From a virus (Duplodnaviria > Caudoviricetes), in the IMG/VR virus record IMGVR_UViG_3300032302_000065: DNA of 64,000 nt. One strand, 5' to 3'. The position numbers were made by a program, and so were the translations under genes. Below are positions 1-64,000 of the stretch, piece after piece (within the stretch, counting starts at the first letter, position 1; every line of letters begins with the position of its first letter). A model generated the notes under the pieces. The model made no database searches and was not told where the DNA came from. It saw only the letters and a list, made by a program, of their open reading frames with translations.

Positions 1-409
1 CAATACCTTTGTTTATAACACTAGGAGTTATATTATATGCAAGTGATTTTGCAATAATTAATCTTTTATTAATTGTTGATGATAATAATTCGGTGTCAAT
101 AGTATCACCATAGGCATTAAATTTAGACTTATTAATACTATTAACATTTTTTACCTGAAGAATGTTATTAGTAAATCCTTTTACCACAATACCTTTGTTA
201 ACAAAATTTACTTTTGTGATGACATTATCACCATAGGCATTAAATTTGGATTTATTAATACTATTAACATCTTTTACCTGAAGAATGTTATTAGTAAATC
301 CTTTTACCACAATACCTTTGTTTATAACACTAGGAGTTATATTATATGCAAGTGATTTTGCAATAATTAATCTTTTATTAATTGTTGATGATAATAATTC
401 GGTGTCAAT
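1..409. repeat. Interleaved ~100-nt direct repeats inside the left-edge ORF
   Basis: 1-100 matches 310-409; ~104-200 closely matches ~227-322; a further ~38-nt repeat at ~591-628 and ~660-697. Confidence 0.9.
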
Positions 410-751
410 TGTGTCGGAACGAACACTAAATTTAGATTTATTAATGTTTTCGGTATTTTTTAATTGATTATTTTGAGGAGATTTTAATGTTGCCGATGCT
501 TTAACTTTACCTAAACTTGATTGTGTAGGGGCTGAAGATTTAAGAACAGGAAAAGTTGTAACTTTTCCTGTAAGAGTAGATACTAATTGAGTACGTGGCA
601 ATTTAAGTACAGAAACTGCTTTAACTTTGCCTAAACTTGATTGTGTAGAGGTTTCTAAAGTACGTGGCAATTTAAGTACAGAAACTGCTTTAACTTTTCC
701 TATACTTGATGCGGGTGAAACTTCTCCAAAAGTAAATGATAGACGGGCCAT
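1..751 (-). CDS. Repeat-rich hypothetical protein, probably virion/fibre-associated; runs off the left edge of the window (not in the ORF track)
   Basis: ATG at 751 opens a frame (MARLSFTFGEVSPASSIGKVKAVSVLKLPRT...VINKGI) that stays open to the window edge; in-frame internal repeats; same strand as and directly downstream of the 1254-aa gene. Confidence 0.75.
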   Translation of the reverse strand, partial: MARLSFTFGEVSPASSIGKVKAVSVLKLPRTLETSTQSSLGKVKAVSVLKLPRTQLVSTLTGKVTTFPVLKSSAPTQSSLGKVKASATLKSPQNNQLKNTENINKSKFSVRSDTIDTELLSSTINKRLIIAKSLAYNITPSVINKGIVVKGFTNNILQVKDVNSINKSKFNAYGDNVITKVNFVNKGIVVKGFTNNILQVKNVNSINKSKFNAYGDTIDTELLSSTINKRLIIAKSLAYNITPSVINKGI

Positions 752-764
752 TAATAATGATCCT

Positions 765-790
765 AAAAGGACGGAATTTTACTTCCGTCC
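765..790 (-). terminator. Intrinsic terminator after the 1254-aa gene
   Basis: GGACGGAA-6nt-TTCCGTCC stem followed by TTTT on the - strand. Confidence 0.65.
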
Positions 791-803
791 ATTAAAAGAA
801 TTA

Positions 804-3800
804 TTAAGCAGGCACAGCAAATCTAAAGCTATTAGAGAATGTTGTAACAGCATTAGATAATTGAGTTGAACCGTCTTCTAAACTTCTCCATGATTGTTGA
901 ATTTGAGATGTTGATTGTCTCAATGTCATACGATATGTTTGTACAGGAGAAACTAAAACCCAATGGTCGGCAGCCGTTTGTGTTGAATCATAGAATAAGT
1001 TACTATCAATTGTAATACTAACAGTATCCATCAATGTACCCAAACCACTTGGAATAACTTTCATACCATATAAACGACCACGAACGTCTGGATCATATGC
1101 TGGTCCTAAAACAACCACCGGACTAAACATAAAACGTTTAGCATTGTATACGTTTGTGAATGTTGGTACAATTTGACCCATATGAATTTGAGGTATTACG
1201 TCAACGGTTTGAGCAAGTAATGCGTTACCAGTTGGGGTGTTAGGAGAAATATACGCTCCACTAGCAGCCAATTCAAGTTGGTGACCCCAACGTCCAGTTG
1301 TGATTGTCATGGCGCTATAAGTGTGTGAGTTTACACCAACTAAATCGGAAGCAGAGTTTCTTACTCTAGGCACAGCGATAACGTTTCCGTGAACGGGTGC
1401 GTTACCTGCGTTAGGCAATGTTGGATATTGAGATCCTCCAACTGGAAGTCTTGCACCATTAATATATCCAAAACATGGCCATGGAGCAATACTAGGTGTA
1501 GCAAGAACAGCAGATGCGCCCATACCTTGGAAAGTTTGTGAACCACCAACACCACCAGTTAAACTGAATGTGTTGTAAGCAACACCACTAGAACCTAAAC
1601 CGGAACCAGAATCTTCAGGTTGCGCTCTTTCAAATTCAACGCAACCAATCCAAGTTGTAGGTACGTTCGAAAAACTCTTACCCTGAATTAGGAAGTATCT
1701 TGGGTTTGCAAATAGATATAAGAATCCACCAGTAGTTTGTGAACCAACTTGTGTATCAAATGCACCACTAATACCACCGATAACTACAGAACTGGCAGCA
1801 ATTGTATTTGAAGGTGCGGTATATGTTGAAGTACCTTGATTTAATGTACCAGAAGCTAATGCTGTTGGGTTATTTGCCGCAATACCTAAAGTAGAAGGTG
1901 CATATTGAGATGATGTTGCCGGAATAGTTACGCTACCAGCAACCAAGTTAGCTAAAGTAAATGTAGTTGTTGCTTGCGATCCGATCATCACAGTACCACC
2001 AGAGCAGTCTGCAAGGTTAATACCCACACCGTTTGTTTGTGCATGTGTTGCAACCCAACGCTCATAAACTGGAGTGTTCCAACCACCAAGTGCTGTAGTA
2101 ATTGTCGATGTTGCGTTTGGTGTATAACCCGTTAAAATTGAAGGAGTTTGTGCAGATAGTGTTGCAACGTTTTGCATCAAAGGATAGAAACGGAATCCAA
2201 CATATTTTCTATCTAAACTTGTATTGAATAATGTTGTAGATGCTTCTGCTGATTTGTTAGCGCATGAATACACATACTCAATAAAGTCGGCACCAGTGTT
2301 AGGTGTATAAACAAGTGGTGGGTTTGCCGCAGTTGCGTAAATAGTATTTTCTAGTGTGGCACCGAGCGTAATAACAGCACCGTTAATTGACGCAATGTAT
2401 GTGTAGAGAGGTACTGTTCTTTGGAAAGGAACAGCACTGGCTATAGTTGCAGTTTGTTGAATTGTTGCAGATGTATCTGATGCAATTGCAGTAACAATTA
2501 AATGTTGACCAGCGGCATAAATTTCTGCACCAACGTGAAGTTGAGTCAAGAATGCAGTACCTGTTCCTGTAATTGTGTTAGTAGAAGCTGTGATAACACC
2601 AGTCAATGCAACAGATGGTCCGCCGCCGCCTGTAATTTTAATAAAGTTGTACTGACCAACAGTTGGTGCGGAAGCTACTGTAATAGTGTTTGTACCAATT
2701 GGGTAAACAGTATTCGTAGTTGCAAGCATTGTTGTTGCTTGACTCCACTTAGTACCAGGTAAGTTAGAACCTGCTGGAGCGGTTGTACCACCTTCTCTTG
2801 TACCTTCTAGAACATAACCGTGAATTTTCTTTTTCTTATAGATAGTTGAAGATGTTCCAAGGGTGTGGGTAAAATCACTATTAACCCTAAATCTTGTATT
2901 GCTTAGAATTTGTGTGACAGTAATTTCAGTACCATCGATAATCAAATCATCGCCAACACGAAGTTCAGTTAAAAATGCACTATTCAAACCGTTAATATAA
3001 GAATCTTCTCTACGGAATGTAATACCTTGCAAGACTTGACGAATAACACCTACTGCGGTACTTGCATATCCGGTATAGTCTGTAGTATATGCTAAGTTAA
3101 TTGGGCTACCAGCTACAGTACTTTGAATACCATCACCAGTAGTTACAAAGTTAATTGTTCTTAATTCATCACCAATCCAAACTTGATCTCCAGTTACAAG
3201 ATCCCAAGCAAAGTTTGCACCAGTTGCGATCAATCCGCTAAATTGCGCTGTTGCTACCGAATATGCAACAGAAGGTGTCTGGCTAAGTGTATAAGCACCT
3301 AAACCACCTGGAGTGAAGAAAGTGACAGATGTTGATGAAAGATTACCTGTAAGAGCCTTGCTGAGTGTAATAGTTGTACCGGAAATTGCTCTAACATATG
3401 TGCTGTTTGGAATACCAGCAACAGTTGCACCGTTACCGGCAATTAATTGTCCAACTAAAAGACCTGATGTTGATGCGACAGTAATAGTATTAGCACCGCT
3501 TGATCCTGTTGCAGTTGTTGTTAAAATACCAGAACCACTAGCACCAAATTGCTGATCTAAAATATATGTACCAGCAGGAGAAGTACCAGTACCAGAAGAT
3601 GTTGCGCCTAATAGTGCACCAATTGGAATAACACCAGTTAATGTTGCGGCAACTGTCAATGTTGTTCCTGATGAACTAAGAGAGGTTGATTGTATTAATG
3701 TACCAGAAACTGCATTCGCAATAGTACCACGTGCATATGTTTTATAACGCAAATTACTATCAGTAAAGTCCATTGCAACCGTTACTGTCATTGCAGTATT

Positions 3801-4568
3801 TGTCGAAATAGATTCGATTACACGAAGTCTACCATTAATGTTAATTGTTCTACCGGCAACACCGTTTGTAGCTTTTGTGATAGTACCACCTGATACAACG
3901 GCACTAGCATTTGTCGTAAGAGTAGCTGATGTATCACTTTCAACGCTAAGAACAGTAAAGAAATAAGTTACACCAAGTGAAACGACTGTAATACAATCGC
4001 CAGGATAAAGTCCGTTTGCAGTTCCTTGTCCAGATGCGAATGTTGTTCCTGAACCAGTGAGTGTTGCTGAAGCACTTGATAAAGAAACGGTACCATTCAT
4101 TGTAGTTGCAGAAACTGAGTTTGTTGCATCAGACAAGAAATAAGTACCAACACCAGTAATATTTTTTGAACCGTTGATAACAGATATTACACCAGAAGTA
4201 GTACCACGAATTGTAGTTGTATCTGAAGTTCCACTCAATGTCGTATTAATAACTTTAATTGCACTTGCAGTTGGAATTGAAGTAAATGCCGAAGTAACAG
4301 TTAATGCAGTATCACTAGTTGGTGTACTTGCTACAGTTCTTGCTTGACCGGCTGCCATAATGATATCACCCGCACGAACTTGTGTAGTGAAAACTGTACC
4401 AACTCCGTTTGCTGTTGTTGAAGCACCGGATGTTAATGTTCCCTGTAAGGTATCATTTCTCAACCATTGGTCAACAAGTGCGAATGTTGGCCAGAGATCA
4501 GCTCCAGTTCCTGTACCACCATATGTGATGGTTGCGCTATTTCTACCAAGTTCATTAATTGTTGCCAT
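804..4568 (-). CDS. Large Thr/Gly/Ser-rich virion structural protein (fibre/baseplate-associated) built from repeated beta modules
   Basis: 1254 aa; recurring TGxGTxFxTxLxxGDxI...VxxIxSxT module; late-promoter motif upstream; lies in the structural arm. Confidence 0.7.
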   Translation of the reverse strand: MATINELGRNSATITYGGTGTGADLWPTFALVDQWLRNDTLQGTLTSGASTTANGVGTVFTTQVRAGDIIMAAGQARTVASTPTSDTALTVTSAFTSIPTASAIKVINTTLSGTSDTTTIRGTTSGVISVINGSKNITGVGTYFLSDATNSVSATTMNGTVSLSSASATLTGSGTTFASGQGTANGLYPGDCITVVSLGVTYFFTVLSVESDTSATLTTNASAVVSGGTITKATNGVAGRTININGRLRVIESISTNTAMTVTVAMDFTDSNLRYKTYARGTIANAVSGTLIQSTSLSSSGTTLTVAATLTGVIPIGALLGATSSGTGTSPAGTYILDQQFGASGSGILTTTATGSSGANTITVASTSGLLVGQLIAGNGATVAGIPNSTYVRAISGTTITLSKALTGNLSSTSVTFFTPGGLGAYTLSQTPSVAYSVATAQFSGLIATGANFAWDLVTGDQVWIGDELRTINFVTTGDGIQSTVAGSPINLAYTTDYTGYASTAVGVIRQVLQGITFRREDSYINGLNSAFLTELRVGDDLIIDGTEITVTQILSNTRFRVNSDFTHTLGTSSTIYKKKKIHGYVLEGTREGGTTAPAGSNLPGTKWSQATTMLATTNTVYPIGTNTITVASAPTVGQYNFIKITGGGGPSVALTGVITASTNTITGTGTAFLTQLHVGAEIYAAGQHLIVTAIASDTSATIQQTATIASAVPFQRTVPLYTYIASINGAVITLGATLENTIYATAANPPLVYTPNTGADFIEYVYSCANKSAEASTTLFNTSLDRKYVGFRFYPLMQNVATLSAQTPSILTGYTPNATSTITTALGGWNTPVYERWVATHAQTNGVGINLADCSGGTVMIGSQATTTFTLANLVAGSVTIPATSSQYAPSTLGIAANNPTALASGTLNQGTSTYTAPSNTIAASSVVIGGISGAFDTQVGSQTTGGFLYLFANPRYFLIQGKSFSNVPTTWIGCVEFERAQPEDSGSGLGSSGVAYNTFSLTGGVGGSQTFQGMGASAVLATPSIAPWPCFGYINGARLPVGGSQYPTLPNAGNAPVHGNVIAVPRVRNSASDLVGVNSHTYSAMTITTGRWGHQLELAASGAYISPNTPTGNALLAQTVDVIPQIHMGQIVPTFTNVYNAKRFMFSPVVVLGPAYDPDVRGRLYGMKVIPSGLGTLMDTVSITIDSNLFYDSTQTAADHWVLVSPVQTYRMTLRQSTSQIQQSWRSLEDGSTQLSNAVTTFSNSFRFAVPA

Positions 4569-4635
4569 TTAGATGTTCTCCTAATTTGATTAATTTCATA
4601 TCTTATTTATGAATTGAATTCACAATTTTTCTGTT

Positions 4636-4643
4636 TATTTATA
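4636..4643 (-). promoter_or_regulatory. T4-type late promoter TATAAATA
   Basis: Exact T4 late consensus in the intergenic gap upstream of the 1254-aa gene. Confidence 0.75.
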
Positions 4644-4648
4644 ATTTT

Positions 4649-6304
4649 TTAATTATTAAACAGCGTCATCATTAAATTTTTTCCTGATCCCGCAACAACA
4701 TTTACCGTAATGTAATCATTATTTTGTATATAATGATTTAATTCAGTTATTGTTGTTGTTACACTTCCAACAGGCAAAGTTAAAAATGTAATCAGATCGT
4801 TATTTTTATATATGCCTATCATAATGTCAGTACTAGCAATCTCACCATTTGTAATTTGCACCTTAGTGATTGTTGTAGATTGAACTGGAACAAAAATTTG
4901 AGTTCCGATCAAAGGCGCTGAAAATTCATTTAATATATTATAAGTTTTAATTACACCCGATGAAACACCACCAGTTCCGCCACTATTAGTGTTTGCTCTA
5001 TTATATGCGGATTGTGCTATTCCAAGTGCAGTATTTACAACGTTAATTAAATTCGTATACGAAATTTCATTAATAGTCGTATTGCCAAGATATATACTTG
5101 CCGGGCCCAAATAAATATCTTTGAATCTAAAATTAGGAGAACCTAAATTATAAACATTATCTAGTGTCGGTAAAATACTTTGAGAATTTGTGTTTCCCGT
5201 AATAGTCAATCCAGTAAATGCTACCGTATTTGATGTATTTAAATTTTGATTATATGCAGTATTTGCTTTATTATATGCAGATTGGGCTAATGATTTTGCT
5301 GTATTTGCTGTTGAGTATGCTGAGTTTGCGGCAGCCCAAGCATTATTTACTCTTGTACGTGCAAACACATCGACTGTACCGCCTCCACCGCCTCCACTAG
5401 TCTGTTCGACAAATGTAAATTTTTGTAATGACTCACTAAACGATAGAACATATCCATCTTGAATACTATCTCTATCTACATCATCCAAAAATCTTAAATT
5501 AACTTCACCACTACCATGTGTGCCACCGCCTGCACGATCCGAAATTAAAGTGTTTACTTTTGCTTTGTACTGAGTTATGTCTTTTTGTAAAACTTCTTTG
5601 AACTGACTAATCGATTGTTCAATTGCTTTTAAGTCTGCGTCTTTACCATCTTTACCTGGGATACCTTGAACGCCTTGCGGTCCGATTTCACCTGTGGGTC
5701 CTGCGGGTCCTTGAGGTCCATCTTTTCCGTCTTGTCCTCTGTCGCCTTTGTCGCCCTTAGGACCTCGTTCGCCTTGAATTCCCTGTGCGCCAGTTGGTCC
5801 AACGGGACCAATTGCACCATCTTGTCCATCTCTTCCGTCCAGACCATTTTGTCCATCTGCTCCCCTATCGCCTTTCTCGCCTTTGTCGCCACGCTCACCA
5901 GCAATTCCTTGTATGCCTTGTTCACCTTGTGGTCCGACAGCGCCAGTGTCACCTTTGTCTCCCTTGTCGCCTTTTAATCCACGTGGACCTTCAAGTCCCA
6001 TATTACCCTGTGGACCAACTTCTCCCTTTTCACCTTGTGGACCAACCTCACCACGTTCGCCTTGTAGTCCACGTTCGCCTTGTGCGCCTGTAGCACCAAT
6101 AGGACCTCGCAAGCCTTGTGCGCCTGCTGGTCCTTCTACATATTCAACGAGTGGCTGTTTTGTTTTTTCTTCTAAAAAGGATACTAATTCTGTTTTTAAT
6201 TTTTGTATTTCTTTTTTAGTATATGCAACGGATGTTGCAATTGCGACAGCATCGTTTAATATTGAACTATTAGTTTCCTTCTTTGTCAACTTTAGCCTCT
6301 TCAA
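4649..6304 (-). CDS. Collagen-like fibre protein (start codon uncertain)
   Basis: 55 uninterrupted Gly-X-Y triplets (6133-5639), predicted coiled-coil flanks, fibre-type motif PTLDNVYNLGSPNFRFKDIY. Confidence 0.85.
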   Translation of the reverse strand: MKRLKLTKKETNSSILNDAVAIATSVAYTKKEIQKLKTELVSFLEEKTKQPLVEYVEGPAGAQGLRGPIGATGAQGERGLQGERGEVGPQGEKGEVGPQGNMGLEGPRGLKGDKGDKGDTGAVGPQGEQGIQGIAGERGDKGEKGDRGADGQNGLDGRDGQDGAIGPVGPTGAQGIQGERGPKGDKGDRGQDGKDGPQGPAGPTGEIGPQGVQGIPGKDGKDADLKAIEQSISQFKEVLQKDITQYKAKVNTLISDRAGGGTHGSGEVNLRFLDDVDRDSIQDGYVLSFSESLQKFTFVEQTSGGGGGGTVDVFARTRVNNAWAAANSAYSTANTAKSLAQSAYNKANTAYNQNLNTSNTVAFTGLTITGNTNSQSILPTLDNVYNLGSPNFRFKDIYLGPASIYLGNTTINEISYTNLINVVNTALGIAQSAYNRANTNSGGTGGVSSGVIKTYNILNEFSAPLIGTQIFVPVQSTTITKVQITNGEIASTDIMIGIYKNNDLITFLTLPVGSVTTTITELNHYIQNNDYITVNVVAGSGKNLMMTLFNN

Positions 6305-7931
6305 CTAATGTGCCAAAAAATGCTGTCATTGATTTTGCCAATTCTCTTTGATCTGCATCATCGATTATTCTAGTCTCAGTTTCTTCTTTCTTTACACTAA
6401 CAACAACTGGTATTGTTTGTGGCTGTGGTGTAGGTGCAATAGGTTCTTCAACTGGATCATCTTCCGCTTCTGCGGCTTCTTCATCCATTTGTTCATCAAT
6501 TTCTTTAATGTCATCTTCAGATTGTTGAAGAACGTTTTTACGCACATATTCAATAGAGAAATATTTACCAACGTAAGCATCAATGTCAGAAAGAATTCCT
6601 AAACGCTCTTTCATGATTTCAACATTTTTTAATTCTGTGAAGTGTGCATCTGATTGAAAATCGTAACTGATTTCTTCTCTCATTTGTTCCCACTCTTTGC
6701 GTGTGCAGAAACCTTTAAGAAGCAATTGAGTTTCTAATAATCTATCAAATAAATGAGAGAATCTTAAACGCAAACGTGAGATGAATTTACCAAATTTTAA
6801 TTCATCTCTAGTAATTTCAGAAGCACGACCTAAAGAAAATCCATTGTCTGCTTCTAAACGTGACACGGGAACATTCAAAGATTTGAACATTTTCTTTTGA
6901 AAGTATAATACGTCTTCAATCTCGCCAAGATTCTGTCCACCTTGTAGTGTAGTAATCTCTGTGCCTTTACCGCCTTCTCTACGGGGCAACCAAAAATCTT
7001 CAAGCATTGTCTGATAACGTCTATCATCACGAATTTCACCAGTAGTTGCGTCATACACTAATTTGTTTTTATACTTTTGCATGATTTCACGCAAGTACTG
7101 TTCCGCTTTCATCTTAGGCAAATTACCTACGTCAATGTAGAAGATTCTACGTTCTGGTGCTCTTGCAATACGATAGATGACTGTTGCGTCTTCAAGCATA
7201 CGCAATTGATTTAAGGGCTTGATTGCCTTGTGTAGATGAGATATAATAACTTTACCATCTTTATCTGTAATGCCTGAGTGCGTGTATGAAATAGCATCTT
7301 CAGCAATTTTGATGCCTTGATTACCATCATTAGCAAACCCTTTGTCTGAATATATAAAGTAATTTAAATACTGCGTTGTTGGATTAACGTTACCAGTTGC
7401 AATATTCTTTTGTGCCTTCTTAGCTTCACGAACTTTACGAATCTTACGGGGATCAATATATCGAACTTCTTTTAAACCTTGTCTAGGGTTTTTTTCATCA
7501 ATCACCATGTGATAATATAATCTACCATCAATGTACCATCTACGAAAAATATCATATCCTTGATTATTAAAGTCTAAGAGTTTCATGATGAAATAAAATT
7601 CATCACGAATTTTTTTCTTAATTGATTCTGGTTGCTCTAGTTTATCTAAAATAATTTGAACTGGATAATCATCATTATCAAATACTAATGCTTCATTGAC
7701 AATATCTTCAATAGCGGCATCGCACTCTGGTTGTAAAGCCATTTCACGATATTTTTTAATTAAATCGGAATCGGATCTAATCTGACCTTCAAGATCCATA
7801 TATGTGCCGTAAATTCCACCACCAGAAATTGGTACCGACCCGTCATCTTCGATAGGAGGAACAAAAGATTTTAATTGCACCGCTTCGGGTTCGTCTTTAC
7901 CAATTGAATAACCAAAAAGTTTTATTGCCAT
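6270..7931 (-). CDS. gp20: Portal vertex protein
   Basis: T4-family motifs YRIARAPERRIFYIDVGNLPK and EDFWLPRREGGKGTEITTL. Confidence 0.98.
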   Translation of the reverse strand: MAIKLFGYSIGKDEPEAVQLKSFVPPIEDDGSVPISGGGIYGTYMDLEGQIRSDSDLIKKYREMALQPECDAAIEDIVNEALVFDNDDYPVQIILDKLEQPESIKKKIRDEFYFIMKLLDFNNQGYDIFRRWYIDGRLYYHMVIDEKNPRQGLKEVRYIDPRKIRKVREAKKAQKNIATGNVNPTTQYLNYFIYSDKGFANDGNQGIKIAEDAISYTHSGITDKDGKVIISHLHKAIKPLNQLRMLEDATVIYRIARAPERRIFYIDVGNLPKMKAEQYLREIMQKYKNKLVYDATTGEIRDDRRYQTMLEDFWLPRREGGKGTEITTLQGGQNLGEIEDVLYFQKKMFKSLNVPVSRLEADNGFSLGRASEITRDELKFGKFISRLRLRFSHLFDRLLETQLLLKGFCTRKEWEQMREEISYDFQSDAHFTELKNVEIMKERLGILSDIDAYVGKYFSIEYVRKNVLQQSEDDIKEIDEQMDEEAAEAEDDPVEEPIAPTPQPQTIPVVVSVKKEETETRIIDDADQRELAKSMTAFFGTLVEEAKVDKEGN

Positions 7932-7945
7932 ATAAGTCTCTCTAT

Positions 7946-7974
7946 AAAAAAAATGGGGGCGTAATAGCCCCCAT
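7946..7974 (-). terminator. Intrinsic terminator between gp19 and gp20
   Basis: ATGGGGGC-TATTAC-GCCCCCAT stem followed by a T-run on the - strand. Confidence 0.8.
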
Positions 7975-7996
7975 CTGTTGACAACTATTACGCAAT

Positions 7997-8004
7997 TATT
8001 TATA
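7997..8004 (-). promoter_or_regulatory. T4-type late promoter TATAAATA
   Basis: Exact consensus in the gp19-gp20 gap, flanked by TTACGCA/TGCGTAA inverted repeat. Confidence 0.65.
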
Positions 8005-8034
8005 CTGCGTAAAAATTAGCATCACACTATGATA

Positions 8035-8631
8035 TCATAGTCCTTCGTCATATTCATCGCTAAATGTGGCATCTTTACCACCAGAATGTAAATAATGATA
8101 TTGGAAATTAACCGTAAAGTCAGATATTGTATCAGTACTATCATAAGACAAATCTAAAGCACCAACGTCTGTTGGATATGCCATTTCTAACTGATATTTT
8201 CTAACTACTTCACCTGATGAATCCAAGTGATTAACTACAACAGTTGAATAATAATCTTGTGCAATGCCACCTTTTGCTTTTGATGTTGAATCATAATCCG
8301 ATGTTGAAATATAATCCACCCAAGCATTAAATGCAGTACGTACAGTATGATTTTCATCATTGATAACTGTTACTGTCCAATCAGCAAATGTTCTATCTCC
8401 AGGAATCTTTATTCGTCTACCTGCTCTGAAAGGAACTTCAATAACACCTACTGTGAAACCAGGAACTGCCGCAGATTTACACAAAAGACTCATTTGTTGA
8501 GTAAGTAAAGTGCTAGTAGCTTTTGTATCAGATACTACATTGGTTGGAAATGTAACATCGATTCTGAATAAGTTTGCTCTTGCGCCAGTTGCAAGTGCGC
8601 CTTTTAATTGATCTATTGTTGCGAATGCCAT
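8035..8631 (-). CDS. gp19: Tail tube protein, paralog 2
   Basis: GARANLF, IEVPFRAGRRIKIPGDRTFADWTVTV, YPTDVGALDLSYD motifs of T4 gp19 family. Confidence 0.93.
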   Translation of the reverse strand: MAFATIDQLKGALATGARANLFRIDVTFPTNVVSDTKATSTLLTQQMSLLCKSAAVPGFTVGVIEVPFRAGRRIKIPGDRTFADWTVTVINDENHTVRTAFNAWVDYISTSDYDSTSKAKGGIAQDYYSTVVVNHLDSSGEVVRKYQLEMAYPTDVGALDLSYDSTDTISDFTVNFQYHYLHSGGKDATFSDEYDEGL

Positions 8632-8646
8632 TTTTTATTTTCCCTA

Positions 8647-9303
8647 TTATTTTTTTTCTATTGTTACAGCAGTCTCGGACTCTGGAGCACCGTATTGGAA
8701 ATAATCATATGTCCAAGTTACTGTAAAATCTTCAACGGCATCAGTAGTATCATATGACAAGTCAATTGTAGAAATGTCGCTAGGCCAGCAATTATATAAT
8801 CTGCATTCGCCGGCATCAATCGAACTACCATCTTCTCTTAATTGAAAAATTTCTACAGTACCATATAAACCAGTATTGTCTGCACTACCAAGTGATGAAG
8901 AATCTACTGAACTAGTTCCACCCGCACCAGCATTTCTATTTCCGATTACGGATTGCTGAAAATTAGTTTTAACAATCGCTTTTTGCCATCTTTCAAGTGC
9001 GGCTCTTGCTGTGAAATTTGCGTCATTTAAAATTGTTGAAGTCCATTCTGTGAATGTTCTATCTCCACCCATTTTTAATCTGCGACCAGCATTCATTGGG
9101 ATTTCAATAGTTCCCAAAGTTGATGATGGTAGCGATCCTGATCTGCATAATAAAGAAACATTCTCTAGACCAGCACCTAAATCGGATGGTCCAGAAATTT
9201 TAATTTTAAATAGATTCGGTCTAGAGCCAGCACCGATTGCGGCTCTAAAATCCGAAATTCTAAATGAATTTGTTCCGCTTGTAGTTGTATTTGCTGTTGC
9301 CAT
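8647..9303 (-). CDS. gp19: Tail tube protein, paralog 1
   Basis: GSRPNLF, GRRLKMGGDRTFTEWT, WPSDISTIDLSYD; immediately after gp18. Confidence 0.92.
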   Translation of the reverse strand: MATANTTTSGTNSFRISDFRAAIGAGSRPNLFKIKISGPSDLGAGLENVSLLCRSGSLPSSTLGTIEIPMNAGRRLKMGGDRTFTEWTSTILNDANFTARAALERWQKAIVKTNFQQSVIGNRNAGAGGTSSVDSSSLGSADNTGLYGTVEIFQLREDGSSIDAGECRLYNCWPSDISTIDLSYDTTDAVEDFTVTWTYDYFQYGAPESETAVTIEKK

Positions 9304-9331
9304 TACTATCTCCTTTGTTGTCTGTAATTAT

Positions 9332-11233
9332 TTAGCCTACAATCTCATTAAATGTAGCAGTACCTCTTACAGAAACGAAGTTGAGTTGAATGAAGTTAAC
9401 AGAGCGAACTGGTTGTACGAAAATATCGCATACAAATTCATTTGCATTTACAACATCTTCTGGATTGTTTGTACCATCGCAGATAACTCTAAATGCAGTA
9501 ATACCTCTGCGTGATTGAACACTTCTTAAGTAAGGAGTAATCAAATTAACAAAGTTAGAACGTGTTGTTGCATCGTTTTGGTCAAACAATACGTTGTCGG
9601 CAGCCGCACCAATTGTTCTTTGCAATTCAATGAACAATCTACGAACGTTAAGTCTGTTTGTAGATGTGTTTCTTAATGTGAATGTCTTGTCGCCAAACAA
9701 TACAGTACCACGACCAACTTGTGTGATAACTGGATTAACTGATGCACGATACAATGTATCACGCTCAGATTGATTTGGATTGAAAGCCAAACGAACTAAG
9801 TTTTGAATACGTCCAGCTACGAAACCAGCTGGAGACAACCATGCTTCACGATTCAAATCGTTACGTGCCATGCAACCTGCAACGTCAGCATTCAATGGAA
9901 CATAAACATATGTGTCATTGTATTTGTCATATTGATATTTCCAACCGCTGTCTGCAACAACGTATGTAGAGCGAGAAATTGTATCTGCCCATGCACTAAT
10001 TGCAGTTGCTTCAGAACCAGCATTGTTAACAACGTTTGCTCTCAATGGAGAAATACATACCATTGCATCTTTTCTAACTTCAGCAACGTCAGCAATAATT
10101 CTATTGACAACAGTTGCATTTGCTTGACCAGCAATAACGATTGCGGCTGGGATTTCAGATTTGTTTGCAAGTTTTCCGTATGCAGTTGTACGATCACCAT
10201 CAGTTACAGTACCACCATCAGTACCACCATTAAATGTGTATGTCTTTGGAGCATTTACTGCTGTATATGTTGTTCCTGAACCAGAAACAGTTATTGCAGT
10301 ACCCCAATTTGCGCCGGCTTGGTCATGGTCAGTCCAACGAATCCAGTTAGAACGATCATTGATAACATCTTTGTAGTAATTAGAACCACCATTTTCGCCT
10401 TTAGCATTAGATGCCTTAGAGATTGATTTGAATTTCTCCAAAACTGTTCCTGGTGTTCCTGTGATATCGCCTGTCTTGTCTACAACAATAACGTGCATTT
10501 CATCGTTAGTTGCGCCAAGTGTAGTTCCCTGAACAGATGTTCCTGGAGTTAATTCGAATTGGTCATAGTATTCCCAACGGCGTGTCGCAGAAGCGGCAGT
10601 AGCGCCACTTAAGTGTGCTGAAGTTAATGTGAATGATGTTGCATTAGTAACAGATGCAACTTGGTTAGTACGACCACCAAGAACAACTAAGTCGCCAACG
10701 TTCAATTGTGTGTTAGCAGTAGAACCAGAACCTGTAACTACTGTTCCGTTAAGAGCAACAGTAAATGTTCCAGTCAATGTTGAAGACCATGCATTTGCGC
10801 TTGGGCAAGTAGAAACTTTAAGTGCGTTACCTAAAGCGCCAGCATATTTTGCTGCCCATGGACCATTGTCAAAAGATGCAGTATTTAAGTATGCATCATC
10901 GTTTTTAATTAAAATACCAGTTCCTGCTGTACCAGAACCAGTTGTAGCTTCTGTCGTAGCATTTAATGCAGTATTAGCGGAACGAACAACAAACAATGGA
11001 GATGAATATCCCAAAAAGTTTGAAGCAGATAAAAAGTCAACGATGTTTGTTGCGTTTGGCTTACCAAATTGTGCTACCAAATCAGACTCGGAAACAACTT
11101 GAGTAGGAACTTCGATAGGTCCCCAAGTAAATTGTCCAGCGAAAGCGCCAGAAGTGGAAGCAATTGATTGGTTAGATGCTACCAAATCTTGTTCGGTGAT
11201 CTTAACGCCTGGTGAAATGAGACTTATAGCCAT
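9332..11233 (-). CDS. gp18: Contractile tail sheath protein
   Basis: ISPGVKITE N-terminus, WLSPAG, FGDKT, RLNVRRLF motifs. Confidence 0.98.
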   Translation of the reverse strand: MAISLISPGVKITEQDLVASNQSIASTSGAFAGQFTWGPIEVPTQVVSESDLVAQFGKPNATNIVDFLSASNFLGYSSPLFVVRSANTALNATTEATTGSGTAGTGILIKNDDAYLNTASFDNGPWAAKYAGALGNALKVSTCPSANAWSSTLTGTFTVALNGTVVTGSGSTANTQLNVGDLVVLGGRTNQVASVTNATSFTLTSAHLSGATAASATRRWEYYDQFELTPGTSVQGTTLGATNDEMHVIVVDKTGDITGTPGTVLEKFKSISKASNAKGENGGSNYYKDVINDRSNWIRWTDHDQAGANWGTAITVSGSGTTYTAVNAPKTYTFNGGTDGGTVTDGDRTTAYGKLANKSEIPAAIVIAGQANATVVNRIIADVAEVRKDAMVCISPLRANVVNNAGSEATAISAWADTISRSTYVVADSGWKYQYDKYNDTYVYVPLNADVAGCMARNDLNREAWLSPAGFVAGRIQNLVRLAFNPNQSERDTLYRASVNPVITQVGRGTVLFGDKTFTLRNTSTNRLNVRRLFIELQRTIGAAADNVLFDQNDATTRSNFVNLITPYLRSVQSRRGITAFRVICDGTNNPEDVVNANEFVCDIFVQPVRSVNFIQLNFVSVRGTATFNEIVG

Positions 11234-11282
11234 TGAATTCTCCTTGTTATAATGTTTTTTGTAAGTTGGGTTTTCTTTAATT

Positions 11283-11290
11283 TATTTATA
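11283..11290 (-). promoter_or_regulatory. T4-type late promoter TATAAATA for gp18
   Basis: Exact consensus overlapping the gp17 stop. Confidence 0.75.
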
Positions 11291-12905
11291 AAAAATCAGT
11301 TTTGTGCGTTTCCCAAACTTGTCCTGATGTATCCGTAAAAGATAACTCTTCTTCTCCATTATTTATAAAACCAAAAGGTGTGATTTCTTCTTCAATCATT
11401 CTAATTCTTGCTTCATACAATTCTTTTCTAATATTAATGTTTGTCAACTCCTTAAAATATGAGTTTGTTGTCAACCACGAAAATAGCACTAAAGGCATAA
11501 CTAAGTCATCGTGATACCCTTCATCCGCAGAATAACTATTCTTTCTTTCAATAAATGTTGAAATTTCAGATATAGTATCTGCATCATTAATCAAAAGTTT
11601 TTTCTCTTCAACCATAGATTTAAAATTGGAACATCCAATACGTTTGACTTTTTTATCTGTGATAACACCAAGTTGAGTTTTTCCTCCACCAAAACCTCCA
11701 TTGACAACTTGTCCTTGAGTGGTTCTGTTAATAGAAATAATATTTTCATATTCATATTCCGAATATAGAATATCTGCAACTTGTTCTGAAGAATTAATTT
11801 CAATTAATATATATGATTCATTATATTCTTTACCAACTTTGTAAAGTACTGATGGGTATAGAAGAGGACTAATTTGATTATTTCGATATTTACCGACAAT
11901 TTTATATGGCATTTGTGTTATATCAATAATTTGAAATGCTGAATAATCTCCACCAACACCTTTCGCAGTATCTGCAATGATACAGTATGCATGATCCTTT
12001 TCAACCTTCTCATAAATGTCAAGCCCATCTTTCTGATAGATGATAGGTTTAGCAGACATTTGTGCAATAGCATCAGACGCAATTAACGTAAGACTAGACC
12101 CTAAGAAATTACAGAGAACCTCTTGATTGAATTTCAATTCACCAAGCAATTTACGCTGTGTTTCTGCCCATTTATCATCACGTCCGGGAATCTCCCAATA
12201 TGGAATGAATAGATTGACGAACCCGTTTCTATCATTCTCTGCATCATTCCAGAATTTCCAGAAATGATTGTATCCTAGTGGGGTAGAACTTAGCAGAATC
12301 TTTGTTGTTTCACCAGCAGAAATCGTAGGATAAACTGAAGTAAAGAATTGTTCTGCTACATTGTTTGGTATGATAGCGGCTTCGTCAACGTACAATAAAT
12401 TAACTGACTTACCACGAATACCTGATGCGCTTGTTGCGGCTGTGAATACTACTGAACCATTCTCTAAAGCAATGTCACCTTTGTTCCATGTAGTGACACC
12501 TTGCTGAAGCCAGGTAGGAAGATTCTCATACATGATTTGATAACGATACAAAACTTCTCTAGCGGCTGTTGCTTTGTTTGCTAGAATCGCTACAGTCTTG
12601 CTTCCTTGAAACAATGTGTACCAAAGAATATAGGCAGCCGATGTTGTTGTCTTACCTTGCTGACGCCCTTCCATAAGAATAACTTTACGATTCTCATGGA
12701 TAATCTTTACTTTATTCTTTTGGCAATCATAGAGTTTGAATGGCTGAAGCCCGTGATCTAGCGTGACAATCTTACAATAACTTTCAATGAAGTATATTGG
12801 ATCGTCAGCACATTTCAAGTATTCTTCAATTTGATCTTTTGTAAAATTGAGAGGAACACCAGATGCTTTTAAAAGAGAATTTCCTAGATAGGATTTTGCA
12901 CTCAT
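11286..12905 (-). CDS. gp17: Terminase large subunit
   Basis: Walker A GRQQGKTT, Walker B LLYVDEAA, nuclease ADTAKGVGGDYS and HDDLVM. Confidence 0.98.
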   Translation of the reverse strand: MSAKSYLGNSLLKASGVPLNFTKDQIEEYLKCADDPIYFIESYCKIVTLDHGLQPFKLYDCQKNKVKIIHENRKVILMEGRQQGKTTTSAAYILWYTLFQGSKTVAILANKATAAREVLYRYQIMYENLPTWLQQGVTTWNKGDIALENGSVVFTAATSASGIRGKSVNLLYVDEAAIIPNNVAEQFFTSVYPTISAGETTKILLSSTPLGYNHFWKFWNDAENDRNGFVNLFIPYWEIPGRDDKWAETQRKLLGELKFNQEVLCNFLGSSLTLIASDAIAQMSAKPIIYQKDGLDIYEKVEKDHAYCIIADTAKGVGGDYSAFQIIDITQMPYKIVGKYRNNQISPLLYPSVLYKVGKEYNESYILIEINSSEQVADILYSEYEYENIISINRTTQGQVVNGGFGGGKTQLGVITDKKVKRIGCSNFKSMVEEKKLLINDADTISEISTFIERKNSYSADEGYHDDLVMPLVLFSWLTTNSYFKELTNINIRKELYEARIRMIEEEITPFGFINNGEEELSFTDTSGQVWETHKTDFL

Positions 12906-13330
12906 CTTTTTCCAATTAGCTTTTGTAATTCTGCTGTGCTACCAACAAACAACGCATTCGTTACATGCTGTGGTTGTTGCGTATCGTCTTTTTTAGTCTT
13001 TAAGTCTTTTACTTTTTTACCTAAGTCTAATAAATCTTTGTTTGTGTCTGCTAGGGTTTTAATTAACTGCCCAACAACTTCATATGCTCTTGGAGACTCA
13101 CCTTCTTTTGCTAAGAAGATAATATTATCCATAGCTTCTTTACCTTTCTCAATGAATAGCTTTAGATTTTCTCTAGCATATTCATAATCAGCATCTATAG
13201 ATTCATCATTTGGTGCGCCAGTGGAAACAGGTTCTTTAACTTGCTCTACTACTGCGGGTAGTGCTTGTTCAACAATCTTACCTTGCACATCAAATATGTC
13301 ATTCAATTTATCATCAACAGTTTTTTTCAT
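12902..13330 (-). CDS. gp16: Terminase small subunit
   Basis: DYEYAR, ESPRAYEV and NALFVGSTAELQK motifs; position between gp15 and gp17. Confidence 0.95.
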   Translation of the reverse strand: MKKTVDDKLNDIFDVQGKIVEQALPAVVEQVKEPVSTGAPNDESIDADYEYARENLKLFIEKGKEAMDNIIFLAKEGESPRAYEVVGQLIKTLADTNKDLLDLGKKVKDLKTKKDDTQQPQHVTNALFVGSTAELQKLIGKR

Positions 13331-14067
13331 GTAGGAATTGGGGGTGTTGTTTGCGTTTCAGTTATGTCAAAATTATCGTCACCAGTGAAAGTTTGTATAT
13401 TTATAGCTGTGTTATCAATCGTTGAAGTATTAACGTCTGCATTCGAAATATACTTGAACTTTCTGCTAGGTCCGAATAGATACCCTTTAACAGTAAAATC
13501 CATCTGCCAAGATAAAACTCTACGTCCATCAAAGTCGCCTTCATATGAATCATCAACAGTCACACTATTCAATTCAATTGGAATATCCATGTTGATTCCC
13601 AATTCGGGAACAAGTTTCATTGTTACTGTCCAATCTGGTGTAAAAAACGGAATAATTTGTTCTACAATTTGCGTACCATCTTCTGCATATCTAACCAATG
13701 CATATAAAGAGAAATTGATATCATATGGCACTGGTGTGTAAGTATAGTCAAAATCGGTACCACCAGTGTTTACACCTTTAGCAATTTTATGTGCGCTATT
13801 CAATTTTCTTTGAGGCGCATATGTGATGCTGGTAAACTCAAAACCCATTCTAGGAAGAGTGACCGAAAGCGGGCGATTCAATGTTGGATCGTTTAACACA
13901 CGCTGAACAAATTTTTGTTTAGGCGAATATTCAATAGGAACGCTTACTGTTTGCTGTTTATTTCCATCGCTATCATATCTTTCGACTTGGATTTCATTAA
14001 ACAAGTTTCCAAACATAACAACATAGCGCCTTAACGTGCCATGGTAAAAATCGTGACCGAACATCAT
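13327..14067 (-). CDS. gp15: Tail sheath terminator / completion protein
   Basis: FYHGTLRRYVVMFGNLFN, TLPRMGFE, QIVEQIIPFFTP. Confidence 0.95.
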   Translation of the reverse strand: MMFGHDFYHGTLRRYVVMFGNLFNEIQVERYDSDGNKQQTVSVPIEYSPKQKFVQRVLNDPTLNRPLSVTLPRMGFEFTSITYAPQRKLNSAHKIAKGVNTGGTDFDYTYTPVPYDINFSLYALVRYAEDGTQIVEQIIPFFTPDWTVTMKLVPELGINMDIPIELNSVTVDDSYEGDFDGRRVLSWQMDFTVKGYLFGPSRKFKYISNADVNTSTIDNTAINIQTFTGDDNFDITETQTTPPIPT

Positions 14068-14069
14068 AG

Positions 14070-14885
14070 TTAATAAGTCCTTGTAAGTGCAAATGGATTT
14101 TTCTCTGAGAAATCTAGAACGTCACCATCAATAATTTTCTTTCCAATTGCTTCGTTATCCGCAGCCACCTCAAATGGTATGACTGTATCGCCTTCTGCAA
14201 GAAGTCTAGTGCTATCTTCTAAAGCAAAAATACTGCTATCTGTCTCATTCAATATCTTTTCAATGTTATCTGTAGAAAGACTGTAAACATCTTCAATCGC
14301 ATCAATGTCTGCAACACCAGTATCAAGTTTTTCGCTAGAGTATTCGAATCTATCGCAACGCATTTCAAATGTGTATATGTCACCTAACTGATAGAAGTTT
14401 TCGATATTCTCTGTAAATTTAATTTCGTACATGTAACCAAGTAAAGGAATCCAAATTAAATCGCCTTCTCTTGGTCTTAAAATATCTGTGTAGTCGTAAG
14501 TCTGTGTGTCTATTAAGTATCCATCATCTTCAAGTCGAATATTGTATCCATATTCCGTATTGATTAGTGGTTTAAGTGATTCAATGAATCTATGCTGTGC
14601 AACAAGAAACGTAATCGATTCATCAATTTGAAGACCAAACTTAGACAAGAAATCTTCTTGTCCTTGGAAGCCGTCAAAACTCTTGACGTACATTTCCATA
14701 GACAATGCATCTTCATATTTTACTAATCCATCTTCACCATAAATTTCATCTAAATTGACTTGAGTTCTTGGAATATAATATCCATCGATGCCATAAATCT
14801 TTATAGCTTCAGAAACTAAATCATGGATTATTTTTTGCTCTTGTTTTATAAAAGCATATTGATTGAAATAACGATTACGTGCCAT
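14070..14885 (-). CDS. gp14: Neck protein
   Basis: EAIKIYG..YIPR, SKFGLQI, PREGDLI, FEYSSE, DFSEKNPF. Confidence 0.95.
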   Translation of the reverse strand: MARNRYFNQYAFIKQEQKIIHDLVSEAIKIYGIDGYYIPRTQVNLDEIYGEDGLVKYEDALSMEMYVKSFDGFQGQEDFLSKFGLQIDESITFLVAQHRFIESLKPLINTEYGYNIRLEDDGYLIDTQTYDYTDILRPREGDLIWIPLLGYMYEIKFTENIENFYQLGDIYTFEMRCDRFEYSSEKLDTGVADIDAIEDVYSLSTDNIEKILNETDSSIFALEDSTRLLAEGDTVIPFEVAADNEAIGKKIIDGDVLDFSEKNPFALTRTY

Positions 14886-14887
14886 TT

Positions 14888-15637
14888 TTAACCTAGCATA
14901 TCAGTAACAGGCAATGAGTATGAACTAATCATTTCTGATTCCATACTCTGAATTTCATCTATTGCTTCATCCCAAATTTTCTGCCCGTTAAAAGAAACTC
15001 CTCCAGGCATAGAAATGCCTTCAAATTTTTTCAAGTTTTCACCCCATTGTTTTTTAATTAATGCTGTGCAATACTTTTGTAGCCATCTATCGTTGTAAAC
15101 GTCAGTATAAGTGTCTGGATTAATTTTTTGATACGCTTCAACAATAATGTATTCTCCTAGAACAACTTTTTCACCCCAAGCAATATCAACAAAAAGTTTA
15201 TTTGAGTGACGCTGAAAACGAATAGCTTGTTTACCAACAAACAACTCTTCTGCTAAAGCAACGTTTTGCAATGCCATGTAGTATGGTGCAAATGGACCAG
15301 TATTGAACGCAAACAAATCATTCAATGCAATCTGATATCTTAGATTGAATAGATTGTTTGTGGAATAGCTGTTTCCGATAGGAAGAATATTGATTACGCC
15401 AATGACAGAATCATCTATTGAAAGATACTTGTTGTCAATGTCTGTTTGTGTGACTTGATGTGCTAGATATACTTTTTCTGTTGCATCGTAGTGATAGTCA
15501 TAGTAATATGAGAATGCCATTTCGATACAGTCTTCAACTTGTTCATCTGCTACGTTAATTTCCAACAGAGGTGCACCAAGTCTTCTGAGACAGAATTCTT
15601 TAAATTCTTCTCTGGATGCTGGTTTACTTATACTCAT
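14888..15637 (-). CDS. gp13: Neck protein
   Basis: CLRRLGAPLLEINV, QWGENLKKF..PGGV. Confidence 0.95.
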   Translation of the reverse strand: MSISKPASREEFKEFCLRRLGAPLLEINVADEQVEDCIEMAFSYYYDYHYDATEKVYLAHQVTQTDIDNKYLSIDDSVIGVINILPIGNSYSTNNLFNLRYQIALNDLFAFNTGPFAPYYMALQNVALAEELFVGKQAIRFQRHSNKLFVDIAWGEKVVLGEYIIVEAYQKINPDTYTDVYNDRWLQKYCTALIKKQWGENLKKFEGISMPGGVSFNGQKIWDEAIDEIQSMESEMISSYSLPVTDMLG

Positions 15638-15664
15638 TTGTGCCCCTTATAAATTTCTTTCTCC

Positions 15665-15672
15665 TATTTATA
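15665..15672 (-). promoter_or_regulatory. T4-type late promoter TATAAATA for gp13
   Basis: Exact consensus ~28 nt upstream of the gp13 ATG. Confidence 0.8.
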
Positions 15673-15687
15673 ATACGTGGCATTCAT

Positions 15688-15713
15688 AAAAAAACCCCCA
15701 TAAAGGGGGTTTT
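15688..15713 (-). terminator. Intrinsic terminator closing the fibre/adhesin cassette
   Basis: AAAACCCCC-ATAAA-GGGGGTTTT stem with T-run on the - strand. Confidence 0.8.
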
Positions 15714-15732
15714 GATTTTATTCGTATTCGAA

Positions 15733-16218
15733 TTATCGATACATACCTTCAATGAATAAATCATCAATTTGCAATTCTGTTAATCCGAGAGAACTAGAAA
15801 GCAATGATGTGACAGGAGAATTATAACGGAGAACATGTTCTCCATACTGCCACTCAATTTTAGTAACTTGTTTTGTATTTGCATCGGCAATAGCTTCAAT
15901 TGCAGTTTCTAATGCAGTTAGAATGTTTGCACCCAAGAATGTTAATCTTGCTTGACGCATTGTGATGGATGATGGAACCGTAGATTTTTTATATGCCGCA
16001 TCCGCAACATCTAATTGGTCATTGGTAACTCCAAGATTTAATGGTGTTAATTCTTCTCTATTCAAAAATACATGATATGGGTATCCTGCCCAAATCATAT
16101 CGACTCTGTGGGCATAGTCTAATACGTCTAAACCAGAAATTGTTCCCCAAGTTTCTGGTAATGGACCCGCAGACAATATCTGCTTTGTTGATTTATCGAT
16201 GCAATAAAAGTTGCTCAT
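15733..16218 (-). CDS. Hypothetical protein, tail-fibre-associated (assembly chaperone-like)
   Basis: VPSSITMRQARL...IEWQY...LGLTELQIDDLF C-terminal motif resembling small proteins commonly found after phage fibre genes. Confidence 0.55.
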   Translation of the reverse strand: MSNFYCIDKSTKQILSAGPLPETWGTISGLDVLDYAHRVDMIWAGYPYHVFLNREELTPLNLGVTNDQLDVADAAYKKSTVPSSITMRQARLTFLGANILTALETAIEAIADANTKQVTKIEWQYGEHVLRYNSPVTSLLSSSLGLTELQIDDLFIEGMYR

Positions 16219-16970
16219 GTTCTTTTCTCCAATTTAAAATCTTTTTTCTGATAGAATAATTGCCTATATGCGGCTCTTATACGTGATGGGAATGAATATT
16301 TATGTTTATCAAATTCTGCAACTGTAGCTTTTCCGGATACTGCGGTAATAGTTTCTCTTTTAAACGGAATAATTTGAAGTAATGGTGTTCCCGCTGAAAC
16401 TTCCCACTCACCTTCACGCAATGCAGTAAACACCCAATTAATTTGGTGAAACACATCTCCATCTATAACTCCAGGATACATAAACAAATCTTCTAAAAAT
16501 GGATTTTGATAATATGCTGGTAGTAAATAGAAAGACCAACCCGGTTTAGTGATAACTCCCCATGGCACTGGCATCTTGTTGCAAACACCAGGCGTTACAA
16601 ATTTTCCTTTTTCATCTTTATCAATTGGGCAAAAATTGTCAACTAATTTAAAATCTAAAGGCTGATTATCTTTATATTCTGCCGCAGAAGGACCATTTTT
16701 CATAACGGATGTTCCCTGTCTAGTTGCTTTGATTTTAAAATCAACCCATGCAGGAACAATATATCCAGACTTCATGTAATCGACCATACCAGGACAGTTC
16801 ATGAATTTTGCAGCCGCAGGTCTATCTTTTTGGGCTCTAACCCAATCTGGATATACATCTTTAGCCAGTTTTATGTCAGTCAATGGTATAGCATATGCTC
16901 CACCTTCATTGCTACAAAATTTGATTAGCGGCTCATCATCACTAAAAAATTCTTTAATTTTACCAATCAT
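16215..16970 (-). CDS. DUF6065-like protein, paralog 2
   Basis: CPGMxDxMxSGY, PWxxxTKPGWS, GVIDGD, GTPLLQIIPFKRE pattern shared with the neighbouring gene. Confidence 0.6.
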   Translation of the reverse strand: MIGKIKEFFSDDEPLIKFCSNEGGAYAIPLTDIKLAKDVYPDWVRAQKDRPAAAKFMNCPGMVDYMKSGYIVPAWVDFKIKATRQGTSVMKNGPSAAEYKDNQPLDFKLVDNFCPIDKDEKGKFVTPGVCNKMPVPWGVITKPGWSFYLLPAYYQNPFLEDLFMYPGVIDGDVFHQINWVFTALREGEWEVSAGTPLLQIIPFKRETITAVSGKATVAEFDKHKYSFPSRIRAAYRQLFYQKKDFKLEKRT

Positions 16971-17698
16971 TTATTCACCCTTTGTTCATTTTGATATACG
17001 CCGTCTCTTGTCATTTGACTTTTTGATATCCGATGAATATTCAACAATTCATCTTGTGTAAGTTGTCGTATATTATGTTTAATGTCAATCGTATCTCTTT
17101 TTATAGGAATCGCAGTCATCATTGGCGTTCCCGCACGTATGTATCCTTCATAGTTGGGTAAAATCCAACGACCAGGAAAATTAACTTGTTTGACATACTT
17201 ATCAGTATCAACTAAACCACCTAGCAATTGAAATCTATTCTCTAAAGAATTTATGCATGGCACGAATAATGTTGACCAACCTGGACTAGTTTTTACTACC
17301 CAAGGGTTAATAAATTTCAATGGCTGAGACTTACCGAATGGTGAATTATTTTCTTTATCACTAACTTGCGCCAAATGATGGAATTCTAATGCGGCACCAA
17401 ATTCTTGAAAATCTGGTCCCTTTGCGACTTTACAATCTTTGTCAACTTTAACATATAAATCTTGCATGAACGGAATTGTATATCCTATTGCCATAGCGTC
17501 AATCATGGGCATACATTTTTTTGCGGTCGGCATAGGACCACCTTTTCCGTCTCTAAATTTATCGCTATATGCCGGAATTTTTTTATACCATTCCGGCATA
17601 TTTTTATTTGACGGTGAAGGTTCAGGTATTGATTTCCAATACCGTTCATCACATAAGAATTCAATCGTTGGCGATTTGAATATCGAAATTAATTTCAT
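16967..17698 (-). CDS. DUF6065-like protein, paralog 1
   Basis: CMPMIDAMAIGY, PWVVKTSPGWS, GLVDTD, GTPMMTAIPIKR. Confidence 0.6.
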   Translation of the reverse strand: MKLISIFKSPTIEFLCDERYWKSIPEPSPSNKNMPEWYKKIPAYSDKFRDGKGGPMPTAKKCMPMIDAMAIGYTIPFMQDLYVKVDKDCKVAKGPDFQEFGAALEFHHLAQVSDKENNSPFGKSQPLKFINPWVVKTSPGWSTLFVPCINSLENRFQLLGGLVDTDKYVKQVNFPGRWILPNYEGYIRAGTPMMTAIPIKRDTIDIKHNIRQLTQDELLNIHRISKSQMTRDGVYQNEQRVNK

Positions 17699-18369
17699 CG
17701 AAATTTAGGACCATTCACCCAAGTAACTAGAGTAACTCTTTCTCCAGAAGTTACTGGAGTAACTTTATGTGGAACCCAAGATGGGAAAATTAAAATTTGA
17801 CCTGGAAGCAATTTAATAGTTTCACATTTATCTGGATTACCATTATAATTGATAACAAAGTCTCCGCCTTCATATTCGGATGGGTCTGTCAAGCCAACTA
17901 CTACTGATAGTTTTCTGTGATAGCCTAAATTTGGACCGGCATCACAATGCCAATCATAAAATTGTCCCTCTTTATACTTTGCGTATTGTAAGACTTCAAA
18001 CATACCTAAATCAAATTGAAATTTATCATAATTTACTTTAGATATAATTTGTTGAATTCTGTTATACAACCATTCAGTTTGTTCTGATGGCATAACAACA
18101 GATACGGTATTGTCTCTAACCTCAGTATCAAGTACGTGGTCGGAATTTAGCGAAGAGCCGCCGACAACACCTTGCTGAAACTCAGCCATCTCACCTATAC
18201 TAATAACATCACGAATTTCTTCTTCATTGAGTGCATCTGCCCAAATAACGAATTGTTCTAATGGACTGTGAATGTCGTGAATTGTCATGATTTGCTGAGC
18301 CATAGGACTCAATCTCATTCTTCGCTGACCTTCTTGACCTTGTTGTTGAACCTGACTTGGATTACTCAT
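17695..18369 (-). CDS. 2OG-Fe(II) oxygenase (PKHD/prolyl-hydroxylase-like)
   Basis: HxD...H facial triad (WHCD...PHKV), RKLS, YEGG, VTSGERVTLV. Confidence 0.92.
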   Translation of the reverse strand: MSNPSQVQQQGQEGQRRMRLSPMAQQIMTIHDIHSPLEQFVIWADALNEEEIRDVISIGEMAEFQQGVVGGSSLNSDHVLDTEVRDNTVSVVMPSEQTEWLYNRIQQIISKVNYDKFQFDLGMFEVLQYAKYKEGQFYDWHCDAGPNLGYHRKLSVVVGLTDPSEYEGGDFVINYNGNPDKCETIKLLPGQILIFPSWVPHKVTPVTSGERVTLVTWVNGPKFR

Positions 18370-18419
18370 AATTAACCACCTTTAAAAAATAAAAAAAAAT
18401 AAACTACTAATTATATATG

Positions 18420-19115
18420 TCAATCATTTATGACGGAAACATATCCTCCTGGAGGAACTGTAATTGATACTCCAGAAGTTACGTAGTCAACTGAAATCGG
18501 AGTTGGTCCAATAACAGATGCTGGAGTGTCTGATGCGCCACCAGGAAGTGGTACACCTAAAACAACATAAGAACCACCTTGATTTCCCGGAATAGTATTT
18601 CCAGGTACGGTTGGATTGTATGTTGTTGGATTATAATACGTTGGATTTGTATAGTAAAATGTGAACTGATAATATCCACTTGTCATTTGAGCAGTATAGC
18701 CACCACCAGTCCAATATTCATATGCCGACCAAGAATTCCCATAACCAAAAATATTATAGCCCCAAACATAAGTGTTAAAATACGGACTTGGTGAAAAAAA
18801 ATAATAATCTATAAACCCATATGGATATCCATCCCAATATTGACGTATTTGATACACATATTGAAAATAGTATCCGGTTGTCACAAAGTATCCAGGAACA
18901 GTAGTCTGATTTCCACCGGATGCATAATTTCCAGGAACAGTATTTCCTGGTACAGTTGGATTGTATGTTGTTGGATTTCCTGGAGACGATCTACCCTGTA
19001 ATCTAAAACTAGTTTTTCCATAAGGAGGATAGTAAGTCCCAGGCGCATTAAACGTAACTGTCTCCTTGACAATTGCGTTTGTTTTTTCTCTTCTTAATAA
19101 ACCTGATATCTTCAT
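18420..19115 (-). CDS. 231-aa Tyr/Gly/Pro-rich adhesin-like protein, copy D (last transcribed)
   Basis: One of four equal-length tandem paralogs; TFNAPGTYYPP N-domain, VPPGGYVS C-terminus, aromatic core. Confidence 0.7.
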   Translation of the reverse strand: MKISGLLRREKTNAIVKETVTFNAPGTYYPPYGKTSFRLQGRSSPGNPTTYNPTVPGNTVPGNYASGGNQTTVPGYFVTTGYYFQYVYQIRQYWDGYPYGFIDYYFFSPSPYFNTYVWGYNIFGYGNSWSAYEYWTGGGYTAQMTSGYYQFTFYYTNPTYYNPTTYNPTVPGNTIPGNQGGSYVVLGVPLPGGASDTPASVIGPTPISVDYVTSGVSITVPPGGYVSVIND

Positions 19116-19123
19116 ATTATTAT

Positions 19124-19819
19124 TTAATCGTTTATAATGGACACATATCCACCTGGAGGGACTGAAATTGATATCCCACCTGATATATAGTTAACTGAAG
19201 CTGAAGTTGGACCGACAACCGGCGCAGACGAATCACTAATACCACCAGGAAGAGGCACACCTAAAACTATATATGACGATCCTTGGTTTCCTGGAATTGC
19301 ATTTCCAGGTACAGTTGGATTGTATGTTGTCGGATTATAATACGTTGGGTTGAAATAGAAATAAGTTGGATTACTGTATCCAACAGGTACTGCTTGAGTA
19401 TAGCCACCACCAGTCCAATAATCATATAGCGACCAAGTATTCCCATAACCAAAAACATTATAGCCCCACACATAACTGTTAAAATACGGACTTGGTGCAA
19501 AATAATAATAATCTATAAACCCAAATGGATATCCATCCCAATATTGACGTATTTGATATACATACTGAAAATAAGTAAATTGATACACAAAATTACCCGG
19601 AACAGTAACTTGATTAGCATTTGCTGTAACATTTCCAGGAACAGTATTTCCTGGTACAGTTGGATTGTATGTTGTTGGATTTCCTGGAGACGATCTACCC
19701 TGTAATCTAAAACTAGTTTTTCCATAAGGAGGGTAATATGTTCCTGGAGCATTGAATGTGACAGTCTCCTTGACAATCGCATTGGTGCGCTCTCTTCTTA
19801 ATAAACCTGATATCTTCAT
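19124..19819 (-). CDS. 231-aa adhesin-like protein, copy C
   Basis: Gap-free paralog of the flanking genes. Confidence 0.7.
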   Translation of the reverse strand: MKISGLLRRERTNAIVKETVTFNAPGTYYPPYGKTSFRLQGRSSPGNPTTYNPTVPGNTVPGNVTANANQVTVPGNFVYQFTYFQYVYQIRQYWDGYPFGFIDYYYFAPSPYFNSYVWGYNVFGYGNTWSLYDYWTGGGYTQAVPVGYSNPTYFYFNPTYYNPTTYNPTVPGNAIPGNQGSSYIVLGVPLPGGISDSSAPVVGPTSASVNYISGGISISVPPGGYVSIIND

Positions 19820-19827
19820 ATTATTAT

Positions 19828-20523
19828 TTAATCGTTTATAATGGACACATATCCACCAGGAGGAACAGAAATTGATATTCCAGCCGTTGAATAATCAACA
19901 CCGACTGGAACTGGACCAACAACCGGTGCTAAAGAATCACTACCACCACCAGGAAGTGGTACGCCTAAAACTGTATATGACGATCCTTGGTTTCCTGGAA
20001 TTGCATTTCCAGGTACAGTTGGATTAGAATTTGTCGGATTATAGTAGGTTGGATTCGTATAGTAAAATGCTCCAACAAAAAAACCAACGGCTATTTGAGC
20101 AGTATAGCCACCACCAGTCCAATAATCAAAGTGAGCCCACTCATTACCATCGCCCCAAATATTATATCCAAAAACACCAAATGAATAATACGGACTTGGC
20201 TGAAAATAATAATATCCTATAAAACCAAATGGATATCCAGTCCATCCTGTGAATATTTGATACACATACTGAAAATAAAAAAATGATGTCACAAAATATG
20301 CAGGAACAGTCTCTTGATTTCCACCGGATGAATAATTTCCTGGTACAGTATTTCCTGGTACAGTTGGATTGTATGTTGTGGGGTTACCCGATGATGATCT
20401 ACCTTGCAATCGAAATGATGTCTTTCCGTAAGGAGGATAATACGTTCCAGGAGCATTGAATGTAACCGTTTCTTTAACGATTGCTCTTGTTTTTTCTCTT
20501 CTTAGTAATCCAGAAACTTTCAT
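19828..20523 (-). CDS. 231-aa adhesin-like protein, copy B
   Basis: Gap-free paralog of the flanking genes. Confidence 0.7.
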   Translation of the reverse strand: MKVSGLLRREKTRAIVKETVTFNAPGTYYPPYGKTSFRLQGRSSSGNPTTYNPTVPGNTVPGNYSSGGNQETVPAYFVTSFFYFQYVYQIFTGWTGYPFGFIGYYYFQPSPYYSFGVFGYNIWGDGNEWAHFDYWTGGGYTAQIAVGFFVGAFYYTNPTYYNPTNSNPTVPGNAIPGNQGSSYTVLGVPLPGGGSDSLAPVVGPVPVGVDYSTAGISISVPPGGYVSIIND

Positions 20524-20532
20524 AGCTTCTCT

Positions 20533-21228
20533 TTAATCGTTTATGATAGATACATATCCGCCTGGAGGAACAGAAATTGATATACCAGAATTTACGTAGT
20601 CAACTGAAATTGGAGTTGGTCCAATAACAGGTGCTGATGAATCACTACCACCACCAGGAAGCGGCACACCTAAAACTGAATATGATGCACCTTGATTTCC
20701 TGGAATTGTATTTCCCGGACTTGTTGGATTAGTATATGCAGGATTATAGTAGGTTGGATTTGTATAGTAGTATGCGGGCTGAAAATAACCAGCGGCTACT
20801 TGAGCAGTATAGCCACCACCAGTCCAATAAACATAATAAGACCACTCATTACCATCGCCCCAAATATTATATCCAAAAACACCATATCCATTATCGGAAA
20901 ATGCTGAAAAATAATAATAAGCAATAAACCCAAATGGAAATCCATTCCATTGCATGTATATTTGATACACATACTGAAAATAAAAAAATGATGTCACGAA
21001 AGATGCTGGTACATATCCTTGATTTCCGCCTGATGCATAAGTTCCTGCAACAAAATTTCCTGGTATAGTTGGATTGTATGTTGTCGAATTGCCTGGTGTT
21101 GATCTTCCTTGCAATCTAAAACTAGTTTTTCCATAAGGAGGATAGTAAGTCCCAGGCGCATTAAACGTAACTGTCTCCTTGACAATTGCGTTTGTTCGCT
21201 CTCTTCTTAGTAATCCAGAAACTTTCAT
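20533..21228 (-). CDS. 231-aa adhesin-like protein, copy A (first transcribed)
   Basis: Gap-free paralog; starts 16 nt after the tail fibre stop. Confidence 0.7.
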   Translation of the reverse strand: MKVSGLLRRERTNAIVKETVTFNAPGTYYPPYGKTSFRLQGRSTPGNSTTYNPTIPGNFVAGTYASGGNQGYVPASFVTSFFYFQYVYQIYMQWNGFPFGFIAYYYFSAFSDNGYGVFGYNIWGDGNEWSYYVYWTGGGYTAQVAAGYFQPAYYYTNPTYYNPAYTNPTSPGNTIPGNQGASYSVLGVPLPGGGSDSSAPVIGPTPISVDYVNSGISISVPPGGYVSIIND

Positions 21229-21244
21229 AATTTATATTGTATCA

Positions 21245-23104
21245 TTAATAGTTCGTGATTGCAAGTGATCCAACGTATGTAGTACCACCATCTCTTGTGA
21301 AGAACGTATATGCATCTTGTTTTCCTGATGTTGTTGTTCTTGTTGGTGTTTGACCACCAGACCACGTTACTGTACCTGGCCATGAAATTGCATATCCACC
21401 AGCAGAGTTAACTGTAATGATGGTGAATGATGTAATATCAGTTCCCGATGGAGGATTGATAAATGAGAATGTCGCTGTCGCATTCATTGTTACTACAAAT
21501 GAGTTACCTAATGACAAATCGATGTTAGTTGCACCACTAGCAGAAACTGCTGTAACAGAGTCACGTTGAATTTTTGCTTTGATATTACCAATCCAATATC
21601 CAGCGGAATCAACGGAAGCAACAACTGTTCCTGCATGATTGATTGTCAATGGTGTTACTGTAGTAGGACCAGCTACTGTCTTGATGTAAACGCCATAAGA
21701 TGTTGCACCATATGCTGAAGTATTTTCAAATAAACCAGCCGCAGTATTATTAGTATTCGTTGAACCTGTAGAAATTACTTTTCCGTAAACACCAATTGGC
21801 ATACCTGAGCCAGAAAGTAATCTTCCAGTATATGATGGTAATGCACCAGCTACACTAGATGCGCCTGTAGCTTCACCATAAACACCAATCGAACCAGCAC
21901 CATTTGTATTTGCGGTTGCGCTACCATATAGACCAAACGAATTCAAACCACCAGAAGAAGCGGCTATAGAATATACACCATACACGGAGTTTGAACTTGC
22001 GAATGACTGTCCTGCATCAATGTACGCACCATATGTTGGGAATGTATTTCCTCCAGCACTATTAGGAGTTTGTATGCGTAGACCAGATGATGTATTTGCA
22101 GAATCATCTACCATAAAAATTTGTAATTTTGATTTTAATGTATCTGAATTAATACCAAGCAATAAATTACCCGTATTTGCGAGTCTATATCTCTCTTGAT
22201 AATTTTCTGAGCCCAAGGCGCCAGTATATGTGCTGAAAGCAATACCACCATTTGCAATCGCTTGTACCGAACCACCACCAGATACGTGTGAGTATTGAAC
22301 ACCGCCTCCACTAGTCGCATCATAAACAGAAACTCGTTTACCATTAGAAGTTGGGACAATAGATGTTCCAACAGAAATAGTATTATTTGTTACAAGTGTG
22401 TTTGCAGTTTGTGTTCCTGTCGTATATCCTGTTACGAAAACAGAATTTCCGTAGTACGTATTTGCTTTAAAATCGGAATACTGAAACGATGCGTTTGCAA
22501 TATCAATTGGAGTTGTTGGATATGGAGTATAGCCTTTAAATACTACCCAACGATCTTCAGAAACGTCTCTAAAAATACCTGTGTGTTTGGATCCACCATC
22601 ATTGTAGTTTCCAGCAATACCTATATCTGGATTTGAAATAAAATTGTTTGCATTCAAATACAAAATACTGTCTGCAACTTCAAACGTTGTTGTGTTGAAA
22701 GAAATAGTGTTGCCTGTAACAACAAGGTCGCCAATAATGTTTGCATTACCCAAAACTTTTATATCGCCACCGACATAAAGGCTTTTACCTACAGATGCAC
22801 CACCGTATGTTCTTAAACTTCCTGTATTTGCTGTATCCGCATTTTCGCCTGTCGTTACTATCATTCTCTGATAAGTTATATTTGCCGTTGAATCAGAAAT
22901 AAAAGATACTGTATTTGGAGACACAAGCGTATTGATACCATTTAAACCTTGAAACCTTAAAGTTTCTGTAGTAAGAGAAACGGAATCCGTTCCAGTATCA
23001 CCAGAAAGATTCAGACCAGAATTAACTGTGTCTGTAATTTGATTAACGGTTGTTCTGAACTCGTTAAACGTATTAGATAAATTTACTTGATTAATTTGTG
23101 GCAT
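21245..23104 (-). CDS. Tail fibre protein
   Basis: N-terminal VNLSNTFNEFRTTVN attachment-like motif, repeated GVYG beta strands, C-terminal IDLSLGN...WPGTVTWSGG...DGGTTYVG fibre-tip domain. Confidence 0.8.
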   Translation of the reverse strand: MPQINQVNLSNTFNEFRTTVNQITDTVNSGLNLSGDTGTDSVSLTTETLRFQGLNGINTLVSPNTVSFISDSTANITYQRMIVTTGENADTANTGSLRTYGGASVGKSLYVGGDIKVLGNANIIGDLVVTGNTISFNTTTFEVADSILYLNANNFISNPDIGIAGNYNDGGSKHTGIFRDVSEDRWVVFKGYTPYPTTPIDIANASFQYSDFKANTYYGNSVFVTGYTTGTQTANTLVTNNTISVGTSIVPTSNGKRVSVYDATSGGGVQYSHVSGGGSVQAIANGGIAFSTYTGALGSENYQERYRLANTGNLLLGINSDTLKSKLQIFMVDDSANTSSGLRIQTPNSAGGNTFPTYGAYIDAGQSFASSNSVYGVYSIAASSGGLNSFGLYGSATANTNGAGSIGVYGEATGASSVAGALPSYTGRLLSGSGMPIGVYGKVISTGSTNTNNTAAGLFENTSAYGATSYGVYIKTVAGPTTVTPLTINHAGTVVASVDSAGYWIGNIKAKIQRDSVTAVSASGATNIDLSLGNSFVVTMNATATFSFINPPSGTDITSFTIITVNSAGGYAISWPGTVTWSGGQTPTRTTTSGKQDAYTFFTRDGGTTYVGSLAITNY

Positions 23105-23106
23105 TT

Positions 23107-23358
23107 TTATTTACTCTCATTCGTAATTTGTAACAACATGCGCTTAATATCGCTTAATTCTGTTTTCATAAGATGAACCTCGTTTCGGATTAGACTCAAC
23201 TCTTCTGCACCTCTATTTATCTCTGTAAATTTTCTCTTTTGAATTTTGTACTTCAAAAATGAATCTACATCAGTATTTAATATAGCTTTAGAATGTAAAT
23301 CTCGTTCTGTAAATCCCTGAATTGGGTCGATGATAGGAACTTTATTTTTTGATATCAT
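23107..23358 (-). CDS. Small conserved hypothetical protein with C-terminal coiled coil
   Basis: RDLHSKAILNTD motif then heptad pattern; overlaps the stop of the upstream gene. Confidence 0.7.
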   Translation of the reverse strand: MISKNKVPIIDPIQGFTERDLHSKAILNTDVDSFLKYKIQKRKFTEINRGAEELSLIRNEVHLMKTELSDIKRMLLQITNESK

Positions 23359-26300
23359 GCCAATGCAATTCCTCTTAAGTTTTTAATTTTTGTTGCATAA
23401 TTCGGATTGCTTGAAAGGAATACTACTTTTATCGCAAAATACTTATATCCTTGGAATGTTCTTCCATCAGGGGTCGTGTATGCAATTGAGTTATTTAGCA
23501 CTTTGAATATATCCTGTCCAGTTGCTACTGTTGAGAATGCACTATCTACGGTCAAGGAAATATTATTTGAAATTGTAGTGATAACTCTATTTGTTCTATT
23601 AGCACCAACAGCAATAGTATCACCAATCTTCAAGTCTTCTATGAATCTAGTTGATGTTCCAGACACGGTTGTGGAAACATTAGATATTGCAACATTACCA
23701 GTCAACATAGTTGAACCGCCAGTTTTGATGCTCATAGGAACAACATATTTTTCTTCTCTGAAGTCTGTTTGATCCAATGTAAATGTTTCTGTGCCAGATA
23801 ATTCTAATGGTGTATAGAATTTATCGTCAAAGCTATCTGAATCATTCTCATTCAATACTTTCACATAAACTTTAATTGATGTTCCTGGTGGTCTGTTTAC
23901 GTCTAAGTAAACTACCACATCGGACGCTTCAAAGCCATCATTTAATGTAACAACTTTTGTGATGTATCTAGATTGTGATGAATATGGTCCAGTTGGATGC
24001 TCTTCATTTCTAATTGACATGGTTTGACTCACAGCATTAGATGTTGTGAATGCGCTAGTAACAGTTAGATATGTAGCATTTGTAACGCTTGCAATTCTTC
24101 TGTATTCAGTACCAAAGTCTGCATACTCACCAGCATATACCGTGTTAGAGAAATTAGTACCAACACCAACAACCGCTGTGTCTGTTGTGTATTTTATTGT
24201 ACCGGTAATTGGAGTGTAATATTCATTGTTAATAATGTTCTTTGAGAAATTGAACAAAATATTCTCATTGTCGATATACGGACTAATATACTTATCGTTA
24301 GTTGACAACGTTGCTCTTAACTGTAAAGATTTAAATGAATTTGCATTTTCAGCAGTATTTGCGGAAATTTGTTTTCTGGAACGATTTATCAACTTTTCAT
24401 AATTTTTAATGGTTGTGTATGAGCCATCAACAGAGTATGCACTATCAACAGTTTTGATATCGTATGTGATATTAGTTCCTGGTAGAACTTGGTCTCCGAT
24501 AATCGGAGTCAATACGTCATACTGGAATGCAGTTGAGATTGGAATATTTGTCCAATATGCAACTTTACTTGATGTTGTGAATTCAGCAACTCTCATTGTG
24601 AATTTAACATCTAAGTTTTGTCTAGCAGTATGTGTTCTGTCGTTTGATGATGAGAATAATACTCCACTATTATATGCGGATTCAATTCTTGTATTTTTAT
24701 CTGGATTAGTAACGTCAATTGCACCTAGTTCTGCAACCCAAACTGCATAGTCTGCATCATTATTTTCGGGACGCATAGTGAATGCATAGTCATTACCAGA
24801 AGCAAGGAAGATAGGATTTTTAAATGTGAATTTTGTTGCCGCTGATGCATCTTCACTAATGTTAATGTTCCTATTATTTACAACAGCTTCATCTCCTATA
24901 CCAACAAATTTTGGAGATGGATATCCATTGTCAACTTCTCTAATTTCAACTCTAACATTTCTGTTATCATCTTTAGATTTAGTTCTGAAATACAAGTCTA
25001 CTGATGTTGCATAGAATCCTTTTGGATATGTCTGTGGATCAACATAGAAACTTTGTGATAATGGATCGACACCAGGCCATCTATTGACTGGAGGAGGAAC
25101 AACAGAACGTCCAATTTCAACACGTTCTTGATTAATTGTTCTTCTACCCAATAAAGTAATGTTATCTTGTCCATTGAACGTGACGTTATATGGGCGAGAA
25201 TTAATTGTAACAGAACCTGTAGACTGCTGAATACCCTGTGCAAAAATTGTACTTGATGCGGCAGTTAATGTTGTTCCAGACGAATTTGTTGGACTATCCG
25301 TAACTAAAAATTCTCTCTGTCCAACATAGAATGTTCTGTATGGAACTTCAAATATTAAATAAATTTCATTATTTTTGACTGTCAATGGTTGACTTGCGCC
25401 ATCAGCAATTGCAATCCAACTTGTATTCTCTTCAGTTAGGTATCCGGTGTTATCATATTTTGAATTCAATTGTTGGAATGTAGTATTGCCTAACAATTGA
25501 ATTTGATAGCAATTTGATGTTACATTTACGCCATCAAAGAATGCGTAAAGTCTTGCGTTATTTTTCAAACCTGTTGCGTGAATTGCAAATTCTCTTCTAC
25601 GCATCCACAATGCAGTCTCAACTTTAACAACTCTATCGAATGCAACATCTTGTTTAGATGATGTTGCAGATGAACCAGATGCTAATTGATTGTATGCAAT
25701 TTGTGTTGTATTTTGAATTGCTGTCGTAACATTAAAGTTTCCAACTTGTGCAGTTTGTGCAGTAGAACGGTCGATAGTTGTCTGTAAGCTATTACCAATC
25801 CAATGAACATTTAAAGGCGCAACTTCAGAATTCCAAGCATTGACTAATGCTTTCCAATTGTCTGCATCACCAGTGTCATTGTAAACAATCGCTTTACTTG
25901 TGTCGTTTGTAGTTTCAAAGAAATTATCTACGAATGGAACGGCAGTCAATTCGCCTTTCCAAACGAAGTTTAATTCTTCAGCTAAACGAAGTTGTGCCGA
26001 TGCATATGGCTGTTTTAGTCCTGGTGCTTCTACTTCCGTATATGGAAGCATAATTTTATTGCCAGTAGTGTGTGCAGTTTCTGATAGAGTTTCATTGTAT
26101 CTCATACCAGCAGTATTTGCATTATCTTGCAATGCAGTAGCAAATCTGTTTGTTCTATCAATAGCCGATGCCCAATCACTACTTACCGGATTGCTGACTG
26201 CAAATCCAGAGAAAGGATCAACAAGAATACCATTCTTGAATCTATCAAATCCATTGTCATCCAATTGCGTAGTGTCTGTTGCTTGTTTCTCTAAGAAGTT

Positions 26301-29300
26301 TAATGCAGTAAAGTATTCTAACTTTTCAACTCTGTCATTAAGTTTAGCAACGTCACGCATAGTGAAACGTTTATTCTTCAACAATTTGATTTTAACGTCA
26401 GTTGGATTTGAAGGATATGGAGGAATTGTCAACTCGGCTAACTCCAACGTATCTGGTTTTGTTGGAGGCGATTCTGCTTTTTGATTGCCTGCACTAGGTG
26501 GAACACCATCATTGATACCAAACACACCACGGTTGTTGATATAAACTTTAGAAATTCTACCTTTATAGTAAATTAAATCTGCATCAAAATCTGAACCAGA
26601 TTGTGGAATACGAAGTCCATATGTAGGAACTTGATATGTACCATCATCGATTGCATTCAATGATGTATTAGCAGTTTTGATTGGTCTAAAGTCAATGCAA
26701 TCACGCAAGTTATATGTAGTCTTTGTCGTAGGACTTGTAAAGACTGGAATTTGTGATGTTGTGATTGTGGTATTCGATGTTGTCGAATCATTAACTGGAT
26801 ATGAATCTACTGATAGATATCCAACACCTTGTGATGTATCATGTGTAAAATTATCAAAGACTGCTAACAATCTTCCAGTAGGAGTAAATCCAGTAACTGG
26901 TCTAATACTTCCATGCTCATATGCATAATCACGTTGTCCGTTGTCTAATGTAAAATATGAAGTAACATTCGTATTAGATGTCGATGCGGGACTTGCAAAT
27001 GATGAAGACTGATAAACTGCTCTTAGTTGATAGATATCACCATATCCAAGTCCAAATGGACCTGCTAATCCAGATATGTGAGTATTAGGATTTATATTTG
27101 CCTGAGTTGCATAGTTAAGAGTTTTAATCTTCTCTTTTGCACTAGCACGATCCATCGAAACAACAATGTCTGCGGTGAATGTTGCATTTTCTTGCAAATC
27201 AATTGATGCAGTACCAGGAGAGGAAACAGTAACAGTACGTGTGCTTCCTTTACCACCATTTGTGCCTAATGCTAATATAGTTCCTGCTGGAAGAACTTTT
27301 GTAAATGTATTAGCTGTTGCACCAGTTGCGTGTGTACTAGTAAGAACTAATGATGTTGCATTAGTGATGGATGCAATTTGTTTTGTTAAACTATTAACCT
27401 TGATAAAATCACCAACACTAACTTGTGTTGTGAAAGACGTTGCACTACCTGTTACAGTATTAGATCCCGCACCAATAGTAAGAGTACCAGTCAATGCAGA
27501 AGTTTCTACGTTAGCACCAGCATTGTTAACTACAACCATGTAGTAGTCGTTTTTCTGTGTAGAGTTTAATGTTCCTGTACCAACAAAAGTTTCTGTTACT
27601 ACGTCTGTTGCGATAGTTGATACACCAGATGTAAATGAAACAGTAAATTTCTTTTTAAATCTAAATGCAGTTTCAACGTTACCAACATCAGAACGAACAG
27701 TTTTAATTGCCTGATATGGCAATTTAAATATCATTGAGTTGAATCCAGTTTCTTGTAAAACTGCACCATATGGAGTTACGTCTGCAATATCAGCAAAACG
27801 TTTTGGTGTTCCGAGATCATATACCGAACGAACGTCTTTAAAATTCTTTCCAGAATTCATTGTGATTTCGTACAAGTACAAATAATATCTTGCGTCAGGT
27901 TGACCTTTTGATCCGCTTAAATATTCTACAGAACGTACTCTAGCAGTACCAATTTTATTTCCCGATACTGTTGCGGTAGAATGTGTTCCATTTGTAACAA
28001 CTTGCTGTGCCGCATCATACAAGTCAACTTGAGTTGCTTCCATAATGTCCCAAGCACCAACTAATTCATTGACAAGAATATATTGTCCGTAGTTAACTTG
28101 AGTTTTAGTTTGGTCGACATAACTTGTCGCTAAACCTTTTTGAACGTCAATTGGCGTTCTTGCGATAATTTCATTTCTGTATCCTGAAGTGTATGATGTG
28201 AAAGGATCAACTTCAACCAATAAGATATTATTGTTTCCGCCTTCAGCAGAAGTGTATCTACCACCATTGCTACCATTTAATAGATGCTCACGAACAGTAA
28301 CAACAGGATCGGAAATTGTATAGTTTCCAGATTCTTCATTTGTTCTTTTTGCCATCACATCTTCAAGATTACTATCTACAGTAGTAATTTTACGTTTTCT
28401 TGTGATACCATCTTCAATTTCTGTTACTGTAATGAATTCATTTTCATCTGTAGTTGCACCGAGTGTAACTTTTGTCAATATAGAATCAATTTTAAATCTA
28501 TCTGCACCTGGTGCTTGATAGTTTGGTGTTCCTTGTGCATTGTCAACTAATGAGTTATCTGCAATGTAATCTACAAAAGATTTTGTGGGAACTAAACCAA
28601 TCTTATATGATGGTACATTAGAATATTTGTCTAAAAGAATTGTTTGGTTCGTGTGTTTAACGAAATGGTCTGCCATCCAAATGATACCATTAGCAACAGT
28701 TATTTTAGAGCCGTAGTCATAAATTTTCTGTGTTGCTAAACCTTCATCTACAACATTACGTGTCGCATTTGTTGCGGCCGCAATTGCATATGCTCTAGTT
28801 GATGTATTTGCAGTAAAAATTGTTTCTGAATTTGCAAACGCAGTATTGGACGTGTAGCTTGTAATATTTGTAACATTAACAACAAGAGTCGAACTAGTAC
28901 TTGTTACTGTATTTGCAGTTGTTGTAGTCAATGTTCCCGATACGTTAGATACAAATATTTTATTCGTACCTGTAATCGGATCAATATAAGCCGCTTCAAT
29001 TGTTGCGGTATTTCCAGTAGAAAATATAATTTTATTTCCTGGAACTAAAGTTGTGGGAGCATTATTTACAGTAAGAACTTGAGTTCCGTTTGTTGCATAA
29101 TTGATAAAAAGCGTTTTTGGATCAGTACCGTCTAAGTCAGTTACTATTCCGCAATATGCTTTAATACCGCTATTTGCGCCGTAAACAATGCTACCGTTAA
29201 ATGCGGCAACATTTGCTTCACTACCATTATATGTATTTTGTAATTTTACGAAATTTAGATTCAAGTCTAAATTTTGTTCACAACCTTCAACAATAGCGCC

Positions 29301-29483
29301 TTGCTTGAAAAAGAATTCTGCAAAACGCTTCGTCTGAGTTTGTTGAAGAGTTTGTGCTTGCGTTAATTCTCTAGCCTGAACAGCACGTCCAGGTCTGTAG
29401 AGAACTCGTACAAACTTTTTATCTTCATCAAAATCGTCATAATAAGGACTTGTATTAAAGTCTACACCACCTGGATTAGCCAT
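23355..29483 (-). CDS. Large baseplate/virion structural protein (DUF4815 / VrlC-like)
   Basis: 2042 aa; PYYDDFD..RPGRAVQARELTQ, APGADRFKI, RTNEESG, RFKNGILVDPF, DPLSQSF motifs. Confidence 0.85.
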   Translation of the reverse strand: MANPGGVDFNTSPYYDDFDEDKKFVRVLYRPGRAVQARELTQAQTLQQTQTKRFAEFFFKQGAIVEGCEQNLDLNLNFVKLQNTYNGSEANVAAFNGSIVYGANSGIKAYCGIVTDLDGTDPKTLFINYATNGTQVLTVNNAPTTLVPGNKIIFSTGNTATIEAAYIDPITGTNKIFVSNVSGTLTTTTANTVTSTSSTLVVNVTNITSYTSNTAFANSETIFTANTSTRAYAIAAATNATRNVVDEGLATQKIYDYGSKITVANGIIWMADHFVKHTNQTILLDKYSNVPSYKIGLVPTKSFVDYIADNSLVDNAQGTPNYQAPGADRFKIDSILTKVTLGATTDENEFITVTEIEDGITRKRKITTVDSNLEDVMAKRTNEESGNYTISDPVVTVREHLLNGSNGGRYTSAEGGNNNILLVEVDPFTSYTSGYRNEIIARTPIDVQKGLATSYVDQTKTQVNYGQYILVNELVGAWDIMEATQVDLYDAAQQVVTNGTHSTATVSGNKIGTARVRSVEYLSGSKGQPDARYYLYLYEITMNSGKNFKDVRSVYDLGTPKRFADIADVTPYGAVLQETGFNSMIFKLPYQAIKTVRSDVGNVETAFRFKKKFTVSFTSGVSTIATDVVTETFVGTGTLNSTQKNDYYMVVVNNAGANVETSALTGTLTIGAGSNTVTGSATSFTTQVSVGDFIKVNSLTKQIASITNATSLVLTSTHATGATANTFTKVLPAGTILALGTNGGKGSTRTVTVSSPGTASIDLQENATFTADIVVSMDRASAKEKIKTLNYATQANINPNTHISGLAGPFGLGYGDIYQLRAVYQSSSFASPASTSNTNVTSYFTLDNGQRDYAYEHGSIRPVTGFTPTGRLLAVFDNFTHDTSQGVGYLSVDSYPVNDSTTSNTTITTSQIPVFTSPTTKTTYNLRDCIDFRPIKTANTSLNAIDDGTYQVPTYGLRIPQSGSDFDADLIYYKGRISKVYINNRGVFGINDGVPPSAGNQKAESPPTKPDTLELAELTIPPYPSNPTDVKIKLLKNKRFTMRDVAKLNDRVEKLEYFTALNFLEKQATDTTQLDDNGFDRFKNGILVDPFSGFAVSNPVSSDWASAIDRTNRFATALQDNANTAGMRYNETLSETAHTTGNKIMLPYTEVEAPGLKQPYASAQLRLAEELNFVWKGELTAVPFVDNFFETTNDTSKAIVYNDTGDADNWKALVNAWNSEVAPLNVHWIGNSLQTTIDRSTAQTAQVGNFNVTTAIQNTTQIAYNQLASGSSATSSKQDVAFDRVVKVETALWMRRREFAIHATGLKNNARLYAFFDGVNVTSNCYQIQLLGNTTFQQLNSKYDNTGYLTEENTSWIAIADGASQPLTVKNNEIYLIFEVPYRTFYVGQREFLVTDSPTNSSGTTLTAASSTIFAQGIQQSTGSVTINSRPYNVTFNGQDNITLLGRRTINQERVEIGRSVVPPPVNRWPGVDPLSQSFYVDPQTYPKGFYATSVDLYFRTKSKDDNRNVRVEIREVDNGYPSPKFVGIGDEAVVNNRNINISEDASAATKFTFKNPIFLASGNDYAFTMRPENNDADYAVWVAELGAIDVTNPDKNTRIESAYNSGVLFSSSNDRTHTARQNLDVKFTMRVAEFTTSSKVAYWTNIPISTAFQYDVLTPIIGDQVLPGTNITYDIKTVDSAYSVDGSYTTIKNYEKLINRSRKQISANTAENANSFKSLQLRATLSTNDKYISPYIDNENILFNFSKNIINNEYYTPITGTIKYTTDTAVVGVGTNFSNTVYAGEYADFGTEYRRIASVTNATYLTVTSAFTTSNAVSQTMSIRNEEHPTGPYSSQSRYITKVVTLNDGFEASDVVVYLDVNRPPGTSIKVYVKVLNENDSDSFDDKFYTPLELSGTETFTLDQTDFREEKYVVPMSIKTGGSTMLTGNVAISNVSTTVSGTSTRFIEDLKIGDTIAVGANRTNRVITTISNNISLTVDSAFSTVATGQDIFKVLNNSIAYTTPDGRTFQGYKYFAIKVVFLSSNPNYATKIKNLRGIALA

Positions 29484-29501
29484 TTATATTTCTTCGTTTG
29501 T

Positions 29502-30779
29502 TTAGAACTGAATGATAAGTTTTACGTCTTCGATCTGGTCTGCCGCTCTAGAGATAGGTACTCTATTTTCGACATAAAGAATGTCACCAGTATATGGTTG
29601 CAAACCTGGAGTTGTAATACCCGCAATAGTACCTGTGGCAGCCGATGTACCACCAGTTGCTGTTGCACTATTTGCGAAATTTTGATTTACTGGCTTAGTT
29701 GTATATAGATATGGCGATGTCCACTCAACAACAGATGCTGTATTTGAACCGCTTGTGATAGTCTCATCTAATGAGAATGTTCCTGAAACGGCAGCCATTT
29801 GATATCTAAACGACTGTCTGTAAGAAGATGCAGTTGCTCTTGTTGTTGTACCATACAAGTATGGATCACGAACGATACCAACTTGACGGAATTCGTTAGC
29901 AGTAGAAATTGTATTAGATTCGCTACCATCAAGACGAACGTTAATCATAATATACTTAGCGCCCATTTCTTCGATAGGATCAGCACCGTGACCATAGCGT
30001 GGAGAAATGATTGGCAATGCGGCGGCCGCACCAGAACTAAATGATACCGATGCTTTAGTGTATCCGCTACCAGCATTTGTAATTGTAACCGCTGTAACTG
30101 CACCACTAGAGATTGTTGCATTTGCAGTAGCACCAGTACCGTCACCAGTAATTGTTACTGAAGGCGCAACACCGTATCCAGATCCACCACTAACAACCTT
30201 AACAATTTCAATCGATCCATCAACTGCGGCACTCTGTACGCTCCATTGTGTTGTTCCGTCATCGGAAGCCAACGTCTGAACTGGCATGTAATCACTAGTT
30301 AAAAACTTAAGTGCTTTAGCAGTAGAAACTGTGTACATGAATTTCCAAACATAACCATCTGCTGTAGTAAATCTAGATGTGCTAGTTCCAGTTGGTTTTG
30401 TTGTCGATGCCGTACCGCCATTGTTAAACAAGCACTTATAAACATTATAGTCTTCAGTCAAAACGTAAAAGTTTTCTGTAAGAATATTTACGTCTGTATC
30501 ATCATACGCTGTGTATACTGTTCCGCTTGTCCAATCATAACGTGGAACTGCATGTGTTACGTCAGCACTTTGAATACGTTTTACGCCATACATATCACGC
30601 CATGGTGTATATTCGATGTTTGCTGTTGAATTGATTGGTGTTGGAGGCACGTTATCATTTGGAAATGCTGTGTTTTTACCCACAAACAAATACATAATAG
30701 TATTTGCCGCCTCTGAAAAAGATTCATAAAATTGCTGTGCGTTATGAATTCTAAATTTGCTAGTTACAATTGATGCCAT
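29502..30779 (-). CDS. gp8: Baseplate wedge subunit
   Basis: FYVLTEDYNVYKCL, DGYVWKFMY, GDILYVENR..R..DQIEDVKLIIQF. Confidence 0.92.
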   Translation of the reverse strand: MASIVTSKFRIHNAQQFYESFSEAANTIMYLFVGKNTAFPNDNVPPTPINSTANIEYTPWRDMYGVKRIQSADVTHAVPRYDWTSGTVYTAYDDTDVNILTENFYVLTEDYNVYKCLFNNGGTASTTKPTGTSTSRFTTADGYVWKFMYTVSTAKALKFLTSDYMPVQTLASDDGTTQWSVQSAAVDGSIEIVKVVSGGSGYGVAPSVTITGDGTGATANATISSGAVTAVTITNAGSGYTKASVSFSSGAAAALPIISPRYGHGADPIEEMGAKYIMINVRLDGSESNTISTANEFRQVGIVRDPYLYGTTTRATASSYRQSFRYQMAAVSGTFSLDETITSGSNTASVVEWTSPYLYTTKPVNQNFANSATATGGTSAATGTIAGITTPGLQPYTGDILYVENRVPISRAADQIEDVKLIIQF

Positions 30780-30827
30780 TTAGGTTTCTCCTTTTGAATA
30801 CTGTACTGATGTTGTTTTTCATTTACT

Positions 30828-30835
30828 TATTTATA
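30828..30835 (-). promoter_or_regulatory. T4-type late promoter TATAAATA for gp8
   Basis: Exact consensus in the gp7-gp8 gap. Confidence 0.75.
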
Positions 30836-30871
30836 TAAGTTTTTTTCGAATCTTGCTGTCATTTTACGTAT

Positions 30872-33800
30872 TTAGGCTGATATTTTATATGCAATAACAC
30901 CGCTAAATTGATTTATTGGAAGTCTGTCTGTAATCATATATGTCGTATTTGCAATAGACTGTACGGTGAAATATTCATTGTTTGCGACAAACACATCACC
31001 CAAGACAAAATCTCTCACAAAATCTACTGGTCCTGTGCCGATAACTATAGGAGCCAATTCAGAGAATCCTCTCTCACGAATCGAATATAGTGTAGTTGCA
31101 CTATAGCTTGACAATGGTAAATCTCCAAATGTTGGAGTTGCTGATGCAACCGTTCCATCGTATCCAGTTACTTTAGTATATTTTATATATGTCGAAGAAT
31201 TTACTATTGTTGGATACAATGTATCAAATTGTTCTTGTGCAATAATATTTCCTGTTCCACCAGGAATAAAATCTTGGAAAGATAAAGTTGAAATATCTTT
31301 TGGTTTAACATCGCCATAAGTTGTGTCATATGCCTGAATAACTCTAGTCTTGTAAGATAAACCAAACTTAGATGGAATTTCAGCCGTTGACATATCCAAT
31401 GCATTCTTGAACTGAACTTTAACACGATTGTATTGTCTCAAATCAATAGATGTTTCAGAGAGCATACTCACAACATTGGCCGCATTTGCACTAGTTAATG
31501 TAACTGGTACAATAAAATTCATTGGTGAATATAGTCTTTGGTTAACGTAGCCCGGAAGAGCAGGAACGTTAACAATCATATGCGTATTATTCGCAACAGA
31601 ATCTACGTCAAATAATTGACTGTCTGCAATGAATTTACTTCCATGATGAAAGTCGGTAGTAAATTCGGTTTGCGTTCCAATTACTACGGATGCAGGATCA
31701 CTAAAAGTGTCTTCTAAAAGATATGCATCTGCTATCGGCAAATCTCTATAGAAATTGACTTCAACATCACCATAAGTTGATGTTAATGAGTTTGCGGTTC
31801 CATGAAGTCTATACTGCAATGCAGATACTGTTTTACCTGCATCGGATGAAATATCATGGAATGATCTTCTTCTAACTTCATATTTGTCTGCTGGAATATT
31901 TACAGATGAGTCTTGAACAGAGTTAAAAATAAGGTCAAGTCTTTTATAATTGCTAGTAGAAGAAAGATCATTTGAAATAACAGGTTTGATTTTTGTGTAT
32001 CTTCCCGTAATTTCTTTTTCTGTTTCAAAATATGTACTGAATGTTGCGTTAGCATAATCTATGTCAGCAACAAATTCGCTTTCTCTAAAATGCTCATAGA
32101 AATTTTTTGTTGAAGATTGATAGAGTTTACTTTCGCCTAATGAAATTTCATATCCATGTTTCACATTCATTACTGGCTTAAACTGTATATTAGTTTTACC
32201 TGAAGTGGTTCCAGATGTAACTGATGGATCCGTTTTTAATGGTAACGATACTGTCATCCACTCTGAAAGTGATGGAGAAACATTTGATACGGATTTTGAT
32301 GGATTACCACCAGGAACTAATTTTAATTCATATCTTTTATTTGTTGTAGTATCGTCTAATAGAGGAGATGAAATATCTTTGAATGTTTTTACTTTCTGTT
32401 CCCAATGGAACCTAGACGTAATAATCTGTGCGTCAGTTAAAAACTCGTTATGTATGCTAACAATATACTCACGTATAGTTTGTGATTTAAATATAATATC
32501 TGCTTCAACTTCAATCTTAGTGCTTAGTAAAAGTTCACCGAATGCTTGAAGACCAGCTGGATGCAATAATTTCTTTATCGTATCTTTATATGCATTGAAC
32601 ACTAAACCACTCTTAATAACATAAGAGAAGTCTTGATAATAGTATGAGTCTTGGATTTTTTTATAGTTTACTTTACCATCGTCACTAATCCAATTACCTT
32701 CTTTAACACCAAGTCCCGAAATGATTGGAGTTAAATTTGCATTTCCATCACCATACGAATTGACGTTTGCTGTAGCAGTAGTATATCCAATACCAAAATC
32801 TTTAACAATAATTTCACGAATTGATCCGATACCTGTTGCATTATTGGCTACGTCAATAGTAACGTTTGCGCTTTTACCTTGAATGTTTGTCGCAACTAAA
32901 TTTGCGCTAGAACCCGTTGTGGTAGAAACTGTGATTGTTGGTAAACTTGTTGGTGTATATCCGCTACCATAGTTTGTCAATTCGATTCTAGATATAGGAC
33001 CTTTTACCTTCCAATCTTCATTTTTAATGATATCTTTGCCGGTTTCAGCAATCATTTTTGTGTCATCTTCAAATTTCAAATCATATGTCGTAGTCTCTAC
33101 AACGGATGCAACAATACCGGCTGCGTTAGAACCAGACCCACCAGTAAATATTAAAGTGTTACCAACACCATAATTTGTACCTGCATTGTTAATCGTAATT
33201 AAATTTTCGGACAATAAACCTAAAGAAGAAATGACAGCATCTTCTAGTGTTACTGATGGTTTTTTGTAATAATTTGAACCACGATTAATAATTGAAATTT
33301 CTGAAACTTCACCAACTGTGTATGTGTTCGATCCACTTGTTACATTATAGGTGTTTGCTAATCCCGTGACACGAATAATCAAACCAGAACCACCTGTTCC
33401 GGCATTATTAATTGTTGCAGTAGTGTTTAATTGATATCCATAACCAACTGAGTTTACTTTAAATGCTGTGATTGGAGATTGTTTGATAGATGCAACAGTA
33501 GCTTGTGCTTCTTTACCATCACCAGATATAGAAACGTTATCACCAACCGCATAACCTGAACCAGAATCATTGAGTGTAAATCCAGTAACCATGCCATATA
33601 CGCTAGTATTAGCAATTGATTCATCGTTCAATACTTCGATTGTTTCACCCGCAGTAAACACTCCGTCAACCAACGTAAGTGTCATTTCTGCAATTTCAAT
33701 AGACCCCAAAAAGAACTTTCTAATGTCAACAACATTACCCAACGCACCACTAGATTTTCCGACTACAGTTTTATTAATGTAGCTAAAAATTTGTGGGTTG

Positions 33801-34426
33801 ATAGCGGCTCTAATGATTTTAGTCTTTTCAAACTTACCATCAGAAATTCTTAATAAATCGGTTCCTGGATAATAAAATTCAGAGTTCTGCCCGTATAAAT
33901 GTTTTAATAAGAAACGGTATGACTCTTCATTACTCTTAGACTGATATAAGTCTTTATATCGTAGTGCGATATCTCTTGCATTGCCGTAGACATTTTTTGG
34001 AATGTTGTCGTATAATTCTTCTTTTAAGAAATCGACATACTTGTCAACAGAATTATCAATTGTTCTGTAGTCAAGTAATTTTCCCGATTTTCTGACAACG
34101 TTATCTTTTATGCCAGAAGAGATTCCCACAGCATTAGAGGTTTGACCCGTAATGTTTTCATATCTATCAAATGAAATTGTAGACGTTGAACGTATTACAA
34201 TATTACCATCAGTTTTAACTTCTTTTATTATTCCTGTTGCGCCAGAAGTTTCACCAACGACTATTTCATCACGAACAAACGTTCCTGTAATTCCAGAAAA
34301 CGATATGTGTGTAGTTTGTAGCCATTCATAATATGCTTTTAAGAATAGTAAAAAATTCTCCGATGCAACATCATCGGGGAAAAAATTACTTATTCCTAAT
34401 GCAGGATTAAATTTATTGTTGTCCAT
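30872..34426 (-). CDS. gp7: Baseplate wedge initiator (gp7-like)
   Basis: FLKAYYEWL, YQSKSNEES, IQDSYYYQDFSYVIKS, LLHPAG; position between gp6 and gp8. Confidence 0.8.
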   Translation of the reverse strand: MDNNKFNPALGISNFFPDDVASENFLLFLKAYYEWLQTTHISFSGITGTFVRDEIVVGETSGATGIIKEVKTDGNIVIRSTSTISFDRYENITGQTSNAVGISSGIKDNVVRKSGKLLDYRTIDNSVDKYVDFLKEELYDNIPKNVYGNARDIALRYKDLYQSKSNEESYRFLLKHLYGQNSEFYYPGTDLLRISDGKFEKTKIIRAAINPQIFSYINKTVVGKSSGALGNVVDIRKFFLGSIEIAEMTLTLVDGVFTAGETIEVLNDESIANTSVYGMVTGFTLNDSGSGYAVGDNVSISGDGKEAQATVASIKQSPITAFKVNSVGYGYQLNTTATINNAGTGGSGLIIRVTGLANTYNVTSGSNTYTVGEVSEISIINRGSNYYKKPSVTLEDAVISSLGLLSENLITINNAGTNYGVGNTLIFTGGSGSNAAGIVASVVETTTYDLKFEDDTKMIAETGKDIIKNEDWKVKGPISRIELTNYGSGYTPTSLPTITVSTTTGSSANLVATNIQGKSANVTIDVANNATGIGSIREIIVKDFGIGYTTATANVNSYGDGNANLTPIISGLGVKEGNWISDDGKVNYKKIQDSYYYQDFSYVIKSGLVFNAYKDTIKKLLHPAGLQAFGELLLSTKIEVEADIIFKSQTIREYIVSIHNEFLTDAQIITSRFHWEQKVKTFKDISSPLLDDTTTNKRYELKLVPGGNPSKSVSNVSPSLSEWMTVSLPLKTDPSVTSGTTSGKTNIQFKPVMNVKHGYEISLGESKLYQSSTKNFYEHFRESEFVADIDYANATFSTYFETEKEITGRYTKIKPVISNDLSSTSNYKRLDLIFNSVQDSSVNIPADKYEVRRRSFHDISSDAGKTVSALQYRLHGTANSLTSTYGDVEVNFYRDLPIADAYLLEDTFSDPASVVIGTQTEFTTDFHHGSKFIADSQLFDVDSVANNTHMIVNVPALPGYVNQRLYSPMNFIVPVTLTSANAANVVSMLSETSIDLRQYNRVKVQFKNALDMSTAEIPSKFGLSYKTRVIQAYDTTYGDVKPKDISTLSFQDFIPGGTGNIIAQEQFDTLYPTIVNSSTYIKYTKVTGYDGTVASATPTFGDLPLSSYSATTLYSIRERGFSELAPIVIGTGPVDFVRDFVLGDVFVANNEYFTVQSIANTTYMITDRLPINQFSGVIAYKISA

Positions 34427-34428
34427 CT

Positions 34429-36246
34429 TTATCTATTTACGAGACTAATTGATTTGTCATCTATCATATTAACTGTTATGTCTTCGGAACGAATAGAAAG
34501 AATTTGATTTCTCAAAGGAAGAATATCTTTGTTTGCTGGTGTGGCTGTTAGTTTTAAAGTATTACCGCCATCAGCAAATGCAGTTGGAGTAAAACTATTA
34601 AGAATAATTTTTCCTGTTGAATAATTTACGCTTCCAGCATTTAAAAGAACAGCAATGCTTTCATTTTTTTCTGTTCTATAAATTCTAATTATTCCATTGT
34701 TTTCATCAAATTTGCAAGTATCGTATCCGGCATAACTGAATACATTCGAATAAATTTTATTTCCTATACCAAAAGGTTGCGTAGTTGATCTACCATCACT
34801 TGCATTATCGATTGCATTTGAAAAATTAATTTCGTATTTTGTCGGAACGTTCAATTGAACATTCAACTCTTTTCTCATTAAAGTTGAAGTATCGTTGTTC
34901 AATATAGACGCTTCAGCCATATCAATCAATCTTGATAATTTTGAATATCTAAAATATTTTCCAAATTGATTTATCTCATCAATATTGTATGTTTGTATAA
35001 TTTTTGTAATCAAATCAGATAAATCATTAGTTCCCAATATAGTCTTATTGGCTTCGTATTTGACAGTAGAAGATATGATAATATACAAATATTCAGGATC
35101 AACAATTTCAGTTGAGATAGTGAGAATCTTTTTAGGGTCAATAACAGATTTGATTAAGTTATCTTTTTCGGTTGGCGTCAATACTTCACCTGATGTTGGT
35201 TTGATTGCAACATAAACTTTACCATAAGTTGGCGGATCATTGTCTTCTCCACCCCAAACAACAACAGAGTCCACATTAGACTGCTTCAATAGTAACGCTT
35301 TATAATCATCGGCAGTAACTGCACGATTTTGTGCCTCATACATTTTTGGCGCATTAAATTTAATTTGAGAAACAGTTTCTCTATCTGCACCTCCAGCCGC
35401 TGGATCGTCAGCAGTAAATGTTGCGGATATGACATCAGTAATTGTATCATTATATGTTAATGCATTAATGTCATTAGCCAAACTTCCATTGGAAACAAGA
35501 TAACTCAATACAACTACATTGCCATTGTTTAATGCAATACCAAATGTACCATCGCCAAATTTAACTTCATATTGCCCATCTTCAGATTCTTCTAAGAAAT
35601 ATATTTGAGATGTAGTGTTTAATTCCACTAAATTTTCAGCTTGAACAAATGTTCTTGATGTGCTGTCTGAAGAAGAGTTTAATATAGATACAGTCAATGT
35701 TGTAGTATCAATATTTGCGTTTGGAATTAAAAATCTTTGTTCTTTATCCGAACTCAATACTGTATATCGTGTTCTAATTAATTGTCCTTCTTTTAGTACG
35801 ATACTAGTAGAATACACTCCAGAATTGTTGTAGACTGTTTTTGATTGGACGTTAGAGAACGTATAAGTTTTTCCATCAATGATTCCTGAAAATTCTGTGT
35901 ATGCAGGAATTAAAACTGCGGATGGACTACCATTAGTAGTTAACGTAACAGTACCAGTGATGCTAGCCGATGTAGTTGATCTTGGCGTATAGTTTAAAGA
36001 CTTTGCTAAGTTAACAACCGAATTTCTTTTTTGTGCAGTAGAAAGAAAAGATTCGGATGCTACCATGTTAAGATAGAAAGAATTGTAGTAGGTATTGTAG
36101 GCAAGCAAGTCTAACAATACTGAAATACCAGCACCTTCAAAATTATAATCCCTAAACTGATCTTGAGATTTTAAATAGTTTTTGAAGTTAGCTTTAATTC
36201 CATCAAAACTAAGTTCATCGATTTTTAGATTGTTATCTATGGCCAT
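34429..36246 (-). CDS. gp6: Baseplate wedge subunit
   Basis: DYNFEGAG..LLDLLAYNT, QNRAVTADDY, WGGEDNDPP.YGKV. Confidence 0.96.
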   Translation of the reverse strand: MAIDNNLKIDELSFDGIKANFKNYLKSQDQFRDYNFEGAGISVLLDLLAYNTYYNSFYLNMVASESFLSTAQKRNSVVNLAKSLNYTPRSTTSASITGTVTLTTNGSPSAVLIPAYTEFSGIIDGKTYTFSNVQSKTVYNNSGVYSTSIVLKEGQLIRTRYTVLSSDKEQRFLIPNANIDTTTLTVSILNSSSDSTSRTFVQAENLVELNTTSQIYFLEESEDGQYEVKFGDGTFGIALNNGNVVVLSYLVSNGSLANDINALTYNDTITDVISATFTADDPAAGGADRETVSQIKFNAPKMYEAQNRAVTADDYKALLLKQSNVDSVVVWGGEDNDPPTYGKVYVAIKPTSGEVLTPTEKDNLIKSVIDPKKILTISTEIVDPEYLYIIISSTVKYEANKTILGTNDLSDLITKIIQTYNIDEINQFGKYFRYSKLSRLIDMAEASILNNDTSTLMRKELNVQLNVPTKYEINFSNAIDNASDGRSTTQPFGIGNKIYSNVFSYAGYDTCKFDENNGIIRIYRTEKNESIAVLLNAGSVNYSTGKIILNSFTPTAFADGGNTLKLTATPANKDILPLRNQILSIRSEDITVNMIDDKSISLVNR

Positions 36247-36635
36247 TATGCCGTCCTTGTTATTGTTGCGACTAGATTTCCTACTCTATTAATGCCTTTT
36301 ATTCTATATTGCACTTTTATGTCAATTCCCTGGCCATCATCAATGTAATCGACAACAATATCTCCTACGTCAACCCTAGGCTCAAAACGTGTTATGGAAT
36401 CTTTCAATTCTTTCTGGAGATTAAATTCTGTATATCCAGGAACATAATTAAACAAATAATTGTCGATATTGCATCCATATGTTGGATTAAAAGGTCTAGT
36501 TCCTTTTCTAGTTTTTATTAGATTCATTATAGACCTTCTAATAGCAACCTCATTTATAATAGGGCGAACGTCTCCACTCACCGGATGCGGTGTGAAGTCT
36601 AGTCCCAAGTCTTTATAGAATGCGATATCTGCCAT
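36246..36635 (-). CDS. gp25: Baseplate wedge subunit
   Basis: YKDLGLDF..HP, RPFNPTYG, FEPRV. Confidence 0.93.
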   Translation of the reverse strand: MADIAFYKDLGLDFTPHPVSGDVRPIINEVAIRRSIMNLIKTRKGTRPFNPTYGCNIDNYLFNYVPGYTEFNLQKELKDSITRFEPRVDVGDIVVDYIDDGQGIDIKVQYRIKGINRVGNLVATITRTA

Positions 36636-36648
36636 TTTTTTCTTTTAT

Positions 36649-36834
36649 TTATGTTGTTTGTTCTGCCGTTTTGGCATCTTGAATTTCTTTTCTGCGCTCT
36701 TTTGTTGCTTTGCTCAATTCAGCTAATGCTTTTCTCGCTCTAGTGCCAGCGGCTTTGTTGCCTTTGCTTTCAAATTTTTCGTTCTCTGCGAGATACGATT
36801 CAAATAAATTTACTAAGTTTTCGTGATTTGTCAT
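36649..36834 (-). CDS. Histone H1-like (Hc1-type) small basic protein
   Basis: KGNKAAGTRARKAL..L.K..KERRKEI motif; AAGGA RBS. Confidence 0.75.
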   Translation of the reverse strand: MTNHENLVNLFESYLAENEKFESKGNKAAGTRARKALAELSKATKERRKEIQDAKTAEQTT

Positions 36835-36853
36835 AATTATTCCTTATAAAATG

Positions 36854-36882
36854 TTGACATTTGCTTGACATAGTGTTACACT
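36854..36882 (+). promoter_or_regulatory. Sigma70-type promoter antisense to the late operon
   Basis: TTGACA-17nt-TACACT on the + strand; second TTGACA at 36865. Confidence 0.5.
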
Positions 36883-36904
36883 ACTGTGTAGCCTATGATT
36901 TTAA

Positions 36905-37480
36905 TTAAGTATTAGCAATAGGTAAAGTAGCCGCAACTGCAATTGCAATATCCTGCGTCTTATCCTTTTCCTCTAATGATGTTAATCTGTTTAGTATTTC
37001 TGATAAAGTGGTGTTATTCAACCCATCAGACAATCTTAACTCTGTATTACCATGAAGTCTAAAATTTGTATTTGATGATATAGTAATCTTATCATCATTT
37101 GTGTTCCACAGAATAGAATTTTTGTCATCTACAGTCGCAAAATTTCTAGTCATACTTGGAGCCACCCCAAAATATTCAGAAGCGGCTTCAGGTATAGCAG
37201 GTAAGTATCCTAAGATTGCTGGTTCTTGTGCAGACAATGAGTCTAAGAAAAAGCCAAAGACCCAATCGCCAAGTCTGGGAGTACCATAAAGATTTGGCGT
37301 ATTTAATGGGTGAATAGAAAGTGCCCAAGGCAAGTCTTCAGTCGGAACTAAATTAGTTGACTTTGCTGGATGATATCCAAAACATCTGACTTTGCATCTG
37401 CCAAGTGTCAATGGATCGTCAATACTTTCAACGATACCAATCCACCAAACAAATCCATCCTGCCCAATAAAATTTGCCAT
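36905..37480 (-). CDS. gp5: Short gp5-like protein (N-terminal OB-fold only)
   Basis: WWIGIVESIDDPLTLGRCKVRCFGYH..LPWA..WVFGFFLD..QEP; ends at 191 aa. Confidence 0.85.
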   Translation of the reverse strand: MANFIGQDGFVWWIGIVESIDDPLTLGRCKVRCFGYHPAKSTNLVPTEDLPWALSIHPLNTPNLYGTPRLGDWVFGFFLDSLSAQEPAILGYLPAIPEAASEYFGVAPSMTRNFATVDDKNSILWNTNDDKITISSNTNFRLHGNTELRLSDGLNNTTLSEILNRLTSLEEKDKTQDIAIAVAATLPIANT

Positions 37481-37483
37481 TAA

Positions 37484-37714
37484 TTATCCCAAATGCTTAA
37501 AGTACTGAATTTGTCTCTCTTGACTTGCAACCCATTCATCTGATGGTTTACCCTCACCTTTATAGTAGCGTAAAGGCTTGCCTGTCTTCTTAGAGACTAG
37601 TGCCCACTTGCCATCCACTTGTTTAAGTACTTCAGTTAATTCTGCACCAAAAACTTCTTCTTCCCATTCTTCTTGCGAAAGTGTAGTGCCTTTAATAAAC
37701 TCTTTAAATTTCAT
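37484..37714 (-). CDS. Hypothetical protein, possible internal head protein
   Basis: MKFKEFI N-terminus, LTE site, KWALVSKKTGK..ERQIQYFKH. Confidence 0.65.
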   Translation of the reverse strand: MKFKEFIKGTTLSQEEWEEEVFGAELTEVLKQVDGKWALVSKKTGKPLRYYKGEGKPSDEWVASQERQIQYFKHLG

Positions 37715-38661
37715 AATTTGTCCAATTCTGATGTGTCTACTGAACCTGGAGGAACGTTATCACGTATCCAAGTCAGTAATTGTTTCTTCACATCAAGTTC
37801 TGTTTTCGCTGGTTTTCCTGGTTCTTTAAGAGTTAAATATTTAAAATCTTTGATGACAGGATTTCCTTTTGAGTCTTTATATGCCCTGTTTGTTTTTGGA
37901 TCAACAATAAAGACTGTATTCTCAGGATTATTTAGAATGACATAAACACCACCTCTGACAGAAGGTGGCATAGCATTTGTTACTAAATTATAAACTGTTT
38001 CGGCCGCCCCTTTGTGTGTTGCTAATAGAATATCTTCTGGCACAACTCTTGATCTACCTTTATTATTTTGAATTGCAATTTGATAATTTGTCAAAACCCA
38101 AGTTACATGAATATTTTCAGATTCATATCCAGCATTAAATAATTTGGGTAAAACAGAAGTCATATCATCAACTTCTTTAAATGTGCTATCAAAAATAATA
38201 TTTGGCAACTGACCTTTTTCTGCACCAGCAAGCATTAAATCTAAAGTTTTATCTTTAACGCCGGTTGCACGAACAAGAACGTGCAACATATAAACGTTAG
38301 TGGGAGTTCTTAAATTTAAATCACCTAATCTTAAATTTTTATCAATCAATTCTTTTTGAATAAGGTCTTTATCTTTTGATGAAATTTTATCGCCATATTT
38401 TGCAAGCAAATCTTTAGTCGTAAATTTTTGAATGGCATCTAATTTTTGAAATGCTTTTTTTAATTCATCAACGTCACGGACTTTAAAGTCAGATCCTTGC
38501 ATAAAATGTTGAATTGCGAATCCTTTACCAGATCCGGCGCCTCCAGCAAGAAATACAATCTGTCCGTACTTTGCGCCTTTGTTGTAAAGAATTTGTTTCT
38601 CTACAAGTTCATATGCTTTGTAGTCTTTTAAATCTACATATTCTGAAAATTTGAGTTTCAT
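37711..38661 (-). CDS. P-loop NTPase/kinase (zeta-toxin/AAA_33-like)
   Basis: FLAGGAGSGKG Walker A, IIFDST, RSRVVPEDIL. Confidence 0.7.
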   Translation of the reverse strand: MKLKFSEYVDLKDYKAYELVEKQILYNKGAKYGQIVFLAGGAGSGKGFAIQHFMQGSDFKVRDVDELKKAFQKLDAIQKFTTKDLLAKYGDKISSKDKDLIQKELIDKNLRLGDLNLRTPTNVYMLHVLVRATGVKDKTLDLMLAGAEKGQLPNIIFDSTFKEVDDMTSVLPKLFNAGYESENIHVTWVLTNYQIAIQNNKGRSRVVPEDILLATHKGAAETVYNLVTNAMPPSVRGGVYVILNNPENTVFIVDPKTNRAYKDSKGNPVIKDFKYLTLKEPGKPAKTELDVKKQLLTWIRDNVPPGSVDTSELDKL

Positions 38662-38672
38662 TTTTTTGACCT

Positions 38673-40058
38673 TTAGGGTATTAGTCTATTTAAATTTATT
38701 GGAGAAGAACCTCTTGTTAGTTCTAATCGTTTTATGTAAGTTGCTCCAGACAAACTATGTTGAACGCCTGATACAAAATATTTACCTGAATGCATTGCAT
38801 CAGGCAAAGGTGTGCTAGAATTTAATGATAATTGTCTGTCATATGCACTTGGAATAACAAGGTTCACTACATGTCCAACACCAATTGAATTTGTTGCGCC
38901 TTGAATATCTACTTCAAGTTTATGTAAACTTTTAGATAAACCAAACATATTATTTGGCAACCAAGACTTTCTATCAACAGGATCATTTATTGACGAAAAA
39001 AACAATTTTCTTCCTGGTATTTCATTTTTATTGTTATCGTATGTATTGAAAATATTTTTATCATCTAGCAATTTATTTTCGTAAAAATCACCAGTATCTC
39101 TATTTTTATATCCAAACTTCTCTACATTATAAGTTCTATTGATTGGATTTATAGCAGTCATTGTGGTGTTATAAAGACCCAAAGTCATACACTCTAGATG
39201 ATTGAAATTTTCTTGATATGCTAGTCTTACTGCACGTATTTTTTTACCTTCTATTTTTGCATCTTGATTTAGATTAAAATATATGCTGTGTATTCCACCA
39301 GTTATAGAATCTTCTATTAATTTTTCATAGCTTCCAAAATAATGTGATGATGCAAATTTACTACCATCAGGATATGTACCCATAACTGGAACAAAACGTT
39401 CATAGAATATAAAAAACTTATTTTTTACGCAAGCACGTTCGGCCATCATTGTGATTGCTTTGTGTGGCATTATTCCAGTAGCAATAAAAGGTTTAGTTAA
39501 CGTAACTCTTGAGTCTTCTACTGCTAAATCGTTATTCGACATTTCTCCGAACATTGATAGAACGGCATCTTTAATGTTTGTATTTTTATAACTTTTAAAT
39601 AGTAATTTTTTTGTGGAATCAACAAAAGATTTTGATGTGAAATATAATGTATAACGTCTAGTTAAATTTGTGTTATCAACTTCATACTTACCAATTTTAG
39701 TTATTATTAAATCTTCTCTCCAAACAATAATTTCATTTGTAGCTGGCATAGAAAATTTTAATGCAATACGTTCACCACCTTCTATTTCCCATTTTTCTAA
39801 CGCACCGCCAATATCATTGATTGTCACGGACCCAATTATGAAAGCTGAAAATACATTTTCATCTATATTAAATCCTGCGAAAGAATCCAACAATGAAATT
39901 CTCACACCTTGGCGAGTTATGATTGACAATTCATTAATGATAACGTCTCCACCAATTTGTGCTTTTGGTGGAGAAGTTTTAATTATCGATACGTTATTTG
40001 GGTTATCTATCTCATCATTAGACACCGCCCCAAATGCATTAGTTATTTCATATTTCAT
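38673..40058 (-). CDS. Baseplate hub protein (gp27-like)
   Basis: Position between gp53 and gp5; IDENVF..GSVTIND, GHVVNL, SGKYFVSGVQH. Confidence 0.7.
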   Translation of the reverse strand: MKYEITNAFGAVSNDEIDNPNNVSIIKTSPPKAQIGGDVIINELSIITRQGVRISLLDSFAGFNIDENVFSAFIIGSVTINDIGGALEKWEIEGGERIALKFSMPATNEIIVWREDLIITKIGKYEVDNTNLTRRYTLYFTSKSFVDSTKKLLFKSYKNTNIKDAVLSMFGEMSNNDLAVEDSRVTLTKPFIATGIMPHKAITMMAERACVKNKFFIFYERFVPVMGTYPDGSKFASSHYFGSYEKLIEDSITGGIHSIYFNLNQDAKIEGKKIRAVRLAYQENFNHLECMTLGLYNTTMTAINPINRTYNVEKFGYKNRDTGDFYENKLLDDKNIFNTYDNNKNEIPGRKLFFSSINDPVDRKSWLPNNMFGLSKSLHKLEVDIQGATNSIGVGHVVNLVIPSAYDRQLSLNSSTPLPDAMHSGKYFVSGVQHSLSGATYIKRLELTRGSSPINLNRLIP

Positions 40059-40061
40059 ATC

Positions 40062-40592
40062 TTAAACAATTGGTTTTACAAGCATACTTTTTAGTCCAGA
40101 ATCTAATGCACCTAAAGAACTCTTTTGCATTATTTTGATTTTAGACTTGTTTGTATTTTTTCTCAATTCCCATTCGTATATTGTTTCGGAACGTCTTTTT
40201 GATGACGATAATTCCGTCCATTCAATAACATCTATGATATTTCCTGATATGTCATAGTAGTATTTTGTATTTTGCATTGCGTAGTCTAAACTTCCATACT
40301 TTTCTATGATATAATTCCTAAACTCTTCGCTATCTCTCGGCCAGTCATCATATATGTTATACATGTTATTTGTTAGTAGTATAATCCAATCATACTCTGG
40401 ACTTCCATATAATTTGTATGAAACATAGTCTGGAGTTTCTCCATCACCAATCACATATGGAGTATATGATATACCTCTAAACTCTTTTATATAATTTTTT
40501 ATTCTAGACACAACAGTAATGTCGATTGCCTTAAAATAATTATGATCGTCAATTTTATAACGAACTTTTGGATAATTAGTGAATATACTCAT
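40062..40592 (-). CDS. gp53: Baseplate wedge subunit
   Basis: GETPDYVSYKLYGSPEYDWIILLTN..DDWP. Confidence 0.9.
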   Translation of the reverse strand: MSIFTNYPKVRYKIDDHNYFKAIDITVVSRIKNYIKEFRGISYTPYVIGDGETPDYVSYKLYGSPEYDWIILLTNNMYNIYDDWPRDSEEFRNYIIEKYGSLDYAMQNTKYYYDISGNIIDVIEWTELSSSKRRSETIYEWELRKNTNKSKIKIMQKSSLGALDSGLKSMLVKPIV

Positions 40593-40594
40593 TT

Positions 40595-41623
40595 TTAGAA
40601 AATTGTTCTAGTTGCTGAAGTTGTACGCTCATCGACAAGCGTTCCGGTTGTTGGCAATGAAGTCTCTCTTAAATTAATCGTCATCGTTACTTCACTTGGA
40701 TAGTATTTGGCGCCGGTTTCAGAACTAAAAAATACCATTTTATTTTGAGATCCATAATCAACTGAAACGTTTTCAATTACACACATTTCACTCGCAAACA
40801 ATTCAGCTAACGCAGTATTCGCCGCTCCAGTATTTTTTTGCAGAAGTAATTCAAATTTACATGTATCTGGATACCCAAAACTGTAAACGGTATTATATGC
40901 CGCACCACCTATTCCATCGGGATTTAAAAACGCAAATATATCTTGATTTGCTTTATTTGCTTCTTCAGCGGCCTTCAAGTCATCGCCTGTCAAGTCTTTG
41001 GTCTCATTAATCCCATTAACAGAGTCTGATACACCAGGACCTTTTGGATCTGAATTCCCTTTTGGTGATGATGCATATCTAAATGTATTGACGATATTCA
41101 TCATGTTTTCTGCTTCATCATAACTAGTTGGTCTCATTGTAAATGGTAATGTGAACCTTCTAAATGTTGGACCTTGATAAATTAATTGTTGGAAACTATT
41201 TAAAAATCTTTTTGATATAAATTCGTATTGTGATTTTCCACTTAATCCAACAGACTGTATGAAACCTTGTGCGCCTGCACTTGCAAATTTGAGTTGTTTA
41301 AATACTGCTTCTAGTCCAGATGATCCAGGTTTAACAAGTTGTTTTAATCCTCCAAAAATACTATCAGCTTCTGCGTCTGGCGTACCAAATATGTTTTGAC
41401 TTTCTTGATATCCATTACTCAATGTTGTTTGAAACGTTCCTCCCATGCGTATAAATATGGTTGGGGATCCATCCGATAGACTTTCTGCAAATGCATCATA
41501 AAACTGAAACCTAGCCATCGTAGCCACAAAATCTGCATGTGAATCTTTTGTTCCAAAAAATAATGTATCTGATGTAGGATAACTACCGACTGTTTGATTT
41601 ATTTTAAACGGTTGTTGTGCCAC
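40595..41623 (-). CDS. gp48: Baseplate tail tube cap
   Basis: YQGPTFRRFTLPFTMRP, YPD, CVIENVSVDY, LRET; divergent from gp4; GTG start with AAGGA RBS. Confidence 0.8.
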   Translation of the reverse strand: MAQQPFKINQTVGSYPTSDTLFFGTKDSHADFVATMARFQFYDAFAESLSDGSPTIFIRMGGTFQTTLSNGYQESQNIFGTPDAEADSIFGGLKQLVKPGSSGLEAVFKQLKFASAGAQGFIQSVGLSGKSQYEFISKRFLNSFQQLIYQGPTFRRFTLPFTMRPTSYDEAENMMNIVNTFRYASSPKGNSDPKGPGVSDSVNGINETKDLTGDDLKAAEEANKANQDIFAFLNPDGIGGAAYNTVYSFGYPDTCKFELLLQKNTGAANTALAELFASEMCVIENVSVDYGSQNKMVFFSSETGAKYYPSEVTMTINLRETSLPTTGTLVDERTTSATRTIF

Positions 41624-41657
41624 GTTTTATTCCTTTTTTATTGAAAACTCATTACTC

Positions 41658-41665
41658 TATTTATG
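41658..41665 (-). promoter_or_regulatory. Late-promoter variant CATAAATA for the gp48 operon
   Basis: One mismatch to the T4 consensus; overlaps the gp4 ATG on the opposite strand. Confidence 0.55.
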
Positions 41666-42106
41666 TCATACAAAGGTAAATTTAAGCCTAAAAACTATCA
41701 AAAGTACAAAGGTAATCCAACTAATATTGTATATCGTAGTCTACTTGAACGCAGATTTATGGTGTATTGTGATGAAACTCCATCAATTCTTGAATGGTCT
41801 TCAGAAGAAGTTGTCGTGCCGTATGTATCTCCTGTTGACAATCGTTATCATCGATACTTTGTCGATTTCTGGATGAAGTACGTAGACAAGAATGGAAACA
41901 TAAAAATTGTTTTAATTGAGGTTAAACCGGATATACAAACACGCCCACCAGTCAGAAAAAACACACCAAACGGCAAACCAACTAGAAGATTCATCAATGA
42001 AGTGATGACATGGGGCGTTAATCAAGCAAAATGGGAAGCGGCAACAAAATACTCTATTGAAAGAAATTGGGAATTTAAAATCATAACCGACAAAGATTTG
42101 AGATAA
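41663..42106 (+). CDS. gp4: Head completion protein (TnsA-like nuclease fold)
   Basis: YKGKFKPKN..KYKG..YRS..E, WSSEE, YFVDF, IEVKP. Confidence 0.93.
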   Translation: MSYKGKFKPKNYQKYKGNPTNIVYRSLLERRFMVYCDETPSILEWSSEEVVVPYVSPVDNRYHRYFVDFWMKYVDKNGNIKIVLIEVKPDIQTRPPVRKNTPNGKPTRRFINEVMTWGVNQAKWEAATKYSIERNWEFKIITDKDLR

Positions 42107-42114
42107 ATAGAAGT

Positions 42115-42714
42115 ATGGCTATATTCGATAACATACTAATTAAAGGCGCACAACAAGGTGTCGTTCCCGCAAAAACTAAAGTTGCAAGGGAATGGTACAG
42201 ATCGGCTGCCGGAAAGTTAATGGGAAACATATCTCCAAGTACATTTGAAAAACGTACAGATGAAGCACGTAAAGTTCCTACTATGGAATTTGGATATATG
42301 TATGCATTTAAATATGATCCAAAACATAAAGCTGACTTACCATACTATGATACATTTCCATTGATATTTCCCGTGAAAATGGAATCTGATGGATTCTTAG
42401 GAATTAACTTTCACTATTTGCCACCAATTCTACGTGCTAAATTAATGGACGCTTTGTATTCAACGTTGACAAATAAAAAATATGATGATAGCACAAGAGT
42501 TAGAATTTCATATTCTATTTTGCAGAGTGCATCTAAGTATAGATATTTTAAGCCAACACTTAAAAAATATTTACGTGCCCATGTGCGTTCTCAGTTTTTA
42601 GAAATACAAGTACAAGAATGGGACATTGCTTTGTTTTTACCAACAGAGTCATTCAGAAAAGCAGACACTGGTCGTGTTTGGGAAGAATCACGTAAGAAAT
42701 TAGGAAGAACATAA
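42115..42714 (+). CDS. gp2: DNA end protector protein
   Basis: YDPKHK..LPYYDTFPL, GINFHYLPP, FLPTESF. Confidence 0.93.
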   Translation: MAIFDNILIKGAQQGVVPAKTKVAREWYRSAAGKLMGNISPSTFEKRTDEARKVPTMEFGYMYAFKYDPKHKADLPYYDTFPLIFPVKMESDGFLGINFHYLPPILRAKLMDALYSTLTNKKYDDSTRVRISYSILQSASKYRYFKPTLKKYLRAHVRSQFLEIQVQEWDIALFLPTESFRKADTGRVWEESRKKLGRT

Positions 42715-42715
42715 A

Positions 42716-43291
42716 ATGGCATTAGAAACAAAATTAGACTCAGTAGAAATTACAGCTAAAAGGAGATCATTTAAAATTTCGGATTTAAGAACCAAAGTTG
42801 GTGCTGTAGCACGACCAAATTTATTTAATTGTTATTTGGACGGGTCTAGTGTATTTGAATCGCAAATACCAAATTTTAGTTTTAGGTGCGAAAAGGCTGA
42901 ATTTCCAGGAAGAACAATTGCAACAACAGATGATACGCATTCTGGACCTACATTGAAACTTCCATATGACATGACGTATAATGACATTACTCTATCTATT
43001 ATTTGTTCTGAAGACATGAAAGAACGCATGTTCTTTGAAAGCTGGATGGATCTTATTGTAAAACCAGCAAGTCAACCTGATGCAGGAACAATTGCATATC
43101 ACAGCGAATATGCAAGAGGTTTAAAATTACATGTAGAACAACTAAATGGAAATGGCAATACTATTGCAGAATATGTTTGCCATGATCCTTATCCTATAGC
43201 AATAACGCCAATGAATGCAACATGGGATGAAGTAAATACATATCAGCGTTTTGGTCTAACTTTAACATATAGATATCATACGTACTCTTAA
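42716..43291 (+). CDS. gp54: Baseplate tail-tube initiator (gp54-like, tube fold)
   Basis: ARPNLF, CEKAEFPGR, LPYD, FESW, YPI; position between gp2 and gp26. Confidence 0.7.
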   Translation: MALETKLDSVEITAKRRSFKISDLRTKVGAVARPNLFNCYLDGSSVFESQIPNFSFRCEKAEFPGRTIATTDDTHSGPTLKLPYDMTYNDITLSIICSEDMKERMFFESWMDLIVKPASQPDAGTIAYHSEYARGLKLHVEQLNGNGNTIAEYVCHDPYPIAITPMNATWDEVNTYQRFGLTLTYRYHTYS

Positions 43292-43334
43292 CGTTTGACA
43301 TTTTATAATTTTTTATATAACTGGAGAAAATACT

Positions 43335-44081
43335 ATGGCTTTACCTAAATTTAACAACCCAATTTTTGAATTGACTTTACCATCTACTGGACAATCAGTC
43401 AAATACAGACCATTCTTAGTAAAGGAACAAAAACTTCTTTTGCTTGCTTTAGAAGGCAACAATCAAAATGAAGTTTTGACTGCAATTAAACAGATTGTTG
43501 GTAATTGCGCTATCGATGATATTGACCCAAGCAAAATTGCACTATTCGATTTAGAATATTTCTTTATGAGACTTAGATCAAAATCTATTGGTGAATCAAT
43601 TGATTTGAGATTGAGACATCCGACAGGATTCAATTCTAATAATGAAGAGTGTGACCACATGACTCCAATCTCAGTAGATTTGCTAAGTGTTGAAGTTGAG
43701 AAATTGGAAAATCATACCGATAAAATTATTCTAGATGATGAGACTGGAATTGGTGTTAAACTTAAATATCCAAATGTGGACATGGCAATTGCAACAAATA
43801 AAACTATTGAAGGCAAGAACCAAATGGATATTGCTACAGATGCAATCATTAACAGCATCGAATACATTTTTGATAAAGAAACAGTATACAAAAAAGAAGA
43901 TTCTACCAAGAAAGAATTGATTGAATTCATTGAGAATTTAACTCAAGATCAATATTTAAAACTTACAAAGTTTTTTGAAACTATGCCAAAGTTAAAGCAC
44001 AAAGTAGAGTGGACTTGCAAAAAGTGTGGATGTAGAGATGACGTAACTTTGGAGGGCTTGTCAAATTTTTTCGGCTTCTGA
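43335..44081 (+). CDS. gp26: Baseplate hub assembly protein
   Basis: MALPK..LPSTG..KYRPFLVKEQK, FDLEYFF.RLRSKSIGE, FFETMP, CxxC, LEGLSNFF. Confidence 0.9.
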   Translation: MALPKFNNPIFELTLPSTGQSVKYRPFLVKEQKLLLLALEGNNQNEVLTAIKQIVGNCAIDDIDPSKIALFDLEYFFMRLRSKSIGESIDLRLRHPTGFNSNNEECDHMTPISVDLLSVEVEKLENHTDKIILDDETGIGVKLKYPNVDMAIATNKTIEGKNQMDIATDAIINSIEYIFDKETVYKKEDSTKKELIEFIENLTQDQYLKLTKFFETMPKLKHKVEWTCKKCGCRDDVTLEGLSNFFGF

Positions 44082-44272
44082 TGGGGTCTGAAAATTTAGC
44101 AAACTACTATAAAACTAACTTTGCGCTAATGCAACATCATAAATATGATTTAGAGATGTTGGAGAACTTGATTCCTTTTGAACGTGAATTGTATATTATG
44201 CTACTTTCTCAACATATTGAGGAACAAAACCAGCAAGCAGAATTACAAAGACAGCAAAAAGGAAGAAGATAA
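44081..44272 (+). CDS. gp51: Baseplate hub assembly catalyst (possibly also a frameshift extension of gp26)
   Basis: YYKTNFALMQHHKY..ENLIPFERELY. Confidence 0.85.
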   Translation: MGSENLANYYKTNFALMQHHKYDLEMLENLIPFERELYIMLLSQHIEEQNQQAELQRQQKGRR

Positions 44273-44797
44273 ATGACGACAGCCAAAGAGTATGCAAAAT
44301 TAAGTGCTAGTGAGCAGAAAAAAGAAGATTGGATGAATGCTAAATGGCGTCCGATGATGGGTTGGATTTATATGCTAACCTGTGTGACTGACTTCATTAT
44401 CTTTCCTATTTTGTGGAGTATTTTACAAGCCGCATTGAAACAACCTGTGACTGCATGGCAACCCATCACCTTGCAGGGTGCAGGTTTATTTCACCTTTCT
44501 ATGGGTGCTATTATTGGTGTTGCGGCTTTCGGACGTACACAAGAAAAACTAGCAGGAGCAAATAATGGCGGAATGCAACCCTTGGGACAAAGCGTCACAA
44601 CAACATATGGCTCTTCGTCAGCAGGCGGATTCGGAGCATCCAATACTTTTGGTGCACCAATATCAACACCAAGCTATGGTGGAAATTCAGGCTTTGGAAC
44701 GCCAACGACTGGGACTGGAGGATTTTCAAAACCAGCAACAGGAAAGTCAGCAAGATTTGCAGAAGCCGATCCAGACTCTGTATTCGACAGAGGGTAA
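44273..44797 (+). CDS. Holin-like membrane protein (GTA-type 3TM holin family)
   Basis: WRPMMGW motif, two hydrophobic segments, GRTQEK. Confidence 0.7.
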   Translation: MTTAKEYAKLSASEQKKEDWMNAKWRPMMGWIYMLTCVTDFIIFPILWSILQAALKQPVTAWQPITLQGAGLFHLSMGAIIGVAAFGRTQEKLAGANNGGMQPLGQSVTTTYGSSSAGGFGASNTFGAPISTPSYGGNSGFGTPTTGTGGFSKPATGKSARFAEADPDSVFDRG

Positions 44798-44804
44798 TTA
44801 ACAT

Positions 44805-47800
44805 ATGGCAACATTAGGCAATTATGTCTCCGCTCTTGGCGGAATGGCTAAAGAAGCTATCACAGGTACTGCTAAAGGACTTGTAGGTGGGCTAAAAGGT
44901 GCAATGATCCGTGAGGCTCCAGGAATTGCTGGCGTATATGAATTTGGTAAAGATTTAAATAAACGTGCAAATTCTTATGCAAAAATGCCTGCTGGAGGTA
45001 CGCCCCCTTCGGCAGGAACATCTAATACATCTTCTCCTTTAGGTGGATTTGCTCAAGCAGTATCCGCTGTTGCTGGCATCAACCAAGGCAATGTTATTAA
45101 CCTTGAACAAGTTCGTCAATTAAAACAATTAAATGACAATGTTGTAAATCAATCTAAACTCATTGCGTTTCAAATTGCAGATCAAAAAAGAAAAGATCAA
45201 TTTGCAGAAGAAACCGCAAATGAACAAGCGGTTCGTGATGATGCACTATTACAAGCAATTAAACAAATTGGTTCCCGTGATTCTAGTGGAAAAAAATCTT
45301 CAGATGATGGTAGAGGTGGTTCTAGTAGTTTTTTAGGAAAAATTGGCGATTTAATATCGGATAATTTAGGAAGCATAATTGGAAGCATAATTGGAGGATA
45401 TTTTGGTGCCAAAACCGGTGTCCCTGGCAGAGTATTAGGTGGCATAGGACGTGGTGCGGCTGGCCAAGCCGCAGGATCAATGGCAGGTCGTGCAGTTCCT
45501 CAAATAGGAATGGCAGGTCGTGCAGTTCCTCAAATAGGAATGGCAGGTCGGGCGGCCGCAAGTAACATTATAGATGTTGAAGCAAGAGTGATTTCTAGTT
45601 CAGCCGCAAGAGGAGCATTAGCTGAAGGGATTGGTACTATTGTTCCAATGGTACTTAGATTTTTAACTGGTCCTGTGGGATTAGGAATCATGGCAGCCGC
45701 TGGCATAGGCACTTACCTTTATTCAAAACGTGATCCTGACAAAGCGGCGGCCGCAAGTGCAAATTCTGCATTAAAAAAATTAAAAAATCAACCACCAGAA
45801 ACTGAAGGTCAATTCCGTAAAGTCAAAATCACGCAAGATGAAGCAAAAGTATTATTAGAACAAAGAGCAGAGAGAGAAAAAGAAGCGGTGGAGGCCGAAG
45901 CCAAAGCCAAAACAATATCTGAATCTACTACTGCAACAGCAGAACAAAAAGAAACTGCTAAAAAATTCGCAGAAGGCAGAAGAGAAGCTGTTGATTATGA
46001 TATCAAACCGTATGGAGGACTTGACAGAATTCAAAAAGTTGCCGCAGGCCTGCCAGATCCAGGTGGAGCAGTATCTACTAGTCAATATCTTGATAAAATG
46101 AAAGGTGTTGAATCTGGAGGTAAAAATATTGCAAATCCTATTGGCGGTACTGCTGGCGGCGTTTATCAAATTACAGATAGCACTTGGACTGGTAATGTAA
46201 CAAAAATGATTGCGGCTGGAGATAAAAGGTTTACTAAAGCCGATCTTGATCCAAAGATGAAATTTAACCCAGAAAAAGCAAGAGCGGTTGCAGAATTCAT
46301 CACAAATCAAAATATATCAGGATTAAAAAATGGATTGCGTAAAGACCCAACAGAAACAGATGTCTACATGGCATGGTTTTTGGGTCTGGGTGATAACAAC
46401 TCTGGCGCAATTCAATTTTTAAAAGCAAAAGAGAAAGATCCAGCACAACTTGCATGGAAACTTGCATCATCAAATGAAGATAGTGATATAATCAATAACA
46501 ATGCTGAAATTTTCTATCAAAAAGTATCTAGAGATCCAACAACTAAAAAAGTTTTAAGTAAAGAAGGTCCACGTTCTGTACAAGCACTTTATGATTTGAT
46601 GAAATCAAAAGTTGCTAGATTTGGTGGCACTGGTGATGCAGTAGTTATTGCTTCTACAGGTTCAACTTCAGGTAATACAACTTCAGCTAATAATGAAGGA
46701 AATACAAAAGAAAAACGTCCTGGAACTAAAGTTGAAGTTAATAATAAAGAGGTAAAAGACTTTTACGCAAAAGATGATTCGCCATTTCGAACTGCCGGTG
46801 GTGGTCTTTTATTTCCTCCTGAAGCAAGTGTTCCAGGAAATCCTCCTCCAAGTGTTCCAAGAAATCCTCCTCCAAGTGTTCCAGGAAATCCTCCTCCAAG
46901 TGTTCCAGAAAAAAAATCTACATGGATGGGACAAACTGATGAATGGGGAAATTTAGCTACACCAGTCGCAACACCAACCACAAGATCACTTAGTGGCGGT
47001 ACTAAAATTGCTGTTAAGAATGCGCCAATCAAAACAGAAGACGATAAGCTAAGAAAAGTAACAGAAAATATAGCTAAACAACAGGGAATAGATCCTAAAA
47101 AATCTAGTGCAACACAAACGCCCACACAAAAGCAAAAAGAAACTGCAAGATTAGCTTCTATTGTTAAGCCTTTATACAAATCTAATACTGATATAATTAA
47201 TGATACCAATCAGAAATTTTTACAAGGATTTAAATCTACTGCTACAAGAGCATTCACTCAAATCTTAACAAAAGAATTTTTTCCAAAAGGACTTGGTGTT
47301 TCATACGACCAAGCAAAACGAGATGATAATTATCGTGGTCAGCAATTACAAAAGATTTTTGGAACACAAGCCGCATCACAAAAATTTGCAACTGGTCTAT
47401 TAGGAAAAACTTATGGTCCTATGTTTGCACCTTTGTTCAATCAAATGGCGCAAGGTTACTTGGAAGTTGGTTCTAGAATTGCAGGAAATGCAATTTTTCA
47501 AGGCATTGGTAAATTAGGCGCAGAAGAAGCACAAGGCATTATGGGGCAAGTTCTTGGGAACTATGCTGCCGGAAATAAAAAATTAGCATTAGAGCAATTG
47601 ATATTTGGCGCATCAGGCGGTAGAAATAATGGTGGTATTGCACTCGGTATGGAATCGCTTTTTGCTAAGTATGGATTTAATAATCCAACACAAGGTATTT
47701 CATATTTTGCTGGTGGGCTTGCAGATATGGCTACTGCACCTCTTGCAAATATGTTAGGAGGCGATACAACTAATGGTGTTCGTTTTGATAACAGAACTGG

Positions 47801-50576
47801 AAAATATTATAACAGAGATGGTACAGAATCTAATGCAAATGAATATGCGGCCGCAGCCCGACAATATGGCGCATCAATTAATCAAGGACCATTGTTTAGT
47901 GTAGGTAATGATAATTATAGTGGTCGTGGACAACCTGGCACAACACAAATGCAAGGCGGTGTTGTTCAACAAGGATACGGACAACAATATGGATCGTCAC
48001 CGGCTCCTGGACAATTTAGAGTTGTTGCACCAACAGTAAATACTATTACTGGAGTAACTACTGCACCAACACTCGCTCAAGCCCTTGGATTAACTCAACA
48101 AACAGTAGCAGGATTTAGTAAAGAACAACTTGCGGTCGCAGAAGCACAACTTGATTTAGCTAGAATAGAAGGTACTAAAAGAGCTGAAGAAGCAAAAGCT
48201 AAATTGATATCAGATGCGGAATCAAGAGCGCAATCATTAGGTTTAGAAAAAGATAGTGCAGAATATAATAGAATGGTTGCGGCCGCATCCGATAGAGGTA
48301 ACGCAATAGTTACTATGGAAGCCGCAAAATATACTGTTTCGGGTTTAAGTGGACAGGGAAAAGAAGGTGGTGGAACTGCTATACAAGGAACACTTAAACC
48401 TGGTGATCCTGGATACAGAGAAGGTCAACTATTTCAAAATCCAACAGGTGGTGGAAAATTAAGTTTCGGACAAGAGTTAGGAAACTTTGGATTTGATGTT
48501 GGTAAGATGATGTTAGGAAATAAGATATCTCAAAGTCTAGGAATTAAGAATCCATATGCTCAAATGTTTGCAAACTTTGCAATTCAAAAAGGATTGAATT
48601 ATGGATTTGAAGCACTAAAAGGTACTGACTTATTTAAAGGCATGTTTGGTGGACCGTCTAGCCCGGCTAGCACGTGGATGGGACAAACCGATGAGTGGGG
48701 TAGTTTAGCTGATGCCGCAGGTGATGTTACTGATGTTGTAGATGCCGGAAGTGATATTGCAGACGTATTTTCTTGGTTCGCCGCTGATGGTGGTATTGCA
48801 ACTAAAACAACTCCTGGTGTTTTTGGTGAAGCTGGTGCTGAAGCTATTATTCCTCTTTCAAATCCTACTGCAACAAAAGCATTGTCTTCAGCTATGGGCA
48901 CAGACAAACAATTGTCTGCGTTAGGAGACCAAACACAGTTATTGTCTAGCATCGATAATTCACTATTGACAATATCAGGAAAATCAGCTGGTTCTGGAAC
49001 TAACATTGGTGGTGGAAGTTTATCATCATCAGGAAGTTCTTATATGATGAGTGGCGGCCTAGGTGGAGTTTGGAATCCAACTGCTACTACCTCATCAGGA
49101 CTTAAACCTGGAGTTAATGCAGGAAAACCTGGTGCTCCTAGCACAATGGACATTGTTGGGTCTATAGCAACTAGTTTGGTAAAATCATACGTAGTTAAAA
49201 CTGCTATCGGTGCGGCATTAAATCTTGCCGTTCCAGGAACTACAGCCGCTTTAGCCGCAGGATTTGAAGGTGGTATTATGGCTGGCGTATCAAATGCGGT
49301 AGGTATGGTTCCACAATTTCTTAGTGCCGCAGGAACTAATATTTCAAGTGCTTTAGGTTTGGGTGAAGGTGTTGGTGTTTTAGCGTCTGGTGCAAGTTCT
49401 GTTGCTAGTGCTTTAGGTGCTACTGAAGTCGCCGCCGCATTTGCGTCAGAAGGTTTGATGGCTGGCTTAGCCGCTATGGGACCTGTTGGTTGGGCGGGGC
49501 TTGCTGTTGTTGGTGTTGCGGCCGCATTAGGATATGGCGGTGGTGGCGGTGGAGGAAGTGCGCCTCCACCAAAAGAACCTAAATTTCATGCCGCAATCTA
49601 TGTAACAGGAAATAACAATATTGATGCGATAGCGCCAGTATATGAAACAGTCGATTATCATGCAGTTCCTGATGTATACAAAACGATTGCGTATGGTTTA
49701 TTGCGTGTAGCTTTTAATGCGGCAAAGGCAGCCGAATCAGTTACAAAAATGGCGCCTCCGTTTGATTACTTATACATTAAAGTCGAATATAATAGAATTT
49801 CTTTATGTTGGGGTAAAGGCGCACCTAATGCAAATACTCTAGCGACAAGTGATGCTAATCAAGTCGGTTCATGGGGTCCACCAAGCAAAGAACAAAATCT
49901 TAATGCTGTTGCAAGTGATATTGTAGATTTAATTAATAAAGAATTTAAAAAGACAGCAAACGCACAACAACTAACTAAACTAGATACTGCGGCTAAAGCA
50001 TTGGGTAACATGACATTAGACCAATTGAGTTCTGGTTTGATTCAAGACTTGAAGACTGGTGAGTTCAAATTAGATAAATCTGTAGAAAAAGGAATATATG
50101 CAAATAATGTAGCCGAATCTAACAGAATTGGTTCCCTAATTAATGCATCATCTACTCATGCAGGATATGTGTCAACAGGAACGTCAGCAGAATATGATGC
50201 CGATGGTAATTTGATAAAAGAAGGAACCACAGGCGGAACTCCTATGATTTGGAGTATGAAAGATAACGCATATGTTGACGCTACTAGGTCTCCTGGTGCA
50301 TTACTATTAGACGCACAAGGAAGACCTGTGTATGATATTCCAGGAACGTCAGCAGGTTTAACTGCTGAAGATTTTGGTGGAACAGACGTTGTTGGTATTG
50401 ATAGACCAGCTAACTTGTATTCTCCTACTACAGGAAGTGTTACTTCAGGTTCAGGTTCTGGCGGTACTGTTATTAGCGCACCATCAAATACAAAAATTGA
50501 TAATTCAGCGGTGAATAATTTTTATAATACCCCATCAAATTCTTTAGATATGTTGAGAAATACAGGACCGAAATAA
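44805..50576 (+). CDS. Tape measure protein (gp29-like) with embedded lysozyme/transglycosylase-like domain
   Basis: 1923 aa, Ala/Gly-rich with hydrophobic helices; ADGGI...GEAGAEAIIPL tape-measure motif; VESGG...AGGVYQITDSTW; follows gp26/gp51. Confidence 0.8.
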   Translation: MATLGNYVSALGGMAKEAITGTAKGLVGGLKGAMIREAPGIAGVYEFGKDLNKRANSYAKMPAGGTPPSAGTSNTSSPLGGFAQAVSAVAGINQGNVINLEQVRQLKQLNDNVVNQSKLIAFQIADQKRKDQFAEETANEQAVRDDALLQAIKQIGSRDSSGKKSSDDGRGGSSSFLGKIGDLISDNLGSIIGSIIGGYFGAKTGVPGRVLGGIGRGAAGQAAGSMAGRAVPQIGMAGRAVPQIGMAGRAAASNIIDVEARVISSSAARGALAEGIGTIVPMVLRFLTGPVGLGIMAAAGIGTYLYSKRDPDKAAAASANSALKKLKNQPPETEGQFRKVKITQDEAKVLLEQRAEREKEAVEAEAKAKTISESTTATAEQKETAKKFAEGRREAVDYDIKPYGGLDRIQKVAAGLPDPGGAVSTSQYLDKMKGVESGGKNIANPIGGTAGGVYQITDSTWTGNVTKMIAAGDKRFTKADLDPKMKFNPEKARAVAEFITNQNISGLKNGLRKDPTETDVYMAWFLGLGDNNSGAIQFLKAKEKDPAQLAWKLASSNEDSDIINNNAEIFYQKVSRDPTTKKVLSKEGPRSVQALYDLMKSKVARFGGTGDAVVIASTGSTSGNTTSANNEGNTKEKRPGTKVEVNNKEVKDFYAKDDSPFRTAGGGLLFPPEASVPGNPPPSVPRNPPPSVPGNPPPSVPEKKSTWMGQTDEWGNLATPVATPTTRSLSGGTKIAVKNAPIKTEDDKLRKVTENIAKQQGIDPKKSSATQTPTQKQKETARLASIVKPLYKSNTDIINDTNQKFLQGFKSTATRAFTQILTKEFFPKGLGVSYDQAKRDDNYRGQQLQKIFGTQAASQKFATGLLGKTYGPMFAPLFNQMAQGYLEVGSRIAGNAIFQGIGKLGAEEAQGIMGQVLGNYAAGNKKLALEQLIFGASGGRNNGGIALGMESLFAKYGFNNPTQGISYFAGGLADMATAPLANMLGGDTTNGVRFDNRTGKYYNRDGTESNANEYAAAARQYGASINQGPLFSVGNDNYSGRGQPGTTQMQGGVVQQGYGQQYGSSPAPGQFRVVAPTVNTITGVTTAPTLAQALGLTQQTVAGFSKEQLAVAEAQLDLARIEGTKRAEEAKAKLISDAESRAQSLGLEKDSAEYNRMVAAASDRGNAIVTMEAAKYTVSGLSGQGKEGGGTAIQGTLKPGDPGYREGQLFQNPTGGGKLSFGQELGNFGFDVGKMMLGNKISQSLGIKNPYAQMFANFAIQKGLNYGFEALKGTDLFKGMFGGPSSPASTWMGQTDEWGSLADAAGDVTDVVDAGSDIADVFSWFAADGGIATKTTPGVFGEAGAEAIIPLSNPTATKALSSAMGTDKQLSALGDQTQLLSSIDNSLLTISGKSAGSGTNIGGGSLSSSGSSYMMSGGLGGVWNPTATTSSGLKPGVNAGKPGAPSTMDIVGSIATSLVKSYVVKTAIGAALNLAVPGTTAALAAGFEGGIMAGVSNAVGMVPQFLSAAGTNISSALGLGEGVGVLASGASSVASALGATEVAAAFASEGLMAGLAAMGPVGWAGLAVVGVAAALGYGGGGGGGSAPPPKEPKFHAAIYVTGNNNIDAIAPVYETVDYHAVPDVYKTIAYGLLRVAFNAAKAAESVTKMAPPFDYLYIKVEYNRISLCWGKGAPNANTLATSDANQVGSWGPPSKEQNLNAVASDIVDLINKEFKKTANAQQLTKLDTAAKALGNMTLDQLSSGLIQDLKTGEFKLDKSVEKGIYANNVAESNRIGSLINASSTHAGYVSTGTSAEYDADGNLIKEGTTGGTPMIWSMKDNAYVDATRSPGALLLDAQGRPVYDIPGTSAGLTAEDFGGTDVVGIDRPANLYSPTTGSVTSGSGSGGTVISAPSNTKIDNSAVNNFYNTPSNSLDMLRNTGPK
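45480..45550. repeat. 30-nt tandem repeat (MAGRAVPQIG, ~2.4 copies)
   Basis: ATGGCAGGTCGTGCAGTTCCTCAAATAGGA repeated exactly. Confidence 0.9.
46825..46908. repeat. 24-nt tandem repeat (SVPGNPPP, ~3.5 copies)
   Basis: CAAGTGTTCCAGGAAATCCTCCTC repeated with one substitution. Confidence 0.9.
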
Positions 50577-50607
50577 AAAAAGGGAAGCATTTTATTGCTT
50601 CCCTAAA
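50575..50607. terminator. Terminator between convergent tape measure and gp32 genes
   Basis: AGGGAAGCA-loop-TGCTTCCCT stem with an A-run on the left (T-run on the - strand). Confidence 0.8.
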
Positions 50608-50634
50608 GTCTCACAGGAGAGAGATTACAAAAGA

Positions 50635-51549
50635 TTAATCTTCAGCCAACTTCTCAAAGTAACTCAAATCTTCATCATCATCAACTGAGTCTGCAACTGT
50701 AGGTTTCTTAACAGGTGTTGTCGTAGGTTTTGTTGTTGAAGCAGTACCTGGTACGTTAGGTTTAGTAGAGTAATAATTATCTCCAGCAGAACCATCTTCA
50801 AGACCAAGCACTTTGTTCAAACGTGCTTTCAATTCATCATAAGACTTGAAGTTCTTTTCGCTTAAGAATTCAGACAAACCAAACTCTTGCTTCCAGATAC
50901 GCTCTAAGTCATCTTCATCGCCAGACAATGGTGCTGGTGATTCAAACTCAGACTTATCATAGTTCTGATAACCTTCAACTTTACGAATCTTCAACTTGAA
51001 GTTCGCACCTTCCCAAAGGTCGAATGGGTTGACAGGAGTTTCATCTTCAAACTCGGGATTCATCAAGTCGTTCAACTTGTCGAAAATCTTCTTACCGAAT
51101 TTGAACAATTTAACTGTTCCGTCATTATCAGGATTTGCAGGATCCTTGATAACATAGATGTTTGCGATATACTGCAACTTACGCTTTTGTTTACGTGCAA
51201 TATCTTTGTTAGCATCAGAACCAGAGTTCCAAAGGATGCTATTGTGTTCAGACACAGGGTCTTTCTTGTTGAGTGTAGTCAACGAATTTTCAATGTACCA
51301 TCCACCAGGACCTTGGAATGAATGATTGAAAACTTGAACCCAAGGTACATCTTCGCCTGCGGGTGCGGGAAGAAAACGGATCGTTGCGAAACCGTTACCT
51401 GCTTTGTCTACTGTGGGTTTCCAGAATCGGAGGTCTTCATAAGACTTCTTACCCTCTTCTTTATTTGTGAGTTTGGAAACTGCGTCTGTGAGTTTTTCCA
51501 AATCTTTGGTGCGTGACTTTTTCAAATCTGCAAATGATGTTGATGCCAT
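50635..51549 (-). CDS. gp32: Single-stranded DNA-binding protein
   Basis: RFWKP..DKAGNG.A.IRFLP, HSFQGPGGWYIENS, FGKKIFDK, acidic tail SYFEKLAED. Confidence 0.97.
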   Translation of the reverse strand: MASTSFADLKKSRTKDLEKLTDAVSKLTNKEEGKKSYEDLRFWKPTVDKAGNGFATIRFLPAPAGEDVPWVQVFNHSFQGPGGWYIENSLTTLNKKDPVSEHNSILWNSGSDANKDIARKQKRKLQYIANIYVIKDPANPDNDGTVKLFKFGKKIFDKLNDLMNPEFEDETPVNPFDLWEGANFKLKIRKVEGYQNYDKSEFESPAPLSGDEDDLERIWKQEFGLSEFLSEKNFKSYDELKARLNKVLGLEDGSAGDNYYSTKPNVPGTASTTKPTTTPVKKPTVADSVDDDEDLSYFEKLAED

Positions 51550-51627
51550 ATTAGTATATTCCTTGTATGTTAAGTATTAAATGTATGTTTTGCTTGTCCA
51601 CTTTTATCATAATCTACTATAGTATAT

Positions 51628-51656
51628 AGTCTATCATAATTCTCTACAGGTGTCAA
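51628..51656 (-). promoter_or_regulatory. Sigma70-type promoter for gp32
   Basis: TTGACA-17nt-TAGACT. Confidence 0.7.
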
Positions 51657-51700
51657 TAGTCGGCAAACTTTCTTTGGTTTACGCACTACTGCCGACACCA

Positions 51701-52300
51701 CTACGTCACTACTACTAACTCTCTGAGTGACTTTTTCATCCTTGCCGTATCGTAATTTAAAAAGGGCTGGTACTTTTTGCATAACTTGCTTACCTCTTTG
51801 TAGATTGGATCATGTATCATTGTATCATACCTTTTGACAAAATGCAATAGTGAATTCAATATTGCTAGTGTCTCCAGACTGATTTCTCCTCTTAAATATT
51901 TCTTGATAATCGGTGGATGGTCACCACCTTTAGCATTAAAAAATTCATTCAGTTCGTCTGGCTTCCAACCAGAAATAAAATCCATCTCATTTTTAAATAC
52001 ATACGTCAACGATTCTTGTTTACGTTTCCATTCTTTGTAGCGGTTCTCACATTCTTCAGAGAGAAGTTCGCCAACCCAAATTTTTGTGTCATGCATGAAA
52101 TTAGAAACTAAAAACTCTTCTAAGTAAGCATCTTTACGATTACCAAGTTTAGCAAAAAAGATTTTGTCTTTACGTTTCAAAAAAGAATCGTATGTGACAT
52201 TGACCTTTTTGTTGTACTTAAACCAATCGTAACTGTCTAACGTAAAATGATTTTTAATTCCTAAGTAAACTTTGTATGCGTCTATAGCATCCATTTTCAT
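51701..52300 (-). CDS. gp59: Helicase loader
   Basis: YLGIKNHF..YDWFKY, KRKDKIFF.KL, ISLETL, KYQPFL; upstream of gp32. Confidence 0.92.
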   Translation of the reverse strand: MKMDAIDAYKVYLGIKNHFTLDSYDWFKYNKKVNVTYDSFLKRKDKIFFAKLGNRKDAYLEEFLVSNFMHDTKIWVGELLSEECENRYKEWKRKQESLTYVFKNEMDFISGWKPDELNEFFNAKGGDHPPIIKKYLRGEISLETLAILNSLLHFVKRYDTMIHDPIYKEVSKLCKKYQPFLNYDTARMKKSLRELVVVT

Positions 52301-52542
52301 TAATCGTCAAACTCAATAGGCAATCTTGCTTTCGGTGCAATCATCTTTAACTTCATTGCTTCACCCTCAATAGAAGATTTCATACGTGGTGTAATTAAAG
52401 ATGCCGCAGTTTCGACTTCAACGTTTTTAATTGAGCAGTACTCTAAGATAGCATCAATCATTGTGATAGGATGTTTATCACGTTGAATTTTTTTTATCTC
52501 AGATTCAAATTCTTTCTGTGTTAAAATCTTAAGACTCATCAA
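52300..52542 (-). CDS. gp33: Late transcription coactivator
   Basis: F..EI, IDAILEYC, KSSIEGEA, ARLPI; directly upstream of gp59. Confidence 0.85.
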   Translation of the reverse strand: MMSLKILTQKEFESEIKKIQRDKHPITMIDAILEYCSIKNVEVETAASLITPRMKSSIEGEAMKLKMIAPKARLPIEFDD

Positions 52543-52726
52543 CTGAAACTCTCATTGAAGTAATTCGTCCGTTTCGAAATGTTCCAGATGCGTTTGGAGT
52601 GCTTGCAGGCTTTGCAGTACGAAACATAGGATTTTTCATATCACTTTCCGATGCATAGTAACTTAGTGGATATCCATTCTTGCGTTGGTAAGTTTTAACT
52701 TTAACTTGTTTTTTCACGATACTCAT
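52529..52726 (-). CDS. Small basic hypothetical protein
   Basis: ATG at 52726 with AAGGA RBS; fills the operon gap. Confidence 0.55.
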   Translation of the reverse strand: MSIVKKQVKVKTYQRKNGYPLSYYASESDMKNPMFRTAKPASTPNASGTFRNGRITSMRVSVDES

Positions 52727-52739
52727 TTCAAAGTTCCTT

Positions 52740-53246
52740 TTACATTCTATAAAAAATATGACCTTCGATAGTCGCAACTTTCGTCACCTTACTACGCCAT
52801 GATGGTTTAATATCAATAGCATGAAAGTGTGTTGCTCCTTCTAAGAGTTTAATTATATCTGATCCACCTGTTTTTGTCAAGAGCATCTTAGCAACTTCAT
52901 AGCACTCTTTCCATCGTTTGCTGTTTGATGGTGGTGTACTTGCAACTCTGCTATTATACCATGAAAACTGTTGTGGCTCAGTTACAACATCACGAATGTT
53001 TTTTGGAAATCTGCTGTCGTGCAATCTGTTGAGTGTGACTGCACCAACTGCCATTTTACCGATTAGAGGTTCGCTACCTGCTTCGTAATAGATGTTCATT
53101 GCCATCCAATACAGGTCCGACTTACTAGAATTTTTTGGTGCGACAGCCGCATCTTGAATTTCTTTTAATGATGGCAATTCAGTAGCAATCACATTTGTAG
53201 AAAATAGTGCCGATACAAATACTACAGCCGCTAATAGTGCTTTCAT
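52740..53246 (-). CDS. Cell wall hydrolase (SleB/Hydrolase_2 family) with N-terminal signal/anchor
   Basis: NIYYEAGSE...AVGAVTLNR, QQFSW, GATHFHA, IEGHIFY; hydrophobic N-terminus. Confidence 0.9.
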   Translation of the reverse strand: MKALLAAVVFVSALFSTNVIATELPSLKEIQDAAVAPKNSSKSDLYWMAMNIYYEAGSEPLIGKMAVGAVTLNRLHDSRFPKNIRDVVTEPQQFSWYNSRVASTPPSNSKRWKECYEVAKMLLTKTGGSDIIKLLEGATHFHAIDIKPSWRSKVTKVATIEGHIFYRM

Positions 53247-53294
53247 ATTTTTTCCTTTCTTTTTAGACCCACTAAATTTTAGTGGGTCTTTTAT

Positions 53295-54533
53295 TTAGCA
53301 TTTAACTAATGTGCTTAGTAAATGTGGTCCATCCCATGTTTGGCTTTCGATTCTGAATTGACCTTTGAAGCCATAAACTTCTTTAGCCCACATCCTTTCA
53401 TTGTCGAAATAAAATGGAAATGTTTGTTCTGTGATGATGTTCACATGTGTTGGATCCCAAAAGGCAGCCGCATGAGGAAATGCAGGTGTCTTTGAATAGA
53501 ATTTTCCTCCAACTTTCAATACTCGCCAAATCTCACTCATCAATTCTACAAATGGATATCTACGATTTGGATTATACATCAGTCTAGGAATGTGTTCGAT
53601 GAAATCATGTGCAGTCACATAATCAAAGAAATTATCTATAAACGGAATTGGTTCAATAACTAAATCTGCCCGTGTGATTTTATTCTTAGTATCATCTCTA
53701 ACATCAATACCATATACATGTTTTGCGTTAAATGGATTTTTAGGATACTCACCACAACCTAAATCAAGTGAATAAGTTTCTTCTGGTTCTTTAGTGTATC
53801 GAATAATGTCTTCGCTACAATCAGTTACCTTAGGTAAATCTTTACTCCACAATTCTTTTAAAGTTTCTGCTGTCATAACACCATTTGGTCCATGATAGTG
53901 ATGGCTTCCCCATCCACGAATTCTATCGTGTTCTGGCACTTTAGTTTGAATCTGCAATCTACGTTCAAGCATACCTCTACTAGCAATACAATTTGCATAG
54001 TGGAAAATCATCATCTCTTCATTGTTGTATGAAGCAAAATGGCGACCAACATCATATTCCATTGTTTTTACATTATGCAAACTTCTAGCACGGCGAGCCA
54101 TAAAGTCTGTCTTATAGTGAATACCTTGTTTCTTCTGTGCCCACAAAGGTTTAGTTCTGTCTAACTCACCATTTGGATTCCAATCCCAGAATGTGATTGT
54201 TGGAATTAAATGTTGTGTAGACCTAATCGTGTCAACTAAAAACTTTTTATAATCGCCAACTAAAAATTCTGTGACATTTAAACAAATGCGCCAGCCTTCA
54301 ATCTTACGTTCATATTCTAATACTTCAACGTCAACAAGTCTAGCATTAAATTCTGAATTTTTAGATTGTACAACTTCCCATGTCGGACAAATCTCTTTGA
54401 TGATTTCACGGGACCTGTCTGTAGATGCATAGTCGATAATGATACCATGATCGAAAATTTTCTTATGATGTTCTAGCCACCAAGGTAGAATATATTCTTC
54501 ATTATAAATGTGTGCAATTACTGTTGATGCCAT
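53295..54533 (-). CDS. Glycosyltransferase (GT-A/GT2-like) - SAM methyltransferase fusion
   Basis: N-half YNEEYILPWWLEHH..DYASTD; C-half LDLGCG, DFIEHI, EIWRVLKVGG, DPTH. Confidence 0.8.
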   Translation of the reverse strand: MASTVIAHIYNEEYILPWWLEHHKKIFDHGIIIDYASTDRSREIIKEICPTWEVVQSKNSEFNARLVDVEVLEYERKIEGWRICLNVTEFLVGDYKKFLVDTIRSTQHLIPTITFWDWNPNGELDRTKPLWAQKKQGIHYKTDFMARRARSLHNVKTMEYDVGRHFASYNNEEMMIFHYANCIASRGMLERRLQIQTKVPEHDRIRGWGSHHYHGPNGVMTAETLKELWSKDLPKVTDCSEDIIRYTKEPEETYSLDLGCGEYPKNPFNAKHVYGIDVRDDTKNKITRADLVIEPIPFIDNFFDYVTAHDFIEHIPRLMYNPNRRYPFVELMSEIWRVLKVGGKFYSKTPAFPHAAAFWDPTHVNIITEQTFPFYFDNERMWAKEVYGFKGQFRIESQTWDGPHLLSTLVKC

Positions 54534-54540
54534 TATGTCC

Positions 54541-55230
54541 TCAATTTTCAATTAAACTTGTATCTATCAAAATCGGTACTGTGCTTGTCTTTAATAAGTT
54601 TTCAACTGATCCCGGTTTTACATTTGGGTTTCTCAATTGTCCAAACTCATAGAATGAACGTCTAGGTCCACCAACATGACAAATGCCTGTTTGTTCACTT
54701 AAACATTTTTCTGCAATCTTAGGTGCAATGATATCTATGTACTCTTTAGATGAATACTTATCTGTGAACGCAGTATCAAATGGAAAATCAACATCACAAA
54801 ATTCAGTTCTTATGACTAATGATTTTTCATAGATAAGCGTAGCCATCTCACCAGCAACTTTAGATTTTGCATATCGTGTTAATGGATTAGGCAAATCTGT
54901 GTGTGTGTAGTTTCCTTTTTGTCCATCGAATACATGTGACGATGAAATAAAAACAAATCTAGCATTCTTACTCATCGCATGTTTTAATGCATTACATGTA
55001 CCTTGAATGTTTGTTTCAATTGTGTCAATAGGATTTTTTTCCGCATCAGCAAATTTTGCGATAGCCGCACAATGAATAACCAAATCACAATCAAATAGTA
55101 TAAAGAAGAGTGGATCAGTAATGTCTAACTCACTACTACTAGGCGCAATGATTTCATGTCCTTTTACTCTTAAATGGCGAATTAAATTTTTGCCAAGAAG
55201 TCCTGACCCACCAGTTAACAAGATTTTCAT
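54541..55230 (-). CDS. rmlD: dTDP-4-dehydrorhamnose reductase-like SDR
   Basis: TGGSGLLG, HCAA, ISSSHVFDG, PNPLTRYAKSK. Confidence 0.75.
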   Translation of the reverse strand: MKILLTGGSGLLGKNLIRHLRVKGHEIIAPSSSELDITDPLFFILFDCDLVIHCAAIAKFADAEKNPIDTIETNIQGTCNALKHAMSKNARFVFISSSHVFDGQKGNYTHTDLPNPLTRYAKSKVAGEMATLIYEKSLVIRTEFCDVDFPFDTAFTDKYSSKEYIDIIAPKIAEKCLSEQTGICHVGGPRRSFYEFGQLRNPNVKPGSVENLLKTSTVPILIDTSLIEN

Positions 55231-56192
55231 TTGCCTAAAACTTTCTGAAATGTTGTTATGTTAGAATATTCATCACTATCAAAATTATAGCTTAACGGAT
55301 CCATATTGTCAAGTATCTCAGCCAAAGAATCTAAAGGGGTAAACTGTGCTTTGAAACCCAATTCATCTTCGATTTTTTCCGTACTTACTTTGTAGTTACG
55401 AACATCATTGTTTTCATTGATAACTAAGTCAACAACATATCCTCTTTTTCTCAACTCACCATGAATCGCTTCGCCCAACTGACCAATCGTCATATTGCCG
55501 CCAGAGAGGTTGTAAATACCAGATACATTCAAGTCTGCTTCTAATGCTTTTTGATATCCCTGAATCACATCACGAATATCTACAAGAGGGCGCCAAATCT
55601 TTGGATTGTTAACTACAATTTTTTGTGTTGTGAATGCACTCTTCAACATAGTGTTCACAACTAAATCATAGCGCATTTTTTGTGACCATCCACCAACTGT
55701 ACCTTTACGGAATACAATCGGTTTAAAGTTATCATCTTCTAAAGTTTCTAAACCACGTTCACATTGTAGTTTAGAAATACCATATGCATATGCAGGCTTA
55801 ACAAGACTGCTTTCATTTAGTGTCTTGTTCTTTGTGAAGCCATATACGCTACAAGAACTAGCACAAATAAAACGTTTTACTCCGGCTTCTTTAGCAATGA
55901 ATGCAAGATACATTGGTGCAGAAGAATTCTCAATGAAGTTTAAGTCTGGTCTGAACATCGCCATTGGATCATTAGACAATCCAGCAAGAAACAAAACAGC
56001 ATCATATGTTGTCAAGTCTTCCGGTTTAATATCCCACAAACTTTTCTTTTCTTTTGAAATGCTTTTAGTTAAATTATCACCAAACCAAAAGTTATCAATA
56101 ACATGCACTTTGTATCCCATGCGGGTACTCAAGTGATTTGAGAGTCTTGTGCCAATGTAGCCAGCGCCACCAACGATAAGAATATTTTTCAT
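55227..56192 (-). CDS. NAD-dependent nucleotide-sugar epimerase/dehydratase
   Basis: GGAGYIG, ASSCSVYG, YGISK, DLVVN. Confidence 0.88.
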   Translation of the reverse strand: MKNILIVGGAGYIGTRLSNHLSTRMGYKVHVIDNFWFGDNLTKSISKEKKSLWDIKPEDLTTYDAVLFLAGLSNDPMAMFRPDLNFIENSSAPMYLAFIAKEAGVKRFICASSCSVYGFTKNKTLNESSLVKPAYAYGISKLQCERGLETLEDDNFKPIVFRKGTVGGWSQKMRYDLVVNTMLKSAFTTQKIVVNNPKIWRPLVDIRDVIQGYQKALEADLNVSGIYNLSGGNMTIGQLGEAIHGELRKRGYVVDLVINENNDVRNYKVSTEKIEDELGFKAQFTPLDSLAEILDNMDPLSYNFDSDEYSNITTFQKVLGK

Positions 56193-56194
56193 AA

Positions 56195-56749
56195 TTAGAA
56201 TTTTGGATTTAGTTTATAATCTGCGAAAGAACCTGCGGCTCTGTCTTTGTCTGATAGAATGAAGTCTTTGATTGTATCAATTGATTGCCAATCGATATTC
56301 AAATCTGTATCAAATGGATTAATTGCGGCTTCTGCTTTGGAATTATGTACTGCTGTGCATTTGTACATTAGATGCGTATATTCTGCTAATGAAAGAAACG
56401 CATGACCAAAACCTGCTGGTACCCATAACTGATTGTTTGATTCTGGTCCTAACAACTCAGCATGATACTGTCCGTATGTTGGAGAATCTTTTCGTAAATC
56501 AATTGCAACATCAAGTCCATATCCATGAGTGACACGAACCAATTTACCCATTGGTTTGTCCCATTGGAAATGAATACCTCTTAGAACATGTTTTTTTGAT
56601 ACGGATTGATTGTCTTGAAGAAATTTTACGCCAAGTGCGTCTTCAACTTCTGGTCTGAATGTCTCTGTAAAGAAACCACGATTGTCTCTATAAACAGGTA
56701 GATTGATGATTTTAACATCAGGGATTATTTTCGAATCAGTTATTTTCAT
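56195..56749 (-). CDS. rmlC: dTDP-4-dehydrorhamnose 3,5-epimerase
   Basis: DNRGFFTE, QDNQS.S..VLRGIHFQ, DLRKDSPTYG, WVPAGFGHAF, LSDKD. Confidence 0.93.
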   Translation of the reverse strand: MKITDSKIIPDVKIINLPVYRDNRGFFTETFRPEVEDALGVKFLQDNQSVSKKHVLRGIHFQWDKPMGKLVRVTHGYGLDVAIDLRKDSPTYGQYHAELLGPESNNQLWVPAGFGHAFLSLAEYTHLMYKCTAVHNSKAEAAINPFDTDLNIDWQSIDTIKDFILSDKDRAAGSFADYKLNPKF

Positions 56750-56764
56750 TATTACTCCATAAAT

Positions 56765-57030
56765 TGGTGACAGGTTATTCTGTTACGAGGAAACCTGTCG
56801 AAACCCTAGTCAGCGTTTAGGCTGCCAATGCGAACTGTGAGTCGTTTGCGTTTACTTTTTTTTAGTTTTAACATCTACTCTGATGTGCTGTCCACTCTGG
56901 TACTCTTTGCCCTGTCGAAACTATGCACCCCCATCAAAAACACACTTCATGGATGGAATGTGTTTTTGGTGGAGGTGGGGGGATTCGCACCCCCGTCCAG
57001 AACCTTTTTCTCTTTGCTTCATACAGCAAT
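56765..57030 (-). ncRNA. ssrA: Circularly permuted (two-piece) tmRNA; 5' boundary of the acceptor piece uncertain, may extend to ~57150
   Basis: Acceptor piece with T-arm GGGGG-TGCGAAT-CCCCC and CACCTCC-A-CCA ending at 56967 precedes a coding piece starting GGGGGTG at 56932; 7-bp acceptor stem with G3.U; tag ORF 56849-56817 = ANDSQFALAA*. Confidence 0.93.
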
Positions 57031-57170
57031 ATCAATCATAAGGTGGCCAACCAGTGTCCGCCTTACTATCTTCTTCAAAATTATTCCAATCGTAGGTTGC
57101 AACTTTGTAAATCCAAAATGCATGTAGTCCTACAACAAGAATTAATAAAATTATATCACTATTTATCATG

Positions 57171-57839
57171 TTAGTCAATCAGTACGGCATCATATGCTTC
57201 ACGGTAAGAAATAAAATCTTTGATATAGTCGTTGCGTTTCTTAATGAACACTTGTGGATGTTCAGAGTCAACAGCAATCATAATTACAATTTGTGATACT
57301 GGTATACCAGTTCGTTCTTCATACATGACTGCGTATGCAGAGCATTGCATAAAGTATCCTTTAATCCAACTCTCTTCTTTTAACTTACTTGAAGTCTTGA
57401 AGTCAATGATAGATAACTTACCATCATATTCTGCAATACAGTCAACTCTACCAGCAACTTTTAAATGATGAGAATACAAAGGAATCTCTAGCGCATGAAT
57501 GTTATTTACATGTTCATCTAATAGAGGTTGTAAAGACTTGAACATAGCAACAGAATCTGGCATCGTCTTACGTGCATAGTCTTCTTCATTGTTCAAATAA
57601 TTTTCGCAAATCTTATGTACTCTAGTGCCACGGCTGGATGCTTTAGTGGAGATACGATTGGCTTCTTCTTCACCGACACGTTTTCGCCATTCTATGATTT
57701 TATCTTTACCATGCTGAGATGTGATAGTAGTCACGGAAGGATATAGATTGCCTTCAGGCGTCTTGTAAAAACGCTTGCCGTTTATTGTTTCGGTTTCTAG
57801 GTCATAATCAATATCACAACCAACATGTTTAAAGTTCAT
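57171..57839 (-). CDS. PD-(D/E)XK exonuclease (T4-like phage family)
   Basis: YPSVTT, RGTRVH, AGRVDCIAEYDG..IIDFKTS, Q..AYA. Confidence 0.88.
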   Translation of the reverse strand: MNFKHVGCDIDYDLETETINGKRFYKTPEGNLYPSVTTITSQHGKDKIIEWRKRVGEEEANRISTKASSRGTRVHKICENYLNNEEDYARKTMPDSVAMFKSLQPLLDEHVNNIHALEIPLYSHHLKVAGRVDCIAEYDGKLSIIDFKTSSKLKEESWIKGYFMQCSAYAVMYEERTGIPVSQIVIMIAVDSEHPQVFIKKRNDYIKDFISYREAYDAVLID

Positions 57840-57841
57840 TT

Positions 57842-58615
57842 TTATAGTACCATAAAGTATAGATTAAAGTATTTATCTCCGTTGCTTTCAACCCCACCAG
57901 AAAAATGTATTAAAGGAAGTCTTGCCAAGTCTCGTAGTTTAACACGAATGTCAATATCTGTCAATAGTATAACGTCATCGGAAATATCTTTTAGATATGT
58001 ATTCTTTAATTCAATCTCAAATCCTCGCTTATCAGTATTTTCATCTTTTACCGAATACAATTGGCTAATTCTTTCTTGTGTTATGAATTTTGGATACAAC
58101 CCAAAGCCACTTGAGTCTATGAGAGATTTATACTTGTCTTTAGATTTTATTGATTGATATCGTGTAACTGCACACTTAGATTCGGTCCATTTGAATCCAT
58201 ATCCAAAACCTTTTGTAACAGTTTCACAATATACTTTATACTTAGCAACATTGGTATTGGCTTCAATTGCAAAAATAATAAAATCGCATGTAGAAAATTC
58301 ACTCAACAGCATGTCGATATATTTTTCGGGGAAGTTATATTTCTTAACAATTTTTAATACGCTGTTAAAATTCGTAAACTTCTCTTTTCTACAAACCACA
58401 ATAATACGATCCCTGTTAAAATTACTTTTAGTAATTTTAACGGAATGATGTATTTTCATTTTGTGATCTAGCCAAAATTCACTTTGAAAATTTTCTAAAA
58501 ATTCTATTACATATTGATTATCAGTACGAATTGAATCCAAAGCGATATACTTTGGATCCAATGAACGAATATCTATGTTTGCTAGACTAACTTGTTGCGG
58601 TAACTCCATCTTCAT
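57842..58615 (-). CDS. Hypothetical protein
   Basis: 257-aa ORF filling the PhoH-exonuclease gap; no recognised motif. Confidence 0.65.
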   Translation of the reverse strand: MKMELPQQVSLANIDIRSLDPKYIALDSIRTDNQYVIEFLENFQSEFWLDHKMKIHHSVKITKSNFNRDRIIVVCRKEKFTNFNSVLKIVKKYNFPEKYIDMLLSEFSTCDFIIFAIEANTNVAKYKVYCETVTKGFGYGFKWTESKCAVTRYQSIKSKDKYKSLIDSSGFGLYPKFITQERISQLYSVKDENTDKRGFEIELKNTYLKDISDDVILLTDIDIRVKLRDLARLPLIHFSGGVESNGDKYFNLYFMVL

Positions 58616-59363
58616 ATTGTAATTTCGCTAAAATATAATCTTTCACTAGAGAAGAACGAACGATATCATCAACAGTAAATTCAATCTTTGTGAATGCATT
58701 CATGTGATGTGCAATGTCAAAGAATTTAAGAATTCCTGATACATCATTTTTCTTTTTATTCAAGTCTGTTTGTCTATAGTCGCCGCACCAAATAATTTTA
58801 GAGCGATAACCAACCCGTGTCATAACAGTATCAATCTCTTCATACGTCATGTTTTGCATTTCATCAACAATAATGATAGCATCATCAAATGACATACCAC
58901 GAATGAATGATGTTGAAATGAATTCAATATGTCCTTGCTCTTCTAATCTATCCCATGCGTCTTTGCGACCAAATAGTGTTTCGCAGATTTGTCGATATGG
59001 TTGTTGATAGATTTCCATCTTCTCATTTACGTCACCTGGCAAATGTCCAATCTCTCTTGATTGAACAGCAGAACGTACTACGATGATTTTATTAAATGGA
59101 TTTGCTTTATCCATTACTTCTTCAATTGCTTTATACAATGCACAGAATGTTTTACCTGTACCTGCTACGCCATGAAGTGCTACGAAATAGTCTCCACGTT
59201 TATATGCATCGAAAAAAAGTTTTTGATTTTCTGTTAAAGGGTCAAAAGTTTTTAAATCATCTAGTCTGATTCTGAGTGTATTATTGACGGTTTTGTTTCT
59301 AGGAGTCGATTGAAGTTCTGGTTCGGTATTTGCTGATTTAGGTACAGCAGGTTTTCTTGCCAT
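58587..59363 (-). CDS. phoH: PhoH-like ATPase
   Basis: GVAGTGKT, IGHLPG, FIRGMSFD..IIVDEMQN, GDYRQTDL, DIVRS. Confidence 0.95.
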   Translation of the reverse strand: MARKPAVPKSANTEPELQSTPRNKTVNNTLRIRLDDLKTFDPLTENQKLFFDAYKRGDYFVALHGVAGTGKTFCALYKAIEEVMDKANPFNKIIVVRSAVQSREIGHLPGDVNEKMEIYQQPYRQICETLFGRKDAWDRLEEQGHIEFISTSFIRGMSFDDAIIIVDEMQNMTYEEIDTVMTRVGYRSKIIWCGDYRQTDLNKKKNDVSGILKFFDIAHHMNAFTKIEFTVDDIVRSSLVKDYILAKLQYEDGVTATS

Positions 59364-59404
59364 GGGAGTCCTTTTACTTGTTGTAGTATGGTGTATCCCC
59401 ATTA

Positions 59405-59641
59405 TTAGAAAGTGTTAACATTACCTCTAGGGTGAGCCTCTTTAGCTTTTGCAAGGACTTCTCTAAATCCATTGTCTGGCTTTCTGAGACCCAATCTAAT
59501 AGGATCACCTAATGATGGGGCGCCTAGCATAACAGATTCATATTGAGGATTATGTTCTAAGAATTCCTCTTTATCAGCAATTTTAAAAAGTTTTTCAATT
59601 ATCTCGCCAGTTTCACGATGGCGAAAGTTGTAAGTTGGCAT
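59405..59641 (-). CDS. FmdB-like small protein
   Basis: MPTYNF...TGEI.E N-terminus; usual position upstream of phoH in T4-like phages. Confidence 0.6.
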   Translation of the reverse strand: MPTYNFRHRETGEIIEKLFKIADKEEFLEHNPQYESVMLGAPSLGDPIRLGLRKPDNGFREVLAKAKEAHPRGNVNTF

Positions 59642-60188
59642 TGTTTACTCCGTGTGAGAACCACTCTGGTGTTTCCCTGTTTTTCCAATTAGCGAATCTC
59701 GCCTTATCATGTATATAGTAATTCTGATACGAGCGAATAGAATCATTCGTCACTTTATATATGTCTGGCATTGCAGGCGTGGGTTCGGTGAATGGAACAT
59801 CAGCAATGTTCTCTGGAGGCATACAAAGATACTTTGCATATTTTTCACATGCATGATGCTTGCCGTATCGATGTGTATACTCAGTCATCAAGTGAGTCCA
59901 CATCTGATACAGCCACATATAGTTTTGTTTGCTTGCACGAACCCATATGTTTGACGGATGATTAACATGTGATGCTTTCATCAAGCCGTATTCAATGATT
60001 TCGTTTTTCATGCGCCAACGTTGAATGTTACGATTGTTCGCAGTCTTATCTATGAATTTGTCGCCATCAAGAACACGGTGTGCGGTAGACATGAGTTGTG
60101 CATACTCAATAATCATTTTTACAACGTGTTTGTCTAAGTGCATTTCTGCACAGACTTTTGGTTCGTGATTCAAATAAAAAATGTTCAA
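59613..60188 (-). CDS. Pyrimidine-dimer DNA glycosylase / endonuclease V-like family protein
   Basis: MNIFYL...DKHVVKMI.EYAQL.STAH, H.NHPS..W, EY..RYGK.H, AMPD. Confidence 0.7.
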   Translation of the reverse strand: MNIFYLNHEPKVCAEMHLDKHVVKMIIEYAQLMSTAHRVLDGDKFIDKTANNRNIQRWRMKNEIIEYGLMKASHVNHPSNIWVRASKQNYMWLYQMWTHLMTEYTHRYGKHHACEKYAKYLCMPPENIADVPFTEPTPAMPDIYKVTNDSIRSYQNYYIHDKARFANWKNRETPEWFSHGVNNANLQLSPS

Positions 60189-60625
60189 TCTAGTCTCTCC
60201 ACAAGTGTTTGTTCGCCCAATTCTTTTCCAAACGACATGTTATCATAGTATACACGAACAAGCCCCTTACGTGCAAGTGAAACACAGGTAACACATGCAC
60301 CAAAGTAATTAACGTTCTCGGTAATATCTTCGATGCATTGGCTTGGCACACCTTCGGCACGGGATAACATTTCTGTCATCAATATAACATCTTCCATACC
60401 ATCATTAAATTCGCTATCACCCTCATCAATAATTTCCATTAATGTTTGCAGGTTCTCATCAGACAATTTTTTAAAGAATTTACCTAATGATATGTATGGA
60501 TTACGCATCAACATCTTTGCAACAGATTTTGTAACTGGCAAAAGTTTATCTGATTCAATAATCTTTTCCATGCAAGGATGTGAATTCTCAAAGTCGATAG
60601 GGTTTTTATTTATAAGTTTACTCAT
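60185..60625 (-). CDS. Hypothetical protein
   Basis: 146-aa ORF tightly packed in the operon. Confidence 0.7.
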   Translation of the reverse strand: MSKLINKNPIDFENSHPCMEKIIESDKLLPVTKSVAKMLMRNPYISLGKFFKKLSDENLQTLMEIIDEGDSEFNDGMEDVILMTEMLSRAEGVPSQCIEDITENVNYFGACVTCVSLARKGLVRVYYDNMSFGKELGEQTLVERLD

Positions 60626-60626
60626 A

Positions 60627-61544
60627 TCAAATCTCCACGTATTTTAGTTTAAAGTTATCAGCACGGTCTTCGTGATTGATATAGCCACGTGGATTACAAA
60701 CAACTCTAGTAGTACCAATCATGTAATCAAAGTCTTCATGTGTGTGTCCATGAGTCCACAATTTGATTTGTGGGTTGTCAAGAATGAATTGATCCAAACG
60801 GCTACTGTATGCGCCATTCATAATCACTTCATCTTTATATCGTGGATGAGTAGATGCCTTGCTAGGTGCATGATGCCCAACAACAACATACTTGTTTGTA
60901 TTCTTACCAAGCATATCAGTAGTCACTTGAATGTATTCTAACATTTTCTTGTGATCTTGTACAGTATCTTCTGGTGTGAACCTAGCAGGACGCTTATGAA
61001 ATTCTGCTTTCTGAATTGCATGTCCATTTTCATCCAGTTTAACATTACCATCAGCATCGTATGCATTGACCATTGTCTTGTACGATACCATTTCGGTGCT
61101 GTTTTCGATAATGCGAAAATCATTCATCACACCACGAATGTGTGAAAGAGTAACAGGGTCTTGTGCATTCATGTCGGTCCACAATGTGCCACCAATGAAC
61201 GTTACATCACCAAGTGTGACATGCTCTTTGTCAAGAATGTGCAAATTTGAAATGTGTCCAAGAAAGTTTCGTAGAATCGTAAACGTTTCTGCATAGTCGC
61301 CATTATAGTGTTCGTGATTTCCTGCAACGTAAATTACTGAAGGAAATTGAAAAGCACAACGGCTAAAGAAATCGATGTAGCGTTCGCTTTTACCTTTCCC
61401 TACAATCCCATATGGATCAGACTTACGAAAGTCAGCCGCAACGCAGATATCGCCAGACAGTATTAATACGTCAGCGTTTTCTTCGTTCTTTAAAATCAGA
61501 TCACCAAACTCTAGGTGAACATCGGAAGCAATAGCAATTTTCAT
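60627..61544 (-). CDS. Calcineurin-like metallophosphoesterase
   Basis: SDVHLE, LSGDI, AGNHEHY, GHHAP, HGHTH. Confidence 0.9.
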   Translation of the reverse strand: MKIAIASDVHLEFGDLILKNEENADVLILSGDICVAADFRKSDPYGIVGKGKSERYIDFFSRCAFQFPSVIYVAGNHEHYNGDYAETFTILRNFLGHISNLHILDKEHVTLGDVTFIGGTLWTDMNAQDPVTLSHIRGVMNDFRIIENSTEMVSYKTMVNAYDADGNVKLDENGHAIQKAEFHKRPARFTPEDTVQDHKKMLEYIQVTTDMLGKNTNKYVVVGHHAPSKASTHPRYKDEVIMNGAYSSRLDQFILDNPQIKLWTHGHTHEDFDYMIGTTRVVCNPRGYINHEDRADNFKLKYVEI

Positions 61545-62029
61545 TGTAGTAGTCTTTTCAGAGTTTTAATAGTTACATTAACATCGTTATGCAGTACAGT
61601 AATACCGCCAGCGTTTCCAAATGATTCAATTACATCTGGAGTATCATCCACCAATATGGTTGTGGATGTTGCGTATTCGGCTTTCAATTTGCGCCCAGGC
61701 ACAGTATTTATTTTATATTCAATTCCCCGTTCACAAAGCCATTGCGTCTTTTGGATTGTCACTTCCGCATGATACTTTTGTCCGCCGCTAGAAGTCAGCA
61801 TTTCAATAGGAATATCACGAATGGTTCTTACGTATGCAAGTAATTCTTCTCCACCTTCGTACCAATCTAATGTTGCAAAACTTTCGGCTTCAATAAATTT
61901 AGTCCAGTTAGGAGAAAATTGTTTTCGATCCCGTGATTCACCCGCAGTCTCGCCGAACAATTCATAATAGCGTCTATTGAAATCACAAAAAACGCCATCC
62001 ATGTCCAGATAAATTTTAGTTATAGCCAT
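61541..62029 (-). CDS. HAD-family 5'(3')-deoxyribonucleotidase-like protein
   Basis: LDMDGVFCDF, LTS, K..W, ILVDD. Confidence 0.85.
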   Translation of the reverse strand: MAITKIYLDMDGVFCDFNRRYYELFGETAGESRDRKQFSPNWTKFIEAESFATLDWYEGGEELLAYVRTIRDIPIEMLTSSGGQKYHAEVTIQKTQWLCERGIEYKINTVPGRKLKAEYATSTTILVDDTPDVIESFGNAGGITVLHNDVNVTIKTLKRLLQ

Positions 62030-62142
62030 AAAATAAGTCCAATCATTATTGCAAAAAGTAAATATTCCATAAGAGTGAAGTTTATCATTAGTTTATAAAA
62101 CCAAGGATACTGCATCAATCTATCATATATGGAAAGTTTCAT
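62020..62142 (-). CDS. 40-aa predicted membrane protein (not in the ORF track)
   Basis: MKLSIYDRLMQYPWFYKLMINFTLMEYLLFAIMIGLILWL; ATGA overlap with the upstream stop. Confidence 0.55.
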   Translation of the reverse strand: MKLSIYDRLMQYPWFYKLMINFTLMEYLLFAIMIGLILWL

Positions 62143-62297
62143 TCTGACATTCTCGCAATTAAATTTTGTAAAACAGGTTCTATTTCAAAAACGGGAACGC
62201 TTGACATATACTGAACATAATTAATAACGTCAGTACCAGTCAAGCCTAAGTCCCATGCTTCAAGGATGTAACGTTCTATTAAGTCACGATCATCCAT
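62139..62297 (-). CDS. Small hypothetical protein
   Basis: MDDRDLIERY..., GGAG RBS upstream of ATG 62297. Confidence 0.6.
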   Translation of the reverse strand: MDDRDLIERYILEAWDLGLTGTDVINYVQYMSSVPVFEIEPVLQNLIARMSE

Positions 62298-62313
62298 ATC
62301 ACTCCAATCATTA

Positions 62314-62787
62314 TCATGTTCGAATATATGCTTCAGCGAATGCACGGTCTTCGTAATCCGCAACGTCTGTATCAATCTCATCAAGCAGATTAACAGGTTT
62401 CTTTGCAGAAGACTTTGCCATTGCATTCATAATTCCATCAAGGGAATCACCAGCAGGAACAGGCGTAGGAGTAACTTTCTTTGCTTTTGCAACAACAGGC
62501 TTAGCCGCTTTGACAACAGGTGCTTTAGCAGGTTTAACAGCCTTCACTTTAGCAGGCTTTGCAACAGGTGCAGTACCAGCGCCAACGAGTTCATAACTCA
62601 CAACTGTGCGACCATCACGATTGGCACGAACAGCAAAGCCCGTGTTTTTCTTGATTTCCCACAAGTAAGTGGAGAGGCGAGTGGCAACGATACCATCAAT
62701 TGCACGAATGGTGCTAACCGGAACGGGAGCCTTAGCGTTTTGCAAAACTTCAAAAATCTTTGTGTATTGTTGAACAGATTTAGTCAT
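62314..62787 (-). CDS. Early protein with putative winged-helix N-domain and Lys/Ala/Pro-rich tail
   Basis: Helical N-domain ending in a YEL strand; AKPAKVKAVKPAKAP linker; own sigma70 promoter. Confidence 0.6.
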   Translation of the reverse strand: MTKSVQQYTKIFEVLQNAKAPVPVSTIRAIDGIVATRLSTYLWEIKKNTGFAVRANRDGRTVVSYELVGAGTAPVAKPAKVKAVKPAKAPVVKAAKPVVAKAKKVTPTPVPAGDSLDGIMNAMAKSSAKKPVNLLDEIDTDVADYEDRAFAEAYIRT

Positions 62788-62823
62788 AATAAATTTCCTT
62801 AAAAAGAGTTAACTAAGAGATAC

Positions 62824-62852
62824 ATGGTAACACACCATGTGGTGTTTGTCAA
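62824..62852 (-). promoter_or_regulatory. Sigma70-type early promoter
   Basis: TTGACA-17nt-TACCAT. Confidence 0.7.
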
Positions 62853-63262
62853 GCGGTAACAACAAAAGGTTTGTCCCACTTGCCAACATTGATATGAGCA
62901 TAGTAAGCGGTGTCGAAATAATCCGTTTGTGCATCACTATTGTCATAATAATCACCAGAATACATTGCAGTAACGATTTTGGTCATTAGTTCTTTTGCCT
63001 TACCAGAATAGTGGTTCTGATAATGGTAGGGATTCACTTGGTCATAGCCAGTGTCATTGGGGCGGAAGCCACGGGATACTTGATAGAAGTCAGCGGCACA
63101 AGTTTCGTTAGAGTTAGCAATAAAATCAACAGGCGCAGATTTGATCGTGCATGTGATAGAGAGATTATCGCAACGCAAGGAATACTTAACGCCAGTGCCT
63201 TTAAGTGCGGCATCAAGGTTTGCTTTGATCTTCGCTTTGCGTTCTTGGTTCATATAAGCCAT
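62849..63262 (-). CDS. Conserved-looking early hypothetical protein
   Basis: MAYMNQERKAKI...DNSDAQTDYFDTAYY.HINVGKWDKPF; GGAG RBS. Confidence 0.75.
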   Translation of the reverse strand: MAYMNQERKAKIKANLDAALKGTGVKYSLRCDNLSITCTIKSAPVDFIANSNETCAADFYQVSRGFRPNDTGYDQVNPYHYQNHYSGKAKELMTKIVTAMYSGDYYDNSDAQTDYFDTAYYAHINVGKWDKPFVVTA

Positions 63263-63264
63263 GT

Positions 63265-63462
63265 TCAATTCACTCCATAATAAAAAGCATCAAGATCATA
63301 CGAATGAGATTCATACATCATCATATCGTGGTAAGCATTCATTGTATCAAGGAATGCTTGGTAAGTCAAGTCAATTTCCTCTTGTTGTTGGGTTAATGCA
63401 ACAACTTGAAGTTCAGCATTGATTAGGGCAATTACTTTAGAGTCCAATTCAAAGAGATTCAT
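63265..63462 (-). CDS. Small acidic hypothetical protein
   Basis: AAGGA RBS; first gene after an early promoter. Confidence 0.65.
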   Translation of the reverse strand: MNLFELDSKVIALINAELQVVALTQQQEEIDLTYQAFLDTMNAYHDMMMYESHSYDLDAFYYGVN

Positions 63463-63500
63463 AATTTAAAGTCCTTAATATCTTCACAACCAACACCCTC

Positions 63501-63529
63501 AGTATACCGCAAGTTCCATCGAATGTCAA
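63501..63529 (-). promoter_or_regulatory. Strong sigma70-type early promoter
   Basis: TTGACA-17nt-TATACT. Confidence 0.85.
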
Positions 63530-63544
63530 GCACTTTTTCGGCAA

Positions 63545-63562
63545 TGTTGCATAAAAACAACA
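63545..63562. promoter_or_regulatory. Palindromic operator-like site TGTTG-N8-CAACA
   Basis: Inverted repeat 15 nt upstream of the -35 box. Confidence 0.5.
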
Positions 63563-63605
63563 CAGATTTAGGCGGTTTTGAGCCGTTTTTTGCTATAGTT
63601 TGATG

Positions 63606-63923
63606 CTAGAGTACGTCCAAGCCGTCAGAGCCGCCCAAACGGCGGTCTAGGGCGTCAATATCAGCGCCTAAACGGCGGTGAAAAGAGTCCTCCCCGTCAT
63701 CCCCCGAAACCAGCCAGTCGATCCTCTGCACATAAATTTGTGCTAATAAAAGTGTCATATGAGCCAGTTTAAATTTTTCAATAGTTTCTGGCGAATAACC
63801 ATAACCTTTTATGTCTCCGTATTCGTTCACTTCCTCAGAATCATTGTCTAGAATAAGTTGTTCGATTTCATCCGCAATATATTCTAGTTGATATTGTTTG
63901 TATTGAAAATGTCCACCACTCAT
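63606..63923 (-). CDS. Hypothetical protein
   Basis: MSGGHFQY...RIDWLVSGDDGEDSF; AGGA RBS. Confidence 0.7.
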   Translation of the reverse strand: MSGGHFQYKQYQLEYIADEIEQLILDNDSEEVNEYGDIKGYGYSPETIEKFKLAHMTLLLAQIYVQRIDWLVSGDDGEDSFHRRLGADIDALDRRLGGSDGLDVL

Positions 63924-64000
63924 AATTATCTTCCTGTAATAAATCCCACAACAAAACCAAACGTTCGAATACACCAAACCTTGAAACGGAATCTTTTGTT

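Follow-up and report, generated by a model that had tools for sequence, protein, structure and literature searches.

The stretch of viral DNA analysed here (the window, 64,000 nucleotides) encodes a portal protein, tail sheath, large terminase, baseplate wedge, tail fibres, gp32 and PhoH, and this set of proteins marks it as part of a T4-like myophage. On its minus strand the window carries a gene for a circularly permuted two-piece tmRNA, whose features are collected in Table 1. A sequence-only reading had proposed a phage-encoded RNA of exactly this kind. Each of the elements that it listed on the minus strand is present where it was placed, exact to the base, and the portal, sheath, terminase, baseplate, gp32 and PhoH genes bear out the phage origin. 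Run on the whole window, ARAGORN called a single gene, a permuted tmRNA (tmRNA*) with the tag ANDSQFALAA, and the locus scored 124 bits with the Rfam model tmRNA_permuted (RF04321; curated cut-off 47) and 122.3 bits with beta_tmRNA (RF01850; curated cut-off 84), the two matches having E-values of 1e-36 (beta_tmRNA) and 8.8e-24. The match is far beyond chance, and the permuted two-piece assignment is upheld by ARAGORN and by both models. Because all three call the gene at default settings, the accompanying remark that standard annotation easily misses it did not hold.

Table 1 Features of the permuted tmRNA gene and its flanks, with positions in the window
Feature	Position	Strand	Remarks
PD-(D/E)XK exonuclease gene (PF12705)	57171-57839	-	Upstream neighbour; outside the RNA
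Sigma-70-type promoter	TTGACT 57178-57173; TGnTATAAT 57158-57150	-	17-nt spacer; promoter scan
Leader, ~107 nt	57037-57146	-	From the -10 box to the tmRNA; alignment with L076, L173, L203 and L197
Acceptor piece, 62 nt	56967-57028	-	P2b and P2a 5' strands, T arm, acceptor 3' strand, CCA
P2b inter-piece helix	TGCTGT 57028-57023 / ACAGCA 56891-56886	-
P2a inter-piece helix	GTTCTG 57003-56998 / CAGGGC 56914-56909	-
T arm	56994-56978	-	GGGGG/TGCGAAT/CCCCC
Acceptor 3' strand	CACCTCC 56977-56971	-	Then discriminator A and encoded CCA ending at 56967
Intervening segment, 34 nt	56966-56933	-	Hairpin stacked on the acceptor stem (fold)
Coding piece, ~164 nt	56769-56932	-	Acceptor 5' strand through 3' hairpin
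Acceptor 5' strand	56932-56926	-	GGGGGTG
D-loop analogue	56921-56925 (covarying part)	-	CATAGTTTCGAC; in the coding piece
Pre-tag hairpin	56885-56872	-	Followed by an A-rich linker
Resume context	56855-56850	-	GTAAAC
Tag frame	56849-56817	-	GCA AAC GAC TCA CAG TTC GCA TTG GCA GCC TAA; ANDSQFALAA*, ARAGORN
Stop-codon hairpin	56826-56809	-	In the coding piece
3' terminal hairpin	56799-56769	-	GACAGGTT/AACCTGTC
Possible terminal pseudoknot, 4 bp	AGGG 56807-56804 + TCCT 56791-56788	-

The gene has the permuted order, with the CCA end at 56967, G1 at 56932 and a 34-nt spacer between them that would be removed on maturation. The tRNA-like domain comprises a 7-bp acceptor stem with a G3.U70 pair, a discriminator A, the 3' CCA, a 5-bp T stem and a 7-nt T loop, and GAC lies directly 3' of GTTCTG (57003-56998), ahead of the T arm. 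The G3.U pair, which had been singled out as the alanine determinant, is present in the window and invariant in all 61 aligned family members (see below). The T loop reads UGCGAAU (56983-56989, minus strand), with a G in place of the usual Psi55. Folding of the precursor gave z = -3.2 and recovered the T arm, the pre-tag hairpin and the 3' hairpin; in the same fold the acceptor stem is continued by a near-perfect spacer hairpin. In the tag frame the coding part, GCA...GCC, spans 56849-56820 and the stop codon TAA lies at 56819-56817 on the minus strand. U at -5, A at -4 and C at -1 of the resume codon match the frame-setting context of E. coli tmRNA.

The sigma-70-type promoter upstream is a strong one, matching the consensus at 11 of 12 positions and having a TG extension in addition. 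Its -35 box overlaps the exonuclease stop codon, and its spacer contains GATAAATA (57167-57160), a sequence similar to T4-type late promoters. In L173 and L203, both close relatives, the tmRNA follows immediately on this promoter, and the inner motif is exactly TATAAATA. TATAAT was found no more than 40 nt upstream of the tmRNA in 57 of 118 family loci, and judging from these motifs the gene has a promoter of its own, both here and across the family. In the alignment of the leader with its relatives, the leader proves to be an insertion present only in the window and in the near-identical contig L076. It holds an ORF of 35 codons behind AGGA that runs into the tmRNA and shows no sign of coding, since both of the only two differences from L076 change an amino acid. 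At the other end, no intrinsic terminator was found after the 3' hairpin in the window, which leaves the coding piece without a defined 3' end.

The rmlC start lies 20 nt beyond the 3' hairpin. It belongs to a deoxysugar cassette of four genes (rmlC, an SDR epimerase, an rmlD-like gene and a glycosyltransferase-methyltransferase fusion; 53295-56749, minus strand) that stands between the tmRNA and the gp33/gp59/gp32 block and was found in the closest relatives only (L076, L080, L127, L181 and L197). Elsewhere in the window (18420-21228, minus strand), a tail-fibre-like gene has next to it a row of four ORFs, every one exactly 231 codons long, which look like tandem paralogues.

To place the RNA in a family, IMG/VR was scanned for the tag and, in a separate scan that made no use of the tag, for the 3'-hairpin loop motif. 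At loci with the loop motif ARAGORN called 134 permuted tmRNAs, and 135 calls parsed into their parts gave at least 121 distinct mature sequences. The beta_tmRNA cut-off was passed by 12 of 14 sampled members. Covariation was analysed in an alignment of 61 members, and separate counts on all 121 sequences agree with it. In the alignment the proposed pairs were paired in 94.3% of cells compared to 83.1% in shuffles, none of 500 shuffles scoring as high, and 29 of 45 pairs had changed on both sides. The covariation score was 0.318, whereas sliding the partners gave at most 0.075. The acceptor stem and T arm were 100% paired, with compensatory changes at all five T-arm pairs. Furthermore, the two helices that would hold the pieces together were almost as regular: P2a was 100% and P2b 99.2% paired, each with four of its six pairs changed on both sides. 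In the stop-codon hairpin, the Leu codon covaries at its third base with a position downstream (A-U 71, G-C 46 in the 121-sequence set).

The T loop and the D-loop analogue also vary together. All 54 sequences with the usual T loop (UUC..., U55) have GG in the D-loop analogue, and 63 of the 64 with the UGC... loop (G55), as in the window, have AG. We read this covariation as an altered form of the tRNA contact G18-Psi55, and it supports a correctly folded tRNA-like domain. We found no description of a G55 T-loop variant of tmRNA.

We also looked for pseudoknots. A PK1 in the window RNA was rejected: for its second stem, the pre-tag hairpin loop and the linker offer matches of 3 bp at most, which are inconsistent between subfamilies, and a well-supported plain hairpin with an A-rich linker stands in its place. 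PK1 is usual in tmRNAs and not universal, so that its absence does not exclude the RNA from membership. The terminal pseudoknot AGGG/TCCT is possible; its pairing is conserved, with a compensatory A-U in a few members of the larger set, but no double changes were seen in the 61-sequence set.

The intervening segment varies from 20 to 183 nt across the family, and near-identical relatives have a spacer of 88 or 175 nt where the window has 34 nt. It seems that the spacer can take up small genes, as a slot would. The 175-nt spacer of L197 contains an ORF of 50 codons, and that of L006 a hydrophobic ORF of 24 codons. At the 3' end of the acceptor piece, three members (L057, L117 and L157) read ...CCACCT where the others read ...CCACCA; in these the 3' CCA is incompletely encoded and would need addition after transcription. 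A further viral contig, L140, has two permuted-tmRNA matches 600 nt apart (2127-2328 and 2951-3156), the second of them partial (58 bits).

Selection on the tag was assessed in 40 ten-codon tags, which had been retrieved by the hairpin-loop motif and not by the tag itself. Positions 1-3 (AND) were invariant except for one Glu at position 3, and positions 6-10 ((F/Y)ALAA) except for one Val at position 7, so the LAA ending that the earlier reading had connected with ClpXP, and that ARAGORN calls in the window, is kept in these tags as part of a C-terminal ALAA. Positions 4-5 vary freely. At the kept positions synonymous codons are used side by side (GAC 27, GAT 12; TTA 22, TTG 18; GCA, GCT and GCG). 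By this codon pattern the tag is selected at the amino-acid level, as would be expected of a working degron.

In the IMG/VR tag scan AND(S/T)QFALAA occurred in more than 120 viral contigs. This was the only family tag searched for in bacteria, where it was found in 1 of 185,579 species genomes. The bacterial match (L121, CAIMDH010000093.1; tag ANDTQFALAA) comes from the Lake Erken MAG bin-2863 and is a 3-kb contig with a family tmRNA and three tRNAs. The MAG (0.9 Mb) has its own one-piece standard tmRNA beside smpB, and a one-piece tmRNA scored over the cut-off in 17 of 21 of its small-genome relatives. We regard the contig as probable phage DNA that was misbinned. The exact tag string had no match in the main texts that we searched, nor in the supplements of two key papers.

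What phage carries the gene? The portal is ~60% identical to cyanomyophage portals, and at the DNA level there was no close match to the window among 50,697 deposited phage genomes. IMG/VR contains a near relative, complete at 150,107 bp and with terminal repeats, whose exonuclease is 97% and whose tmRNA is 94% identical to those of the window; no photosystem gene, integrase or SmpB was found in it. In size and gene order the phage resembles pelagimyophages and the Methylophilales phage Melnitz more closely than cyanophages. We found no integrase in five complete genomes. An SmpB profile search gave no match in the window, and Pfam SmpB none in five complete (including the close relative G027) and five partial related phage contigs, which implies that the tmRNA would have to use host SmpB. 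A proteobacterial host, as the earlier reading took from the tag, is plausible, the RNA being of betaproteobacterial type. The type of an ssrA gene is no proof of host, however, since Melnitz has an alpha-type ssrA and a host of the beta lineage (PMC9004378).

In 84 of 111 family loci the tmRNA is preceded, on the same strand, by a homologue of the exonuclease, a conserved neighbour that marks the slot. We rejected a functional link to the tmRNA as the cause of this adjacency, because the exonuclease is a core gene that stands beside gp33 in cyanophages whose tmRNA is elsewhere or absent. The distances between tmRNAs and those between exonucleases are weakly correlated (Spearman 0.17, reached by 3 of 999 permutations). 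So weak a correlation does not support strict vertical inheritance, and it fits with cassette exchange.

Two-piece tmRNAs of phages are on record. That of Melnitz was reported by Buchholz et al. 2022 (PMC9004378), whose count of two-piece forms in phage databases came to 53, with 50 being marine or aquatic; the kind is therefore already known, and the window gene is a further example. Like Melnitz and the Pelagibacter phage Mosig (Kyanoviridae), the window combines a permuted tmRNA with a T4-like marine myophage of 141-150 kb (PMC9004378). The slot is common to all three, with ssrA downstream of PhoH and the PD-(D/E)XK exonuclease, and the protein encoded ahead of the Mosig ssrA shares 46% identity with the window exonuclease. 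An early-type promoter is also shared, as is the lack of photosystem genes, seen here in the close relative of the window. The RNAs themselves differ. Melnitz and Mosig have ssrA genes of alpha type (RF01849, 106.7 and 67.6 bits), with the tags ANDNYVPVDYALAA and GEDNFALAA, whereas that of the window is beta-type (RF01850, 122 bits). Melnitz has a glutamine riboswitch (RF01739 match) whereas Rfam gave no riboswitch match in the window, and the tmRNA is followed by gp33 in Melnitz and Mosig but by the deoxysugar cassette here. With the RNAs of Melnitz and Mosig, sequence similarity extends over 44 nt of the tRNA-like domain only. When the 50,697 deposited phage genomes were searched by blastn with the tmRNA region, the matches were short stretches of the tRNA-like domain in two records, and no family member was among them. 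The cyanophage S-SSM7 has a tmRNA of cyano type at another site. By these assignments all three permuted types occur in this phage group, and one slot can hold either an alpha or a beta type. In the Xanthomonas phage Rb1 (PQ569993.1, ~16268-16696; L230 1474-1902) we also came across an unannotated permuted tmRNA (RF04321, 103 bits; tag ANDDNFRPALRLAA), the record having no feature at that place.

Among bacterial RNAs, the window RNA can be set beside the betaproteobacterial two-piece tmRNA (RF01850; Sharkady and Williams 2004, as cited in PMC9004378). It shares the gene order, the tRNA-like domain, the pre-tag hairpin, an ANDxxFAxAA-style tag and a 3' hairpin with a CCUYGUAAC-like loop. Unlike the bacterial model, it is carried by a phage, it leaves the mid-P2 part of that model unmatched, and its T loop has G55 with a compensating change in the D loop. 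The two-piece tmRNA of Caulobacter crescentus was proven experimentally (Keiler, Shapiro and Williams 2000, as reported in PMC9004378). We assume the mechanism of that account, in which the precursor is cut by tRNA-processing enzymes and the pieces stay paired for trans-translation; the Caulobacter RNA as reported there is alpha-type, chromosomal and established by experiment, whereas the window RNA is known from sequence. Phage tmRNAs as such are no recent discovery: one-piece forms are found in the mycobacteriophage Bxz1 group and Bacillus phage G (PMC4131195), and huge phages have tmRNAs and in some cases smpB too (PMC7162821). As in those phages, the phage would supply its own ribosome-rescue RNA; in contrast to their standard forms, the window gene is permuted, and its lineage is without smpB.

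We consider it highly probable that the gene is a functional, permuted beta-type ssrA of a lytic T4-like myophage of ~150 kb, acting in ordinary trans-translation. From the established pathway we infer that host RNase P, alanyl-tRNA synthetase, EF-Tu and SmpB would be used. Host RNA polymerase with sigma-70 would initiate from the 57178-57150 promoter, to which the late system of the phage may contribute as infection advances. The precursor would fold with the 34-nt spacer hairpin stacked on the acceptor stem, host RNase P would cleave ahead of G56932, and host tRNA 3'-end enzymes would trim to the encoded CCA at 56967, leaving two RNAs (~62 and ~164 nt) joined by the acceptor stem, P2a and P2b. 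Host alanyl-tRNA synthetase would then charge the RNA via G3.U70, and host SmpB and EF-Tu would deliver it to ribosomes stalled on broken mRNAs. Translation would resume at GCA, add ANDSQFALAA and stop at UAA, freeing the ribosome and marking the tagged peptide for ClpXP-type proteolysis. Processing, charging, tagging and a gain to the phage are all expected on these grounds; the likely benefit is that the ribosome pool would be kept working while messages are degraded in infection, and that amino acids would be recycled. Four features speak against a functional ssrA: the plain hairpin in place of PK1, the G at the Psi55 position of the T loop, the lack of an intrinsic terminator and the 107-nt leader ahead of the RNA.

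A more specific role, in counter-defence, seems unlikely to us. The RNA might rescue ribosomes stalled by abortive-infection RNases, anticodon nucleases or mRNA-cleaving toxins, or might replace host tmRNA destroyed in infection. The gene lies inside phage tRNA arrays in many family members, and phage tRNA arrays counter tRNA-targeting defences; the early-type promoter would also fit action from the start of infection. However, no defence or anti-defence gene is linked to the tmRNA, its conserved neighbour is a core exonuclease that is also present in cyanophages without a tmRNA at that spot, and nothing separates the idea from general ribosome maintenance.

Re-routing of the tagged proteins is, in our estimate, slightly less probable still. 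The phage RNA might outcompete host tmRNA for SmpB and attach a phage-specific tag, and the tagged proteins would go to another adaptor or protease, or bulk proteolysis would feed phage synthesis. The distribution of AND(S/T)QFALAA, seen in more than 120 viral contigs and in a single bacterial species genome that probably owes it to phage DNA, is in line with this, and for phages without SmpB competition for the host protein is unavoidable. Yet the parts of the tag that are known to matter (AND and ALAA) are ordinary for proteobacteria, and only the two middle positions are unusual.

We give similarly low odds to the beta-type RNA being a phage-resident lineage that moves as a cassette among T4-like phages, and not one lately copied from a host. 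The presence of at least 121 distinct sequences in IMG/VR and of none in the 50,697 deposited phage genomes fits this, as do the near-absence of the exact tag from bacteria and the weak congruence between tmRNA and exonuclease. The private tag, a T loop unable to carry Psi55, the missing PK1 and the spacer slot would on that reading be features of the lineage's own. If it were true, such a lineage could re-route tagging during infection, and could even be the reservoir from which permuted tmRNA genes reached bacteria.

Finally, a functionless passenger, either an ssrA lately captured from a host or what is left of the attachment site of a temperate ancestor, would recall that tmRNA genes are common integration sites with fragments in prophages (PMC9004378; PMC4131195), but it is close to refuted, as the gene is complete and has its own promoter, at least 121 distinct phage relatives keep the structure and the tag by compensatory and synonymous changes, and five complete genomes yielded no integrase.

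The functional beta-type ssrA that we favour reveals no new mechanism, and the new points are modest. It offers a clean case of a little-studied phenomenon, in which a phage brings a ribosome-rescue RNA and would rely on the SmpB of its host. A beta-type ssrA in the slot where published relatives have alpha-type genes is relevant wherever host switching is argued from ssrA type. The window RNA represents a large family known so far from metagenomes only, and this family provides natural variants for the study of what a tmRNA requires: G55 with its compensating change, the absence of PK1, and spacers of 20-183 nt.
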